From NCBI GenBank assembly GCA_963665665.1, contig OY762428.1, positions 608,001 through 672,000 on the forward strand: a stretch of 64,000 nt of DNA, read 5' to 3'. Position numbers and translations under genes: made by a program. The first letter of the stretch is position 1. Every line of letters starts with the position of its first letter. The notes below the pieces were generated by a model. It worked only from the letters and a program-made list of their open reading frames with translations. It was not told where the DNA came from and ran no database searches. Source of the stretch: Candidatus Kapaibacterium sp. (GTDB lineage Bacteria; Bacteroidota; Ignavibacteria; Kapaibacteriales; UBA2268). Of this stretch, positions 1-64,000 are shown in pieces.

Positions 1-1
1 C

Positions 2-493
2 GGCAAACACGGCCTGATCATCCATCCCCGATTCGGTTCATGGATTTTCCTGGGAATACTTTTTTCAACGCTTGAACTTGAACCTGATACGCCGGTTGCC
101 AATCGATGTGGACAATGCACAAGGTGTATTGATTCATGTCCGGCAAAAGCTATCTATATGGATTCGATTGTAGATTCCCGGAAATGCCTTTCCTACTGGA
201 CAATAGAATCCAAATTGGATAATGATATTCCGAATAATATTTTAAACAATTCAAACGGATGGGCTTTTGGCTGCGATACATGCCAGGATGTCTGCCCCTG
301 GAATAAAAAACTTGCCAAAGAAACCCGCGAGCCATTATTCCATCCGAGAAATGACGAAACCAATTTAAATTCTGAAATTATAAAACAGATGTCAGATGAG
401 GAATTCCGTTTGAGATTCAGGAAAAGCCCTGTTAAAAGGCGGAAGCTTCAAGGCATAATTAAGAATATCAATCTGTTCGGGAGAAATTCCTGA
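2..493 (+). CDS. queG: Epoxyqueuosine reductase, 3' part (gene starts before the window)
   Basis: Frame open from base 2: GKHGLIIHPRFGSWIFLG...CGQCTRCIDSCP...CLSYWTIE...FGCDTCQDVCPWN, the two 4Fe-4S motifs of QueG. Confidence 0.93.
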   Translation, partial: GKHGLIIHPRFGSWIFLGILFSTLELEPDTPVANRCGQCTRCIDSCPAKAIYMDSIVDSRKCLSYWTIESKLDNDIPNNILNNSNGWAFGCDTCQDVCPWNKKLAKETREPLFHPRNDETNLNSEIIKQMSDEEFRLRFRKSPVKRRKLQGIIKNINLFGRNS

Positions 494-659
494 AAAACAT
501 TCATTCTATATACAATCAATTTCTTTCAACTAAGTACAAATACGTATTCTTTCAAGTTGCCTGATAAATATTCCAATATATTCATATATATTTTGTCTAT
601 TAAAATAATGACAGGATGTTAATATAGATTGAGTTTAGGAAAATAATCAGGAGGCAACT

Positions 660-1022
660 ATGTTTGACGTGAAAGTAGATGCAGGAAGAAATTGTATTAT
701 ACTGACTCTTGAGGGACAGATTACAGCAGAGGAAATCAAAAAAGCAACCAACATTATCATTCAAAAAGGTTATTATCTTGGCAGGGGGTTCAATTTGATT
801 AGTAATATTTCAAATTCAAATCCCGTTTCAACTGACGTGATAGATTTAATAATGTATCTTCAGCAAAGACTTTTCAAAATGGGAGTGGCTAAAGTAATAA
901 GAGTTTTAGGGAATGCTTTTCTTACTGGCATGCAATTTTCCAGGCTTCAAAAAGAGGCCAGGGCAGATTATAAAATCATACATGTTGACAATATGGCTCA
1001 GGCTTACAAAGCCGTCAGTTGA
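660..1022 (+). CDS. Hypothetical protein, STAS/SpoIIAA-like fold possible
   Basis: 120-aa ORF with strong SD (AGGAGG) upstream; alpha/beta pattern (IILTLEGQIT). Confidence 0.6.
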   Translation: MFDVKVDAGRNCIILTLEGQITAEEIKKATNIIIQKGYYLGRGFNLISNISNSNPVSTDVIDLIMYLQQRLFKMGVAKVIRVLGNAFLTGMQFSRLQKEARADYKIIHVDNMAQAYKAVS

Positions 1023-1045
1023 TTTTAATAAACAATTTCGAAACA

Positions 1046-1082
1046 AAAATGGCCGGTTTCAAATAATGGAACCGGCCTTAAA
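1046..1082. terminator. Probable bidirectional intrinsic terminator
   Basis: GGCCGGTTTC-AAATAAT-GGAACCGGCC hairpin between convergent genes. Confidence 0.7.
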
Positions 1083-1101
1083 TTTTAATATCTCTTTCGA
1101 A

Positions 1102-1797
1102 TTACTGGCCAACTTTTATCAGCTCAACTTCGAAAATCAGTGTGGACATAGGAGGAATATTACCTGTGGCACGCGGGCCGTAACCAAGTTCTGCCGGAAT
1201 GTAGAACATGTATTTTCCGCCCTCTTTCATTAGCTGAAGGCCTTCTGTCCAGCCCCTGATAACCTGGTTCAGGCCAAATGTAGCTGGTTTTCCTCTGTCA
1301 ACTGAACTGTCGAATTTAGTACCGTCGATTAGTGTTCCTGTGTAGTGAACAGTAACCTTGTCAGTAGCAACCGGTGATTTGCCTGTACCTTCTTTAATTA
1401 CTTTATACTGAAGGCCGCTGGCAGTAGTTTTTACACCTTCTTTATTTTTATTTTTCTCCAGAAATTCTTTGCCTTTGCCAACATTGGCTAACGAATCAGC
1501 TGAGCGTTTTTTCATATCGCGTTCGCGAAGCATTTCCTGGATTTTCATCAGAGTTGCACGCATTTCTTCCTCAGTAAATAAAGTTTTCTCTTCGTAAAGA
1601 GCGTCTTTAACTCCCTGGGCAACTATATCAGGATTGAACATAAGAGAATCATTTTTAAAATTTTTACCCCACTGCATTCCAAGTGCGTAAGCCATTGAAT
1701 CAAGTTTTGTTTTAATTTCTGCTTTTTCGTGCGACTGTGCAGTGCAGGCAAACAGGCCGCCAACAACAGCCATGATAACCAAAAGACGTTTAGTCAT
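1102..1797 (-). CDS. fkpA: FKBP-type peptidyl-prolyl isomerase (FkpA/Mip-like lipoprotein)
   Basis: FKBP_N (SMAYALG) plus FKBP_C (VHYTGTLIDGTKFDSS, VIRGWTEGL, IPPMSTLIFEVEL); start moved to MTKRLL (GGAG SD, lipobox LFAC). Confidence 0.9.
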   Translation of the reverse strand: MTKRLLVIMAVVGGLFACTAQSHEKAEIKTKLDSMAYALGMQWGKNFKNDSLMFNPDIVAQGVKDALYEEKTLFTEEEMRATLMKIQEMLRERDMKKRSADSLANVGKGKEFLEKNKNKEGVKTTASGLQYKVIKEGTGKSPVATDKVTVHYTGTLIDGTKFDSSVDRGKPATFGLNQVIRGWTEGLQLMKEGGKYMFYIPAELGYGPRATGNIPPMSTLIFEVELIKVGQ

Positions 1798-2113
1798 CGT
1801 AATCTCCAATAAATTATTTAAAAAACTAATTTTCATAGTATGCAAAGATAAGTAAATTATTTTAAACAGGAAGGAATTGATAACATTTGTAAGTTATTTC
1901 ATTTTCAGGCCACCCTTTATCAGATAAATTTTACATGCAAATTTCAATTTTCAGGCTATTAGCAAGAAAAAGAAAATTAATATTAATCACATATTTTTCT
2001 TATTTTATTAAAGAAGAAGTATAGAATAGTATATACCATATTCTAATAAATATATTTATTCAAACAGCGAGAGCTTATCAAGAGGATTTAGTACAATTAA
2101 TTAAAAAGTCTGC

Positions 2114-4453
2114 ATGTCTTTTAAAACAAAAATACCAAAAGCTATATTAGGCGAACCTATTAACAGGCTTACTTTAAAGTTTAGGGATGTACGGATTGAA
2201 AAAGAATTTAATGACTTTTATTGCGATAAGTATATTTGGCAATTACGACTAGCGCATATACTTGCAATAGGACTATATCTATTTGCCATCTTGGCAGAAA
2301 AATTATTTTTTGAAATACCATGGTTCTTATTTGTTATTCGAGTATCAATTGTGATACCTTCCTTTCTGCTTGGATTTGTTTTTACATTCATTTACAAAAG
2401 GCTCTATTTAAAAATTTACAAATTATTAGACATTTATTATGTCTTAATAACAAGTATAAGTTTTATTATAGCAGGACTTTATATTGAAGAACCATATGCA
2501 TTCGTTATAAACAGTGGCGTTTTTATTGGCCTAATTTTCAATTACTCCACCATTAGACAGGATTTTATTAAAGCATCATTTACTGGGCTGCTGCTTCTGA
2601 TAATATATATTCTTTTTGCATTTTATTATTATTCAATGTTTGAAAACACAATCCATATCTCTATGTACTTCTTTGCAGCCAACATACTCGGAATGTATAT
2701 AGCCTATAATATTGAGTATGAAAGCAAAATGAGCTATCTGATGATGAAACAAATTCAAACAGCTCATTATGAACTTGAAGAGCACAAAAAAAACCTTGAA
2801 CATCGAATAAAAGAAAGAACAAAAGAGCTTACTTATGCCAAAGAAAAAGCAGAGGCAAATGCCATCGGCTTAAAATTTGCAGAAGAAGAAATCAGACGCT
2901 CCAGAGATGAAATCCTTCTCAAGAACAAGATTTCAAATGCATTTGTTATGAGCTCTGAAGAAGCAATTTTCGATGAAGTTCTTCAAATTATTATAAAATT
3001 TCTTAACTGTGAATTCGGATATTTTGGATATATCAATGAGCAAAAAAGCCTTGTCTGCCCTTCAATGCTATACGATACCAGTGATAAATTCCGGATGTCG
3101 GACAAAACTGTAGAATTTGCTCAGGAATTCTGGGCCGGTATTTGGGGAGAGAGTTTAAAGTCAAGAAAGAGCATTTTTCAGAATGAAAGTTTATCATTGC
3201 CGCATGGACATATCCAGTTTAATAATGCTTTGGCAGTACCGATACTTTACCGGAAAGAGTTGATAGGGCAGATAGTGGTTGCTAATATCAATAATGGGTT
3301 TGATTATTCACACATAAACTTTCTGGAAGATATCTGCAACTATATTTCGCCATTGCTGAACTCTGTATTAAACCAGAAACGTAACCAGGAAGAACTTCAA
3401 AAGATATCCAAACTTGAATCTCTCGGGGTAATTGCAGGCGGAATCGCACATAACTTCAAGAATATTTTAACAGGCATGGCTTTAAGTGCTGAATTGGCAA
3501 AAATTAAGCCGGACAAAACAGTGAAATATCTTGAAAAGATAACTAAAGCTATCGGACAGGCATCTGCTCTTGCAACAAGATTCCAGACTTTTTCAAAGAC
3601 GGATATGCCGATTTTTGAACCAGGTGATATTAACTCTGTAATCATGGAGGCATCAGAAATGGCTTTAACAGGATCAAGTATTATTCCAAAATATGAACTT
3701 GATCCAAATATCCCTAAACTGCTTTTAGACGGAAAAAGGATGAATGAAGTAATTACAAATATTCTTATTAATGCAAAACAGGCAATGCCCAATGGAGGGG
3801 ATATCTTTATTAAAACATCGATAACTGAAAATCGAATTGAAGGGTTGAACCAACCTAATCTTCAAATAGATATTACTGATTCGGGTATCGGAATACCACC
3901 TGAAAAAATTGAAGATATTTTTACTCCTTTCTTTACAACGAAAGCTAATGGACACGGATTAGGTTTGGCTACTGCTTATAGTATGATAAAAAAGCATGAT
4001 GGTGATATTCAAGTAGAATCAAAACTTGGCCAGGGTACAACATTTTCGTTATTTTTGCCGGTTAAAATAGCCGAAGAAGATCAGGATATAACCGATAATA
4101 AGGTTTTTAATTTCAACAGGGATATACATATTTTGCTGCTTGACGACAATAAGGAAATTATTGAAAGTATGAATGAGTTGTTTTCTGAATCCAGCATATC
4201 AATTAATTGCTATAGTGATCCCGGCCTTGTAATTCAGGAATTCAAAAATTCAATATGCACCCGGAAATATGATCTGGTAATTTTGGACCTGACTTTAGTC
4301 GGTTTTAAAATTGACGGGCTCGGAGTTCTTAAGAAGTTAAAGGAAATTGATGGAAATGTAAAAGCATTTGTTTTTAGTGGCCATTTCGACATTCCTGTTG
4401 TTGCAAACTATAAAGAATACGGATTTGTTGGCAGAATAGAAAAACCAATTTAA
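2114..4453 (+). CDS. Membrane-bound hybrid sensor histidine kinase (TM region, GAF, HisKA, HATPase, REC)
   Basis: About 6 TM helices; GAF (ALAVPILYRKELIGQI); H-box IAGGIAHNFKN; N/G boxes (NILINAKQAM, DSGIGI, PFFTTK, GHGLGL); REC (LLLDD, VILD, KP). Confidence 0.9.
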   Translation: MSFKTKIPKAILGEPINRLTLKFRDVRIEKEFNDFYCDKYIWQLRLAHILAIGLYLFAILAEKLFFEIPWFLFVIRVSIVIPSFLLGFVFTFIYKRLYLKIYKLLDIYYVLITSISFIIAGLYIEEPYAFVINSGVFIGLIFNYSTIRQDFIKASFTGLLLLIIYILFAFYYYSMFENTIHISMYFFAANILGMYIAYNIEYESKMSYLMMKQIQTAHYELEEHKKNLEHRIKERTKELTYAKEKAEANAIGLKFAEEEIRRSRDEILLKNKISNAFVMSSEEAIFDEVLQIIIKFLNCEFGYFGYINEQKSLVCPSMLYDTSDKFRMSDKTVEFAQEFWAGIWGESLKSRKSIFQNESLSLPHGHIQFNNALAVPILYRKELIGQIVVANINNGFDYSHINFLEDICNYISPLLNSVLNQKRNQEELQKISKLESLGVIAGGIAHNFKNILTGMALSAELAKIKPDKTVKYLEKITKAIGQASALATRFQTFSKTDMPIFEPGDINSVIMEASEMALTGSSIIPKYELDPNIPKLLLDGKRMNEVITNILINAKQAMPNGGDIFIKTSITENRIEGLNQPNLQIDITDSGIGIPPEKIEDIFTPFFTTKANGHGLGLATAYSMIKKHDGDIQVESKLGQGTTFSLFLPVKIAEEDQDITDNKVFNFNRDIHILLLDDNKEIIESMNELFSESSISINCYSDPGLVIQEFKNSICTRKYDLVILDLTLVGFKIDGLGVLKKLKEIDGNVKAFVFSGHFDIPVVANYKEYGFVGRIEKPI

Positions 4454-4797
4454 ATAAAACAGTTCTTATCTGAGATAGAAAAAGCAATTAATGACTGACT
4501 TTAATATTTTTTTCAATATAAATGCTCTTCTCGGGACCCCAAAAAATACTTCAGGAATCACTTTTACCAGATTACGATTTTTTCAATCAATCCTTCATTT
4601 TTTATCTGTCAATTTTTCAACAAACGCTTAATTTGCTTGAGTTAAATAATAAAATTCAAGATGTCTTATTAACTTGCCTTTCTCATGAAAATTTACGATA
4701 TTGATATTTGTAAATATTGGGGATGTCCGTAGATAGATTATGTTTTTTAGAAAATTTATCATTAGGGGCGCTAATAATCCGAAAACCAGAGGAACAC

Positions 4798-7700
4798 ATG
4801 AAAAAAGCAATTATTACATTATTACTCCTGCTGCCGATAGCAGCCCAGGCACAAAGCCTGAAACTATTCGACATTGATACAACTGACTATCCCGTTATAA
4901 GGGCAAAAATATGGGCTTTCGATGAAAACGGAAAACAAATTACAAATCTTTCCCCTTCCGATTTTGAAATAACCGAGGATGGAGTACTAAGGGATGTTAT
5001 AAGTGTTTCGTGCCCGGAGCAGCAACCGGCCAATGCAGTTTCAAGTGTTTTATCATTTGATATTTCTGCCTCAATGCTCGGGGAAAATATGTCAATGGCC
5101 AAGAAGGCAGGTACGGTATGGATAAACGGTTTATCTCTTGGTATAAACGAATGTGCAATAACATCATTCGATCTGAAAAATTACCTGAATCAGGATTTTA
5201 CAACAAACAAAGACAAATTGCTGAATGCTCTAAACAGCTTACAAACATTAGGAAGTACAAATTTTGATGCCGGATTTATTGATCCAATGGCCGGGGCTTT
5301 ACTGGTAGCAGAAAAAGGTGATTTGAAAAGAGTAGTGGTTTTCCTTACTGACGGTATTGCTAAAGGGGATGAATATGCAATTATTGACAAAGCTAATGAA
5401 ATAAACGCGACGGTGTTTTGTGTAACATTGAACATGCCCTGCCCGGAAATATTAAAGAATATTTCTGAAAAAACCGGCGGGGAGTGGTTTGACAACATTA
5501 TATCAGCATCACAAGCCGAGGCTGTTTACCAAAGCATTCTTCAAACAGTTCGGGGCGGAAAACCCTGCGAGATTGAATGGCATAGCAGGCCTGCCTGTTC
5601 AAGAACTGACCAAACAATTGTTGAGATGGAATTATCGGTAAATCAGAGCCAGGCTGTGGGACATTACAACACTCCTTATAATTCAGTTGCAAACCTTGAA
5701 ATAAATCCACCATACATTAAATTCACCGATCCTGATATTGGTGTTGAAAACTATCGGCAAATAACAATAACTGCAAGGAATGCAGACTTTGATGTTAGCA
5801 ACATCAAAGTTTCTAATTCTGATTATGACATTAGTCCGAAAAGTTTTTTTCTTGCAAAGGATCAGAGTAAAATCCTGGATGTGAGTTATACTCCCGCCGG
5901 CAAAGATTATTCATATTGTAAGTTTACAATTGAAAATGATATATGTGAACAAGATTACAGTGTAAGCGGGCAGCATTCCGGCGGAGGTTTCAATAAAAAT
6001 TATTTGAAACTGACACATCCAAACGGGGGTGAAAACATTTATATTGGTTCTGATTATCTAATTACATGGGAAGGAATTCTACCTTGTGATACTATCGGCT
6101 TAACTTTATCGAGAGATAATGGAAATAGCTGGGAAATAATTGATAATAATGCAACTAATCTATCTTACTCATGGAATAATATTTTTGGGCCGGAAAGTGA
6201 AAAATGTTTGATCAAAGCTGTTTATGGTGCTACTACACGTCCCCGAATTCTTTGGGAGAAAAATTATGGTGGAAGTTTAGGAGAGCAGGCTGAATCAATC
6301 ATTGAGCTTAAAGACGGCAACCTGATTGTTGTTGGCCGTTCAGAATCAAAAGACGGGAATGTGTCAGAAAATCATGGTGAATGGGATTACTGGATAGTAA
6401 AAATTAATCCTGATAACCGAAGTATCATCTGGGAAAGATCTTACGGAGGCAGTAAATGGGATTATGCCCAATCGATTATTGAGATGAAAGACGGAAGTTT
6501 GGCTGTAGCAGGTTATTCATGGTCTCAGGACGGAGATGTATCCGGAAATCATGGCGGATTAGATTGCTGGATATTGAAATTAGATCAAACTGACGGAAGT
6601 ATCATTTGGAAACAATCTTTTGGCGGGAGCAACTATGATTTTGCCGAATCAATTATTGAAACAAATGACGGGAATCTTGTTTTTGCTGGATTTTCCAGTT
6701 CTGATGACGGAGATATAACGGAAAGCCATGGAAAGCATAGTTATTGGATAGTCAAGCTCAATTCCGGCGACGGCAAAATAATTTGGAATAAATCTTTTGG
6801 TGGAAGCGAATGGGACGAAGCCTATGATATAATTGAGATGAAAGACGGCAGCCTGGCTGTTGCAGGAAAATCCAATTCTTCTGACGGTGATGTTACAGGC
6901 AATCACGCTTGGGCAGATTATTGGATACTGAAACTCAATCCGAATGATGGATCATTAATATGGGAAAAATCCCTTGGGGGTAGCAGTGACGATATTCCGG
7001 CTTCCATAATCCAACTTAATGATGATGCTCTTGTTGTTGCAGGGTATTCAACTTCATCAAATGGCGATGTAAAAGGTAATCATGGTGACTTCGATTACTG
7101 GATCGTAAAATTGGAACCAACAGATGGAAGTATTATTTGGGAAAGGTCTCTTGGCGGAACAAGCGCCGACTATGCTAATTCAGTTATCGGGCTTGAGGAC
7201 TGTAGCATCGTTGTAGGCGGCTATTCTTATTCAACCGACGGTGATGTTACAGATAGTCATGGTGATTTCGATTTTTGGATTACAAAATTGGAACCGGCAG
7301 ATGGCAGTATAATTTGGGAGAAAACTCTTGGCGGAAGTGCAGACGACAGGGCTAATGCTCTGACTGTTCTGACTGATAAGAGTTTTTTGATTGCCGGTTA
7401 TTCTTATTCAAATGACGGCGATCCAGGAAACAACTACGGCCTTGATGATTTCTGGATTGTGAAGTTGACAGAACCTCAACCTCTGCTATCGGATACATCC
7501 GACGCTGTTTTCTCCATTTTCGCTCCTCATGCTGTGAGCCGTGATATTGATATGAAGCAGGTGTTGGTGGGAATTACCAAGGATTCAGTAGTTAAAGAAT
7601 TTATAATGAATACCGGGCTGCACCCGTGCAGAATTGATTCTATATACATTCGCGGCGCTGATGCCGGAGCGTTCAGCCTTGTTTCCGGTTTTCCCGTCTA

Positions 7701-9453
7701 TACCGTGAATATTTCAGAAAACCACTCAGGGGAATTCCGATTCCGGCCTACCGAAACAAGAATATACGAAGCGGAAATTGTGATCATAACTCAGAATGAT
7801 ACACTATTCCAGGCAATTCGTGGCGAAGGAATTGAACCCCGATTGCAAATTGTTAATAAATTGATAGATTTCGGCCAGGTAAGGCTTGGGGAATACAGAG
7901 ACACTCTGGATGTGCTGACAATAAAAAACACCGGGACTAATCCAATTGATATTCTGAGTACTAATCATTCATGGCCTAATGATGTTGACTTTACCACCCG
8001 AAACGGCGCCGGGCCTTTCACGCTTCAGCCCGGAGAGGAATGGCCAATGACACTGCGCTTTACCCCTGGCGAAGCCGGCCGGACAAGCGGAATACTGGAA
8101 TTTCATTATACTGGAGTGGGAAGCCCCGAGACTATTCAATTGTTCGGTGAGGGGTATTCGAAACCGGAAATTGATACGGCTTTCACAAATTTTGAAAACC
8201 TGGACTGTGAAAGTAAAGACTATCGGAATTTTAATATTATAAATACCGGAGCCTTCAGCATAACGGTTTCTGAAATATATCTTTCGGGCAGTAACCCGGG
8301 CGATTTTCAAATTGATATTAACCTTCCGCTGATAATTGAGCCCGGCAGTACTGAAACTATCGCTGTAGAATTTGCACCACAGGAAATCGGGGTAAGATCT
8401 GCCGAACTGAATATTATATCCGATGCCGTGAATTTCCCCTTAGTAAATTATACCTATAGCGCAAGAAAAGACAGCGTCGCACTCAACTGGCAAAATATTG
8501 AGATAGATTTTGGTACGATAAGAACCAACCGCCATATTGATACAACAATAATTATTGGCAATAACGGAACAATTGCCAATACGGGGTTAATAAGCGGAAA
8601 TTCAGAATTTAATATTGATAAAGATGCGGTCAGGCTGAATGCCGGAGAAAGTGGAGAAATCACAATATCCTACAGTGGATCACCCACACCAACATCCCTT
8701 GATGAAGAGTTAGTACTGACTGATTCGATCTGCGGCAGGCAGTCGAATATCCGGATAAAAGCAAATATTGAAGCTCTTGCCACCGCATCTGTCAGATTAG
8801 CGGATATTCAGGCAATGCCCGAATCAAAAATTGTAATTCCCATAGTCCTCGACGCTGAGAATGATATCGGCAATTCGGGGATCGAAACAATATCAGTTGA
8901 TTTTATTTATAACCCGACAGTTCTCTATCCTCTGGACTATTCCCAGGTTTATCTTAGCAACGACGAGGCGAAGATAAGAATTGACGGGCTGAACATACTT
9001 GCAAATCAGGGCGATACTCTGCGAAATATCCGTTTTTCAGTTGGCCTTGGCAATTCTGAAAACAGTGTGCTTCGCCTGTCCAACCCTGAATATGACGACA
9101 GCATTGCAGATATAACCCTGATTGACGGCACATTCACACTTCTCGGCGTATGCCGCGAGGGAGGAGCAAGGCTGATAAACCCGGACATAGAGGCCGGAAT
9201 AATCAACATCTCCCCCAACCCGGCGGAAAAGAGCCTTAATATCGAAATCTCCCTGATAGAAGAAGGACAGACAGAACTTTCAATATTCAATTCCTTCGGG
9301 GAATCTGTAAAGAGCGTTTTTTCAGCAAATAACGAAACCACGGGCGTAAAAAAATTCAAAGCTGACATAAGCAATCTTGCCAACGGCGTTTACTATGTAA
9401 TACTGAAAACTCCCAACCAGCATTTTATCGAGAAGGTGCTGGTGATAAGGTAG
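4798..9453 (+). CDS. Secreted vWA + 7-repeat beta-propeller + choice-of-anchor D/ASH-like Ig repeats + T9SS C-terminal domain protein
   Basis: Signal peptide MKKAIITL; MIDAS FDISASM...T...LTDG; seven ~59-aa repeats (IIWEKSxGGS...DYWIVKL); C-terminal SPNPA...LANGVYYVIL...KVLVIR. Confidence 0.85.
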   Translation: MKKAIITLLLLLPIAAQAQSLKLFDIDTTDYPVIRAKIWAFDENGKQITNLSPSDFEITEDGVLRDVISVSCPEQQPANAVSSVLSFDISASMLGENMSMAKKAGTVWINGLSLGINECAITSFDLKNYLNQDFTTNKDKLLNALNSLQTLGSTNFDAGFIDPMAGALLVAEKGDLKRVVVFLTDGIAKGDEYAIIDKANEINATVFCVTLNMPCPEILKNISEKTGGEWFDNIISASQAEAVYQSILQTVRGGKPCEIEWHSRPACSRTDQTIVEMELSVNQSQAVGHYNTPYNSVANLEINPPYIKFTDPDIGVENYRQITITARNADFDVSNIKVSNSDYDISPKSFFLAKDQSKILDVSYTPAGKDYSYCKFTIENDICEQDYSVSGQHSGGGFNKNYLKLTHPNGGENIYIGSDYLITWEGILPCDTIGLTLSRDNGNSWEIIDNNATNLSYSWNNIFGPESEKCLIKAVYGATTRPRILWEKNYGGSLGEQAESIIELKDGNLIVVGRSESKDGNVSENHGEWDYWIVKINPDNRSIIWERSYGGSKWDYAQSIIEMKDGSLAVAGYSWSQDGDVSGNHGGLDCWILKLDQTDGSIIWKQSFGGSNYDFAESIIETNDGNLVFAGFSSSDDGDITESHGKHSYWIVKLNSGDGKIIWNKSFGGSEWDEAYDIIEMKDGSLAVAGKSNSSDGDVTGNHAWADYWILKLNPNDGSLIWEKSLGGSSDDIPASIIQLNDDALVVAGYSTSSNGDVKGNHGDFDYWIVKLEPTDGSIIWERSLGGTSADYANSVIGLEDCSIVVGGYSYSTDGDVTDSHGDFDFWITKLEPADGSIIWEKTLGGSADDRANALTVLTDKSFLIAGYSYSNDGDPGNNYGLDDFWIVKLTEPQPLLSDTSDAVFSIFAPHAVSRDIDMKQVLVGITKDSVVKEFIMNTGLHPCRIDSIYIRGADAGAFSLVSGFPVYTVNISENHSGEFRFRPTETRIYEAEIVIITQNDTLFQAIRGEGIEPRLQIVNKLIDFGQVRLGEYRDTLDVLTIKNTGTNPIDILSTNHSWPNDVDFTTRNGAGPFTLQPGEEWPMTLRFTPGEAGRTSGILEFHYTGVGSPETIQLFGEGYSKPEIDTAFTNFENLDCESKDYRNFNIINTGAFSITVSEIYLSGSNPGDFQIDINLPLIIEPGSTETIAVEFAPQEIGVRSAELNIISDAVNFPLVNYTYSARKDSVALNWQNIEIDFGTIRTNRHIDTTIIIGNNGTIANTGLISGNSEFNIDKDAVRLNAGESGEITISYSGSPTPTSLDEELVLTDSICGRQSNIRIKANIEALATASVRLADIQAMPESKIVIPIVLDAENDIGNSGIETISVDFIYNPTVLYPLDYSQVYLSNDEAKIRIDGLNILANQGDTLRNIRFSVGLGNSENSVLRLSNPEYDDSIADITLIDGTFTLLGVCREGGARLINPDIEAGIINISPNPAEKSLNIEISLIEEGQTELSIFNSFGESVKSVFSANNETTGVKKFKADISNLANGVYYVILKTPNQHFIEKVLVIR

Positions 9454-10349
9454 GATTGTCAGACATGCTGCTAAGAATGTCTTTTATTAATTTACGGCAT
9501 TATTTTCCTAACTCGTTGATTTCTCGTAACAGGGTAAGGAGTTCTGAATATTAACTGAAATAATTGAACAAGCAATAATATAATAATCCGAAATAGTAAT
9601 TCCGTATCGGGTAATTGTCCCTTGGATTTCCACCCCCATCCAACGGAATTTATATACCATTGGATTATCAATATTGCCGGGCATGTCAAACCCCAATATT
9701 TATGAATAAAACAGGTTCTATAACAGACATTGTGGGTAATCAAACTTAAGATTACCGTCAATAAAATAAACCTTATTGATAAAATTGTGAATATTTCCAA
9801 ATCTTCTGACTCTTCTATTAGCAAACTTTATCATAGGATTGTTAGCTTCAACCGCTGCCGGGTGCGCCCACAGTAATGATATCGTTTTAATTCCATCTGT
9901 TTCAGTTTTGATTCCTGGTGCACCCACATTTATTAAACATTGGTTCTCAAATGAGTTAAGATACTGCCGGATCCTTTTTTCTGTATCAAGGCCCTTGCAT
10001 TCTTTGCAGCTTGTTTCAGTAGATGTACCGCCACGACAAAAAATTATGTATATGTCCAATTGGCCGGGAGTATTTTGGCCGCATTTTTTTTAAGTCTGTC
10101 TTTTGTGTGAACACAATCGATAATAACATGAGAGCCAGTTCAAATTATTCTGCAAAATTTCCAAAATCAAAGCTGATTTTGATCGAAAACGAAGCTATTT
10201 GCAACACAAATTCATCCGGAAGTGGGCCGTAAACAATCTTGAGCAAGGAATTTATCAGCAATTTGCTTTTTTTCCACACCGAAAACTCCCGGAATTGTTT
10301 GCCTGAATAATATCTTTCGCCTGATTTATGAAATCTGGTAATCACAAAT

Positions 10350-10495
10350 AAAAAAAGGGGCCTTACGGCCCCTCTGCCCAATCATTAAGGTTGGAGTGCT
10401 GCGATCTCTCGCAGCAGTGGTTAGAGGAGTTTTTAAACAGTTGGTTCAATACCTCTGTAATATTTTATTTTTCAAATAACATCTGTCGCTGTTCT
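10350..10495 (-). ncRNA. Putative structured small RNA, copy 1 of 3
   Basis: Minus strand: TTGGAT-N17-TATATT promoter, hairpin TGCTGCGA-GAGA-TCGCAGCA, terminator GGGGCC-GTAA-GGCCCC-T7; no conserved ORF; ends approximate. Confidence 0.7.
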
Positions 10496-10501
10496 GGCAC
10501 T

Positions 10502-10530
10502 AATATAAAGTATTCTTTTTAATAATCCAA
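10502..10530 (-). promoter_or_regulatory. Sigma70-like promoter of sRNA copy 1 (also at 10722-10750 and 10946-10974)
   Basis: TTGGAT and TATATT hexamers with exactly 17-bp spacing in all three copies, although the spacer of copy 3 has diverged. Confidence 0.65.
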
Positions 10531-10569
10531 ATACTTTTTTTTAAAAAAAATTCACACACCGTCCAAAAT

Positions 10570-10715
10570 AAAAAAAGGGGCCTTACGGCCCCTCTGCCCA
10601 ATCATTAAGGTTGGAGTGCTGCGATCTCTCGCAGCAGTGGTTAGAGGAGTTTTTAAACAGTTGGTTCAATACCTCTGTAATATTTTATTTTTCAAATAAC
10701 ATCTGTCGCTGTTCT
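10570..10715 (-). ncRNA. Putative structured small RNA, copy 2 of 3
   Basis: Offset 220 bp from copy 1; identical core, a few differences near the start site. Confidence 0.7.
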
Positions 10716-10787
10716 GATGCTAATATAAAGTATTCTTTTTTATAATCCAAATACTTTTTTTAAAAAAATTCACACACCGTAAAAAAT

Positions 10788-10939
10788 AAAAAAAGGGGCC
10801 TTACGGCCCCTCTGCCCAATCATTAAGGTTGGAGTGCTGCGATCTCTCGCAGCAGTGGTTAGAGGAGTTTTTAAACAGTTGGTTCAATACCTCTGTAATA
10901 TTTTATTTTCAAGTTTCTCTCTTTCGTCGCTCATTTCTT
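10788..10939 (-). ncRNA. Putative structured small RNA, copy 3 of 3
   Basis: Identical ~120-nt 3' core, divergent 5' ~30 nt, promoter boxes conserved. Confidence 0.68.
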
Positions 10940-11080
10940 GGTACTAATATATAGTTTTTACCAATATAATCCAAATGTTTTTTACAAAAAACTTAACAAA
11001 TTTGTTAAGTTTAATGAAATGAAAATTGCAATTTTATTAATAAAAAGAACTTACATAAAATAATTATTTAAATAAAAAAA

Positions 11081-13849
11081 TCATTTTTTTGATTCTTTTA
11101 ATGATTTTATAAACATGATGGCCCTGAATAATCCGGGATCTCCAAAATAATTTGCTTCATCAGAGTAATTTTCCTTAACATCAGGTATGCAAATATCATC
11201 AAATATATTTTCTCTATCCGGTAATTCTCCTGAAATTCCGGTAAGCGAACATCTGTAGTTTCCGGGCAGCCAAAGCGGAACCATATCCCCTCCACTACCT
11301 GAACTATTATTACCAACAAGGGTTCCCATATCATAATATTTAATCAACTTGGCAATTGCGTCAGAATAGCCGCTGGTTCTTTCGTCAATAAGAAACAGGG
11401 GCATGGCGGTAAGCCTGATCTCTGCCGGATCGAGCCAGGATTGAAATATTTTGTAACTTACTGATCCACGGTCGGGATGTGTAAAAACCGGAATTTTCCA
11501 TTTAATTGATTTCTTTGTATTATCAAGAAACAACCCGAGGAAATGCTCGGAAACGTTAATATTCCCGCGTAAATCAAAAATTATGTATTTAGCATTTTCA
11601 AGCATTTTCATATTATCGTATAAGAACTGGTCATTTATTGACGTAATATCCAGATAAATTATATCTTTGTCAATCTCTGAAAAGCTTGCAGGCCTGATTT
11701 CCCGTAACTCATTAAGCAGGGTATTCTTCTTAAGAACAATATCCTTAATATTACCATCTTCACTTCGGATTGTTAGTTCCAGACTATCGCCTTGTATGCC
11801 GGCCTTCAGCATAGCCAATGCTCTGAGATTCTTCCATTGATCTGAACTGCCTGCAATTCTGCCATACAATTTTTCAAGCATATCCTGCGTATCGGTTCCA
11901 TTTATTTTAATTACCACATCGCCGGGCGCAATCTGGTTGTTATTCCGGGCAACATCTGTTATAATCAATTCAGAATTCCGTAATTTCCATATTAAGGGAA
12001 GCCCGTAACGAAAGTTTTCATTAATATTCCATACTCTGCACTGATTATCATTTGCAACCGAGGAAATCATTTCAAGTGTTTCAATAAAATCTTCACCATC
12101 CCTGTCAGTAGCAGCTTTCTTCAATGCACTGTATAATACTTCATTCATTAAATCTTTATTGACATCAGAAATCGTAAAATTTGAAATCAGATTCCAGAAA
12201 TATGATAATATTGCAAAACGGCTTGTTCTGTCCTCCGGATGAAGATTATTTTCTCTCGGCTCATTTATATCCAAAGCATTAAGTATGCCATCGGGCCGGG
12301 GCAAAGTTGACATACTATCAACAAAAACGGACATTGGCACCGAAGCATATACATCTTCCGCCAGCTTGAAATTATAATTTCTTCCGGGCCCGGGCAATGC
12401 AAGCCTGTCCTCAACTGTCGAGAAAATTTTCAGGCTTTGCCGGCTCATGCATCCACGGCTTCTTACCTCAATGTTATAACCGGTTTTCCGATGTTTGTCA
12501 CTAAATATCCAACGGCTGGGCAAATTACCAGGCCGGCTGTCTTCAAAATCGTTGTTTCCAATTTTACTTTCCAGCACCTCCCCGTTCATTTCAAATTGCA
12601 ACTTATCGTAACATACTTCACCGTCTCCGATCATCACTAATCCAAGGCGGATATTGGCACAATTTTCGGGAACAATGAAAGAAACGCTGTCTTTAACCCA
12701 TGTTTTTTGTAAAGCACGGGTTGGATTGGATTTCAAAGAACTGATCATATCATCATTAGCATCATCGAAACGTATCCAGACCTCTCCCCTGCTGTATGGC
12801 TTTATCAATTCGGATTTGTAATAATAGCTGATCTTTACTTCTTTTCCCGGCATGCCCGATGGGTCGATATGCTGCATAACTGCTGCTTCAGGGCGCCTTT
12901 GCGACTCATAAATATTTACCACGTGGCTGCCGGTTCCGGAATTTTCTTTATTAAGCCCGGCAACCTGATGTATCTGGGCTAAAGCAACATTATCAATAGC
13001 ACTGGCCGGTTTGCTGAAATAAGGTTGCGGCTTGATATTAAAATCGGTTTTATAAATATTAACAGAAGGTGCTATTGGCAAAATTACATTTTTTAACCTT
13101 TCAACAAGATCACTATTATTTTCCGCTTTCTCGATATACTCCATTCCGAGTAAAGTAAAGCGCATTATATTTATCTGTTTAATTTCCGCGCTTGGATGGA
13201 AATAAGTTAAAGGACCCAAAATTTTTACAAATGCAGCCAGATTTTTCAATCCCTGATCTGATAGCGGAGCTGGTTTTACAAAAGCTGATTTATCTTCAAC
13301 TACAACCTCTATGCTGATATCATCAATCCATACCCTGCCGCTTCCCCAGAACATTGCACCAAAATTCAAAACAGTGGCATACTCGGAAATTTCCGTCTCT
13401 ATCTGATAATGATCCCACATATTCAAAACTATTGGATTATCCTCCATCCTGTTGATCATTCCCTGCTGATTGTTCGCAAACCTCTCGCTTATCCAAAGGT
13501 GAGCGCTGCCGTTATCCCCTGTTACTTCAGCTTTGACTGCCGCCCTTAAAATAATTCGTTTGCCCCTGTATGGGAAAGCATCAATACTTTGCATTACCGA
13601 ACCGTAAAGCGTATCTGCAAATCCTTCTGCATGAAGCAAAAAGGACTGATTGCCCTCGTATTTTTCGTCGTTGACTAATTCAGCAGTGTATCCGAGTTTT
13701 GCAGCGTAGGAAGGTATCTTCCATCCAATTGGTAAAGACCCCGGAGCACCATCCTCGAAATCAAGGTTGACGGGTTGAATTAATGCCTGAGCATATATGT
13801 TATAAGCAAACAAAAACAGAACTAAGGATAATTTTAATATTTTTTGCAC
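11081..13849 (-). CDS. Secreted S41-family peptidase-like protein (N-terminal beta-sandwich/CBM-like domains, PDZ, S41 domain)
   Basis: Signal peptide; repeated NxDFEDxxPGxLP modules; PDZ (PGDVVIKING); IIFDLRGN and GTLVGNNSSG motifs. Confidence 0.75.
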   Translation of the reverse strand: MQKILKLSLVLFLFAYNIYAQALIQPVNLDFEDGAPGSLPIGWKIPSYAAKLGYTAELVNDEKYEGNQSFLLHAEGFADTLYGSVMQSIDAFPYRGKRIILRAAVKAEVTGDNGSAHLWISERFANNQQGMINRMEDNPIVLNMWDHYQIETEISEYATVLNFGAMFWGSGRVWIDDISIEVVVEDKSAFVKPAPLSDQGLKNLAAFVKILGPLTYFHPSAEIKQINIMRFTLLGMEYIEKAENNSDLVERLKNVILPIAPSVNIYKTDFNIKPQPYFSKPASAIDNVALAQIHQVAGLNKENSGTGSHVVNIYESQRRPEAAVMQHIDPSGMPGKEVKISYYYKSELIKPYSRGEVWIRFDDANDDMISSLKSNPTRALQKTWVKDSVSFIVPENCANIRLGLVMIGDGEVCYDKLQFEMNGEVLESKIGNNDFEDSRPGNLPSRWIFSDKHRKTGYNIEVRSRGCMSRQSLKIFSTVEDRLALPGPGRNYNFKLAEDVYASVPMSVFVDSMSTLPRPDGILNALDINEPRENNLHPEDRTSRFAILSYFWNLISNFTISDVNKDLMNEVLYSALKKAATDRDGEDFIETLEMISSVANDNQCRVWNINENFRYGLPLIWKLRNSELIITDVARNNNQIAPGDVVIKINGTDTQDMLEKLYGRIAGSSDQWKNLRALAMLKAGIQGDSLELTIRSEDGNIKDIVLKKNTLLNELREIRPASFSEIDKDIIYLDITSINDQFLYDNMKMLENAKYIIFDLRGNINVSEHFLGLFLDNTKKSIKWKIPVFTHPDRGSVSYKIFQSWLDPAEIRLTAMPLFLIDERTSGYSDAIAKLIKYYDMGTLVGNNSSGSGGDMVPLWLPGNYRCSLTGISGELPDRENIFDDICIPDVKENYSDEANYFGDPGLFRAIMFIKSLKESKK

Positions 13850-14012
13850 TTTTCTTTCTCCTGACTATACTTTTCCCTTAATAACACCATTTATCCCTTA
13901 TGGTCTCAAATTGTTTTTGAAAAAGAAACAAATTAACAAATAACATCAGTTAAACGCAAAATTTTGGAATTTATTTATAATTTTGTAATTATTTTAATAA
14001 TGGAAGCTGTGT

Positions 14013-14675
14013 ATGTCTTATCCTGAAAATTTCTCACTCACTTCAAAACCCGGCGGATATTTTGAAAATCCCAGGCCGGAAATGCTTTCATATATTCCGG
14101 CTAAACCTGAAAGAATTCTTGAGGTGGGATGCGGAAAAGGCATCTTTGCCGGATCGATAAGAAAAAAAATCAACTGTGAAATATGGGGCATCGAGATTGA
14201 CAGCCAGGCTGCAAAGGAAGCAGAAAAAGTTATCGATAAAATCATTGTTGATGATATTAACAGCGCTATATCAAAACTGACAGACTGCTATTTTGACTGC
14301 ATTGTGTTCAACGATGTGCTGGAACATCTGATCGACCCTTTTGACGTTCTGAAGAAAATCAGGCCGAAATTATCCAATTCAGGAGTTGTGGTCAGCTCTA
14401 TACCGAATGTGTTGTTCATAAGAAACCTCTGGCGTGTGGTGGTGGGCAGGCAATGGCACTATGAAGAAGACGGTATACTGGACAAAACACATTTACGGTT
14501 TTTCACCAGGGCAAGTATTATTGATATGTTCGAAAATACGGGATACGAAATACAAACAATAGAAGGCATTAATCCCGTAAAGGATTTCAGATATTCCATG
14601 TTAAATTTATTTACGCTTGGATTTTTATCCGAATCAAAATATCTGCAATTTGCTACTGTAGCAAAACCAAAATAG
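14013..14675 (+). CDS. Class I SAM-dependent methyltransferase
   Basis: ILEVGCGKG, FDCIVFNDVLEHL, DKTHLRFFT. Confidence 0.88.
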   Translation: MSYPENFSLTSKPGGYFENPRPEMLSYIPAKPERILEVGCGKGIFAGSIRKKINCEIWGIEIDSQAAKEAEKVIDKIIVDDINSAISKLTDCYFDCIVFNDVLEHLIDPFDVLKKIRPKLSNSGVVVSSIPNVLFIRNLWRVVVGRQWHYEEDGILDKTHLRFFTRASIIDMFENTGYEIQTIEGINPVKDFRYSMLNLFTLGFLSESKYLQFATVAKPK

Positions 14676-14893
14676 TCACGTGCATGAAGCCCCGGGTAAA
14701 TTTGTGAACAGATTATGCAGCAAACCCTTTTTTACTTGGCTTCACCCCGCATTCTTTATATAAAAAAATATAATATCTCTTCGCTCTTGAAATTTAACAT
14801 AACGAAAAAAAATTTTTCTCAGCTTCATTCGTTTTGTTTTTTGCCGGGAAATTTGACAAAAAACGATGTTTAATATAGGAGGCTTTTTTAATT

Positions 14894-16426
14894 ATGAACA
14901 TGAAAGTGTTATCAACAGTTGGAATACTATTTGTCGGGATAATAGCCGGAATAATCTTAGTATCCGAATTTAACCCGGAATCAGTTTCCGGATTGTGGGC
15001 AGATGAAAAAATTGGAGCAGATAAAGCTCCGGTAGTGGTCAGCGAGCAGGCTAATGCTATCAATAATGCTTATGTTACGGTAAGCGAGGCAGTAAACCCT
15101 ACTGTTGTAAGCATCAGCGTGGTTATGGAAGACAAAGATTATCATCAATACCAGGAAAGATTCCAGGAATTCTATAAATTTTTCGGCCTCCCGGAAGATC
15201 AGAACGCTCCTTCGGAACCGAGAAAATCCGCAGCAGCAGGATCCGGTGTGATAATTACAGATAACGGATACATAGTAACCAATAATCATGTTGTTGAAAA
15301 TGCCATAGAAGGTGGTATTACCGTTACTACTTACGACCAGAAAACATATTCGGCCGAACTTATCGGTGCAGACCCCCTGACTGACCTTGCCGTTATAAAA
15401 ATTGAAGAATCAGGGCTTAAACCCGCTCATTTCGCGAGTATGGACGATATCCATGTTGGCGATTTTGTACTTGCAGTAGGAAATCCGCTCGGGCTGAACT
15501 CCACGGTAACAGCAGGAATAGTCAGCGCTATCGGGCGCGGACAGCTTTACCTGCCCAACAGAAGCAACTATTCGGTAGAGAATTTCATTCAAACCGACGC
15601 GGCTATTAATCCCGGGAACAGTGGCGGCGGCCTTTTCAACCTGGAAGGCAGCCTGATAGGCATCAACACTGCTATAGCCACGAGAACAGGTACTTATATC
15701 GGTTATGGATTTGCCATTCCAATAGATCTTGCTCAGTCTGTTGTATCAGACCTGATAGAAGACGGAAAAATTAACCGTGGATATATTGGTGTGGCTATCA
15801 GAACTGTAACCGACCCGGTTGCAAAAGCTACAGGGCTTGAAAAAGTTTCCGGCGTGTTGGTTCATAATATTAACGAGGGAAGCGCAGCGGAAAAGGCCGG
15901 TATTGAACCAGGAGATATAATTCTGGAAGTTGACGGTGAAGAAGTGGCAACTTCGAATGAACTTCAAAGCAAAATTACGATGAAACGTGCCGGAGATAAG
16001 GTAAAACTTACTATCTGGCGCGACGGTAAAAAATTATTTAAAAACGTTACCCTGAAAGCAAGGGATGATGATGAAGGCGCAATTGCCGGCGAAGATGTTG
16101 ACAACACCGAAGAAAAGGATCCGGCTAAACCGGTAAACTTTGACGAGCTCGGGTTCAGTGTCGAGCCTGCAAAATCTGATGTAAAGAAACGTTATGACGT
16201 CAGTAACGGAGTAATGATAACCAAAGTTATTCCCTACAGCCGTGCTGCCCAGGCAGAAATGTTCCCTCGTGGAATAATCGTTAAGGCCGACCGCCAGAAA
16301 ATAAAAACCCCCGGCCAGCTTAAAACCATTTTCGAAAATAAAAAACCGGGCGACGCTGTTCTGATGCAGGTTAAATATGAAGATACCTACAGGATAGTAG
16401 CAATTGAAATTCCAAAGGAAGAATAG
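14894..16426 (+). CDS. degP: Do/DegP (HtrA) serine protease with two PDZ domains
   Basis: GSGVII, TNNHVV, DLAVIK, IQTDAAINPGNSGG, two PDZ domains. Confidence 0.93.
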   Translation: MNMKVLSTVGILFVGIIAGIILVSEFNPESVSGLWADEKIGADKAPVVVSEQANAINNAYVTVSEAVNPTVVSISVVMEDKDYHQYQERFQEFYKFFGLPEDQNAPSEPRKSAAAGSGVIITDNGYIVTNNHVVENAIEGGITVTTYDQKTYSAELIGADPLTDLAVIKIEESGLKPAHFASMDDIHVGDFVLAVGNPLGLNSTVTAGIVSAIGRGQLYLPNRSNYSVENFIQTDAAINPGNSGGGLFNLEGSLIGINTAIATRTGTYIGYGFAIPIDLAQSVVSDLIEDGKINRGYIGVAIRTVTDPVAKATGLEKVSGVLVHNINEGSAAEKAGIEPGDIILEVDGEEVATSNELQSKITMKRAGDKVKLTIWRDGKKLFKNVTLKARDDDEGAIAGEDVDNTEEKDPAKPVNFDELGFSVEPAKSDVKKRYDVSNGVMITKVIPYSRAAQAEMFPRGIIVKADRQKIKTPGQLKTIFENKKPGDAVLMQVKYEDTYRIVAIEIPKEE

Positions 16427-16457
16427 CCTTAGTTTCGATCTGAATTTAAAATTGGAA

Positions 16458-17047
16458 GAAGCCACCTCTCCCCCGCTGAAGCCGACGTGTCGGGAAAGGG
16501 CAGGGGTGGTTTCTTTTTCTTAGCCTACTTTATCCACGAGAATGCACATGGCTATTGAATTTGACGATTATAAGTCCGGGAGGTCATTCTTAGCGCAGCG
16601 AAGTATCCATTCTTTATACATTCCCCCTCATTACGAAGTTATACTTCGTAATGCAGTTTTCCTGAAACTGAGCTTCTCTATTTCAAAGTAGAACTTTGCA
16701 GGAAATATTCCTTCCCAAGTACAACTTGGGAAGGAGGCTCTATGTCCACCGCTGGCGGGGGTGCCCGAAGGGCGGGGGTGGATTTCCGGAAAATTCCCCT
16801 CGTTAAGGGGTGGCGAGCGCAGCGAGTTCCCGACACGTCGGGACAGGCAGGGGTGGTTTCTTTTTCTTTGCCTTCGCACCTTGCACATTTATCCACGAGA
16901 ATGCACGTTGCAATTGAACTTGACGATGGTCGGGGAGGTCATTCTGAGCGCCAGCGAAGAATCCATTCTTAATATCTAATCTGCAAACAAAGATGGATTC
17001 TTCAGTCGCAAGCTCCGGAAGCCTGCCCCGACGTGTCGGGGAATGAC
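16458..17047. repeat. Mosaic of nested REP/MITE-like palindromic repeats
   Basis: GTCATTCTGAGCG..GCGAAGAATCC, ATTACGAAG..CTTCGTAAT, TTCCCAAG..CTTGGGAA, GCCC-GAA-GGGC, CCGACGTGTCGG; all recur elsewhere in the window. Confidence 0.85.
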
Positions 17048-18135
17048 AACATACTACCTCCTTCTCCGGCCCTTACCCCCCGTTTTTCCACCCCAATGAA
17101 CAGGCCGCAGGACTTAATTCCCTATCCTGTGGTTTCAATGAACCGGATAATTCCCTTACTTCAATGCTGTTTTGAACCAGAATCCTGATGTATGGGCTAA
17201 TTGCTTTATTGGTAAAGCTTTAAACTGCCTTGACCGGAGGTATTGAACTACTGTTTGGCCATATTGTAGTGAAATTTGGCCTTATTGACAGCCTGGTTGA
17301 CCTTACTGACAGCCTGGTTGACCTTACTGACAGCTTGGTTAACCTTACTGACAGCCTGGTTGACCTTACTGACAGCTTGGTTGACCTTACTGACAGCCTG
17401 GTTGACCATACTGAACACTTGGTTGACCATACTGAACACTTGGTTGACTTTACTGAACACTTAGTTGGCTTTACTGAACACTTGGTTGACCTTACTGAAC
17501 ACTTGGTTGACCTTACTGAACACTTGGTTGACCTTACTGAACACTTGGTTGACCTTACTGAACATGTTCTTTGCCTCCGACCAAGAGTTCAATGACTTCG
17601 ACCAAGGCAGCAATAACTTCGAACAAGGCAGCAATAAAGCAAAACATTGCTGCAATAGTGTCGACCAAGAGTTCATTATCTTCAACCAAGACGTCAATAA
17701 CTTCGAACAAGGCATCAATGACTTCGACCAAGGCGTCAATAAAGCAAAACATTGGTTCAATAGCTTCAACCAAGAGTTCAATGACTCCGACCAAGGCTGC
17801 AATGACTTCGACCAAGGCATCAATAACTTCGACCAAGGCATCAATGACTTCGAACAGGGCGGCAATAAAGCAAAACATTGCTGCAATAGGTGCAAACAAG
17901 ACCTCAATGATTCCGACCCCTCCCAAACACACGCGGTGTGGAACCCTCCCCCGAAGGGGAGGGCTTTGATGGAAAACATTGCTGCAATGACTTAGAACAT
18001 TGGTGCAATAACTTAGACCAAGGCGTCAATAAAGCAAAACATTGCTGCAATAGGTGCAAACAAGACCTCAATGATTCCGACCCCTCCCAAACACACGCGG
18101 TGTGGAACCCTCGCAAGGAGCCGTGCCTCCCCGAA
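17041..18135. repeat. Composite element with conserved ~230-bp flank and two opposed 21-bp tandem arrays (copy 1)
   Basis: ~14 x TTGACCTTACTGA(CAGC/ACAC)..GG at 17275-17562, then degenerate TTCGACCAAGGCATCAATAAC units; homologous to 45808-46960. Confidence 0.85.
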
Positions 18136-18358
18136 GGGAGTATGTCTGGATAATTTAAATAATAGTGTATAATAGCTTATTATACTGGTATTATAAGGTA
18201 TTATGTAATAATTAGTTTGTTTCGAAATCAACTGTTATCTGTTTAAAGTTGTTATAATATACATCATTATGTTTAGATATATGTTTATATTTATTTGGAT
18301 ATATGGTTGGAATAATATATTTTTATCCAACAGTTTTAATTTATTGAAAGCGACAATT

Positions 18359-19606
18359 ATGAAAATTGCAGTAAAATTCAACCCGCAATATCCAAAAATT
18401 GAGAAATCAAATATATTAGTTTCCGTTACCTGGGAGGGCAACAGGATACAGAAATCTATAGGGATTTCTGTTAAGAATAAGAATTGGGATAAAACAAGGG
18501 GTAAGGTTAAGTCCGGCGACAACAATGCTCTTGAATATAATATGTTCCTTGAGGGACTAAGCAGGGAAATTTCCAATTATTACTACAGATTGAAAAATGA
18601 TAACATGATTGTCAGCCGGGAGATTATCAGAAACAAAATCAAATCACTGCTGTCGCCGGATGAGGGTATTGATACTGAATTTAGCCTTAGCCTTGTCGAG
18701 ACATTTAATTCATTCAAATTGGAAAGAGAGAAATCCGGGAAATATTCGCAAAAAACCATTGAGCATTATTCAAATTGCCAGAATTATCTGAAGAAATTCT
18801 CAGCCCATTTGGGGCATACTTTGTATTTCAGTATGATCGATAAAGAATTTACTGATAAGTTTATGGAATTTCTTTTGAAAAAGCCGATGATGAGCAGCAG
18901 CGCAATTAAGATTCTTGTTATTCTCAAGGTTTTCCTGAACGATTGCTACTCGAAAAAGATAGTTAAAAATATTGATTTCAGAGATTATATAAATCAAACA
19001 ATCAAAGAAAACGGCGGGATAAAAGAGGCTCAAACCATCGTTTTTGATGAAGAGGAATTACAAAAATTAGAGGATTTCAAATCCGAGGACAATATCCTGA
19101 TGAAAGTTAAACATCTTTTTCTGCTTCAGATCTATACAGGGCTCAGAGTATCAGACCTGATGCGCTTGAAGCCGGAAAACTTTAATCTGAAAGAAAAACT
19201 TATAACAATATTGACAAAGAAAACAGCTGATTTTATCACAATTCCATTGCACCGTAAAACAGAGTCAATATTGAGTAATTATCCAAACCTGCAATTGCCG
19301 AAAGTCAAACTAAAATGGTATAATGAAAAGATTCGAGAAATCAGCAAAATGGCTGAGATTGACAAGCCGATTATCATAACTAAATTTTACGGCAAGCGCC
19401 GAAAAGAAGAAATACATCCGAAATACGAGCTTATATCATCACATACGGCACGCAGAACCTTCATTACTCTATCTTTGAAAAAGGGCCTGTTGCCGGAGTA
19501 CATTATGAAGATCACCGGCCATAAAAGCAGAGCATCTTTTCAGAAATACGTGCGAATAGTCCAGGAGGAGGCGATAAATGAAGTCCGCCGGGCCTGGGAT
19601 GATTGA
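18359..19606 (+). CDS. Tyrosine recombinase/site-specific integrase (Arm-binding, SAM-like, catalytic domains; Bacteroidota type)
   Basis: N-terminal SIGISV..KNWD; catalytic TGLRVSD, TKKT, SHTARRTF, ITGH, KYVR. Confidence 0.92.
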   Translation: MKIAVKFNPQYPKIEKSNILVSVTWEGNRIQKSIGISVKNKNWDKTRGKVKSGDNNALEYNMFLEGLSREISNYYYRLKNDNMIVSREIIRNKIKSLLSPDEGIDTEFSLSLVETFNSFKLEREKSGKYSQKTIEHYSNCQNYLKKFSAHLGHTLYFSMIDKEFTDKFMEFLLKKPMMSSSAIKILVILKVFLNDCYSKKIVKNIDFRDYINQTIKENGGIKEAQTIVFDEEELQKLEDFKSEDNILMKVKHLFLLQIYTGLRVSDLMRLKPENFNLKEKLITILTKKTADFITIPLHRKTESILSNYPNLQLPKVKLKWYNEKIREISKMAEIDKPIIITKFYGKRRKEEIHPKYELISSHTARRTFITLSLKKGLLPEYIMKITGHKSRASFQKYVRIVQEEAINEVRRAWDD

Positions 19607-19690
19607 ATTAGCCCGCTAATAAAATAAAAAATGTTTGTTCTGTGATTTTTCAGAAAAATATCATATCTTATAAAAAAGAGATAAAATTAT

Positions 19691-20950
19691 TTGCCGGAAT
19701 TGTTAGGAAGTGGAATGAGTTGTTTTTCCGAAACAGGCCTGAAAGTAAATACGAAAGCTGGCTACGCCGCCACCGGAACCCCGGATACCGTGGGCTATTC
19801 CTACGAGGGCTTTATGACGCCGGAAATGCGTTTTGAACGCCGCCTGATGTTCAAGGAGTATGAACTGAAAGACCACCTCGGCAATGTGAGACTTGTGTTC
19901 GGGGATGCGACGGTGGCCGATGCAGCAGGTGAAACCCAGCTTGACGTGCGGGCGCTTAGTAACTACTACCCATTCGGTATGCTGCAGCCCCACAGGTACT
20001 ATCAGGATGCTGGCTACACCAACAGCCGCCAGGGCTTTAACGGGATGGAGAAGGACGACGACGTGAAGACAGATGAAGGCCAGCACTACGATTTCGGCGC
20101 CCGCGCATACGACCCCAGGGTGGGAAGGTTTCTGAGTTTGGATAAATTTAGAGCCAAGTATCCTGATATTTCGCCTTTTTCTTTTGCTGCTAACTCTCCA
20201 AATATATTTATGGATGACAACGGTGATTCCATATATGTTTATACAAACAACAAGGCTGTATATGTTGCGTTGGATTTAGTCAGGGAAACACAAATTGGTA
20301 AAATGGTTATTGATAAGTACATGAACTCACCAAATGAACATGTTCATATTGGTGTAGAGGATTTAAGACATAGAGCTAGTAAAGGATTGAGTCTTAATGG
20401 AACAGGAAATCAGCGTAATAAACTGATTAAAAATGGCCTTACAGATTTTCCAAATTCTGATCAATCAGATTTTGCACAAGAATACTCACAGCTAAATCAA
20501 ATCAAAGTAAAACCAGGAACAAATCATTTTGTGATTTTTTGTGAGCATTCGTTCAATCCTGAAATAAATGATAATTTTCTTGACGTAATATTTTCTTATA
20601 ACGGTACTGAAGATAATGCTGAAACAGTATTCCATGAGTTTTTTGCTCATTTATATCGAGGATTGGATGCACAACTGGTTATTTATGAGTTTCAACTTAA
20701 TAATAAATTTGATTATGGAGAAATTGAACATAATCATTTAGATTATGGTGATCCGTTCAGTTCCTTTTATAATGTAAAGGCAAATCAACCAGCAAAACAG
20801 ATTCTACCAAACGAACAAAATTATCCTCCTTTAGATCAATTCAAGGATCAGTATGATCAGATTAGCGATCAGAAAATAGAAAATACTGAAAATAAATATA
20901 AAAATCAGCCTGCTAAACAAAATGGAAAGGCGGAAACTTATGTCAGGTAG
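19691..20950 (+). CDS. Orphan Rhs C-terminal cassette 1: Rhs core end plus putative zinc-metallopeptidase toxin
   Basis: YELKDHLGNVR, YYPFGM, YDFGARAYDPRVGRFLSLD, PxxxxDxxG junction (PNIFMDDNG), HEFFAH; lacks N-terminal Rhs body, start uncertain. Confidence 0.85.
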   Translation: MPELLGSGMSCFSETGLKVNTKAGYAATGTPDTVGYSYEGFMTPEMRFERRLMFKEYELKDHLGNVRLVFGDATVADAAGETQLDVRALSNYYPFGMLQPHRYYQDAGYTNSRQGFNGMEKDDDVKTDEGQHYDFGARAYDPRVGRFLSLDKFRAKYPDISPFSFAANSPNIFMDDNGDSIYVYTNNKAVYVALDLVRETQIGKMVIDKYMNSPNEHVHIGVEDLRHRASKGLSLNGTGNQRNKLIKNGLTDFPNSDQSDFAQEYSQLNQIKVKPGTNHFVIFCEHSFNPEINDNFLDVIFSYNGTEDNAETVFHEFFAHLYRGLDAQLVIYEFQLNNKFDYGEIEHNHLDYGDPFSSFYNVKANQPAKQILPNEQNYPPLDQFKDQYDQISDQKIENTENKYKNQPAKQNGKAETYVR

Positions 20951-21908
20951 AATGAAATATATTGTAACAGTACTATTCTTTGGTTTATTTTTTATACCAA
21001 TGTTTGGAGTTCAAAATGAAGAAATGAAAAAAGGTTATGAGTATTTTAAAAATACATTACTAAATATGTTTTATCAATTTTATTTTCAGGAATCTGATAT
21101 AAAACGCATTAATTTTTATGATACTTCGGATTATTTATTAGGATTTATATATTTAGATAAAAATATTTATTATTCTACGAATTATAGTAATGTAAACGAA
21201 GGAATTATTCGAATGGAATATGTAAAATTCGAACAACCAATTATAGATCGAATTATTACATTTGAAAGACAAGATGATTCATCTTGGGTTCAAACTAATA
21301 TTGATAGTAGCACTTTTATCATTCTTGATTCTCTATCATATTCTTATACTAATTTCAAAAATGAAAATGAGGATATCGAAATTGAAAAAAATAATAGTTA
21401 CCATATTATTTATGAGACAGATAAAAATATAGTACAGAAAACATATTGTTTCAATGATATAAGTATTATTTTAGCCAGAAAAAGGCACTTTTTTGATTGG
21501 TTGTTATCTGACTGGAGACAATATAAAATTATAGTCCGGAAAAATAAAAAATATGAATATATCCTGATTAGTTCCCGGCCATTATGGTGGAATGGCAATC
21601 ATATATATTTACCAATACCTTCATATTATTTTTTTTATGAAAATGAATCATTAAATTGAATTGATAATATTTCAATAAATAATTATCAGGAATTCGCTGA
21701 AAATCTTCTTGAAGACATGCTTGATAACAAACAATTTGATATTGACAGCCTGATAGCAGTAAATTCCAAATACGATAGTTCGATAAATTTTAGAAAAATT
21801 GACGATACTTTATACTGCGATAATCCTGAAGAATTGTGGTTATACCCAAAAGTAGTTTTCAGCCGGGATTCAATGAAACCAGAGGAGTTGCCATTTTTAA
21901 ATGATTAA
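20940..21908 (+). pseudogene. Putative immunity protein 1, interrupted by in-frame TGA at 21657
   Basis: Overlaps toxin stop; signal-like N-terminus; frame continues after TGA and matches the intact paralog 24848-25804, which has AGA there. Confidence 0.75.
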
Positions 21909-21959
21909 ATTATTACACTATTTCAGAGTATTTCAGCAAAAATTTTACAAAGGACCAAA

Positions 21960-22052
21960 ATGAAACAACTATTTACACTATGCATTACAGGACTGATAAT
22001 TATTATTGCAGCGGGGCGCTCTGCTGCCGGCGAAGGCAAATGCCCGGCTTGA
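21960..22052 (+). pseudogene. Truncated 5' copy (signal peptide only) of the YCF48-like gene
   Basis: MKQLFTLCITGLIIIIAAGRSAAGEGK matches the start of 25857-27989, then CPA-stop. Confidence 0.7.
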
Positions 22053-22278
22053 AAAATACTAAATTGGTTTCATTTCTAATACTAATTTCTTATATTAGGG
22101 GAAATGGAATAACTTGCGGGGAGACTGATGGACGTCAGAAAGAAAAATTCCCCTTGAGTGGTGGCCGAAGGCCGGGGTGGAAAAAGACTGGAAACAGAAG
22201 GCATTGTTTCCATATTACCTGTTGCCCAAGAATAGGAAACTGATACAAAGGGCAAGAGAATTATAAGTGGTGAAAATA

Positions 22279-23010
22279 ATGAAAAATAGTTATTATTTTG
22301 TTTTGAATTTTGCAATTATTTTTTTGAATATATTGCCAGATTTCGTTTTTTGTAATAATGATATTAATCAAAAGGATACATTAAACAAAAAAGTAAACTT
22401 CGACTATTCAGTTTCGAATTTTCAAACGAATCATGAAGATAATGGTGTAAATAATTTAATTGCAGATAATTATAATTTTGAGAATAATAATTCTTTTGTC
22501 AATTATGGGAATCTTCCAAGCTTGATTGATTCCATCTATATTCAGTTTAATGATTCAGCGGAAAAATATGTAAATTGGTATTATAAAGAAGATATATCTT
22601 TAGGAAGAAGAGCTATAATTTCGTCTTTGCTTCTCCCGAAACCGGAATATCTCCATGCACTATCGATGAATATGAAATATCTATATAAGTTAGAAAAGAA
22701 TATTTTTAAAGATTCAATAGAAGTTGTAAAAAAAATGAATTTAGTAATTGTTGATGAAAACATAATTTTCTATGATATTATACATAAAACTTGGTGGAAT
22801 ATGTTGAAAAAAAATGAAGGAATTGAAATTTATCATAATGATGATTCTTTAAATATTGAAAGGATGAAGAAGCATTATGAAATCATCAGGAATTTCTATA
22901 TTTACTGGTATTCCATTTATAAGCTGAAAGGACTTGATTATATGATTGAGAACAAAATCAGATGTCTGCCTGACAATTACCAGTGGCGGGAGTCGAATCA
23001 AAATAATTGA
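22279..23010 (+). CDS. Low-GC secreted hypothetical protein (possible orphan immunity protein)
   Basis: 243-aa ORF, hydrophobic N-terminus, located between toxin cassettes. Confidence 0.6.
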   Translation: MKNSYYFVLNFAIIFLNILPDFVFCNNDINQKDTLNKKVNFDYSVSNFQTNHEDNGVNNLIADNYNFENNNSFVNYGNLPSLIDSIYIQFNDSAEKYVNWYYKEDISLGRRAIISSLLLPKPEYLHALSMNMKYLYKLEKNIFKDSIEVVKKMNLVIVDENIIFYDIIHKTWWNMLKKNEGIEIYHNDDSLNIERMKKHYEIIRNFYIYWYSIYKLKGLDYMIENKIRCLPDNYQWRESNQNN

Positions 23011-23110
23011 TACTCTGAATCATTATTTTTTATTTATAAAACCATAATTAAAAAATACATACAATTTTGATAGCATAAACAGAATACGAAATCAAAACCC
23101 AAGGACCAAA

Positions 23111-23203
23111 ATGAAACAAATATTTACACTATGCATTACAGGACTGATAATTATTATTGCTGCGGGGCGCCCTGCTGCCGGCGAAGGCAAGTGCCTGGCT
23201 TGA
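23111..23203 (+). pseudogene. Second truncated 5' copy of the YCF48-like gene
   Basis: MKQIFTLCITGLIIIIAAGRPAAGEGK-CLA-stop. Confidence 0.7.
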
Positions 23204-23329
23204 AAAATACTATATTGGTTTCATTTCTAATACTGATTGCGTATATTATGGGAAATGGAATAACTTATGGGAAGCCTGATGGACGACAGAAAGAAAAATT
23301 CCCTCTTGAGGGGTGCCCGAAGGGCGGGG

Positions 23330-23744
23330 TGGAAAAAGACTGGAAGCAGAAGGCATTGTTTCCATATTACCTGTTGCCCAAGAATAGGAAACTGACACAA
23401 AGGGCAAGAGAATTAAGAAAAGCAGGTGTTCTGTCCGAAGTTGTTTTCTGGAAAGCTTTTAAAGATAAGAGAAGTCTTGGCTGGGATATTGACAGGCAAT
23501 AATAATTGGCAACTACATAGTTGATTTCTTTATTGCGGAGTTGGGACTTGTTTTTGAGATTGACGGGAGTTCGCATAATGAAAAGGTCGAATATGATGAA
23601 AATCGCGATGCCTTTTTATCAGGTTTTGGCTTGAAAGTTGTTCATTTTAGCGATAAAGATGTATTGAAAAATATTCATGGAGTTGAGCAGGAAGTGAAAA
23701 GAAGTATCGATGAACGTTTCAGGTTTCTGAGAAATGAGCAATAA
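23330..23744 (+). pseudogene. DUF559 (Vsr-like/PD-(D/E)XK) endonuclease pseudogene
   Basis: RARELRK..SEVVFW..RQ*IIGNYIVDFF..LVFEIDGSSH..D..RD..L..G..VVHF with in-frame TAA at 23500; a 5' fragment also at ~22180-22265. Confidence 0.85.
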
Positions 23745-23844
23745 CCGGGTATATCCACCCCAGCCTGTCCCGATGGATCGGGAACTCGCTGCGCTCGCCA
23801 CCCGCCCTGCCCCGGCCTGTCGGGGTCAAGAGGGGAACTGTCCC

Positions 23845-24858
23845 GGTATGCTGCAGCCACACAGGTACTATCAGGATGCTGGCTACACCAACAGCCGCCA
23901 GGGATTTAACGGGATTGTTGAGCGAAGCGAAATCCCGACTGCATTTTCATTCCATAAATCTATCGGGAAGAAGGACGACGACGTGAAGGCAGATGAAGGC
24001 CAGCACTACGATTTCGGCGCCCGCGCCTACGACCCCAGGGTGGGAAGATTCCTGAGTTTGGATAAATTTAGAGCCAAGTATCCTGATATTTCGCCTTTTT
24101 CTTTTGCTGCTAACTCTCCAAATATATTTATGGATGACAACGGTGATTCCATATATGTTTATACAAACAACAAGGCTGTATATGTTGCGTTGGATTTAGT
24201 CAGGGAAACACAAATTGGTAAAATGGTTATTGATAAGTACATGAACTCACCAAACGAACATGTTCATATTGGTATAGGGGATTTGACAAAGGATAGGGCT
24301 GAAGGGAAAACTCTTAATGGAACAGGAAATCAGCACAATAATTTAATTCAAAATGGCGTTACAAATTTTCCAAATTCAAAACAAAAAAAATATGCACAAG
24401 AATTCTCCCAGTTAAATAATATCCCAGTAAAACCCGGAACAAATCATTTCGTAATATTTGCTGATAATTCCTTTAATCCTGAAGTAAATGATAGTTTCTG
24501 GGATTTCTTCTCTTATGCTAGCACATCAGATAATGCTGAAACAGTATTCCATGAGTTTTTTGCTCATTTATATCGAGGATTGGATGCACAACTGATTATT
24601 TATGAGTTTCGACTTAATAAAGAATTTGATTATGGAGAAATTGAACATAATCATTTAGATTATGGTAATCCGTATAGTTCAACTTATGGAGGGCAAGGAT
24701 TACAACAGGTTTTACCAAACGAACAAAATTATCCTCCTTTAGATCAATTTAAGGATCAATATGATCAGATTAGCGATCAGACAATAGAAAATACTGAAAA
24801 CAAATATAAAAATCAACCTGCTAAACAAAATGGAAAGGCGGAAACTTATGTACGGTAA
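23845..24858 (+). CDS. Orphan Rhs C-terminal cassette 2 (paralog of cassette 1), 5'-truncated
   Basis: Begins GMLQPHRYYQDAG, same core and HEFFAH toxin domain with patches of divergence. Confidence 0.8.
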   Translation, partial: GMLQPHRYYQDAGYTNSRQGFNGIVERSEIPTAFSFHKSIGKKDDDVKADEGQHYDFGARAYDPRVGRFLSLDKFRAKYPDISPFSFAANSPNIFMDDNGDSIYVYTNNKAVYVALDLVRETQIGKMVIDKYMNSPNEHVHIGIGDLTKDRAEGKTLNGTGNQHNNLIQNGVTNFPNSKQKKYAQEFSQLNNIPVKPGTNHFVIFADNSFNPEVNDSFWDFFSYASTSDNAETVFHEFFAHLYRGLDAQLIIYEFRLNKEFDYGEIEHNHLDYGNPYSSTYGGQGLQQVLPNEQNYPPLDQFKDQYDQISDQTIENTENKYKNQPAKQNGKAETYVR

Positions 24859-25804
24859 AACAAAATTATACATAATAGTCTGTCTTGGAATATTTTTTAT
24901 TCCGCTATTTGGTGCAAAAAAAAATGTGTTTAATAGGGGCTATCAATATTTTAAGAATAGATCTTTGGGATCATATATTCAATTATATTTTCAGAATTCT
25001 GATATAAAACAAATTTTTTGTTTTGATACTTCAAATTCGATGTTAGGTTTCGTTTATTTAGATGAAAATCTTTTATACTATAGAAGCTATCAGGATTTAA
25101 AAGGTAATGATAATGTTCATTCAATTAGTTATTATTATAAATCAGGACAGTCGATAATCGGAAGATCAAAAATTTTTAATAAGAATGTTGATTCTTCTGT
25201 GTCGATCACTTTCAAAGATAGTACTGTCATGATCATTGATGATCCTGATTCTTATATCTATATATGTCCTAACAATGAAATATTTAAAATTGAAATTGAA
25301 GATTATGATAGTTATCAAATTATTTATGAAAAAGATGCTGATGGAATACTGAAGTCTTATCATTTTAAAGACATGAGTATAGTTTTATATAGAAATAAAC
25401 ACTTCTTAGATTGGTTAATACCCGACTGGGAATACTACAAAATTATTGTTCATAAAAATGAAAAAATTGAATATATTTTTATTGAGCCTCAAGCATCATG
25501 GCAATATTTTTTATATTCTCATCATATTATCTATGATAAAGAATCATTAAATAGAATTGATAATATTTCAATAAATAATTATCAGGAATTCGCTTATAAT
25601 CTTCTTGAGGATATGCTGGATAATAAACAATTTGATATTGACAGCCTGATAGCTGCAAATTCAAAGTACGATAGTTCGATAAATTTCAGAAAAATTGACG
25701 ATACCTTATACTGCGATAATCCTGAAGAATTGTGGTTATACCCAAAAGTAGTTTTCAGCCGGGATTCAATAAAACCAGAGGAGTTGCCATTTTTAAATGA
25801 TTAA
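24848..25804 (+). CDS. Putative immunity protein 2
   Basis: Overlaps toxin stop; signal-like N-terminus; paralog of immunity 1. Confidence 0.72.
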   Translation: MYGKTKLYIIVCLGIFFIPLFGAKKNVFNRGYQYFKNRSLGSYIQLYFQNSDIKQIFCFDTSNSMLGFVYLDENLLYYRSYQDLKGNDNVHSISYYYKSGQSIIGRSKIFNKNVDSSVSITFKDSTVMIIDDPDSYIYICPNNEIFKIEIEDYDSYQIIYEKDADGILKSYHFKDMSIVLYRNKHFLDWLIPDWEYYKIIVHKNEKIEYIFIEPQASWQYFLYSHHIIYDKESLNRIDNISINNYQEFAYNLLEDMLDNKQFDIDSLIAANSKYDSSINFRKIDDTLYCDNPEELWLYPKVVFSRDSIKPEELPFLND

Positions 25805-25856
25805 ATTATTACACTATTTCAGAGTATTTCAGCAAAAATTTTACAAAGGACAAAAA

Positions 25857-27989
25857 ATGAAACAAATATTTACACTTTGCATTACAGGACTGATAATTAT
25901 TATTGCAGCGGGGCGTCCTGCTGCCGGTGAAGGCAAATGGGAATGGTACAACCCACTGCCTGGCGGCCAGCCAATACAAATGGAAAAAATTGGCGCGGAT
26001 ACCGCCCTGGCGCTTTGCCCCTTCGGCATGCTGGTTTCAACCGACCAGGGAGAAACATGGCAGTACAAGCCTGTGGTACAGGACTCCGCGTTCGTAAACA
26101 TGAGCATTAGCGAAAGCGGCGCAATATGGGCAGGGAACAGGCGCGACCTGCTAAAATCCACCAATATGGGCGACAGTTGGGAAACCATACGCCAGCACGA
26201 TAAAGCAATAGAGCAGATTTATTTTATTAACGACGAAAAGGGCTTTATTTTCAGCCCGGAATTAATTTACAGAACCACCGACGGCGGCCAAAGCTGGGAC
26301 ACCACGGGCATGCCCTCCTACTGCTTACCCCGAAGCATTTTCTTTTTCAACGATACTCATGGCTGGGGCTGCGGCGAAGACGGAGGTATTCTGAGAACCA
26401 CCGACGGCGGCGACAGCTGGGAATTTGATAAAATATATTGGAAAGGTATTTTCAGGGGCGTTTATTTCCAAACCGAGAAATACGGTTACATGTTCGGCGA
26501 AGATGCCGAGCATTATGATGACGGAGATATATATAAAACCACCGACGGCGGTGAAAGCTGGCGTTTGGATGGCAGGTACAGGTCCGATACCAAATGCAAG
26601 AACTGGGATTTCTTTGATCGCAGGGGCGTGCAGGTGGGCAGGGCGGACAGCCTGATAAAGTATGATTTCACAGGATTCAACAACAAGTGGGAGTCTTTTG
26701 CCTACGAGCATGACGCCGTTATCGAAAATGTCCTGATGTTCAGCTATGATATATTTGTTGGCTGGGACAGTATGCAGCGCTTAGTGAAGTCAACCGACGG
26801 CGGCCAGACCTGGGAGGTAAAATCATATTCAATGGTTGGAAGCGCCGTGAACAAAATATATTTTCAGGACGAGAATAAAGGTTGGATACTTAGCGGCGGG
26901 GCTTACTACACAACTTCAGACGCCGGAGAGAACTGGACGGAAAATTCGATAGGTTCCGGGCATAATTACTTAGATATTGCATTCATTGATGATAATACAG
27001 GGTTTATGGCTGCAAAGCAGCTGGTTCAATACAATCCTGAGTATTATTTGTTCAGAACCGAAAACGGCGGTGAAAGCTGGGATGATATTTCCTCCGGGAA
27101 TATGCAGCATAAAATACTGGGAATCACTCCCGGCGGCGTAGTTCTATCCCTTGCCAACGACGGGGAGCTATACAGATCGACCGATAAAGGAAACAATTGG
27201 GATACTATTTCGATAGAATCATTCCTATATGGTCATAATTTTGGAATTGCTGATGAGAATACCTATATAGTTTTTTGTGAGTCAAGTCCTCGTAAGATGT
27301 ATTTTATTACTACTGATGCTGGCGCAACCTGGACGGGAATTGATACTATCCACTATGGAATTGGCAACTATTGTATAGAATTTATGGATGAACAAACAGC
27401 GTTAGTTGGTGGAGCCAAAGGGCATATATACAAAACCACGGACGGATGCCAGACCTGGGAATTGAAAAGCAGTACTGAAGAGAATTTTCGAATAAAAGAT
27501 ATTAAATTTATTGATGAGAACTTAGGCTGGGCAGTTGGAACGGAATCGGCATTTTTCGAGACCACCGACGGCGGTGAAAGCTGGTATTTCAAGAAAGGCC
27601 TGATTGACGGGGATTTGAAAACGATATGTATTGCCGGCTCGGGTAGCGCCTGGATTGGCGGCGATAAGGGCACGATAATTAAATACACCGGCGATGGCAG
27701 CCCCGTGGCTGAAACTTATGTCAGTAAGGAAGAGATAAGCGTTATGAACTACCCCAATCCCTTCCGGGATATGACGACGCTGCGCTTTAATTTAAAAACG
27801 GCAGCACATGTCAGCACGAAGATATACGACCTTTCCGGCCAGGTAGTAGCCGACCTTGGCAGCAAATATATCAACCCCGGCGACTACGAAATGCAATGGC
27901 AACCGGGCGGCCTGCCCTCAGGCGTTTATTTCCTTCGCATCAGCAACGGCAAAACCACAGCCGAGCGCAAGCTGATACTGGGAAGATAG
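25857..27989 (+). CDS. YCF48/BNR (Asp-box) beta-propeller protein with T9SS C-terminal domain
   Basis: Many T(T)DGGxSW repeats; YPNPF...LPSGVYFLRI; signal peptide. Confidence 0.9.
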   Translation: MKQIFTLCITGLIIIIAAGRPAAGEGKWEWYNPLPGGQPIQMEKIGADTALALCPFGMLVSTDQGETWQYKPVVQDSAFVNMSISESGAIWAGNRRDLLKSTNMGDSWETIRQHDKAIEQIYFINDEKGFIFSPELIYRTTDGGQSWDTTGMPSYCLPRSIFFFNDTHGWGCGEDGGILRTTDGGDSWEFDKIYWKGIFRGVYFQTEKYGYMFGEDAEHYDDGDIYKTTDGGESWRLDGRYRSDTKCKNWDFFDRRGVQVGRADSLIKYDFTGFNNKWESFAYEHDAVIENVLMFSYDIFVGWDSMQRLVKSTDGGQTWEVKSYSMVGSAVNKIYFQDENKGWILSGGAYYTTSDAGENWTENSIGSGHNYLDIAFIDDNTGFMAAKQLVQYNPEYYLFRTENGGESWDDISSGNMQHKILGITPGGVVLSLANDGELYRSTDKGNNWDTISIESFLYGHNFGIADENTYIVFCESSPRKMYFITTDAGATWTGIDTIHYGIGNYCIEFMDEQTALVGGAKGHIYKTTDGCQTWELKSSTEENFRIKDIKFIDENLGWAVGTESAFFETTDGGESWYFKKGLIDGDLKTICIAGSGSAWIGGDKGTIIKYTGDGSPVAETYVSKEEISVMNYPNPFRDMTTLRFNLKTAAHVSTKIYDLSGQVVADLGSKYINPGDYEMQWQPGGLPSGVYFLRISNGKTTAERKLILGR

Positions 27990-28012
27990 GATAAAGAATA
28001 ACATTTAACAAT

Positions 28013-28047
28013 GGCGTCCGGATATGAGATATTCGGGCGTTTTTTTT
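28013..28047 (+). terminator. Intrinsic terminator
   Basis: GCGTCCGGATAT-GAG-ATATTCGGGCGT followed by a T run. Confidence 0.75.
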
Positions 28048-28084
28048 AATTATATATGTTTTTAGAGAAAATCCTATATTGCAC

Positions 28085-28153
28085 AAACCGGACAAAGTGT
28101 ACCGGCTAAACCGCTCAAAGTGTACCACCCAGACCGGAAAATTAGTACCAGCA
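28085..28153. repeat. Three 23-bp direct repeats resembling an IS21-family end
   Basis: AAACCGGACAAAGTGTACCGGCT / AAACCGCTCAAAGTGTACCACCC / AGACCGGAAAATTAGTACCAGCA. Confidence 0.55.
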
Positions 28154-28710
28154 TATTTCTGAAACTAAACACAATAATTTTACCTGAGGATTTCTATTAT
28201 ACCAAAGAAATTAATAAGAATGTGTTTTTTTAAGGATTTTTTTTCTAAAAACACAATTTTTTCCGGCAAAAAGCTATTGAAATAAAGTTTAATCCAGCTT
28301 TTCCCACCAAAACTGCCCAAAAAACGGTAATTTTCTTTCCATTTTGGTTGAAAAACTTTGAATTTTGGTATCCTCAACTTGTTTTTTGAACTTTTTCAAA
28401 CATTTCTGACACTGTGAGGCTTTCATTTCGTTTGCCCTCGTAAAAATTCGTAAATTTTCGTAACTATACATTACTGTACAAATATATAAAGTATCATCTG
28501 AATGCAGTCGTAAAAATTAAGCTTACAGGTAATTTTATGGCGGGAAAAGTCAGCCATATTTTTATGTTTTGGGACATTTTCCTGACCTGGAAGTGATATT
28601 TTACTGTTCAATTAATATAGTGGAACGCGAAAGTAAATAATCAAAAATATTTTTGTATTTGTCCGGCATGGTCTCCATCCTCATTTTTTCATATTATTAT
28701 GATATATGTA

Positions 28711-28786
28711 AATATAACAAATTATCCGGTATAAAGTTGCAGGGGTTTTGAATTATTATTTCCGGCCCTGTCTCAAACCCCGCAGA
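28711..28786 (-). promoter_or_regulatory. Conserved 76-bp promoter module (5 copies: 28711, 33116, 37174, 41157, 45395)
   Basis: Near-identical block upstream of every paralog with extended -10 TGTTATATT on the minus strand. Confidence 0.65.
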
Positions 28787-28789
28787 TCT

Positions 28790-29115
28790 TTCACTCTGAG
28801 CGCAGCGAAGAGTCCATTCTTTATACATTCCCCCTCATTACGAAGTTGTAATTCGTAATGCAGTTTTCTTTTGAAGCTGAGCTTCATAATTTCAAAGTAG
28901 AACTTTGCAGGAAATATTCCTTCCCAAGTACAACTTGGGAAGGAGGGAAAATCACCTGTCCCCCGCTGGCGGGGATGCCCGAAGGGCGGGGGTGGATTTC
29001 CGGAAAAATTCCCCTCGTTAAGGGGTGGCGAGCGCAGCGAGACGGGGTGGATTCTTCACACACTATCTGCGAACAAAGATGGATTCTTCGGTCGCTTCGC
29101 TTTCTCAGAATGACC
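28790..29115. repeat. REP pair with nested palindromic cargo (also 33195-33590; compact forms at 37253-37345 and 41237-41325)
   Basis: TCACTCTGAGCGCAGCGAAGAGTCC ... GGATTCTTCGGTCGCTTCGCTTTCTCAGAATGAC inverted pair. Confidence 0.8.
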
Positions 29116-29174
29116 GCTTTATACAATTTTTATATATTTTCAAAGTTCAGCTGAATAGTAACATTTCGTTTTCC

Positions 29175-32100
29175 TTACTCCACAACCACCTTATCATAAT
29201 AAACGCCGGTGGCGGTTTTCAGGATGAGGAAGTAGAGGCCGGAGGGCAATTCCTGAATGTTTATTTTAATTTTGTCTTTGCTGTTAATGGGAAGTTCGCG
29301 GAGGAGCTTGCCCTGTGAATCATATATTTCAAGGCTCTGCGGGTTGGAAATGTCGCCGCTGAGATTGATTTCGATTTGGCCGGTTGCAGGGTTGGGACAG
29401 GCTGTGATGCCGGGGATGGCGAATGTGGATATGGCGCGAAGGTCGCCAATGCAGATCTCTTCGACTTTCAGCAGGCCGTTTTCGGTGGAATTGTCGATAT
29501 AGGGGCTGTCCCACTCGAAGCTGTTTATCTTTAAATCGCATTCGCGTATGTCGGACAGCAGCAGGCCGCCGGAAAGTTCCGCTATTGCCTGCTCGCCTTT
29601 GCTAAGGCTGATATTTTCTCCCGATATACTTAAAATTCGCTCTCTGCCGGATTTTTCATTGCTGAGAATGGTTGCGTTGTCAATGCCGGTAAGGTCGTAC
29701 AGATAAGCGTCAAGGCTGATCTCGGCGGTGTAGGACAATCCGCTTATATCCTCGGTGGAATTCAGGCTTACCATTAACGGGATGCGGAAATCAGGATCGC
29801 CTATAGTTCCTATTGTTTCGGGGAAGAAAATCAGGTTTTCATGTTTTACTATACCGGATATATCAATAGTATCCCGATATTCGCAGAATGGGCCGGCAAA
29901 CTTCAGGTATATTTTATCATCATAATCTCCTGCAATGCCTGAGAATAAAGATACAGTCAGCATTTCAGAATTACCTGTGTTAATTTTCCTTCCTGTCAGG
30001 TCGGGAGCAATAGAAAATTCGGCTGCATTTTCAAGGCTGATTTCTTCTATTGTAAAATCATATTCGCCGGTATTCTTTATTTCGATTTGCTCTGTTGCGT
30101 TTTCGCTGATCCTCGCCAAAACCGAGACTGATTCGGGAATTTCGTAAAGGATTGTGTATCTTTCGCCTTGCAGTTCTGTAGTGAATTCTTCCTCAACCAT
30201 ATCGATCAATATTATATTTCGAGCCTGTGCTGTTTTTGGGCCGTTTGTGGATGATTCGGGAGTGAAAACGACTTTCTCAATTATTGATTCTCCCGGTAGA
30301 ATCTCCAAATTTTCATAACTATCTTCGAATGAAAACAGCTCTTTATCAGTGCCTTGAATTTCACTGGAAAGTAGTGATATTGGTAGGCTGCCTGTGTTTT
30401 TAATCTCAATATCCATCGTTTTTGACTGGCAGAATTCCGTTTCATTATAATTGCAAATGGGAGTTACTTCAACCGAGGATTTTATGCCGGTAGCATCAAT
30501 TTTGAAAGCTACGGTATCAGGGCAGGGACCTTGAATAATGATCTGAGGCCATGCTGAATAATCAATTGCATCAGCCAGATTGATTTTCGCATCTATTTCG
30601 TATTCCTCGCTTGTCGGGATGATGAATGATTGCGGCTGAATTTCCAGCCAGTCATGGTTTTCAATTATTTCTGATATAACCAGGTCGAAACCGTTGTGGT
30701 TGGTGAGTACGCATTTCAAAGTAGAATCGCGGTTTATTCCCACATTGCCGAAGGAAATATTTTCAGAAGTCAGGTTTACGGATTCTGTCTCGCCGCGAAG
30801 CCTGACAGTTCGGAATTCCTCCTCCGGGTGGTCGGTTTTGATCCTCAGTTCGCCAGTTTTCAGGCCGTCGGGAGCTTGCGGAGTAAAGCGTATCAGGTAG
30901 AACGCGGTGTCGAGAAAATTAAGGACAGTCCCCATTGGCGTTGCCGAAACAATTTCAAAATCATCTTTATTATTAAGGTATCCTTCGTCAAGGAGTTCAA
31001 TCGGGGCGGCGCCGCAGTTCACAAGCCTGACAGTATCGAGCGGAGTTTCGCAGGAAGCCACGAATCCGTAATCAATATCGTTGGCTTTTAGCTCGTAGCG
31101 AAGTGTTATAGTATGCAGTTTCACAAAGCCGTCGATCGGACAGGCCTCGCCAATCTTTTGGGTTTCAACAGAAAGCGTATCAAAATACTCAGCCTCGGCT
31201 GTGCCCTGAACTGTCATTGTAACAATCATGCTGTCGCCGGGAATGAGGACTGCCGGTATAGCCGGGGCTGTTTCGGTGATCCTGAATGGCAGATCGAAAT
31301 CATTTAAATCACTAATGTACAAATCTGAGGTTCCGGTATTTTGGATAGTGAATGTCTTTTCTGGCCTTTTTCCGAACTTCACATACCCGAAGTCAATATG
31401 ATTGCTGATCTCCATTCCAGGCTCAACGACGAGAGCTTTTATCAGCAGGGAGTCCATTATCGCATCGTCTTCATTGCAGTAGATGTACATCATTGTTTCA
31501 ATCGGCCCGGTTTTGTCCGGGCCAATATGTATTCTCACACCAAGTGTATCATTCCAGAAAAGCGAGTCCCCACGCATGTATTCGCCGGAAAAATGCTCAA
31601 TATCCGTGAAAACCGGCGGTTTTAGTTGCAGGCCGAAATCCGAGAAATTCTTAACTGCCGCAAAGCCTGTTTTAGTATCGCCAAGGCAAATTTTTCCCAG
31701 ATCAAGGGTATCAAACTGCTCTTCAATGTTTTGGTCGTAAATCTCAAAATTAATCCTCTCAACGGTAAATTTCGCAAGGAATGCAGACTGCTTGGATACC
31801 TGGTAATCTGTATTTACAGAATCCCATACATCTGGTAAAAAGTCTTTCGCCCGGCCGCCAACTAATATTGTATTTGGCGGTTCAAATTTTATTGTAAATA
31901 GAGAAATCGGTACGTCGTAAGTCCATAATATTTTTCCATAAGGATCAATTTTATATACACCTTTCCTTGTTGCAATAAAAGCATTGCCATATTGATCAAC
32001 GCTGTTTAACTGACATTCTGCCATAGGATCAATTTCAAATAAAACTCCTGTGGTAGGGTAAATAATATTATAGATCAGGTTCCCTTCTTTATCAATTTTT

Positions 32101-33077
32101 GTTGTACATTTATTATCCCAGGGTGTATCGTCAAAATTAGAATCAACACCCGAAAAAATGATATTATCATCACTATCAACTGCAATCCACCTGACTTCAT
32201 ATCCCGATATTGATTTTTTTCTAAACAGGACTGAACCGTCTTCTTTATTTAAAATATAGTAATTATAATCCAACATGGAATGTGTGTCTGATCTTAGAAC
32301 GATCAGATCATCATTACTATTTAATGCAATAATAAGTACATAGTTTGCAAAATATTTTTTCCATTCAAGAATTCCGTCCCTATTAATTTTACAGAAATTT
32401 TCGCAATATCCATAACGGCAATAAATATTACCCTCTTTGTCAGAAATAAGATATGAGAATATGGGAACAACTTCGGGATTTTTAAATGACCATAATATTT
32501 TGCCGTCGGGAGAGTATTTTTCCAACCTGTTTTGGGTACCAATTATAATATTATCCCAGGGGTCAATACAAATAGTCGGGAGCCTGTCTTCCGGAAACAT
32601 AATTTCCCATAATCGATTTGAATTCGAATCCATTTTGACTAAATATGTTTTCCAATCTTTTTTATGGCCCGGTTGGATATTCGTAACAAAAATAACATTA
32701 CCTTTGGAATCGTAATCAATATCATACGTCGTTGCTCCTGCATAATATGCAGCCCAGTCTAAGTGAATTGGGATGCTGTCTCTTGTTTGTGAGTAGGATG
32801 AAGATAGTGATATTATAAAAACTAAAATAGATAGTATTAAAGCACGCATAAAAACTCCGGGATAGTATGATTCTAAACTTGGATTAATAGGATTTATAGG
32901 ATGTATAGGATGAATTGGATTATTGGGATGTATAGGATTAATAGGATGAACAGGATGAACAGGATGAATTGGATGAACAGGATAAATAGGATGTATAGGA
33001 TAAATAGGATAAATAGGATGAACAGGATAAATAGGATTATTGGGATAATCAATCTTATTTTTTGTTGGATATGGCAT
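29175..33077 (-). CDS. T9SS surface protein paralog 1: beta-propeller head + choice-of-anchor D/ASH-like stalk + CTD (alternative start 32849)
   Basis: Signal MRALILS after a Pro-x-x repeat; DxxGNI/W propeller repeats; IDFGYV..NTG Ig-like repeats; CPNPA..SGLYFL. Confidence 0.85.
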   Translation of the reverse strand: MPYPTKNKIDYPNNPIYPVHPIYPIYPIHPIYPVHPIHPVHPVHPINPIHPNNPIHPIHPINPINPSLESYYPGVFMRALILSILVFIISLSSSYSQTRDSIPIHLDWAAYYAGATTYDIDYDSKGNVIFVTNIQPGHKKDWKTYLVKMDSNSNRLWEIMFPEDRLPTICIDPWDNIIIGTQNRLEKYSPDGKILWSFKNPEVVPIFSYLISDKEGNIYCRYGYCENFCKINRDGILEWKKYFANYVLIIALNSNDDLIVLRSDTHSMLDYNYYILNKEDGSVLFRKKSISGYEVRWIAVDSDDNIIFSGVDSNFDDTPWDNKCTTKIDKEGNLIYNIIYPTTGVLFEIDPMAECQLNSVDQYGNAFIATRKGVYKIDPYGKILWTYDVPISLFTIKFEPPNTILVGGRAKDFLPDVWDSVNTDYQVSKQSAFLAKFTVERINFEIYDQNIEEQFDTLDLGKICLGDTKTGFAAVKNFSDFGLQLKPPVFTDIEHFSGEYMRGDSLFWNDTLGVRIHIGPDKTGPIETMMYIYCNEDDAIMDSLLIKALVVEPGMEISNHIDFGYVKFGKRPEKTFTIQNTGTSDLYISDLNDFDLPFRITETAPAIPAVLIPGDSMIVTMTVQGTAEAEYFDTLSVETQKIGEACPIDGFVKLHTITLRYELKANDIDYGFVASCETPLDTVRLVNCGAAPIELLDEGYLNNKDDFEIVSATPMGTVLNFLDTAFYLIRFTPQAPDGLKTGELRIKTDHPEEEFRTVRLRGETESVNLTSENISFGNVGINRDSTLKCVLTNHNGFDLVISEIIENHDWLEIQPQSFIIPTSEEYEIDAKINLADAIDYSAWPQIIIQGPCPDTVAFKIDATGIKSSVEVTPICNYNETEFCQSKTMDIEIKNTGSLPISLLSSEIQGTDKELFSFEDSYENLEILPGESIIEKVVFTPESSTNGPKTAQARNIILIDMVEEEFTTELQGERYTILYEIPESVSVLARISENATEQIEIKNTGEYDFTIEEISLENAAEFSIAPDLTGRKINTGNSEMLTVSLFSGIAGDYDDKIYLKFAGPFCEYRDTIDISGIVKHENLIFFPETIGTIGDPDFRIPLMVSLNSTEDISGLSYTAEISLDAYLYDLTGIDNATILSNEKSGRERILSISGENISLSKGEQAIAELSGGLLLSDIRECDLKINSFEWDSPYIDNSTENGLLKVEEICIGDLRAISTFAIPGITACPNPATGQIEINLSGDISNPQSLEIYDSQGKLLRELPINSKDKIKINIQELPSGLYFLILKTATGVYYDKVVVE
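32880..33045. repeat. 9-bp tandem repeat, ~18 units (A/T)AGGAT(G/A/T)(A/T)A
   Basis: Reads P(I/V)(H/Y/N) x18 in frame on the minus strand. Confidence 0.9.
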
Positions 33078-33648
33078 ATTTTCATCCTCTCCTTTTTTAT
33101 TCTTGTGATTTAGCTAATATAACAAATTATCCGGTATAAAGTTGCAGGGGTTGTGAATTATTATTTCCGGCCCTGTCTCAATCCCCGCAGATCTTTCACT
33201 CTGAGCGCAGCGAAGAGTCCATTCTTTATACATTCCCCCTCATTACGAAGTTGTAATTCGTAATGCAGTTTTCTTTTGAAGCTGAGCTTCTCTATTTCAA
33301 AGTAGAACTTTGCAGGAAAAATTCATTCCCAAGTACAACTTGGGAAGGAGGGAAAATCACCTGTCCCCCGCTGGCGGGGGTGTCCGAAGGACGGGGGTGG
33401 ACTTCCGGAAAATTCCCCTCGTTGAGGGGTGGCGAGCGCAGCGAGTCGGGGTGGATTCTTCACACACTATCTGCAAACAAAGATGGATTCTTCGGTCGCT
33501 TCGCTCTCTCAGAATGACCGCTTTTAGTTCAGGGATGCCTGTTACCAGAGAAGAATCCACCCCCGCCTCTCCGCCGGACGGGAATGACCGCTTTATACAA
33601 TTTTTATATATTTTCAAAGTTCAGCTGAATAGTAACATTTCGTTTATC

Positions 33649-36600
33649 TTACTCCACAACCAGCTTATCATAATAAATGCCGGTGGCGGTTTTCAGGATG
33701 AGGAAGTAGAGGCCTGAGGATAATTCCTGAATGTTTATTTTAATATTGTCTTTGCTGTTAATGGGAAGTTCGCGGAGGAGCTTGCCCTGTGAATCGTATA
33801 TTTCAAGGCTTTGGAGATTGGAGATGTCGCCGCTGAGATTGATTTCGATTTGGCCGGTTGCAGGGTTGGGACAGGCTGTGATGCCGGGGATGGCGAATGT
33901 GGATATGGCGCGAAGGTCGCCAATGCAGATCTCTTCGACCTTCAGCAGGCCGTTTTGGGTGGAATTGTCGATATAAGGGCTGTCCCACTCGAAGCTGTTT
34001 ATTTTTAATTCGCATTCTCGAATGTCGGAAAGAAGCAGGCCGCCGGATAGTTCCGCTATTGCCTGTTCGCCTTTGCTAAGGCTGATGTTCTCGCCTGATA
34101 TGCTTAAAATCCGCTCCCTGCCTGATATTTCATTGCTGAGAATGGTTGCGTTGTCAATTCCCGAAAGGTCGTAAAGATAGGCGTCAAGACTTATTTCAGC
34201 GGTGTAGGAAAGTCCGCTTACATCCTCGGTGGAATTCAGGTTTACCATTAACGGGATGCGGAAATCAGGATCGCCTATCGTACCCGATGTTTCGGGGAAT
34301 AAAATCAGGTTTTCATGTTTTACTATTCCTGATATATCTATAGTATCCCGGTATTCGCAGAATGGCCCGTTGAATTTAATATATATTTTATCTTCATATT
34401 CTCCTGCAATGCCTGAAAATAAAGATACAGTCAGCATTTCCGAAAGTCCCGCATTGATTTTCCTTCCTGCCATGTCGGGAGCAATTGAAAATTCGGCTGC
34501 ATTTTCAAGGTTGATTTCTTCTATCGTAAAATCATATTCTGCCGTGTTCTTTAATTCAATTTGTTCTGTTGCGTTTTCGCTGATCCTTGCTGAAACCGAG
34601 ACGAATTCCGGAATATCGTAAAGTATTGTGTATCTTTCACCTTGCAGCTCTGTAATGAATTCCACTTCAACCATATCGATCAATATTATATTTCGAGCCT
34701 GTGCTGTTTTCGGGCCGTTTATGGATGATTCGGGAGTGAAAATGACTTTCTCAATTATTGATTCTCCGGGCAGAATCTCAATATTCTCATAATTGTCTTC
34801 GAATGAAAACAGCTCTTTGTCAGCGCCTTGAATTTCTCCTGAAAGTAGTGATATTGGTAGTTTGCCGGTGTTTTTAATCTCAATATCCATCGTTTTGGAC
34901 TGGCAGAATTCAGTTTCATTATAATTGCAAATGGGAGTTACTTCAACGGAGGATTTTATGCCTGTGGCATCAATTCTGAAAGCCACTGTATCAGGGCAGG
35001 GGCCTTGAATAATGATCTGCGGCCATGCTGAATAATCGATAGGATCACTTAGTTTGATCTTTGTATCAATTTCATAATTCTCTCCGGCAGGGATAGTAAA
35101 TGATTGCGGCTGAATTTCCAGCCAGGCATGGTTCTCAATTATTTCGGATATTGTTAGTTCGAAGCCGTTGTGATTGGTGAGTACACATTTCAAAGTTGAA
35201 TTGCGGTTTATTCCCACATTGCCGAAGGAAATATTCTCAGCAGTGAGGTTCACAGATTCGGTCTCGCCGCGAAGCCGGACAGTGCGGAATTCCTCCTCAG
35301 GATGGTCGGTTTTGATCCTCAGTTCGCCAGTTTTCAGCCCGTCGGGCGCTTGTGGGGTAAAGCGTATCACATAAAAAGCGGTGTCGAGAAAATTAAGGAC
35401 AGTCCCCATTGGCGTGGCCGACACAATTTCAAAATCATCTTTATTATTAAGGTATCCTTCGTCAAGGAGTTCAACCGGGGCTGCGCCGCAGTTCACAAGC
35501 CTGACGGTGTCTTGCGGGGTCTTGCAGTCAGCCACGAAGCCGTAATCAATATCGTTGGCTTTTAGCTCGTAGCGAAGTGTAATAGTATGCAGGTTTACAA
35601 AGCCGTCTATCGGACAGGCCTCGCCAATCTTTTGAGTTTCAATCGAAAGGGTATCGAAATATTCCTCTTCTGCTGTGCCCTGGACTGTCATTGTAACTAT
35701 CATGCTGTCGCCGGGAATGAGGACTGCCGGTATAGCCGGGTCTGTTTCACTGATCCTGAATGGCAGATCGAACTCATTTAAGTCGCTGATATACAAATCT
35801 GAAGTTCCGGTATTGTGTATTGTGAACGTCTTTTCTGGTCTTTTCCCGAACTTCACATACCCGAAGTCAATATCATTGCTGATCTCCATTCCCGGCTCGA
35901 CAACGAGGGCTTTTATCAGCAGGGAATCCATTACAGCATCGTCTTCATTGCAGTAGATGTACATCATTGTTTCAATCGGCCCGGTTTTGTCCGGGGCAAT
36001 ATGTATTCTCACACCAAGGGTATCATTCCAGAAAAGAGAATCCCCGCGCATGAATTCGCCCGAGAAATGCTCTGAGTCAGTAAACACCGGCGGCTTTAGT
36101 TGCAGGCCGAAATCCGAGAAATTCTTAACTGCCGCATATCCTGTTTTCGTATCGCCAAGGCATATTTTCCCAAGATCAAGGGCACTAATTTCGTTAAAAT
36201 TGTTATATTTTACTATTTGAAAATGAATTTTTGTTTTGGTACTCGCCGTTCTTACAATTCTAAAACCAACATATTCAGATTTATACTTAAGATACTTTGG
36301 ACAATTCCTATCGGACGCTCTACAATATGCAGATCTATTCCCAAAACATCCCCCTCTCATAACATGGACCCTCCCTTTAATTGGCCCTCGAGGATCAACT
36401 GAAGGTGCTTCTTCGTAATATTTAGAATCATACCAGTCCCAAACCCATTCCCATACATTACCAATCATATCAAAAAGACCGTATGAATTTGGATCTTTCT
36501 TACCTACATTATGAGTCTCATTGTTTGAATTTCCACAATACCACGCAATTTTATTCTCATTGTTATCAATTGGGAAACAATCAAAATTATCAATATTTCC

Positions 36601-37065
36601 AGAATATATGTCAGTTGATGTTCCTGCTCTGGATGCACATTCCCATTCAACATCAGTTGGAAGCCTATATCCAGATGCTTCAAAATCACATATTACATTT
36701 TCATTTTCAATTATATAACAAGGCTCTAATCCGTCAATTTTTGATAAATTATTACAGAATTCAATGGCTTCAAACCACGAAATATTTTCGACTGGCCTGT
36801 TTTTACCATGAAAAACACTATTATTATATCCCATAACATTTTCCCAATCAGCTTGACTAATCTCGAATTTACCAATATAAAAACTATAGGATATTGTTGC
36901 CTTATGAACTGGAGTTTCATCACGATGAGACTCAGGAAATGAAGTAATATTGCCTCTAATATAAGAACAACTATCAATTTTTATCATTTTTTCAATAAAA
37001 TAAGCATCTTTGGAGAATGCACGATAGCAACTTAGTATTAATAGAATCATTATAATAAAACGCAT
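33649..37065 (-). CDS. T9SS surface protein paralog 2: FGE-sulfatase (SUMF1/C-type lectin fold) head + same stalk + CTD
   Basis: RPVENISWFEAIEFCN, YRLPTDVEWE, PNSYGLFDMIGNVWEW, RGGCF, GFRIVR, then joins shared stalk at LDLGKICLG. Confidence 0.9.
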   Translation of the reverse strand: MRFIIMILLILSCYRAFSKDAYFIEKMIKIDSCSYIRGNITSFPESHRDETPVHKATISYSFYIGKFEISQADWENVMGYNNSVFHGKNRPVENISWFEAIEFCNNLSKIDGLEPCYIIENENVICDFEASGYRLPTDVEWECASRAGTSTDIYSGNIDNFDCFPIDNNENKIAWYCGNSNNETHNVGKKDPNSYGLFDMIGNVWEWVWDWYDSKYYEEAPSVDPRGPIKGRVHVMRGGCFGNRSAYCRASDRNCPKYLKYKSEYVGFRIVRTASTKTKIHFQIVKYNNFNEISALDLGKICLGDTKTGYAAVKNFSDFGLQLKPPVFTDSEHFSGEFMRGDSLFWNDTLGVRIHIAPDKTGPIETMMYIYCNEDDAVMDSLLIKALVVEPGMEISNDIDFGYVKFGKRPEKTFTIHNTGTSDLYISDLNEFDLPFRISETDPAIPAVLIPGDSMIVTMTVQGTAEEEYFDTLSIETQKIGEACPIDGFVNLHTITLRYELKANDIDYGFVADCKTPQDTVRLVNCGAAPVELLDEGYLNNKDDFEIVSATPMGTVLNFLDTAFYVIRFTPQAPDGLKTGELRIKTDHPEEEFRTVRLRGETESVNLTAENISFGNVGINRNSTLKCVLTNHNGFELTISEIIENHAWLEIQPQSFTIPAGENYEIDTKIKLSDPIDYSAWPQIIIQGPCPDTVAFRIDATGIKSSVEVTPICNYNETEFCQSKTMDIEIKNTGKLPISLLSGEIQGADKELFSFEDNYENIEILPGESIIEKVIFTPESSINGPKTAQARNIILIDMVEVEFITELQGERYTILYDIPEFVSVSARISENATEQIELKNTAEYDFTIEEINLENAAEFSIAPDMAGRKINAGLSEMLTVSLFSGIAGEYEDKIYIKFNGPFCEYRDTIDISGIVKHENLILFPETSGTIGDPDFRIPLMVNLNSTEDVSGLSYTAEISLDAYLYDLSGIDNATILSNEISGRERILSISGENISLSKGEQAIAELSGGLLLSDIRECELKINSFEWDSPYIDNSTQNGLLKVEEICIGDLRAISTFAIPGITACPNPATGQIEINLSGDISNLQSLEIYDSQGKLLRELPINSKDNIKINIQELSSGLYFLILKTATGIYYDKLVVE

Positions 37066-37401
37066 AAAAACTCCAGAATAGTTTATTATTACATGTATGT
37101 CAATTGTATATTATTAAATTTGTACTTGTCCGGCATATTTTCATCCTCTCCTTTTTTTTTCTCGTGATTTATAAATATAACAAATTATCCGGTATAAAGT
37201 TGCAGGGGTTGTGAATTATTATTTCCGGCCCTGTCTCAATCCCCGCAGATCTTTCACTCTGAGCGCAGCGAAGAATCCATTCTTTATGATTTTCTGCTAT
37301 TTTATATGGATTCTTCGGTCGCTTCGCTTTCTCAGAATGACCGCTTTATACAATTTTTATATATTTTCAAAGTTCAGCTGAATAGTAACATTTCGTTTTC
37401 C

Positions 37402-40400
37402 TTACTCCACAACCACCTTATCATAATAAACGCCGGTGGCGGTTTTCAGGATGAGGAAGTAAAGTCCTGAGGACAAGTCCTGAATGTTTATTTTAATTTT
37501 GTCTTCGCTGTTGACGGGGTGTTCGCGGAGGAGCTTGCCCTGTGAATCATATATTTCAAGGCTCTGCGGATTGGAAATGTCCCCGCTGAGGTTGATTTCG
37601 ATTTGGCCTGTTGCAGGGTTGGGACAGGCTGTGATGCCGGGGATGGCGAATGTGGATATGGCCCGAAGGTCGCCGATGCAAATTTCTTCGACCTTGAGCA
37701 GGCCGTTTTGGGTGGAATTGTCGATATAGGGGCTGTTCCACTCGAAACTGTTTATTTTTAATTCGCATTCTCGAATGTCGGACAGGAGCAGGCCGCCGGA
37801 TAGTTCTGCTATTGCCTGTTCGCCTTTGCTAAGGCTGATGTTCTCGCCCGATATGCTTAAAATACGCTCCCTGCCTGATATTTTATTGCTGAGAATGTTT
37901 GCGTTGTCAATTCCCGTAAGGTCGTAAAGGTAGGCGTCAAGGCTGATCTCGGCGGTGTAGGACAATCCGCTTATATCCTCGGTGGAATTCAGGTTCAACA
38001 TTAACGGGATGCGGAAATCAGGATCGCCTATAGTTCCTATTGTTTCGGGGAAGAAAATCAGGTTTTCATGTTTTACTATTCCGGATATTTCAATTGTATC
38101 GCGGTATTCGCAGAAAGGCCCGGCAAACTTCAGGTATATTTTATCTTCATAATCTCCTGCAATGTTTGAAAATAAAGATACAGTCAGCATTTCCGAAAGT
38201 CCCGCATTGATTTTCCTTCCTGCCAGGTCGGGAGTAATAGAAAATTCGGCTGCGTTTTCAAGGCTGATTTCTTCTATAGTAAAATCATATTCGCCGGTAT
38301 TCTTGAATTCAATTTGTTCTGTTCCGTTTTCGCTGATCCTTGCCGAAACCGAGACTGATTCAGGAATTTCGTAAAGTATGGTATATCTTTCGCCTTGCAG
38401 TTCTGTAATAAATTCTTCCTCAACCATATCGATCAATATTATATTTCGAGCCTGAGCCGTTTTCGGGCCGTTTGTTGATGATTCGGGAGTGAATACAACT
38501 TTCTCAATGATGGAATTTCCCGGCAGAATCTCCAAATTTTCATAACTATCTTCGAATGAAAACAGCTCTTTATCAGTTCCTTGAATCTCCCCGGAAAGTA
38601 GTGTTAGCGGTAGTTTACCGGTGTTTTTAATCTCAATATCCATCGTTTTGGACTGGCAGAATTCCGTTTCATTATAATTGCAAATGGGAGTTACCTCAAC
38701 GGAGGATTTTATGCCGGTAGCGTCAATTCTGAAAGCCACTGTATCCGGGCAGGGGCCTTGAATAATGATCTGCGGCCATGCTGAATAATCGATAGGATCG
38801 CTTAGGTTGATTTTCGCATCTATTTCATAATCCTCGCCTGCCGGGATGATGAATGATTGCGGCTGAATTTCCAGCCAGTCATGATTCTCAATTATTGAGG
38901 AAATAGTCAGGTCAAAGCCGTTGTGGTTGGTGAGTACGCATTTCAAAGTTGAATCGCGGTTTATTCCTACATTGCCGAAGGAAATATTCTCAGCAGTGAG
39001 GTTCACAGATTCTGTCTCGCCGCGAAGCCTGACAGTACGGAATCCCTCTTCAGGGTGATCTGTCTTAATCCTCAGTTCGCCATTTTTCAGGCCGTCGGGC
39101 GCTTTTGGGGTAAAGCGTATAACGTAGAACGCGGTGTCGAGAAAATTGAGGACAGTCCCCATTGGTGTTGCCGACACAATTTCAAAATCATCTTTATTAT
39201 TAAGGTATCCTTCGTCAATGAGTTTAACCGGGGCTGCGCCGCAGTTCACAAGCCTGACGGTATCTAACGGGGTCTTGCAGTCTGCCACGAAGCCGTAATC
39301 AATATCGTTTGCAGCAAGTTCATAACGCAGTGTTATAGTATGCAGTTTCACAAAACCGTCAATCGGACAGGCCTCGCCAATCTTTTGGGTTTCAACGGAT
39401 AGCGTATCAAAATACTCCTCTTCGGCTGTGCCCTGAACTGTCATTGTAACTATCATGCTGTCGCCGGGAATGAGGACTGCCGGTATAGCCGGGGCTGTTT
39501 CGTAAACCTTAAAAGGCAGCTCAATATCGTTAAAACCGCTGATATACAGGTCTGAAGTTCCGGTATTTTGGATTGTGAATGTCTTTTCTGGCCTTTTTCC
39601 GAACTTCACATACCCGAAGTCAATATCATTGCTGATCTCCATTCCCGGCTCAACGACGAGGGCTTTTATCAGCAGGGAGTCCATTACAGCATCGTCTTCA
39701 TTGCAGTATATGTACATCATTGTTTCAATCGGCCCGGTTTTGTCCGGGGCAACATGTATTCTAACGCCAAGCGTATCATTCCAGAAAAGCGAATCCCCGC
39801 GCATGTATTCGCCCGTGAAATGCTCTGACTCAGTAAACACAGGCGGTTTAAGCTCAAGGCCGAAATCCGAGAAATTCTTAACTGCCGCAAAGCCTGTTTT
39901 AGTATCGCCAAGGCATATTTTACCAAGATCAAGGGTATCAAACTGCTCTTCAATATCTTTATCGTAAATCTCAAAATTAATTCTCTCAACGGTAAATTTT
40001 GCGAGGAATGCTGGATGGCCGGGTACCTGGTAATCTGTATTTACAGGGTTCCATACTTTTGGAAGATTATCTTCCGCACGGCCGCCAACTAATATTGTAT
40101 TTGGCGGTTCAAATTTTATTGTAAATAGAGAAACAGGAACATTGTATTTCCACAATATCTTTCCATTAGGATCAATTTTATAAATTGCATGAGTTGAAGC
40201 TATATAAGCATTTCCGAACTGATCAACAGCATTTATCTGGTATTCATTCATCGGATCTACATCAAATAAAGCTTCGTTAGTGGGGTAAATAATATTATAA
40301 ATCAGGTTCCCATCCTTATCAATCTTTGCAGTACATTTATTATCCCAGGGTGTATCGTCAAAATTACAATCAACACCCGAAAAAATAATATTATCATCAC

Positions 40401-41127
40401 TATCGACTGCAATCCACCTGACTTCATATCCCGATATTGATTTTTTTCTAAACAGGACTGAACCGTCTTCTTTATTTAAAATATAGTAATTATAATCCAA
40501 CATGGAATGTGTGTCTGATCTTAGAACGATCAGATCATCATTACTATTTAATGCAATAATAAGTACATCGTTTGCAAAATATTTTTTCCATTCAAGAATT
40601 CCGTCTTTATTAATTTTACAGAAATTTTCGCAATATCCATAACGGCAATAAATATTTCCTTCTTTATCTGAAATAAGATATGAGAATATGGGAACAACTT
40701 CGGGATCTTTGAATGACCATAATAGTTCACCGTCGGGAGAGTATTTTTCAAGAGTTTTATTTGTTCCGATAATAATGTTGTCCCAGGGATCAATACAAAT
40801 AGTCGGCAGCCTTTCTTTAAGCAATAATTTTTCCCATATCCGATTGGAATTAGAATCCAATTTGACTAAATAGGTTTCCCAGTCTATTTTATATCCCGGT
40901 TCATAATCTGTTACAAAAACAACATTACCTTTTGAGTCGTAATCAATATCATCCGTTGTTGCTCCTGTATAATATGCAGCCCAGTCTAAGTGAATGGGGA
41001 TGCTGTCAATGTTACGGGAAAAGGCTGATAAATAAGAAATGATAAAGATTGACATAAATATAAGGGAACGCGAAAGTATATAATCAAAAATATTTTTGTA
41101 TTTGTCCGGCATGGTCTCCATCCTCAT
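37402..41127 (-). CDS. T9SS surface protein paralog 3: beta-propeller head + same stalk + CTD
   Basis: Head very similar to paralog 1, different signal/leader. Confidence 0.85.
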   Translation of the reverse strand: MRMETMPDKYKNIFDYILSRSLIFMSIFIISYLSAFSRNIDSIPIHLDWAAYYTGATTDDIDYDSKGNVVFVTDYEPGYKIDWETYLVKLDSNSNRIWEKLLLKERLPTICIDPWDNIIIGTNKTLEKYSPDGELLWSFKDPEVVPIFSYLISDKEGNIYCRYGYCENFCKINKDGILEWKKYFANDVLIIALNSNDDLIVLRSDTHSMLDYNYYILNKEDGSVLFRKKSISGYEVRWIAVDSDDNIIFSGVDCNFDDTPWDNKCTAKIDKDGNLIYNIIYPTNEALFDVDPMNEYQINAVDQFGNAYIASTHAIYKIDPNGKILWKYNVPVSLFTIKFEPPNTILVGGRAEDNLPKVWNPVNTDYQVPGHPAFLAKFTVERINFEIYDKDIEEQFDTLDLGKICLGDTKTGFAAVKNFSDFGLELKPPVFTESEHFTGEYMRGDSLFWNDTLGVRIHVAPDKTGPIETMMYIYCNEDDAVMDSLLIKALVVEPGMEISNDIDFGYVKFGKRPEKTFTIQNTGTSDLYISGFNDIELPFKVYETAPAIPAVLIPGDSMIVTMTVQGTAEEEYFDTLSVETQKIGEACPIDGFVKLHTITLRYELAANDIDYGFVADCKTPLDTVRLVNCGAAPVKLIDEGYLNNKDDFEIVSATPMGTVLNFLDTAFYVIRFTPKAPDGLKNGELRIKTDHPEEGFRTVRLRGETESVNLTAENISFGNVGINRDSTLKCVLTNHNGFDLTISSIIENHDWLEIQPQSFIIPAGEDYEIDAKINLSDPIDYSAWPQIIIQGPCPDTVAFRIDATGIKSSVEVTPICNYNETEFCQSKTMDIEIKNTGKLPLTLLSGEIQGTDKELFSFEDSYENLEILPGNSIIEKVVFTPESSTNGPKTAQARNIILIDMVEEEFITELQGERYTILYEIPESVSVSARISENGTEQIEFKNTGEYDFTIEEISLENAAEFSITPDLAGRKINAGLSEMLTVSLFSNIAGDYEDKIYLKFAGPFCEYRDTIEISGIVKHENLIFFPETIGTIGDPDFRIPLMLNLNSTEDISGLSYTAEISLDAYLYDLTGIDNANILSNKISGRERILSISGENISLSKGEQAIAELSGGLLLSDIRECELKINSFEWNSPYIDNSTQNGLLKVEEICIGDLRAISTFAIPGITACPNPATGQIEINLSGDISNPQSLEIYDSQGKLLREHPVNSEDKIKINIQDLSSGLYFLILKTATGVYYDKVVVE

Positions 41128-41384
41128 TTTTTCTTATTATTATGATAATATATGTAAATATAACAAATTATACGGCATAAAGTTGCAGGGGTTTTGAATT
41201 ATTATTTCCGGCCCTGTCTCAAACCCCGCAGAGCTGTCACTCTGAGCGCAGCGAAGAGTCCATTCTTCAAGATTTTCTGCTATTTTGTATGGATTCTTCG
41301 GTCGCTTCGCTTTCTCAGAATGACCGCTTTATACAATTTTTCCAGATTTCCAAAGTTCAGCTGAATAGTAACTTTCGTTTATCC

Positions 41385-44300
41385 CTACTCTACAACCACC
41401 TTATCGTAATAAATGCCGGTGGGGGTTTTAAGGATGAGGAAGTAGAGGCCTGAGGACAAGTCCTGAATGTTTATTTTAATTTTATCTTTGCTGTTGAGGG
41501 GAAGTTCGCGGAGGAGCTTGCCCTGTGAATCATATATTTCAAGGTTTTGAGGGTTGGAAATGTCGCCGCTGAGACTGATTTCGATTTGGCCGGTTGCAGG
41601 GTTGGGGAATGCTGTGATGCCGGGGATGGCGAATGCGGATATTGCCCGCAGATCGCCGATGCAGATCTCTTCCACTTTCAGCAGGCCGTTTTGGGTGGAA
41701 TTATCGATATAAGGGCTGTCCCACTCGAAGCTGTTTATTTTTAATTCGCATTCGCGTATGTCTGAAAGGAGCAGGCCGCCGGATAGTTCCGCTATTGCCT
41801 GTTCGCCATTACTAAGACTGATATTCTCGCCTGATATGCTTAAAATACGTTCCCTGCCTGATATTTTATTACTTAGAATGTCTGCGTTATTAATTCCCGA
41901 AAGGTCGTAAAGGTAGGCGTCAAGGCTGATTTCAGCGGTGTAGGAAAGTCCGCTTACATCCTCGGTGGAATTCAGGTTCACCATAAGCGGAATGCGGAAA
42001 TCAGGATCGCCTATCGTTCCTATTGTTTCGGGAAAGTAAATCAGGTTTTCATGTTTTACTATTCCGGATATATCAATAGTATCCCGGTATTCGCAGAAAG
42101 GCCCGGCAAATTTCAGGTATATTTTATCATCATAATCTCCTGCAATGCCTGAAAATAATGATACAGTCAGCATTTCCGAAAGTCCCGCATTGATTTTCCT
42201 TCCTGCCAGGTCGGGAGCAATAGAAAATTCGGCTGCGTTTTCAAGACTGATTTCTTCTATAGTAAAATCATACTCGCCGGTATTCTTCAATTCAATTTGC
42301 TCTGTTCCGTTTTCGCTGATCCTTGCCGAAACCGAGACGGATTCAGGAATTTCGTAAAGTATTGTGTATCTTTCACCTTGCAGCTCTGTAATAAATTCTT
42401 CCTCAACCATGTCTATCAATATTATATTTCGAGCCTGTGCTGTTTTGGGGCCGTTTGTTGATGATTCGGGAGTGAATACGACTTTCTCAATTATTGATTC
42501 TCCAGGCAGAATATCTATGTTTTCATAACTATCTTTGAATGAAAAGAGTTCTTTATCAGTTCCTTGAATTTCACCGGAAAGTAGTGATATGGGCAGGCTG
42601 CCGGTGTTTTTAATCTCAATATCCATCGTTTTGGACTGGCAGAATTCAGTTTCATCATAATTGCAAAGCGGAGTTACCTCAACGGAGGATTTTATGCCTG
42701 TTGCGTTAATTTTGAAAGCCACGGTATCCGGGCAGGGGCCTTGAATGATGATCTGCGGCCATGCAGAATAATCGATAGGATCGCTTAGGTTGATTTTCAC
42801 ATCTATTTCATAATCCTCGCCTGCCGGGATGATGAATGATTGCGGCTGAATTTCCAGCCAGCCATGGTTTTCAATGATTGAGGAAATAAGCAGGTCGAAA
42901 CCGTTGTGGTTGGTGAGTACGCATTTCAAAGTTGAATCGCGGTTTATTCCCACTTCGCCGAAGGAAATATTCTCAGCAGTGAGGTTCACAGATTCTGTCT
43001 CGCCGCGAAGCCTGACAGTACGGAATCCCTCTTCAGGGTGATCTGTCTTAATCCTCAGTTCGCCAGTTTTAAGTCCGTCGGGCGCTTGAGGAGTAAAGCG
43101 TATCAGGTAGAACGCGGTGTCGAGAAAATTGAGGACAGTCCCCATTGGCGTTGCCGACACAATTTCAAAATCATCTTTATTTTTCAGGTATCCTTCGTCA
43201 AGGAGTTCAACAGGGGCTGCGCCGCAGTTCACAAGCCTGACGGTGTCTAACGGGGTCTTGCAGTCCGCCACGAAGCCATAATCAATATCGTTTGCAGCAA
43301 GTTCATAACGCAGGGTTATAGTATGCAGGTTCACAAAGCAGTCGATTGGGCAGGCCTCGCCAATCTTTTGTGTTTCAATAAAAAGGGTATCGAAATACTC
43401 CTCTTCGGCGGTGCCCTGGACTGTCATTGTAACTATCATGCTGTCGCCGGGAATGAGGACTGCCGGTATAGCCGGGTCTGTTTCCGTGATCCTGAATGGC
43501 AGATCGAACTCATTTAAGTCGCTGATGTACAAATCTGAAGTTCCGGAATTGTGTATTGTGAATGTCTTCTCGGGACGTTTCCCGAACTTCACATACCCGA
43601 AGTCAATATCATTGCTGATCTCCATTCCCGGCTCTACGACGAGGGCTTTTATCAGCAGGGAATCCAATATCTCATCATCTTCATTGCAGTAGATGTACAT
43701 CATTGTTTCAATCGGCCCGGTTTTGTCCGGGGCAATATGTATTCTCACACCAAGTGTATCATTCCAGAAAAGCGAATCCCCCCGCATGTATTCGCCGGAA
43801 AAATGCTCGCTATCATCGAATACAGGCGGTTTCAGTTCAAGGCCGAAATCAGATAGGTTTTTTAAAGCAATATCAGCAGTGTTAGTTTCATTTACACATA
43901 TCCTGCCCATGTTAAGAGTATCAATTTTATATTTTGCAAGTTTATCCATGATTTCAATCTTCAACGCTTCGATAGTAAATTTGGCGAGATAGGCTATATG
44001 GTTTGGTACCCGGTAATCCGTATTTACAGGTGAATAATATTTTTCTAATTTACCAGGGGTGTTGCCACCAATACATAAAGTGTTAGGTGGTTTGAATTTA
44101 GTTGAATAGGCATAGTCATCAATGTGAAATTCATTAACTCCAAACTGGTATTCCCATAAAATCATCCCGCTGGGATCTATTTTTTTGATCAAAACATCAA
44201 AATTATCTTTTTTACCTGTTAGTATCAGTAGTGCAACAAAGGCGTTACCATATTGGTCAACTGAATTTATTTGAAATTCATGAACCGGATCAACATCAAA

Positions 44301-45356
44301 AATTGACATTGGCGGATGTATTATATTATAGATAATATTCCCTTCTTTATCTATTTTTGTTGTACTTTCATTATCCCCAGCTGAGTCGTCATAATTAAAA
44401 TCACCACCTGAAAAAATTATATTATCATCTTTATCTACCGCAATCCATCTGACTTCGTATCCGGGTATTGAATTTTTTCTTTGTATAATCGAACCGTCTT
44501 CCTTATCCAAAATATAGTAATTATAATCTAAGGTAGCACGAGTATCGGACCGAAGAACAACCAGGTCATCATTGCTGTTAACAGCAATGATGAGTATTCC
44601 TAAGCCTAAATTCTGCTTCCATGCAAAATTACCATCTTTATCAATTTTCATAATTCTGTTCTTACCCTCTAACCTGGCATAGATATTTCCCTCGCTGTCA
44701 GAAACGAGATAATTAAAAATTCGTTCGTTATCATAAGAAAAATTCCATATCAATTCTCCGTCAGAAGAATATTTTTCAATATGTTCTGATGAACTTACGA
44801 TAATATTATCATAAGGATCAATTGTTAATGCTCCCAAACCTCTGTCCTCAAAATTTATTTCCCATATTAGTTTTGAGTCAGAGTCAAATTTAACTAACCT
44901 GTCGTAACTTGCACCTGGCCCGTCAGCAATAAAATAGACATTATCTTTAGAGTCAAAATCAATATCAGATACAACAATTCCTGAATAATAAGCAGCCCAG
45001 TCTAAGTGAATTGGGATACTGTCTCTTGTCTGGGAATTGGTTGAAGATATTGATATTATAAAAACTAAAATAGATAGTATTAAAGCACGCATAAAAACTC
45101 CGGGATAGTATGATTCTAAACTTGGATTAATAGGATGTATAGGATTAATAGGATGGACAGGATTAATAGGATGAACAGGATTAATAGGATGAACAGGATG
45201 GACAGGATTAATAGGATGAACAGGATGAATTGGATGAACAGGATGAATTGGATGAATTGGATGAATTGGATTAATAGGATGTATAGGATGTATAGGATTA
45301 ATAGGATGTATAGGATTATTGGGATAATCAATCTCATTTTTTGTTGGAAATGGCAT
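41385..45356 (-). CDS. T9SS surface protein paralog 4: divergent beta-propeller head + same stalk + CTD (alternative start 45092)
   Basis: Leader and signal like paralog 1, head diverged, stalk shared from SDFGLELKPP. Confidence 0.85.
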   Translation of the reverse strand: MPFPTKNEIDYPNNPIHPINPIHPIHPINPIHPIHPIHPVHPIHPVHPINPVHPVHPINPVHPINPVHPINPIHPINPSLESYYPGVFMRALILSILVFIISISSTNSQTRDSIPIHLDWAAYYSGIVVSDIDFDSKDNVYFIADGPGASYDRLVKFDSDSKLIWEINFEDRGLGALTIDPYDNIIVSSSEHIEKYSSDGELIWNFSYDNERIFNYLVSDSEGNIYARLEGKNRIMKIDKDGNFAWKQNLGLGILIIAVNSNDDLVVLRSDTRATLDYNYYILDKEDGSIIQRKNSIPGYEVRWIAVDKDDNIIFSGGDFNYDDSAGDNESTTKIDKEGNIIYNIIHPPMSIFDVDPVHEFQINSVDQYGNAFVALLILTGKKDNFDVLIKKIDPSGMILWEYQFGVNEFHIDDYAYSTKFKPPNTLCIGGNTPGKLEKYYSPVNTDYRVPNHIAYLAKFTIEALKIEIMDKLAKYKIDTLNMGRICVNETNTADIALKNLSDFGLELKPPVFDDSEHFSGEYMRGDSLFWNDTLGVRIHIAPDKTGPIETMMYIYCNEDDEILDSLLIKALVVEPGMEISNDIDFGYVKFGKRPEKTFTIHNSGTSDLYISDLNEFDLPFRITETDPAIPAVLIPGDSMIVTMTVQGTAEEEYFDTLFIETQKIGEACPIDCFVNLHTITLRYELAANDIDYGFVADCKTPLDTVRLVNCGAAPVELLDEGYLKNKDDFEIVSATPMGTVLNFLDTAFYLIRFTPQAPDGLKTGELRIKTDHPEEGFRTVRLRGETESVNLTAENISFGEVGINRDSTLKCVLTNHNGFDLLISSIIENHGWLEIQPQSFIIPAGEDYEIDVKINLSDPIDYSAWPQIIIQGPCPDTVAFKINATGIKSSVEVTPLCNYDETEFCQSKTMDIEIKNTGSLPISLLSGEIQGTDKELFSFKDSYENIDILPGESIIEKVVFTPESSTNGPKTAQARNIILIDMVEEEFITELQGERYTILYEIPESVSVSARISENGTEQIELKNTGEYDFTIEEISLENAAEFSIAPDLAGRKINAGLSEMLTVSLFSGIAGDYDDKIYLKFAGPFCEYRDTIDISGIVKHENLIYFPETIGTIGDPDFRIPLMVNLNSTEDVSGLSYTAEISLDAYLYDLSGINNADILSNKISGRERILSISGENISLSNGEQAIAELSGGLLLSDIRECELKINSFEWDSPYIDNSTQNGLLKVEEICIGDLRAISAFAIPGITAFPNPATGQIEISLSGDISNPQNLEIYDSQGKLLRELPLNSKDKIKINIQDLSSGLYFLILKTPTGIYYDKVVVE
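45123..45324. repeat. 9-bp tandem repeat, ~22 units
   Basis: Reads P(I/V)(H/N) x22 in frame on the minus strand. Confidence 0.9.
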
Positions 45357-45474
45357 ATTTTCATCCTCTCCTTTTTTATTCTTGTGATTTAGCTAATATA
45401 ACAAATTATATAGTGCAAAGTTGCAGGGGTTTTGAATTATTATTTCCGGCCCTGTCTCAATCCCCGCAGAGCTG

Positions 45475-45812
45475 TCACTCTGAGCGCAGCGAAGAGTCCA
45501 TTCCTAATTGACAATGGACAATTAAGAATTAAAAATTGGAAGAAGCCACCTGTCCCCCGCTGTCGCCGACGTGTCGGGAAAGGGCGGGGTGGACTTCCGG
45601 AAAAATTCCCCTCCCTTGGAGGGGATTAAAGGGGTGGTTTCTTTTTCTTAGCCTCCGCACCTTGCACATTTACCCACGAGCTAAAGCACGTGGCTATTGA
45701 ACTTGACGATGGTAAAACTGCATGTCATCCTGAGTGAAGCGAAGGATCCATTCTTTATGCATCAGCTACTAAGAAAGATGGATTCTTCGGTCGCTTCGCT
45801 CCGTCAGAATGA
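45475..45812. repeat. REP-like palindrome mosaic
   Basis: Same modules as 16458-17047. Confidence 0.75.
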
Positions 45813-46960
45813 CAACATACTACCTCCTTCTCCGGCCCTTACCCCCCGTTTTTCCACCCCAATGAACAGGCCGCAGGACTTAATTCCCTATCCTGTGGTT
45901 TCAATGAACCGGATAATTTCCTTACTTCAATGCTGTTTTGAACCAGAATTCAAATGTTTGGGCTAATTGCTTGGATTGCAGGGCTTTAAACTGCCATGGC
46001 CGGAGTTATTGAATCATTGTTTGGCCTTAATGTAGTGAAATTTGGCCTTATTGAGGACTTGTTTAGCCTTATTGAGGACTTGTTTGGCCTTACTGAGGAC
46101 TTGTTTGACCTTATTGAGGTCTTGTTTGACCTTACTGAGGACTTGTTTGACCTTACTGAGGACTTGTTTGACTTTACTGAGGTCTTGTTTGGCCTTACTG
46201 AGGACTTGTTTAGCCTTACTGAACACTTGGTTGACCTTACTGAACACTTGTTTGACCTTACTGAACGCTTGGTTGATCTTACTGAACATGTTCTTTGCCT
46301 CCGACCAAGAGTTCAATGACTTCGACCAAGGCAGAAATGACTCCGACCAAGGCGTCAATAACTCCGAACAAGGCAGCAATATCATCAAACATCGGTGCAT
46401 CGATTTGGAACAATGCAGCAATAAAGCAAAACATTGATGCAATAGCGTCGAACAAGTGTTCATTATCACCAAACATCGGTGCATCGATTTGGAACAATGC
46501 GTCATTATCTTCAACCAAGGCGGCAATGACTCCGACCAAGGCGGCAATGACTTCGACCAAGGCATCAATAACTCCGAACAAGGCAGCAATATCATCAAAC
46601 ATCGGTGCATCGATTTGGAACAATGCAGCAATAAAGCAAAACATTGATGCAATAGCGTCGAACAAGTGTTCATTATCACCAAACATCGGTGCATCGATTT
46701 GGAACAATGCGTCATTATCTTCAACCAAGGCGGCAATGACTTAAAACATTGGTGCATTGCTTCCAACCAAGTCAGCAACAGAATCAAACATTGATGCAAT
46801 AGCGTCGACCCCTCCCAAACCCTCCCCGAAGGGGAGGGCTTTGAAGAAAAACATTGCTGCAATGACTTAGACCAAGGCATCAATAACTCCGACCAAGGCG
46901 TCAATTGTTTCGACCAAGGCAGCAATAAAGCAAAACATTGGTGCAATGGCTTCAACCCCT
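45808..46960. repeat. Composite 21-bp double-array element (copy 2)
   Basis: Flank nearly identical to 17041-17290; ~12 x TTGACCTTACTGAGGACTTGT; second array has a 210-bp-period duplication (46356/46566). Confidence 0.85.
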
Positions 46961-47316
46961 CCTACCTCCCCCCGGCTCCCTCCTTCGGAAGGAGGGGGAG
47001 TTAATCTTATGATATTTAACTTCTTATCCCCTCCTCAGGGAGGAGGGGAATACAGGGGAGGTTTTCTTTATCTTAGCTTCCTTTATCCACGAGCTAAAGC
47101 ACGTGGCTATTGATTTTGACGAAGACCGTGGTATACAGTTTGATTTGCCTGCCCCGATTTAAAGTATAATTATCCGGGGCTTGTCCGGGAATAACATATA
47201 GTAATTTCAGGAAAAGGTATGTATTAATTAAATAATTTGATAAATTTATAAAGCTAATTTTTAGATAGTTGTATTATCAGTTAAATTAACTCGATCTGAA
47301 AGTAAAGCAGGAAGTC

Positions 47317-48309
47317 ATGGAAAGAAGAAAATTTATTAAAACTATATCAGCAGCATCGGCGGGGGCAGTTTTTGCACAGTCTGTAATCTCGTGCAAGTCG
47401 GACGCGGAACATGTGAAAGAAGAATCGGTTAAGCCGGAATTACCTGTTGCAATTTGCACATGGAATTTCCGGAATGCCATAGTTAAAGCCGGAGAGGTTA
47501 TAAGTTCAGGAGGCTCTTCTATTGACGCTGTAGAGCAGGGAGTGATGGTTGAAGAAGCCGACGAGACTAATACAACCGTTGGCCGGGGAGGAGCGCCGGA
47601 CAGGGACGGCAACGTAACTCTTGATGCCTGTATAATGAATAAAGACGGCGATTACGGTGCTGTTGCATGCCTCAGGAATATTCTTCATCCGGTTTCGGTG
47701 GCACGCATGGTTATGGAAAAAACTCCACATGCTATACTTGCCGGCAAGGGGGCTTTGCAGTTTGCCCTGGAAAACGGCTTTAAGGAGGAAAACCTTCTGA
47801 CAGAAAAATCACGCAAAGAATGGGAAAAATGGAAAGTAAAATCCGAGTATAAGCCTGTTATAAATATTGAAAGCCACGATACTATAGGAATGCTGGCGCT
47901 TGATAAAAACGGCGATATTGCCGGAGCCTGCACCACGAGCGGATTGGCATATAAAATGGCAGGCAGGGTCGGGGACTCGCCAATAATCGGGTCGGGGCTT
48001 TATGTTGATAATGAAGTTGGCGGAGCCGTAGCTACAGGCCTTGGCGAGGAAGTTTTGAAAAATGTTTGTTGCTTTCTTGTTGTGGAGTTAATGAGGAATG
48101 GCGCCTCGCCCGGTGAAGCCTCCAAAACGGCTATTGAAAGAATTATAGCAAGAAACAAAGATTATAAGGATTTTCAGGTGGGGCTGATAGCTTTGAATAA
48201 AAACGGCATAGCCGGGTCATACAGTATTCACGACGGATTTTCATACGCCATGCACCAAAATAATGAGATAAAAAATATTCAGTCACCATTTTACAACAAA
48301 GAACAATGA
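47317..48309 (+). CDS. N4-(beta-N-acetylglucosaminyl)-L-asparaginase (glycosylasparaginase, Ntn hydrolase)
   Basis: Tat signal RRKFIK; autocleavage site HD-TIG; GRVGDSPIIG; ATGLGE. Confidence 0.9.
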   Translation: MERRKFIKTISAASAGAVFAQSVISCKSDAEHVKEESVKPELPVAICTWNFRNAIVKAGEVISSGGSSIDAVEQGVMVEEADETNTTVGRGGAPDRDGNVTLDACIMNKDGDYGAVACLRNILHPVSVARMVMEKTPHAILAGKGALQFALENGFKEENLLTEKSRKEWEKWKVKSEYKPVINIESHDTIGMLALDKNGDIAGACTTSGLAYKMAGRVGDSPIIGSGLYVDNEVGGAVATGLGEEVLKNVCCFLVVELMRNGASPGEASKTAIERIIARNKDYKDFQVGLIALNKNGIAGSYSIHDGFSYAMHQNNEIKNIQSPFYNKEQ

Positions 48310-49637
48310 AAGATAATAACAAGTATTTACTGCCGTTTATCGCCCTCACTACTCTGTTTTTCCTTTGGGGCTTTATTACCGTTCTCGTGGACGCCTTTAT
48401 TCCGCGCCTGCGCGAGGTGTTTGAACTTTCTTATGGAAAAGCCGGATTGGTGCAGGTGGCATGGTTTCTGGCTTACCTGCTAATATCAATACCCGGCGGA
48501 AAAATAGTATCCCGGCTGGGCTACAAGAAAGGAATAATTGCCGGGCTTTTAATATCCGGCCTTGGCTGTCTGATATTTATTCCGGCAGCTTCGTTCAGGT
48601 CGTTCTACATTTTCCTAATGGCACTCTTCACTCTGGCCGGCGGCATTACAATACTCCAGGTTGCCGCCAACCCCTTTGTATCCGTTCTCGGGCCCGAGCA
48701 AAAGGCTTCGAGCAGGCTGAATCTATCCCAGGCATTCAATTCGCTTGGAACAACCCTGGCCCCGATTTTTGCCAGCGCTTTTCTGCTGAGCGACACAATA
48801 AAATCTTCTGTTGAGATTAATGAATTAAGCTCTGCTGCGAAGGAAATATATTACGCTTCCGAAGCATCGGCAGTTCAAATGCCCTTCCTGTTTATAGCAG
48901 TTTTTCTTATCCTGCTCGGGACAATTTTTGCATTTATCAAACTACCAAGAATACTGGAAAAGAGCGACAGCAAAAACCGCTTTCGCGACGCCCTGAAATT
49001 TCCGCAGCTGCGCCTTGGAGCTATTGGTATATTCCTTTATGTTGGCGCTGAAGTGGCCATTGGCAGTTACCTTATAAATTATTTTCTTGATATGGGAATG
49101 CCGCAGGCTATTATTGATAATGATGTTACCAGGGTAATAGCTACATTTATAGCTAATATTTTCCACGGCATGGATATTAATACGATAGATGCGAAGGCAA
49201 TTGTCGGGACTTTTGTAATATTTTACTGGGGCGGAGCAATGATAGGCAGGTTTATCGGTTCCTGGCTAACCGGGAAATTCAATGCAGCCGGTATTCTTGG
49301 CCTTTTCGGGATCAGCGCTATTTTTCTTCTTCTTATTACTATTAATACAACCGGTTTTACTGCCATGTTCACTGTGCTTGGCGTTGGCCTGTTCAATTCA
49401 ATAATGTTCCCAACAATATTTACATTGTCGATAGAAGGGCTGGACAGCTACAAACCGCAGGCTTCGGGTATTCTGTGTACCGCAATTTTCGGAGGAGCGG
49501 TAATACCACCCCTATTCGGAGTAATCGCCGACGGTTTTGGATTTAAAACTGCTTTTATTTTGCCAATACTTTGCTACATTTTCATAATATTTTTCGCGAT
49601 GTATATGAGAAAGCGAACCTCCGAAGTTATGGCTTAG
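48306..49637 (+). CDS. FucP/GluP-type MFS sugar:H+ symporter
   Basis: LFFLWGF, LQVAANP, RLNLSQAFNSLGT, FLYVGAEV, NSIMFPTIF. Confidence 0.9.
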   Translation: MKDNNKYLLPFIALTTLFFLWGFITVLVDAFIPRLREVFELSYGKAGLVQVAWFLAYLLISIPGGKIVSRLGYKKGIIAGLLISGLGCLIFIPAASFRSFYIFLMALFTLAGGITILQVAANPFVSVLGPEQKASSRLNLSQAFNSLGTTLAPIFASAFLLSDTIKSSVEINELSSAAKEIYYASEASAVQMPFLFIAVFLILLGTIFAFIKLPRILEKSDSKNRFRDALKFPQLRLGAIGIFLYVGAEVAIGSYLINYFLDMGMPQAIIDNDVTRVIATFIANIFHGMDINTIDAKAIVGTFVIFYWGGAMIGRFIGSWLTGKFNAAGILGLFGISAIFLLLITINTTGFTAMFTVLGVGLFNSIMFPTIFTLSIEGLDSYKPQASGILCTAIFGGAVIPPLFGVIADGFGFKTAFILPILCYIFIIFFAMYMRKRTSEVMA

Positions 49638-49664
49638 TCCTGGAATAGATGACAATTTCTCTTT

Positions 49665-49785
49665 TCCCTCCTTCCCAAGTTATACTTGGGAAGGAATATT
49701 TCCTACAAAGTTCTACTGTGGAATTATGAAGCTTAGCTTCAAGAGAGAACTGCATTACGAAGTACAAGTTCGTAATGAGGGGAAA
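49665..49785. repeat. Inverted copy of the TTCCCAAG..CTTGGGAA / ATTACGAAG..TTCGTAAT module
   Basis: Reverse complement of 16620-16737, 28828-28945 and 33232-33352. Confidence 0.75.
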
Positions 49786-50024
49786 AGGAGCTTGCGACTG
49801 AAAAATCCATATTCCTAACCCTCCTGCTCGATAACTTAACCCACAGCAACAGCAGCGATACAGCAACAAGAAACATTTGCGGGAATAATAAAGATTGATT
49901 AAGTTCCGGCAATCAATAACAATGCGAAAAAGTTTGAGACCAAATTGAATTTGATATGTTACTAACTATATATAAATAATACTACCCGATGGTAGTAATG
50001 TAAAAACAATTATGGGGCTTTACC

Positions 50025-51302
50025 ATGAAAAAATTCATTTTATTAAGCACGTTCTTATCATTCTTATTTTCTGCCGGGGCGTTTGCCGGGGAGCAGGATA
50101 CCTTATGGACGAAAGCATTGTCCGGAGCAACAAATGTGTTCTTCACGCCTGATGACCAATCAATAATTACGAATCGGATTAACCAGATTGTTGAATTAGA
50201 TGTAAGTACTGGGGAAGTTCTAAGGGAATCAAAAAAAATCAGGTCTTCTTTTGTTGAATTTGAACTATCATACTCAGGCAACTATATTTTTATACTTCAC
50301 TATAATCAGGACTATGTATCACTTGTTAATTATAATGATTTTTCAATTAAACAGGCAATTAACCTCAAAGATTCGAACTGGTTGCCACATTCGATAGCCA
50401 TTTCAGCTGATGACAACAATTTAGCAATTGGTGTTCATGATTTAGTGAAGAAAGTTAATTATATTCTGGTTTATGATTCTGAAACGGGTAAATTGATAAA
50501 ACGTTTGGAATCTTCGCAGGTAACCCGATATCTAAAATATTCCCCTGATGGAAAATACCTTGCTGCAATATCTGCTGCTTATGATTTTCAGGATTATCCG
50601 GATGATCCTAAATACTATTTGCATTTATACGATGCAAAAACTTATGAATTTCTAAGAACATTGGATTATACTAAATCGCATACAGAAAAAATTAATTGTG
50701 TAAATTTCAGTAGGGATAGCAAATATCTAATGGAGAGCTGTGGATTGAAGAAATCTCAAGTTTGGGATTTAATAACATTTGAAATAACACAGGAGTATCC
50801 TTTCGAAAATAATACTTTTGGAATCAAAATTACAAATAATAAAAAATTTAGTTTGTTAACATCTCTTGATATTGGGCAACTATATCTTTATACGTATAAT
50901 AATATTGAAGAGAAAATTGTGTATAAGTATCCTGATAGGATAGCAAGATTTAATTTAAGTAATCAAGAAGATTATATTATAGCTAATATGGGTGGATATT
51001 TAATGCTGCTCGTACCATATTGGGAAATGAATAGTATATTTGATGATAAGCAAGAAATTCTATTGGATATTAGTTATAAGAATCAACTTTTAGCTATAAA
51101 ATTTGAATCAAGTACCTCAGAAAATAATGAAATAACTATCTTCGATAATTCCGGAGTAAAGATAAAAACATTATACTCTGGTTTTTCACGAGAAGGCTTG
51201 AATATGATTGAAGAACAATTAAAACTTGCTTCGGGTATCTATCATTTGCAAATGAAGATAGGAGAAAAGGAAATATTCGAAAAATTTATCGTGGTTAACT
51301 AA
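50025..51302 (+). CDS. WD40-like beta-propeller protein with T9SS-like C-terminal domain
   Basis: Signal peptide; FTPDD, YSPDGKYLA, FSRDSKYL; LASGIYHL..KFIVV. Confidence 0.78.
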   Translation: MKKFILLSTFLSFLFSAGAFAGEQDTLWTKALSGATNVFFTPDDQSIITNRINQIVELDVSTGEVLRESKKIRSSFVEFELSYSGNYIFILHYNQDYVSLVNYNDFSIKQAINLKDSNWLPHSIAISADDNNLAIGVHDLVKKVNYILVYDSETGKLIKRLESSQVTRYLKYSPDGKYLAAISAAYDFQDYPDDPKYYLHLYDAKTYEFLRTLDYTKSHTEKINCVNFSRDSKYLMESCGLKKSQVWDLITFEITQEYPFENNTFGIKITNNKKFSLLTSLDIGQLYLYTYNNIEEKIVYKYPDRIARFNLSNQEDYIIANMGGYLMLLVPYWEMNSIFDDKQEILLDISYKNQLLAIKFESSTSENNEITIFDNSGVKIKTLYSGFSREGLNMIEEQLKLASGIYHLQMKIGEKEIFEKFIVVN

Positions 51303-51905
51303 CCCCGCCTTCGCTTTCAGCGCTGACAGGTTCAGGATTGAAAGCGGCGGCTGTCCCTCAACTCAACCATCATCAAAATTCAATAGCCAGATGCTCTATC
51401 TCGTGGATAAAGATATCTTGAGGCTAAGAAAAAGAATCCACCCCCATCTGCTTGCGCAGACACCCCCATCCCGAAAGCGGCGTAGCCGCGACATTTTTGT
51501 AGAAAGGCGAATTCGGAAAGGACAACAGCCCCGTAGGGGCGACATTGGCAAAAGATTGTGTCGCTCCTACGGAGCTTTGAATAATCGTTATGTAAACATT
51601 ATCTACAAAAATCCCGCTCCTACGGAGCTTTTTTTATATGATTTCGATGCTCTTGCGACGGAAGAATCCATCTTTGTTTGCAGATAATGTATGAAGAATG
51701 GATTCTTCGCTCCGCTCAGTATGACAATCCGCCCAGAGCATCGCAAAATTCAATAGCCACGTGCTTTAGCTCGTGGATAAGGGTGCAAGGTGCGGAGGCA
51801 AAGAAAAAGAATCCACCCCGCCCTTTGGGCACCCCAGCCAGCAGGGAAGTTTTATAAAATCAGCCATCCAGAAAGCGGTGTAGCCGCGACATTTTTGTAG
51901 TACGG
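51303..51905. repeat. REP-like palindrome mosaic including AGCCCCGTAGGGGCGAC / GTCGCTCCTACGGAGCT pairs
   Basis: Multiple short hairpins; 51745-51850 is an inverted copy of 45630-45720. Confidence 0.75.
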
Positions 51906-52234
51906 GAAACCTTTGATTCTAACATTTTGTCATCAGAATTTGCTTGACTATAAACTAACATATCTATATCAGGTTCATAAGTATTATTATTATTCGTATC
52001 TTTGTAAATACTAATAAATGGTTGACTTTCAAAAAATGCTACCAAATCAATTGCAATTTCGGCAGATATACATTTTTTATTCAAGTCAAAAGTTTTAGGA
52101 TGAAAGATATTTTGAAAAATTGATTATATTGGGGTGGGTGAAAATTGCCTGGAAAAACGGGTCAATTTTTAATGGGAATTAACAAACCAGAATAAGAATA
52201 ATCTTTATTCTGCATTCTTCACATCACTCCATTT

Positions 52235-53347
52235 TTAATATGAAATATTCAATATTTTCATTTTAAGTGTGTTAAATTTATTAACCCACTCATCATATGA
52301 TAAAATACCGCTTTCAGACCAAACCCGGTTAACATCATGGACATTTCCATCAATAATTGGCAAAGCATTTAAAGAACAACTTTGGCAGGGGAATATTTCA
52401 AAATAATCGTATTCACAGTCAAATTTTTGATTTCCAAATTGCATAAAAACAATAATATCTTGTCCCTCCTTTAAATAAAATAATCCATCACTTCTCAAGA
52501 AATTCGTATCAGGATATTGGTACATAGATCCTTCGGAACTCCATAAACTTGAATAAAGAAATGAACTTGAAGTGAAATTCATATATCCTACTGAATTACT
52601 GATTATTTTTTTTAAATTTGGAAATATTGTGTTTTCAGGTAATAATTTTACGACTTGACCTTTAAAAATTGTATCAATTCTAGCTAAAATATTATATCTA
52701 TAATCTGGAGTACTTTCATCAAATGGAGAATATTTATTTCGCATACTGTCAATATCGGTAATATGTACTTTCAAAATATAATCAGCATGAAGAAGTGAAA
52801 ACAATGCATTATTATCAGATGAAACTAATTCTCTGAATTTTTCGCATAAATTATAACGAAGTTTTAATAAACTATTTTTGTATACACCGTACGATTTTTG
52901 TCCGCTATCATATCTATCGTAACTTGAGTCCCTAATTGAATAATCAATTTCTCTATGCAGATCAACCTCACCAATATACTGATTGAAAATAATCGGATTA
53001 TAATCATTCATCATGTATAAAAATTTACAAGTATATTTCATTGTATCATTCAATGAATTCCATGAATCAAGCATGATATCTGTTTCGTGTTCAGTTCCAA
53101 ATCTTAATAAGCTATCAAGATAAATGTAACTTAACATGATTTCATAGGGCATGCCAGTTGAAAGTGGAGGAATACTCCTTATTATTGGAAATTGTGATTG
53201 ATACATTGAATTAGATTCATTAAACCATAGTTTAGTTTTTTCGAATATAGGTTGATTTAAGTATCGTGAGCCTGATTCATTCTGCGCCCAGACTCCTGCG
53301 CTAATTAAGAATGATAAAATTGCTGTCAAAAAAATTAGTTTTTTCAT
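52235..53347 (-). CDS. Secreted hypothetical protein
   Basis: 370-aa ORF with signal MKKLIFLTAILSFLISAGVWA, low GC. Confidence 0.7.
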   Translation of the reverse strand: MKKLIFLTAILSFLISAGVWAQNESGSRYLNQPIFEKTKLWFNESNSMYQSQFPIIRSIPPLSTGMPYEIMLSYIYLDSLLRFGTEHETDIMLDSWNSLNDTMKYTCKFLYMMNDYNPIIFNQYIGEVDLHREIDYSIRDSSYDRYDSGQKSYGVYKNSLLKLRYNLCEKFRELVSSDNNALFSLLHADYILKVHITDIDSMRNKYSPFDESTPDYRYNILARIDTIFKGQVVKLLPENTIFPNLKKIISNSVGYMNFTSSSFLYSSLWSSEGSMYQYPDTNFLRSDGLFYLKEGQDIIVFMQFGNQKFDCEYDYFEIFPCQSCSLNALPIIDGNVHDVNRVWSESGILSYDEWVNKFNTLKMKILNISY

Positions 53348-53412
53348 AGCAAAACCTTTTAATTGTTTTAAGAATAGGGAGTATATCATAAATCAATGTA
53401 TCAGCATATATA

Positions 53413-54852
53413 TCAATCACACACATCACAGCTATTGCAATTCTCTTCACCGCTGATGCCAAAATATTCAGATATATACTGTTTCCGGCATTTTCCTGTC
53501 TTGAAATACCTGACAATTTCCAAAAGCCTCATCAGGTCGGATTTTAATTTGGTTTGTGTAAAATCATCATCGAAAAGTAATTCGGGCATATCCCCGGTGA
53601 GCCTTAAATTTCCCTTCGACAGGCTGCCCTCAGATGCTCCATAGCGGTCAAGCATTGCCATTGCTGTTTCAAGGCGGAAATCATTCCTGTTTTTGAAAAC
53701 CAGTTCCTCGCGAAGGAATTCCATTCCAAGAGTATTGATTTTATCCGCATTTGCTTCCAGGATAGCATACAGCCTTCTGTAAAACTTGCTGTCGGGATTT
53801 GACCATTTAATAAAATCCGTTTGAATGTCAACATCGGAGTCGCTGAAGAGCAGTTTGCAAAGTGACGGATCGCCGTCACGTCCTGCACGGCCAATCTCCT
53901 GGTAATATGATTCGATGGAAGACGGCAGTTCGGCATGTATAACGAACCGGATATCTGCTTTATCGATTCCCATACCAAACGCGTTCGTTGCCAGAACCAA
54001 AGATTCTTCGGAGGAAATAAAAATATTTTGTGCGGTCTTTCTTTCAGCCGCTGATAATTTACCATGATAAACCAAATGAGGTATGTTATTCTTACTAAGG
54101 TAAGCTGAGAACTGATCAAGTGTTTTGATCAGTGAGAAATAAATTATTCCCGAACCCCTGAATTTCTGAAGAACAGAAAGAATCTCTTTCATTTTGTCCT
54201 TTTCATCATAAACATCCACAGCTTCAAGGCGAAGGTTAGGCCTTTCGATACCGCTGTTGAATTGAAGTATTTCATCAGGTTCAAGCCCCAGGTTCTTTAT
54301 TATATCCTCTCTTACCGATGGTGTAGCTGTTGCGGTTAAGGCTATTGTCAGAGGGTTGCCGATCAATTCCCGGAATTCAGCTATCCTGGAATAATCAGGC
54401 CTGAAATCATGTCCCCACTGGCTAATGCAATGGGCTTCATCCACCGCGAGAAGAGAAATATTCGATTTTTTAATTCCCTCAACAAATTCTTTTTTCCTGA
54501 ATCTTTCAGGCGTAACGTACAAAAGTTTGATCTTTCCTTTGATGAAAAGCTCAAGTCTTTTTTGTTTATTTTTTTTTGACACAGTGGAATTTATAAATTC
54601 AGCCGGAATGCCTTTTTCTTTTAGTTTATTTACCTGATCCTGCATCAGGGCAATAAGCGGGCTGATAACCAAAGTGCCGCCTTCAAATAGCATTGCCGGC
54701 AATTGATAGCAAAGCGACTTTCCGCCGCCTGTCGGCATTGTAACAAGGCAGTTCTTATTTTCCACAACTAATGAATTAATAATATCTTCCTGTAATGGAA
54801 GGAATTTACTTAATCCGAACTCTTTATTTAGAACCTGTATTATATTTTTCAA
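53413..54852 (-). CDS. recQ: RecQ-family ATP-dependent DNA helicase (short form, no HRDC)
   Basis: MPTGGGKSLCYQ, VDEAHCISQWGHDFRP, ALTATAT, YYQEIGRAGRDG, terminal Cys zinc motif. Confidence 0.92.
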   Translation of the reverse strand: MKNIIQVLNKEFGLSKFLPLQEDIINSLVVENKNCLVTMPTGGGKSLCYQLPAMLFEGGTLVISPLIALMQDQVNKLKEKGIPAEFINSTVSKKNKQKRLELFIKGKIKLLYVTPERFRKKEFVEGIKKSNISLLAVDEAHCISQWGHDFRPDYSRIAEFRELIGNPLTIALTATATPSVREDIIKNLGLEPDEILQFNSGIERPNLRLEAVDVYDEKDKMKEILSVLQKFRGSGIIYFSLIKTLDQFSAYLSKNNIPHLVYHGKLSAAERKTAQNIFISSEESLVLATNAFGMGIDKADIRFVIHAELPSSIESYYQEIGRAGRDGDPSLCKLLFSDSDVDIQTDFIKWSNPDSKFYRRLYAILEANADKINTLGMEFLREELVFKNRNDFRLETAMAMLDRYGASEGSLSKGNLRLTGDMPELLFDDDFTQTKLKSDLMRLLEIVRYFKTGKCRKQYISEYFGISGEENCNSCDVCD

Positions 54853-55256
54853 TTGTTATCCTGTTTATTGATTCTCGAATTTGATAAAATTAGTTTGTCA
54901 ATCACATTTCTTTCAATGAGTAAACCGGAGCAGGCTCCGGCCGTGTATGCTACAATGTCTAACGGGTCGAATGTTGAGCCAAGAAAATCATAACCGAAAT
55001 ATTGCATTACTTCAACAAAATAAGCCGGAACCACGATTATGAAAACCCTGAAAGTTTGATTCAGCCTGTCTGCAAGAGACAGGTATGTAAGCAGGTAAAA
55101 AGCAAATGGGATCATGATATCCATCAGGTATCCAAGAACAATATCTTTTAATGGCCCATGATATGTTCTCGGATTAATTACAAGATGCAGGGATGCAACC
55201 AGGATATTGATCAAAACTACTATGATTCTTACAGCTATATCGGCCTTGATTTTCAT
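54849..55256 (-). CDS. Membrane protein, DUF2809-like
   Basis: 4 TM segments, VEVMQY..LGSTFDPLDIVAY. Confidence 0.65.
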   Translation of the reverse strand: MKIKADIAVRIIVVLINILVASLHLVINPRTYHGPLKDIVLGYLMDIMIPFAFYLLTYLSLADRLNQTFRVFIIVVPAYFVEVMQYFGYDFLGSTFDPLDIVAYTAGACSGLLIERNVIDKLILSNSRINKQDNN

Positions 55257-55265
55257 GAAATACCA

Positions 55266-55925
55266 TTAATCTAAGTATTGCGCGTAGTGACAACAAAACT
55301 CGATATCATTTTTTAGTATTTTAATATTTTTCATGTTTTTATCCTGAATTTCCTTTTGAGTTATATCATAAATCTCATCTATACTTTTTTCTTTGAAAAT
55401 TTTAACGGAAACAATTTTCAGGTCATACAGAATTTTGGCAAAAGCTGCTCCGATTCCGTTTATTCTTGCTATGTCGCAATAAGAAGCAAGCTGGTCGAAA
55501 TCATTATACTGTTCTTTTAGAGTATCAATGGATTTGATGTTGTCCCGGTTGTGAACAAATAAGAAAAAGTCTTTGGTGTTTTTTATATTCAAATCTATTA
55601 AATCTGATATAAGGCTGCTGCTTATATCAATAAATTTATCAAGATTAATTGGTTTGCTTATATATGACTTTGCTTCCCTAAGCAGGAGAACTATATAATC
55701 CGGAGAAATACCTGATCTGTTTGCAATCTCTTCCTGCTTTTTCTTACTGTTCAAACATTTCATTAATTCTTCCATGTTCAGGTAAGAATTTTCTGAAAAC
55801 CAGGAGAAATTTTTATCAATATTATCCAATAATACTGTTCTCGATGGTAAAAGTCGCTTTGTTGTCAGGATAGTTTTGAAAGTATCAAGAGAAATCTTTT
55901 CTAAGTCAACACTGTAATTTTTCAA
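55266..55925 (-). CDS. DUF4332-like helix-hairpin-helix protein
   Basis: CDIARINGIGAAFAKIL HhH motif; LLPSR N-terminal motif. Confidence 0.65.
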   Translation of the reverse strand: MKNYSVDLEKISLDTFKTILTTKRLLPSRTVLLDNIDKNFSWFSENSYLNMEELMKCLNSKKKQEEIANRSGISPDYIVLLLREAKSYISKPINLDKFIDISSSLISDLIDLNIKNTKDFFLFVHNRDNIKSIDTLKEQYNDFDQLASYCDIARINGIGAAFAKILYDLKIVSVKIFKEKSIDEIYDITQKEIQDKNMKNIKILKNDIEFCCHYAQYLD

Positions 55926-56146
55926 TTCAACCTGTCCTTGTATTTTTGGAAAATTTCTTTGTCTCGTTTATATTTTTTTCGTACAAGTATCAGGAATTTA
56001 ATATTCATCACCATCGAGAGCCCGAAAAATAATCCGGCTAATAAAGATAGAATTGCAGTTTCATGACCGAAAAACAGCAATAAAATTCCACCGAATAGTG
56101 AGATTTGGCCTGTTGCCAATATTTGAAATGCCGTTAATCTTTTCAT
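55922..56146 (-). CDS. Small two-TM membrane protein
   Basis: 74 aa, overlaps the start of the next gene. Confidence 0.55.
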   Translation of the reverse strand: MKRLTAFQILATGQISLFGGILLLFFGHETAILSLLAGLFFGLSMVMNIKFLILVRKKYKRDKEIFQKYKDRLN

Positions 56147-56222
56147 TTTTTTCTTTACAATATTATATAATTCAAAGTTTTATACATTAATATATACGAT
56201 CCAAACAGGTGGTTGTTATCAG

Positions 56223-57293
56223 CTATTCATCATCAGTCAGTTCGCCAATACAATTTTTCTGCATCAATTTCTTTACTTCCTTCATATTCAGCTTTTCTTT
56301 CGATATAAGATAATATAGCTTGGCAAGGGCTGCTTCAACAGTCATGTCATGTCCGGAAATTACACCTGCCGATTTAAGGGATGTGGCATATTCATCAAGT
56401 ATCACTTCGCCTCGCAGGCATTGTGTAACGGCTACGATTACGGTATCATCATTTTTTGTAGCTTCACTCAGAACTTTGAAAAATTCAGGATTTTTCTCTT
56501 TTGTAGGGCCATTACCAACTCCGTAAGCCTCAATAACAAGTCCCTTTAGTTTTGGTTGTAAAATATGATAAACAAAATCAGCGGAAATACCCGGAAATAA
56601 TCTTAATACTCCAACTTCATAATCCCTTTCGTCTTCGTCCTGCTCAAAATAATAAACAGGGGCCTGTTTTTTTAATTTATCATTAATAAGATCTTCACGT
56701 AGATCGATATTGAAGGAGCGTTTCTTTCTCAGGCCAATATTTACTCCCACTTCTGCCAGTACAGGATAATTCGGGGAATCAAATGCTCCGAACCTGGTTG
56801 CATCTATCTTTGTTGAGCGGCATCCCCTGAAAAGTTTATTATTAAAATAAACAGATACTTCGGGAATATCATAGTTCCCGCAAATTATCAATGAAGTAAG
56901 AAGGTTATCTCTTGCGTCATTCCTGACCTGGCTGTAAGGAATCTGGGAGCCGGTAAGGATAATGCTGTTATTTAGCCCCTGAAGCATGAATCCAAGTACT
57001 GATGCAGTGTATGCCATTGTGTCGGTTCCGTGAAGGACAATCATACCCTGATAATTATTTTTATTTTTATCAATAACTTTCGCGATTTTATTCCAGTCGG
57101 CAGGAGTCATATTCGATGAATCAAGCAGTGGTGACATAGAAATTATGTCAAATGGCGGGATTTGTTCATCTTTGATTTGTCCAAGGTCTTTAATTATTTT
57201 TTTTGGGAAATCCGGATCCGGAATGAAACCTTTTTCAGATGGTATCATACCAATTGTTCCGCCCGTGTATATTATCAGTACTTTGCTATTCAT
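56223..57293 (-). CDS. ansA: L-asparaginase type I
   Basis: IYTGGTIGM, LLDSSNM, LHGTDTMAY, LTGSQIP, DMTVEAALAKL. Confidence 0.93.
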   Translation of the reverse strand: MNSKVLIIYTGGTIGMIPSEKGFIPDPDFPKKIIKDLGQIKDEQIPPFDIISMSPLLDSSNMTPADWNKIAKVIDKNKNNYQGMIVLHGTDTMAYTASVLGFMLQGLNNSIILTGSQIPYSQVRNDARDNLLTSLIICGNYDIPEVSVYFNNKLFRGCRSTKIDATRFGAFDSPNYPVLAEVGVNIGLRKKRSFNIDLREDLINDKLKKQAPVYYFEQDEDERDYEVGVLRLFPGISADFVYHILQPKLKGLVIEAYGVGNGPTKEKNPEFFKVLSEATKNDDTVIVAVTQCLRGEVILDEYATSLKSAGVISGHDMTVEAALAKLYYLISKEKLNMKEVKKLMQKNCIGELTDDE

Positions 57294-57464
57294 ATCCTGT
57301 CAGTCCGTTTAAATATCTGCCGAAAAATTCAATTTTAATACGAATGCAATTTCGGAAAAATTATCTCTATAGCCAAAATTACTCAAGCCTGATATAGAAA
57401 TAATGATCAATTATCCATACTCCACGTATTTTTTAAGAAGCTGTTTTTTATTATTCCAACTCAG

Positions 57465-57560
57465 TCCCCGACCACACCCAACCCTCGTAAGGGGCCGTGC
57501 CTCCCCGAAGGGGAGGGCTTTGAAGTAAGCCCCTCCTTCGGAGGGGTTTGGGGAGGTCAG
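57465..57560. repeat. REP-like palindromes
   Basis: CCTCCCC-GAA-GGGGAGG and CCCTCC-TTC-GGAGGG, shared with 17945, 18107 and 46820. Confidence 0.7.
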
Positions 57561-57820
57561 GCAAGACAATATTTTATAGTTCAAATATATTAGTGTGTAA
57601 ATAATTATTATAATAAACAACATAATAAATTACGACATTGCCCTTATAAATCGTTGATTTTTTGTTCCGGGGTAAGGAGTTCTAAATGTACATACTTTAT
57701 TTGAGCCACTGATTCATAACTCATAAGAAGTCCGTGCTTAATTAAAATTCTTAAAGTAATAAAATGCTCCCAACATTCTTTTTCAGGAAGGCCAGAATAT
57801 TAATATTTTTTCTTCCAGAA

Positions 57821-59347
57821 TTAATAGATTACAGATGCCACAGTTTTTTCCTGAACATCCTTCCTTTTTTTGCCAAATATAATATAATTCCCTTCCTGGA
57901 GTAGCAGGGGCCTTGTTTGTTTCAGTTCCCTTACAAGTTCATCGCCAATGATATTGAATTGCCTGTAGAAATATACAACCGGAATATCCGGGAAATTGTC
58001 GGCATCCCTTACAGCTTTATAGCTTAACCTGCCTGCCGGCATTTCCGCCCTGATCACATTTAAAGGATCAATCTCCAAACCCAGCTTTATCATATACCAG
58101 TCAAGCTGGGCATTCATATTTCCTGAATCGGAACCCTCGTTGTAAAGGTAGTAATAGTAATCCGCGTCCATCTCGGAAATTGATTTGGCCACTGCAAGAG
58201 CTCCGGTATATTCTGCACTTTCGGCAGAATAATTATTCCATCCCAGCCTTGCCATTAATATTACACTCAAAATCAAAACCGAATTAGTTAGAAAATTAGG
58301 TGAAAAGTTTATTTCTTTTTTGATTAATAATGGAGTTGCCGGTATTAAGATTATCAAAAGCAGGGTAATTATTCCCCCGACAGAAAATATTCCGTTAAAT
58401 ATCAGCAGCAAAAAACCCTGCATCAATGTAGGGAAAACGGATAAGGGCAGTGTAAGAAAAGCGAGTAATACGGCGCTTATTCTTTTGTTAGTATTCTGCG
58501 ATGATTCCAGAACTTCAATAAACATGAATACGGAATATATGCCCGGTATAATCATCAAAAGAAGAAGGTCGGGAATTATTATAGATACAACAGAAAGAAC
58601 AATATATATTAATATCGTCAAATCAATAGATAAGAATTTTGCTCTGCCATCTCCGAAATTTCCAACAAATTTATTTCTGAAATCACGTCCAAACAGACTA
58701 ATAATAAAAGGAATAATAAGAATCATAACAGGTGCAGATATTATCAGCATTACCGGGTAATAAAAAAGGGCTGAAAGAGGATAAAATTCCTCTCTGAATT
58801 CCACAAATGAAAATTGCATTCCAAATAAAATAATGAACAATAATGCAACAGAAAATCTTAATATTTTGTTTCGATTAGAATCAAAAAAAGCGAAATATAT
58901 TGCCCCGGTAAGGAAAAACAGCAAAGGCATACTTTCATCTGCTGACCGGGCAATACTGTTGAAAGACAGAGACACTGCAATAAGAACGGCAGCACCAAGA
59001 GCATTTTCCCAGTTAAGAAATCGTTTACCAATTAAATAAAATAAGAAAACAGTGATTGATCCCATCAGTGCATTTACGAATCGCATGGAAAATGTATCAT
59101 CAGATATTGCAAGCGGCAATGCCCTAAGATATTGTGCCGGGTTTGTACTTTCTATCAATCCGGCAAAATTCTCAAAGAATCCGCCTTTAACAATCGCCGA
59201 AGAAGCCAGTGCATTTTCAGCTTCCTCCGGTTGTACTTCCGCGCCGCCAAGCCTGATAAAAAAAAGTAATGCACATATCAGCAATATTATTAGATTTTCC
59301 TGTTTCAATTTATTCAATGCCTTATTCATATTAATCCTTCCTGTCAT
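57821..59347 (-). CDS. ArnT/PMT-like polytopic glycosyltransferase (GT-C fold)
   Basis: FIRLG..QPEE, FSMRFVNALMG, many TM helices. Confidence 0.7.
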   Translation of the reverse strand: MTGRINMNKALNKLKQENLIILLICALLFFIRLGGAEVQPEEAENALASSAIVKGGFFENFAGLIESTNPAQYLRALPLAISDDTFSMRFVNALMGSITVFLFYLIGKRFLNWENALGAAVLIAVSLSFNSIARSADESMPLLFFLTGAIYFAFFDSNRNKILRFSVALLFIILFGMQFSFVEFREEFYPLSALFYYPVMLIISAPVMILIIPFIISLFGRDFRNKFVGNFGDGRAKFLSIDLTILIYIVLSVVSIIIPDLLLLMIIPGIYSVFMFIEVLESSQNTNKRISAVLLAFLTLPLSVFPTLMQGFLLLIFNGIFSVGGIITLLLIILIPATPLLIKKEINFSPNFLTNSVLILSVILMARLGWNNYSAESAEYTGALAVAKSISEMDADYYYYLYNEGSDSGNMNAQLDWYMIKLGLEIDPLNVIRAEMPAGRLSYKAVRDADNFPDIPVVYFYRQFNIIGDELVRELKQTRPLLLQEGNYIIFGKKRKDVQEKTVASVIY

Positions 59348-60233
59348 ATACCGCTATTAAATGTTCCTTTTTGTTTATTACTTTACTCGCCAGCGCATCC
59401 CATGCTTTCCATATTGAGAAAGGAGCCCAGGCGGATAGCCTGTACATTCTGAGCATAAGTAAAGCCTTATTTCCAAACGATTTTATTATTATTTTTGCAT
59501 TGCTACCATCTATCAGTTTCTCCATCCGGGATTCGTCAAAAGAATGTAAATGAGCGTTTCTTGGCGTTGGTTTGTTACAATGAACGCAAAGCGAGTAAAT
59601 AATCTTTTCTTTATAAGGAGTGCTTATAATCAGGCGTCCGCCCGGCTTTAATAAATTGAACAGCGAGAGCGCAAATTTTTCCGGATCAACCGTGTGTTCA
59701 ATTATTTCAGCAGCAATAATAATATCAAACGATTTTCCGGGGAAAGGAGGATTCAATGCATCGCCTGCAACTGCGTAATGATTATCATTCTTAACAATTT
59801 CAAGAGCTTTTGAGGTATTCACCGGTGATATATCAAACGATACAACCTTGTGCCCCTTGGGAATAAAAGATTTTGCAGCCCATGCGCTTCCGCATCCAAC
59901 ATCGAGAATTAGTTTTTTACCGTCTGGCACATAAGACTGAATATATTGCCTTAGCCTTCGTTCGTCGTCGGCTGTTGCCGGACAGTCCCTTTCTTCGAAA
60001 TAATCAAATTCCTCAGCATCTGTGATATAATGATCTATATAATCCATGTCCGTACCCGTCTTATCAGGCAATAAAACCGGAACATTTTCAAAATATTCGT
60101 ATGCTTTATTGCAAGAATTACAACTGATTAAGTTATCCCCGAATTTCAACTCAGACTTGCATTTCGGACATATTAGATTTATTTCAGTCTCAATTTTATT
60201 CATTTTCCAGCTTTCCAATTTTTCATTAACCAA
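59331..60233 (-). CDS. SAM-dependent methyltransferase with N-terminal Trm112-like zinc ribbon
   Basis: LICPKCK..CNSC..Y..VPVL; LDVGCGS; AEIIEH; LKPGG. Confidence 0.85.
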   Translation of the reverse strand: MVNEKLESWKMNKIETEINLICPKCKSELKFGDNLISCNSCNKAYEYFENVPVLLPDKTGTDMDYIDHYITDAEEFDYFEERDCPATADDERRLRQYIQSYVPDGKKLILDVGCGSAWAAKSFIPKGHKVVSFDISPVNTSKALEIVKNDNHYAVAGDALNPPFPGKSFDIIIAAEIIEHTVDPEKFALSLFNLLKPGGRLIISTPYKEKIIYSLCVHCNKPTPRNAHLHSFDESRMEKLIDGSNAKIIIKSFGNKALLMLRMYRLSAWAPFSIWKAWDALASKVINKKEHLIAVYDRKD

Positions 60234-60364
60234 AAATAAGGCTTTTTAACCAAAACTTCACCAGTATGGTTGTAGTAATTTGAAAAGATATAACTTATTT
60301 ATTGCCTGTTTTATCTTTTTTTCATACATTTCATTTTTTAGTATGTCATATCAGGGGTAAGAAT

Positions 60365-60802
60365 ATGGTCAGGTCAGCAGTAATATTAGTCTTTCTTCTT
60401 GCAGTGTTCAGTGCTTGCAAAACCGTGGAGGAAAAAGACAAAAATATCCAGAAGGGGCCGGAGTATACCGAAACCGGCAGCGGATTGAAATATCTTGAAC
60501 TGAAAGAAGGTATTGGAGAGAAACCACGGTACGGCCAAACTGTATTCATAAAAATTGTCGGGAAGCTTGAAGACGGAAAAGAATTTGAAAATTCTTATAA
60601 TACAGATGACCTGATTGAATTTGTTTACGGTGAAGGAATTCCGATAAGGGGTGTTGAAGAAGGTGTTGCTACGATGAAACCCGGAGGAAAAAGACGCCTG
60701 GTAATACCTCCCGACCTTGCCTATGGCAGGCGCGGTGTTGGCGAGAAAATACCTCCGAACGCCACATTAATAATTGATGTTGAATTAGTGAAAGTACAGT
60801 GA
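60365..60802 (+). CDS. FKBP-type PPIase lipoprotein
   Basis: Lipobox FSAC; TGSGLKY; MKPGGKRRLVIPPDLAYG; IPPNATL. Confidence 0.9.
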   Translation: MVRSAVILVFLLAVFSACKTVEEKDKNIQKGPEYTETGSGLKYLELKEGIGEKPRYGQTVFIKIVGKLEDGKEFENSYNTDDLIEFVYGEGIPIRGVEEGVATMKPGGKRRLVIPPDLAYGRRGVGEKIPPNATLIIDVELVKVQ

Positions 60803-60803
60803 A

Positions 60804-62045
60804 ATGAAAATAGAACATCTTATTCTTGTTGAACCTACCAGGTGGCATGATTACTATCCGTTTTCTGTTATGCATCCGGTTTGGGAAATACGGGTTGGAA
60901 TTTTAAGGCTTTTTGAAAAATTCGAAAAAACTTTTAACCCGGCCAATACAATTTTCTATGGCAGGAAAGAACATCTTGATTCCTTTATTGCCCGTGAAAA
61001 TGTGAAGATGGAAAAAATTGTGGAAGGAAATATTTTACTTCTCAATTCTGTAATTGTAGCAAATAGTCATCTAAAAAAACAGATTTCCGAGGCAATCGAA
61101 AAGAATCCAGGTGAGACATTGGTATTTAAACGCGGGGACAGGAAAATCGGTTTATATTCTCCACAGCAGATGTTGCTCCCACTTGAATGGGAATTAATAC
61201 AACCCAACGGGCTGCCTTTTGACGGAAAGGAAATTGAAATTGAAGCGGACAAAATTGAATATCTGCACGATGCAATCTTTGCCAACGGAAAAAATATTTT
61301 ATCAGATCTTGAGCTTTTGGGCCTGGATAATATTGATGCAAACACAGAATATACAGGCGCTCACCTCCTTGGAAAAGATAATATCTTTATTGGCGATAAC
61401 TGCAATATTATGCCAGGTACGGTTATTGATGCCACAGAAGGACCTGTAATAATTGCTAATAATGTTAAGGTATTTCCCCAGGCAACAATTATTGGCCCCT
61501 GCTATATTGGTGATAACTGCCTGATTAAAATTGGTGCAAAAATATACGAAGATACAAGTATAGGTAAATTCTGCAAGGTTGGCGGAGAAGTTGAGAATAC
61601 GATTTTTCATTCATATTCGAACAAACAGCACGACGGATTCCTCGGACATTCCTATATCGGAGAATGGGTTAACCTCGGGGCTGACACCAATAATTCCGAT
61701 TTGAAAAATACCTATAGTAATATCAGCCTACTTATTGAAGATGAAGAAATTGATACTGGCGGGATGTTTATGGGGCTGCTTTGCGGCGATCATACAAAAT
61801 CAGCAATAAATACATCATTTACTACCGGGACAGTGGCCGGAATTAGCGGAGTACTTGTTTACGAAGGTTTTCATCCACGGTTTATCCCTTCATTTAGTTG
61901 GGGAGGAAAGAAAAACTCTCCAATTTTCAGGCCAGCAAAAGCTATCGACATTGCAAGGAAAGTAATGAAACGCAGAAATAAGGAGCTCCTTCCCGAAGAA
62001 GAAATACTGATGAAAATGGAATACGACAGGATAAAAAATAAATGA
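60804..62045 (+). CDS. GlmU-like putative sugar nucleotidyltransferase/acetyltransferase (hexapeptide repeats)
   Basis: EIRVGI, KVGGEVEN, NKQHDGFLGHSYIGEWVNLGADTNNSDLKN. Confidence 0.88.
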   Translation: MKIEHLILVEPTRWHDYYPFSVMHPVWEIRVGILRLFEKFEKTFNPANTIFYGRKEHLDSFIARENVKMEKIVEGNILLLNSVIVANSHLKKQISEAIEKNPGETLVFKRGDRKIGLYSPQQMLLPLEWELIQPNGLPFDGKEIEIEADKIEYLHDAIFANGKNILSDLELLGLDNIDANTEYTGAHLLGKDNIFIGDNCNIMPGTVIDATEGPVIIANNVKVFPQATIIGPCYIGDNCLIKIGAKIYEDTSIGKFCKVGGEVENTIFHSYSNKQHDGFLGHSYIGEWVNLGADTNNSDLKNTYSNISLLIEDEEIDTGGMFMGLLCGDHTKSAINTSFTTGTVAGISGVLVYEGFHPRFIPSFSWGGKKNSPIFRPAKAIDIARKVMKRRNKELLPEEEILMKMEYDRIKNK

Positions 62046-62635
62046 TGATTTTCAAAAATGGTTTAATTTCAATATTAATTTTATTATCAGTTTCGTGCGG
62101 CGAGGATAAACCGGAAAAATCTGAAATTTCCTTGCCACCGGCACCGGAAAATATCCAACGAGAAATAGCTGAACAGAGCAAAAGCCCGGTTCCTGAAAAT
62201 GTTAAGCCGATATTCCTTACAAAACAGCAGGAAACACAATACTTCGAACTGGCTAACTCACCTGCCGTCTCAGGGCTCAGGAAAAGACTTGACGAATACA
62301 TGGATAATCCCAAACCCTCTGAATGTATTGAAAAATCAGCAATAGATTCAACAATCAACAGCCAGAATGATGTATCAGGACTAAATGCTTTTAATAAAGA
62401 TTATTACAAAAGAAAATTCTTCGTAATTTCCCAGGATATAATTTCCGAGAACAAAGTGGCAATCACAATAGCTTTCCAGGGAAGAAGCGACAGAATATTT
62501 ACTGCTGTATTTTATCCCGGAAAAAACTGTGCAGTTCTCAGCAAATTTTCCGACAACGGTTTCGATAAAAATTCAATTAATAAATTTAACAAAATGTATG
62601 CGAAATACCTTGACGAACCGCGATATGGATTTTAG
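62042..62635 (+). CDS. Hypothetical lipoprotein
   Basis: Lipobox SVSC; overlaps neighbours in operon. Confidence 0.65.
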   Translation: MMIFKNGLISILILLSVSCGEDKPEKSEISLPPAPENIQREIAEQSKSPVPENVKPIFLTKQQETQYFELANSPAVSGLRKRLDEYMDNPKPSECIEKSAIDSTINSQNDVSGLNAFNKDYYKRKFFVISQDIISENKVAITIAFQGRSDRIFTAVFYPGKNCAVLSKFSDNGFDKNSINKFNKMYAKYLDEPRYGF

Positions 62636-63497
62636 TATCACCCAGAAAATATTTGCGCGATGGTATCTTAGGATAATTGCGTTTTTACTTGTTTCACTTA
62701 CAATGCTGATTGGCCTTAGTTTCCTTAGTTTTCCAGGCAATAATGAGTATTTGTATTTATTCTCATCAATTTTCATTTCCTCGGCCATAATCGAAGCGAT
62801 GCGTCCAGGAGGTTTCTGGTATTCCTTCGGGTTTGGTATCGACCGCTTTACAGTCCGAAACTCCCTGACGGGATTAATATCCGGGCTGATTTGCGTATTT
62901 ATTGCAGGAATTTTTGCAGTTTCATTCGGTGGCGATTTCAGTTTCTATTCATTGCCTGATACTTATGATTTTATAAATTTTTCATTTGTAATACTTTTAG
63001 CTGCTGCCACCGAGGAAATTATTTTCAGGGGTATCGTCTTTCAGGCATTAATTGAGCGTTTCAATCCAATTGTAATAATTATTTTATCCAGTTTAGTTTT
63101 TTCAGCAGGACATGCACTGAACAATAATTTTTCAGATATGGCAATGATAAACATATTTCTGGCTAATATTACCCTTTCGTTTATGTATATCAGAACCGGG
63201 ACTTTATGGCTGCCCATAGCTTTCCATTTTTCCTGGAATTATTTCCAATACCTATTACTTGGGTCACCTGTCAGCGGAATAAGCTTCAGTGTGAATTTAT
63301 TCTATATGGATATTCAAAAAATGTCAGAATTATCAAAATTTATTTACGGTGAATATTTCGGTATTGAAGAAGGGCTTCTGACAACAATTTTTATGATAGT
63401 TATTATACCTGTTATAAATAAAATATCACAACTCTCGCCCTATGCAGAAAGCAACAGATTCAAAAAGAATTATTATGAATCAAATGTAATGGGTTAA
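62625..63497 (+). CDS. CPBP/Abi (CAAX) intramembrane metalloprotease
   Basis: EEIIFRG, FSAGH, HFSWN motifs. Confidence 0.88.
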   Translation: MDFSITQKIFARWYLRIIAFLLVSLTMLIGLSFLSFPGNNEYLYLFSSIFISSAIIEAMRPGGFWYSFGFGIDRFTVRNSLTGLISGLICVFIAGIFAVSFGGDFSFYSLPDTYDFINFSFVILLAAATEEIIFRGIVFQALIERFNPIVIIILSSLVFSAGHALNNNFSDMAMINIFLANITLSFMYIRTGTLWLPIAFHFSWNYFQYLLLGSPVSGISFSVNLFYMDIQKMSELSKFIYGEYFGIEEGLLTTIFMIVIIPVINKISQLSPYAESNRFKKNYYESNVMG

Positions 63498-63677
63498 AAT
63501 AAAATTAAATATTGAGATAATTCTATAAGTCAAACCCGTTTTGATTAATCAACAAATATGATGAATTTCAACGTTTATTTTCTATAGATTTTTACTTAAA
63601 AACAAAATGATCAGTCCCACTGTTTGTATGAAATCTTAAAAAAATTTCCAGAATATTTCTGATATAATAAATAGCAA

Positions 63678-63998
63678 TTATTCAACAATTAGCTTTTCAT
63701 AATAAATGCAGGTATCAGTTTTAAGAACAATGATATATAGTCCCGGCTGCAAATCTTCAACATCCAATTCAATTTTGCCTTTGCTTGAAACTTTACTGGA
63801 TAAAATGAGCTTTCCCTGAGCTGAAAAGATGTCAATTATTCCCGGATTGCTAATATCAGCACTTAGTTTTATCTCAACTTTACTGCTGGCAGGATTTGGA
63901 TAGATGTATATCCCTGGCATTTTGAATGTGGTAATATTCCTGAGATTACCGATACAAATTTCCTCAACTTCGATTACTGCGTCGGCTGTTGTTGCAGA
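63678..63998 (-). CDS. 3' end of another T9SS paralog (gene starts beyond the window)
   Basis: Open to the window edge: EVEEICIGNLRNITTFKMPG..YPNPA..YYEKLIVE, homologous to the array C-termini. Confidence 0.8.
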   Translation of the reverse strand, partial: SATTADAVIEVEEICIGNLRNITTFKMPGIYIYPNPASSKVEIKLSADISNPGIIDIFSAQGKLILSSKVSSKGKIELDVEDLQPGLYIIVLKTDTCIYYEKLIVE

Positions 63999-64000
63999 CA

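Follow-up and report, generated by a model that had tools for sequence, protein, structure and literature searches.

Lineage-restricted small RNAs (sRNAs) are common. The LhrC1-5 sRNAs of Listeria, of which LhrC1-4 are encoded in tandem, and RsaE/RoxS of Firmicutes pair through C/U-rich motifs with Shine-Dalgarno (SD) regions without Hfq, and csRNAs carry anti-SD-like sequences. Tandem sibling sRNAs are an established kind, represented in the available text of PMC4211561 by PrrF1/2 of Pseudomonas aeruginosa, OmrA/B of E. coli, AbcR1/2 of Agrobacterium and Sinorhizobium and the csRNAs of Streptococcus. For FopS of Bacteroides, the available text of PMC11697453 describes a multicopy sRNA with canonical sigma-A promoters that represses translation near start codons, and states that its structure has been deposited in Rfam. 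A full-text literature search returned no paper that combines Kapabacteria with small RNA, and a regulatory RNA seems not to have been described in the literature for this lineage, which is Kapabacteria/Ignavibacteria-like judging from relatives of the gene beside the array.

Here we analysed a 64-kb window (the whole stretch of DNA shown) of Candidatus Kapaibacterium sp. that harbors a threefold tandem repeat with strand-specific signals and an invariant core, which matches none of the known RNA families. We tentatively read this array, at slightly less than an even chance, as sibling sRNAs, each with its own promoter and terminator, that would pair with translation-initiation regions independently of Hfq. 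Transcription of the three units, the ends and fold of their RNAs, the pairing mechanism and the targets are what we infer from the DNA. The multicopy sibling sRNA proposed in a preliminary description is retained as the best reading of three near-identical noncoding units that have one promoter-like site and one terminator apiece, all on the minus strand.

The array occupies window positions 10346-10975. TRF reports a tandem repeat at 10346-10909 (period 220, 2.6 copies, 97% matches, score 1068), and a third, more diverged unit carries the array on to ~10975. The units begin at 10346, 10566 and 10784, confirming that three units lie in tandem, with periods of 220 and 218 bp, as first described. 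Copies 1 and 2 are 97% identical across the entire 220-bp unit, spacer included, and these three copies are the only ones in the 5.46-Mb single-contig genome. In a sequencing run of the same organism, unitig depth was 139.5 for the core, 90 for the 5' segment common to copies 1 and 2, and 41.7-46.4 for junction and flank pieces, fitting 3x, 2x and 1x as three copies predict. The start of copy 1 was placed at 10495 from the promoter box, which ends at 10500, taking the G of TAnnTTnG at -5 (box -12 to -5), as in the available text of the source used. The features are as follows.

10346..10471 (copy 1), 10566-10691 (copy 2) and 10784-10909 (copy 3), minus strand: invariant core, 126 nt, 100% identity.
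10350..10495, minus strand: copy 1, predicted RNA of ~146 nt; inferred start, 3' end in the U run, terminator 10375-10354.
10570..10715, minus strand: copy 2, predicted RNA of ~146 nt; same sequence as copy 1 from the predicted start on, terminator 10595-10574.
10788..10939, minus strand: copy 3, predicted RNA of ~152 nt; same core, diverged 5' segment with a 6-nt insertion, terminator 10813-10792.
10500..10531, minus strand: copy 1 promoter-like site TTTG-N20-TATATTAG, by pattern match.
10720..10751, minus strand: copy 2 promoter-like site TTTG-N20-TATATTAG, by pattern match.
10944..10975, minus strand: copy 3 promoter-like site; TTTG and TATATTAG kept, 9/20 spacer positions differ from copy 1.
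10989..11012, no strand assigned: perfect 24-bp palindrome, ~-50 to -73 of the copy 3 start; candidate operator.

The promoter-like site TTTG-N20-TATATTAG matches once per unit, on the minus strand only. The promoter initially proposed, TTGGAT-N17-TATATT, is indeed present in every unit, but it is better read in the longer-spaced form, which is of the Bacteroidota/Chlorobi type. Across this genome, the pattern TTTG-N-TAnnTTTG is intergenic in 36/70 cases with a spacer of 19 and in 55/75 with a spacer of 20, compared with 17-42% at the other eight spacers within 15-24; by crude gene calls, intergenic DNA makes up 14% of the genome. Spacers of 19-20 are therefore enriched in intergenic DNA, and the N20 spacing is the geometry favoured by the genome's own statistics. 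The RpoD motif of Chlorobaculum tepidum given in the available text of 10.1101/172254, TA[ATC][ATC][AT]T, fits the -7 box TATATT. A scan for E. coli-type promoters missed the proposed promoter and called a weaker one, GCGACA-N16-TAAAAT, within copies 1 and 2, which counts against the sibling sRNA reading.

Terminator-like hairpins AGAGGGGCC-GUAA-GGCCCCUUU followed by a U run occur three times, all on the minus strand, in line with the GUAA-looped terminator originally noted in each unit, and the predicted fold contains them as well. The terminator scan of 9400-11400 found 4 such sites, compared with 1.2 expected from shuffles. Under the sibling sRNA reading, each unit would have a housekeeping-type promoter of its own for minus-strand transcription, and each transcript would be ended by its own intrinsic terminator, yielding RNAs of ~146, 146 and 152 nt. 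Together, the in silico data support three minus-strand units that are promoted and terminated independently of one another and share an invariant structured core.

The array lies directly downstream of a 922-aa Peptidase_S41 ORF on the same strand, and from its stop (11081) to copy 3 there is no obvious GC-rich terminator. Such a position would suit a cis-acting array, in which stacked terminators or insulators stand behind the peptidase gene, or a processed 3' UTR. We consider this very unlikely. Every unit bears a promoter-like site of its own with the genome-preferred geometry, and a single terminator would suffice. Furthermore, no gene follows on the minus strand beyond the array, where the next crude ORF (9718-10059) starts with TTG and matches no Pfam family. 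The S41 peptidase itself has no close relative among the genome contigs searched. The adjoining 900 nt are ORF-poor, contain dispersed repeats and show no useful complementarity to the RNA.

Copies 1 and 2 lack the 24-bp palindrome in their upstream regions. When up to one mismatch is allowed, its 16-nt core is found at 5 places in the genome, and among 30 shuffled palindromes the count was 0 in 13, 1 in 12, and at least 5 in 1. If the units act as sibling sRNAs, the distinct upstream region and the diverged 5' segment of copy 3 could bring separate regulation or extra targets.

Sequence conservation within the array is sharply divided. The core is identical in all copies, as had been claimed, whether taken as the 126-nt block or by a narrower measure (122/122 positions). 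The predicted RNAs begin with a short, variable, A/U-rich 5' segment, in which copy 2 is identical to copy 1 at 24/24 positions and copy 3 at 18/31; upstream, copy 3 matches copy 1 at 47/68 positions. The divergence of the copy 3 5' end and promoter spacer was thus correctly recognised at the outset. The runs compared yield 12 listed differences, 11 from a second, near-identical strain (X4) and the twelfth from a sediment-metagenome contig. Those of X4 fall at nt 5-35 of copy 1 (8), at nt 2 of copy 3 (1) and in the spacers (2), and the pieces of this strain that cover the core contain none; ~10603-10633 and 10820-10850, which no X4 contig covers, were left out of the interpretation. Changes between copies and between strains are confined to the first ~35 nt and the spacers. 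Over 110 nt of the core the sediment contig shows 7 differences, and it keeps the 3' two-thirds of the core, with a single listed difference away from the contig end. The cores of all known copies are identical, and the sole usable variant (window 10867) sits at an unpaired position. Among all sets searched, only the near-identical strain and the sediment contig carry the array.

Gene conversion confined to the core, rather than selection on RNA, could explain the core identity. The array might even be a non-functional tandem duplication, intergenic DNA that holds a terminator and a promoter-like site arisen by chance, that was duplicated twice and whose core was kept by gene conversion or unequal crossing-over. 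The near-identity of copies 1 and 2 through the spacer does point to recent duplication or conversion; the array is confined to one genus-level lineage, as none of the 129 family and about 150 order genomes yielded a real homolog, and the adjoining DNA is poor in ORFs and contains dispersed repeats. We nonetheless regard the absence of function as unlikely, because the boundaries of the identical block are those of the predicted structured RNA, whereas the flanks of copy 3 are only 58-69% identical, and because copy 3 keeps both promoter boxes despite its changed spacer. Likewise, the second strain combines a different copy 1 5' segment with the same core, and the diverged sediment homolog preserves most of that core.

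Structure prediction (MFE structure and pair probabilities) divides the core into three hairpins and the terminator with its GUAA loop. H1 is predicted to pair AGAGG with CCUCU around a weak A-U helix, H2 to form 8 bp with a GAGA loop, and H3 to pair UCCAA with UUGGG around a 9-nt loop. The 8-bp stem with a GAGA loop of the preliminary description is therefore found in the predicted fold, and its statement that the GNRA tetraloops (GAGA, GUAA) exist on the minus strand only is borne out by sequence and fold. Its 5' hairpin ACAG-A-GGU..ACC-AA-CUGU did not hold: this reaches -4.2 kcal/mol, compared with -7.6 for the AGAGG/CCUCU alternative (pair probability 0.88-0.97). With AGAGG-CCUCU pairing favoured, the CUCCUCU tract is predicted to be paired. 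The thermodynamic fold thus contradicts the single-stranded state claimed for the CU-rich tracts, CCUCU pairing with AGAGG and CUCCAACC partly with UUGGG. The predicted 146-nt RNA has a folding energy of -43.9 kcal/mol, and fold stability, about equal on both strands (z -4.60 minus, -4.45 plus), does not discriminate between them, a point against the sibling sRNA reading. As modelled, the sibling RNAs would each consist of a variable A/U-rich 5' segment, the invariant core of three hairpins and a terminator.

We searched for relatives of this RNA. With Rfam 15 (4227 models), the whole 64-kb window gave 0 matches at gathering thresholds, in agreement with the initial impression that no family could be recognised. 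A permissive scan of 10000-11300 listed 20 matches, all far under gathering; the top one, STnc50 (30 bits, gathering 55), is on the plus strand and due to the terminator hairpin, and the only Bacteroides model listed, BTnc060, scored 22.7 bits against a gathering threshold of 228.9. BLAST against 60 relatives produced 4 short matches (22-42 nt, E 0.006-0.009), which are AT-rich or coding chance matches. Covariance model R1 found no real homolog in 129 other family genomes: 8 genomes had matches at E<=0.1, of which the strongest scored 30.7 bits compared with 159.8 for self. Seven of the eight alignments shown are limited to the terminator and the A-rich 5' end, and the eighth, although full-length, lies inside an ORF of >1000 aa. 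In about 150 order genomes the same model gave 1 weak match, a repeated terminator segment and no homolog, and it gave 0 at 29 loci from around HtrA homologs in relatives. None of the 24 loci from a metagenome pattern scan, nor the 2 loci from a viral-contig scan, passes R1, and blastn against phages and plasmids gave no match. Homologs, to which the preliminary description had looked for covariation, were thus found in none of these family and order genomes, phages, plasmids and viral contigs, nor by the metagenome pattern scan.

Coding capacity appears slight. No ATG-started ORF is common to the copies and 0/4 small ORFs match Pfam at E<=1, consistent with the absence of a conserved ORF reported before. 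A small-protein gene or dual-function RNA would have to use one of two frames: a minus-strand frame of 28 codons, which starts with TTG at 10449 and stops in the terminator loop, or the unit's only plus-strand frame, which has a TTG start and 41-44 codons and is not hydrophobic. Both frames are kept across the copies since both lie inside the identical core, and AGAGG stands just 5' of the minus-strand TTG. We judge translation of either to be extremely improbable: neither begins with ATG, the gap from the SD-like AGAGG to TTG is only 2 nt, and the unit's plus strand lacks an ATG, a promoter-like site and a terminator. Furthermore, the C-terminus of the plus-strand frame varies among the copies, and the sole sediment-homolog variant is non-synonymous in the 28-codon frame.

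The genome, a single contig that is 99.5% complete, has 0 matches to Hfq (PF17209), a family matched in 5/14 control genomes, and 0 to ProQ; it encodes three RRM_1 proteins and one CsrA. Relative to crude gene starts, GGAG/AGGA/GAGG are most frequent at -20..-1, with 923 and 922 per 10-nt bin compared with about 194-347 elsewhere upstream, indicating that this genome really uses SD sequences. The core holds two CUCC tracts, ACUCCUCUAACC and CACUCCAACC, complementary to GGAG-type SD sequences, and the 7-mers complementary to each tract are concentrated at -20..-11 (22 and 39, compared with 0-9 in other upstream bins). We propose that these tracts would pair, without Hfq, with the GGAG-type SD of mRNAs and so block ribosome binding, and that three copies would provide higher dosage.

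Target predictions scarcely rose above controls. No exact 10-mer complement to CUCCUCUAAC exists in the genome, and neighbouring words occur 0-2 times, which counts against pairing. Whole-RNA duplex energies over 3907 crude 5' regions reached a minimum of -38.6, no better than in 4 shuffles (-35.2 to -42.7). Likewise, tract-only duplexes did not surpass shuffles (m1, -18.4 compared with -17.0 to -19.7; m2, -18.6 compared with -16.1 to -19.5). The 5' regions of neighbouring genes are unremarkable as partners, the best being that of S41 with motif 2 (1.2 percentile, with G-U pairs). In the modelled fold, moreover, the proposed seeds may be mere helix strands, CCUCU:AGAGG being paired at 0.88-0.97 and UCCAA partly with UUGGG. 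Cargo of the type IX secretion system (T9SS) makes up an unusually large set, 362/3907 crude genes, and it shows a weak excess both in the m2 top-100 (16, compared with a mean of 9.5 in CUCC-preserving controls) and in the m1 top-20 (4, compared with 1.7), 1/22 controls being at least as high in each case. Since cargo genes are weakly over-represented among the best predicted partners, and since differences cluster in RNA nt 2-35 while a 108-nt scaffold never changes, the array might encode modular riboregulators, with three invariant hairpins as a scaffold that a protein presumably holds in this lineage lacking Hfq and ProQ, an exchangeable 5' specificity module and T9SS cargo as the regulon. 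This elaboration strikes us as quite unlikely; if true, it would give Kapabacteria-like bacteria their first riboregulator and place T9SS cargo under a post-transcriptional layer of control.

Proteins could also be the RNA's partners in their own right, the three-hairpin core serving as a scaffold or decoy, for example for an RRM_1 protein, with three copies to titrate it. The entire 108-nt folded part is invariant, beyond what most base-pairing sRNAs need, it bears two GNRA tetraloops, and the RRM_1 and CsrA genes would offer partners; the available text of PMC11697453 reports that a Bacteroides RRM-1 protein binds a multicopy sRNA family. By direct reading, however, neither the 146-nt RNA nor the copy 3 5' segment contains a GGA motif, which argues against a CsrB/RsmZ-type sponge for the genome's one CsrA. 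The RNA also lacks a repeated loop motif, and no RNA-binding protein gene was found beside the array. The protein-sponge idea of the preliminary description has gained no positive evidence, and we hold a protein-binding role to be improbable.

Returning to the sibling sRNA reading, the array opens no long-standing question. With Bacteroidota-type promoters, real SD use, no Hfq or ProQ and three RRM proteins, the genome is a useful test case for riboregulation outside model phyla. If expressed, the array would be an easy first handle, in which one probe detects all copies and 5' probes separate them.

Several known classes were considered as assignments for the array and rejected. These are a Hfq-dependent sRNA, as the genome has no Hfq; a CsrA sponge, which would carry many GGA, mostly in hairpin loops, whereas the RNA has none; a type I toxin-antitoxin (Sib/Ibs-like), the plus strand having no ATG, promoter-like site or antisense toxin ORF; a ToxI-like RNA, there being no toxN-like gene; and a riboswitch or leader, as no gene lies downstream on the minus strand.

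Among described sRNAs, LhrC and RsaE resemble the array in carrying several CU-rich motifs complementary to purine-rich ribosome-binding sites. They belong to another phylum and differ in sequence and fold, and their motifs lie in loops or single-stranded linkers, whereas here they are predicted to be paired. The host and Bacteroides we take to be members of the same wider phylum-level lineage (GTDB Bacteroidota). As far as the available text describes FopS and GibS (Bacteroides thetaiotaomicron), they share with the array multiple copies and sigma-A promoters of the TTTG/TAnnTTTG type, here predicted, and Hfq-independent action near start codons, here proposed; they are associated with an RRM-1 protein, and three RRM_1 genes are present in our genome. 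Membership in this family was rejected, in view of the lack of an Rfam match and of the architecture: FopS, as that text presents it, has a single-stranded 5' seed (its own R1) followed directly by a terminator only, whereas three hairpins precede the terminator in the array RNA. Furthermore, FopS copies are dispersed, whereas the array copies are in tandem.

The tandem siblings, as portrayed in the available text on them, come close in gene arrangement. There, as here, highly similar genes lie head to tail, each with a promoter and an intrinsic terminator (in our case predicted), and blocks of identity stand beside divergent segments, OmrA and OmrB sharing their ends and differing between them. 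Unlike them, our array shows no sequence or Rfam relationship, has three copies with a core of about 126 nt that is 100% identical, and varies at the 5' end; unlike the proteobacterial members, it resides in a host without Hfq. Instead of the undescribed kind of system first supposed, the array is thus a candidate new sRNA family of a familiar kind, borne by a very narrow lineage.

The array consists of three head-to-tail units on the minus strand, as read directly over window positions 10100-11300. Tandem Repeats Finder reports 10346-10909 (period 220, 2.6 copies, 97% matches, score 1068), and a more diverged third unit extends the array to ~10975 by alignment. BLAST of copy 1 against its own genome (one contig of 5,458,198 bases, 99.5% complete) returned exactly three places, with the final 126 query bases 100% identical in 3/3; a more sensitive blastn (word size 7) found no further copies there. 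Compared with copy 1, copy 2 is identical at 54/62 upstream positions, 24/24 positions of the 5' segment (the variable start of each predicted RNA) and 122/122 positions of the core, the invariant folded block. The corresponding values for copy 3 are 47/68, 18/31 and 122/122. Repeat finding, BLAST and segment identities agree with the preliminary description of three tandem units that share their core and differ at the 5' end of copy 3.

Misassembly of the triplication had been raised as a concern. In Logan contigs from a run carrying the same organism label, depth is 139.5 for the core unitig (126 nt), 90 for a 55-nt 5'-segment piece common to copies 1 and 2, 44.1 and 45.6 for two junction unitigs, and 46.4 and 41.7 for the flanks. 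These values match the 3:2:1 expected from the assembled arrangement; because contig depth is not copy number, we take them as consistency, not proof. An assembly artefact is an unlikely source of the triplication. A 4588-nt contig from a same-organism run matches 36 nt at 10458-10493, in the 5' segment of copy 1, with 5 differences, 2 of which also occur in the second strain. This contig lies at about one fifth of genome depth and has GC-rich flanks unlike those of the array; given the search size the match is probably due to chance.

Each unit ends, as described, in a GUAA-looped terminator. A terminator scan of 9400-11400 called 4 sites against 1.2 expected, and the three in the array all lie on the minus strand:
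10375-10354, minus strand: terminator hairpin AGAGGGGCC-GUAA-GGCCCCUUU, then a U run, copy 1
10595-10574, minus strand: the same hairpin and U run, copy 2
10813-10792, minus strand: the same hairpin and U run, copy 3

The promoter TTGGAT-N17-TATATT proposed for each unit is present but goes uncalled in an E. coli-type scan, whose call within copies 1 and 2 is a weaker GCGACA-N16-TAAAAT. This sigma-70-like site (9/12) lies in the 5' segment at 10462-10489 (copy 1) and 10682-10709 (copy 2) on the minus strand; if used, it would yield an RNA of ~105 nt starting where the invariant folded core begins. The spacer at this position in copy 3 is 19 nt. Since relatives of the neighbour gene are Kapabacteria, Ignavibacteria and Chlorobiota MAGs (29 loci, amino-acid identity at most 59%), we tested a Bacteroidota-type promoter against the genome's own sequence. 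Intergenic sites make up 36/70 of the TTTG-N-TAnnTTTG matches at spacer 19 and 55/75 at spacer 20, against 17-42% at the eight remaining spacers within 15-24; crude gene calls leave 14% of the genome as intergenic DNA. TTTG-N20-TATATTAG occurs once per unit, exclusively on the minus strand, and its TATATT also fits the Chlorobaculum tepidum RpoD box, quoted in 10.1101/172254 as TA[ATC][ATC][AT]T. Copy 3 keeps both promoter boxes while 9/20 spacer positions have changed. By analogy with Flavobacterium psychrophilum, for which the box is reported at -12 to -5, we infer RNA starts at 10495, 10715 and 10939, which would give RNAs of ~146, 146 and 152 nt. The array could also be a cis-acting terminator stack or the 3' UTR of the S41 peptidase gene, a reading we consider very improbable given three promoter-like sites and an array without a downstream gene.

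A perfect 24-bp palindrome at 10989-11012 lies ~50-73 nt upstream of the predicted start of copy 3, with no counterpart at copies 1 and 2. Allowing up to 1 mismatch, its 16-nt core has 5 genome sites, the other 4 all 128-348 nt upstream of crude gene starts; only 1/30 shuffled palindromes reached 5 sites. One possibility is that the palindrome serves as the operator of a small regulon.

On the minus strand, the 155-nt stretch has a predicted folding energy of -45.8 kcal/mol (z = -4.60); the plus strand gives -50.1 kcal/mol (z = -4.45). Both strands are equally stable, so neither is favoured on this criterion. Four elements of the minus-strand core are predicted with high pair probability:
core, minus strand: 8-bp helix with GAGA loop, as in the preliminary description
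core, minus strand: 9-bp terminator helix with GUAA loop
core, minus strand: 5-bp UCCAA:UUGGG helix with 9-nt loop
core, minus strand: 5' domain, AGAGG:CCUCU around a weak A-U helix

The 5' hairpin originally drawn is predicted at -4.2 kcal/mol, compared with -7.6 for the AGAGG:CCUCU alternative, so the CU-rich tracts thought to be single-stranded are predicted to be largely paired. Both 5' hairpin models are unverified predictions; identical cores give no covariation.

A small peptide is an unlikely product. The copies have no ATG-started frame in common, and the plus strand of the unit is without any ATG. Two TTG frames are conserved, one of 28 codons (minus) and one of 41-44 codons (plus), neither with a Pfam match at E<=1 (0/4 ORFs tested).

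No known family was recognised: Rfam 15 at gathering thresholds gave no match in the whole 64-kb window, and local matches were all sub-threshold and driven by the terminator. The homolog search that had been proposed yielded no accepted homolog in 129 family and 150 order genomes. A covariance model of the core (R1, self score 159.8 bits) matched 8 of the 129 other family genomes at E<=0.1, with a best score of 30.7 bits; we rejected these matches, which align the terminator and A-rich sequence, one full-length alignment lying inside a long ORF. The one weak match among the 150 other order genomes was rejected as a repeated terminator segment. Genome G145 carries, 4.4 kb apart at loci L011 (1501-1560) and L019 (1501-1560), two near-identical copies of a ~100-nt segment comprising a terminator (GGGGCUGUAAAGCCCC and a U run) plus downstream sequence; this repeated segment, unrelated to the array, accounts for the weak model matches. 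R1 found nothing at 29 loci of relatives that surround the HtrA neighbour, BLAST against 60 relatives returned chance matches only, phage and plasmid collections held no array match, and a CU-rich two-tract pattern retrieved 24 metagenome and 2 viral stretches, none accepted by R1.

Searched for at run level, the stretch occurs in runs carrying two organism labels and partly in one freshwater-sediment metagenome. The second strain has flanks nearly identical to the window. Its listed differences (n = 11) comprise 8 in copy 1 (RNA nt 5-35), a single one in copy 3 (nt 2) and 2 in spacers, and the pieces covering the folded core have none. As these differences avoid the core, the strain seems to combine a constant core with a different 5' module in each of its three copies, and in the window's genome copies 1 and 2 have been homogenised. 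The match in the sediment contig covers 110 nt of core with 7 differences, only one of which (10867) is listed away from the contig end. These matches indicate that the family is real outside its own genome but very narrow. Neutral duplication with gene conversion would explain why copies 1 and 2 are 97% identical, spacer included; we think it improbable, as the invariant block coincides sharply with the predicted RNA, the promoter boxes are kept and the second strain weakens it. Invariance of the whole folded part would also suit a protein-binding scaffold, a candidate reading to which we give a similarly low likelihood.

The genome encodes one CsrA and three RRM_1 proteins but neither Hfq nor ProQ. 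GGA is absent from the RNA, and a CsrB-like sponge was ruled out on this ground. Shine-Dalgarno sequences are in use in this genome: counts of GGAG/AGGA/GAGG rise to 923 and 922 per bin within -20..-1 of crude starts, vs ~194-347 in the remaining upstream bins. The genome combines clear Shine-Dalgarno use with Bacteroidota-type promoters (TTTG-N19/20-TAnnTTTG, enriched intergenically). The 16S tail ends in CACCUCCUUUCU; both conserved tracts of the core, ACUCCUCUAACC and CACUCCAACC, contain CUCC, and 7-mers complementary to them peak at -20..-11 of crude starts (22 and 39 vs 0-9). Shine-Dalgarno use, CUCC in both tracts and the 7-mer peak lead us to favour a model in which the sibling RNAs would pair Hfq-independently with ribosome-binding sites, like other sRNAs with CU-rich motifs. 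Shuffled sequences reach duplex energies just as strong against the 3907 crude 5' regions, and no long exact complement exists in the genome.

Among the 17 best-scoring partners that were annotated, a T9SS sorting domain is present in 6 (E<=1e-5); a seventh is paralogous to three of those 6, and a further two are, like the neighbour gene, VWA proteins. Type IX secretion cargo forms a very large set in this genome: an HMM refined by iteration on the same genome places the C-terminal sorting domain in 362/3907 crude genes, and a Pfam PF18962 search gave 150 matches in 375 candidates, all above the cut-off among the matches listed. We compared cargo genes with 22 CUCC-preserving controls after removing near-identical 5' regions. 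For motif 2, the top 100 contain 16 cargo genes (mean 9.5 for comparison; matched or exceeded in 1/22 controls), and no control (0/22) had as low a mean energy difference. For motif 1, the top 20 contain 4 against 1.7 (1/22 as high) and the top 100 contain 9 against 9.4 (15/22 as high). SD-like words at -20..-4 occur in 45% of cargo genes vs 29% of others. This modest over-representation makes cargo genes possible targets as a lead only, the hypothesis coming from the same data, with crude gene starts and energies that ignore accessibility.

An ORF-poor stretch of ~900 nt (9454-10345) separates the array from the T9SS cargo gene and holds two dispersed intergenic repeat families of the genome:
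~9485-9553: repeat family of ~65 nt, 10 other copies, 74-84% identity, 9/10 intergenic
~9557-9713: repeat family of ~80-160 nt, 14 other copies, 72-82% identity, 13/14 intergenic

Neither has an Rfam match; they could be MITE/REP-like or another RNA family. A terminator-like hairpin with a T run at 10061-10081 (plus strand), ~600 nt past the cargo gene stop and converging on the array, points to either a long 3' UTR or a distinct plus-strand transcript spanning this repeat-bearing stretch.

Together the sequence data point to a credible but unverified candidate for a new sRNA family of a known kind, confined to one genus-level lineage. A full-text literature search for 'Kapabacteria' with 'small RNA' found nothing. 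The earlier proposal of a multicopy sibling regulatory sRNA holds as a credible candidate array, but its kind is already known and is not an undescribed system. Membership in PrrF, OmrA/B, AbcR, csRNA or FopS was rejected because of the lack of an Rfam match and a different architecture. In kind, the array resembles the tandem sibling sRNAs PrrF1/2, OmrA/B, AbcR1/2 and the csRNAs (PMC4211561), and its closest parallel by lineage is the multicopy FopS family of Bacteroides (PMC11697453).
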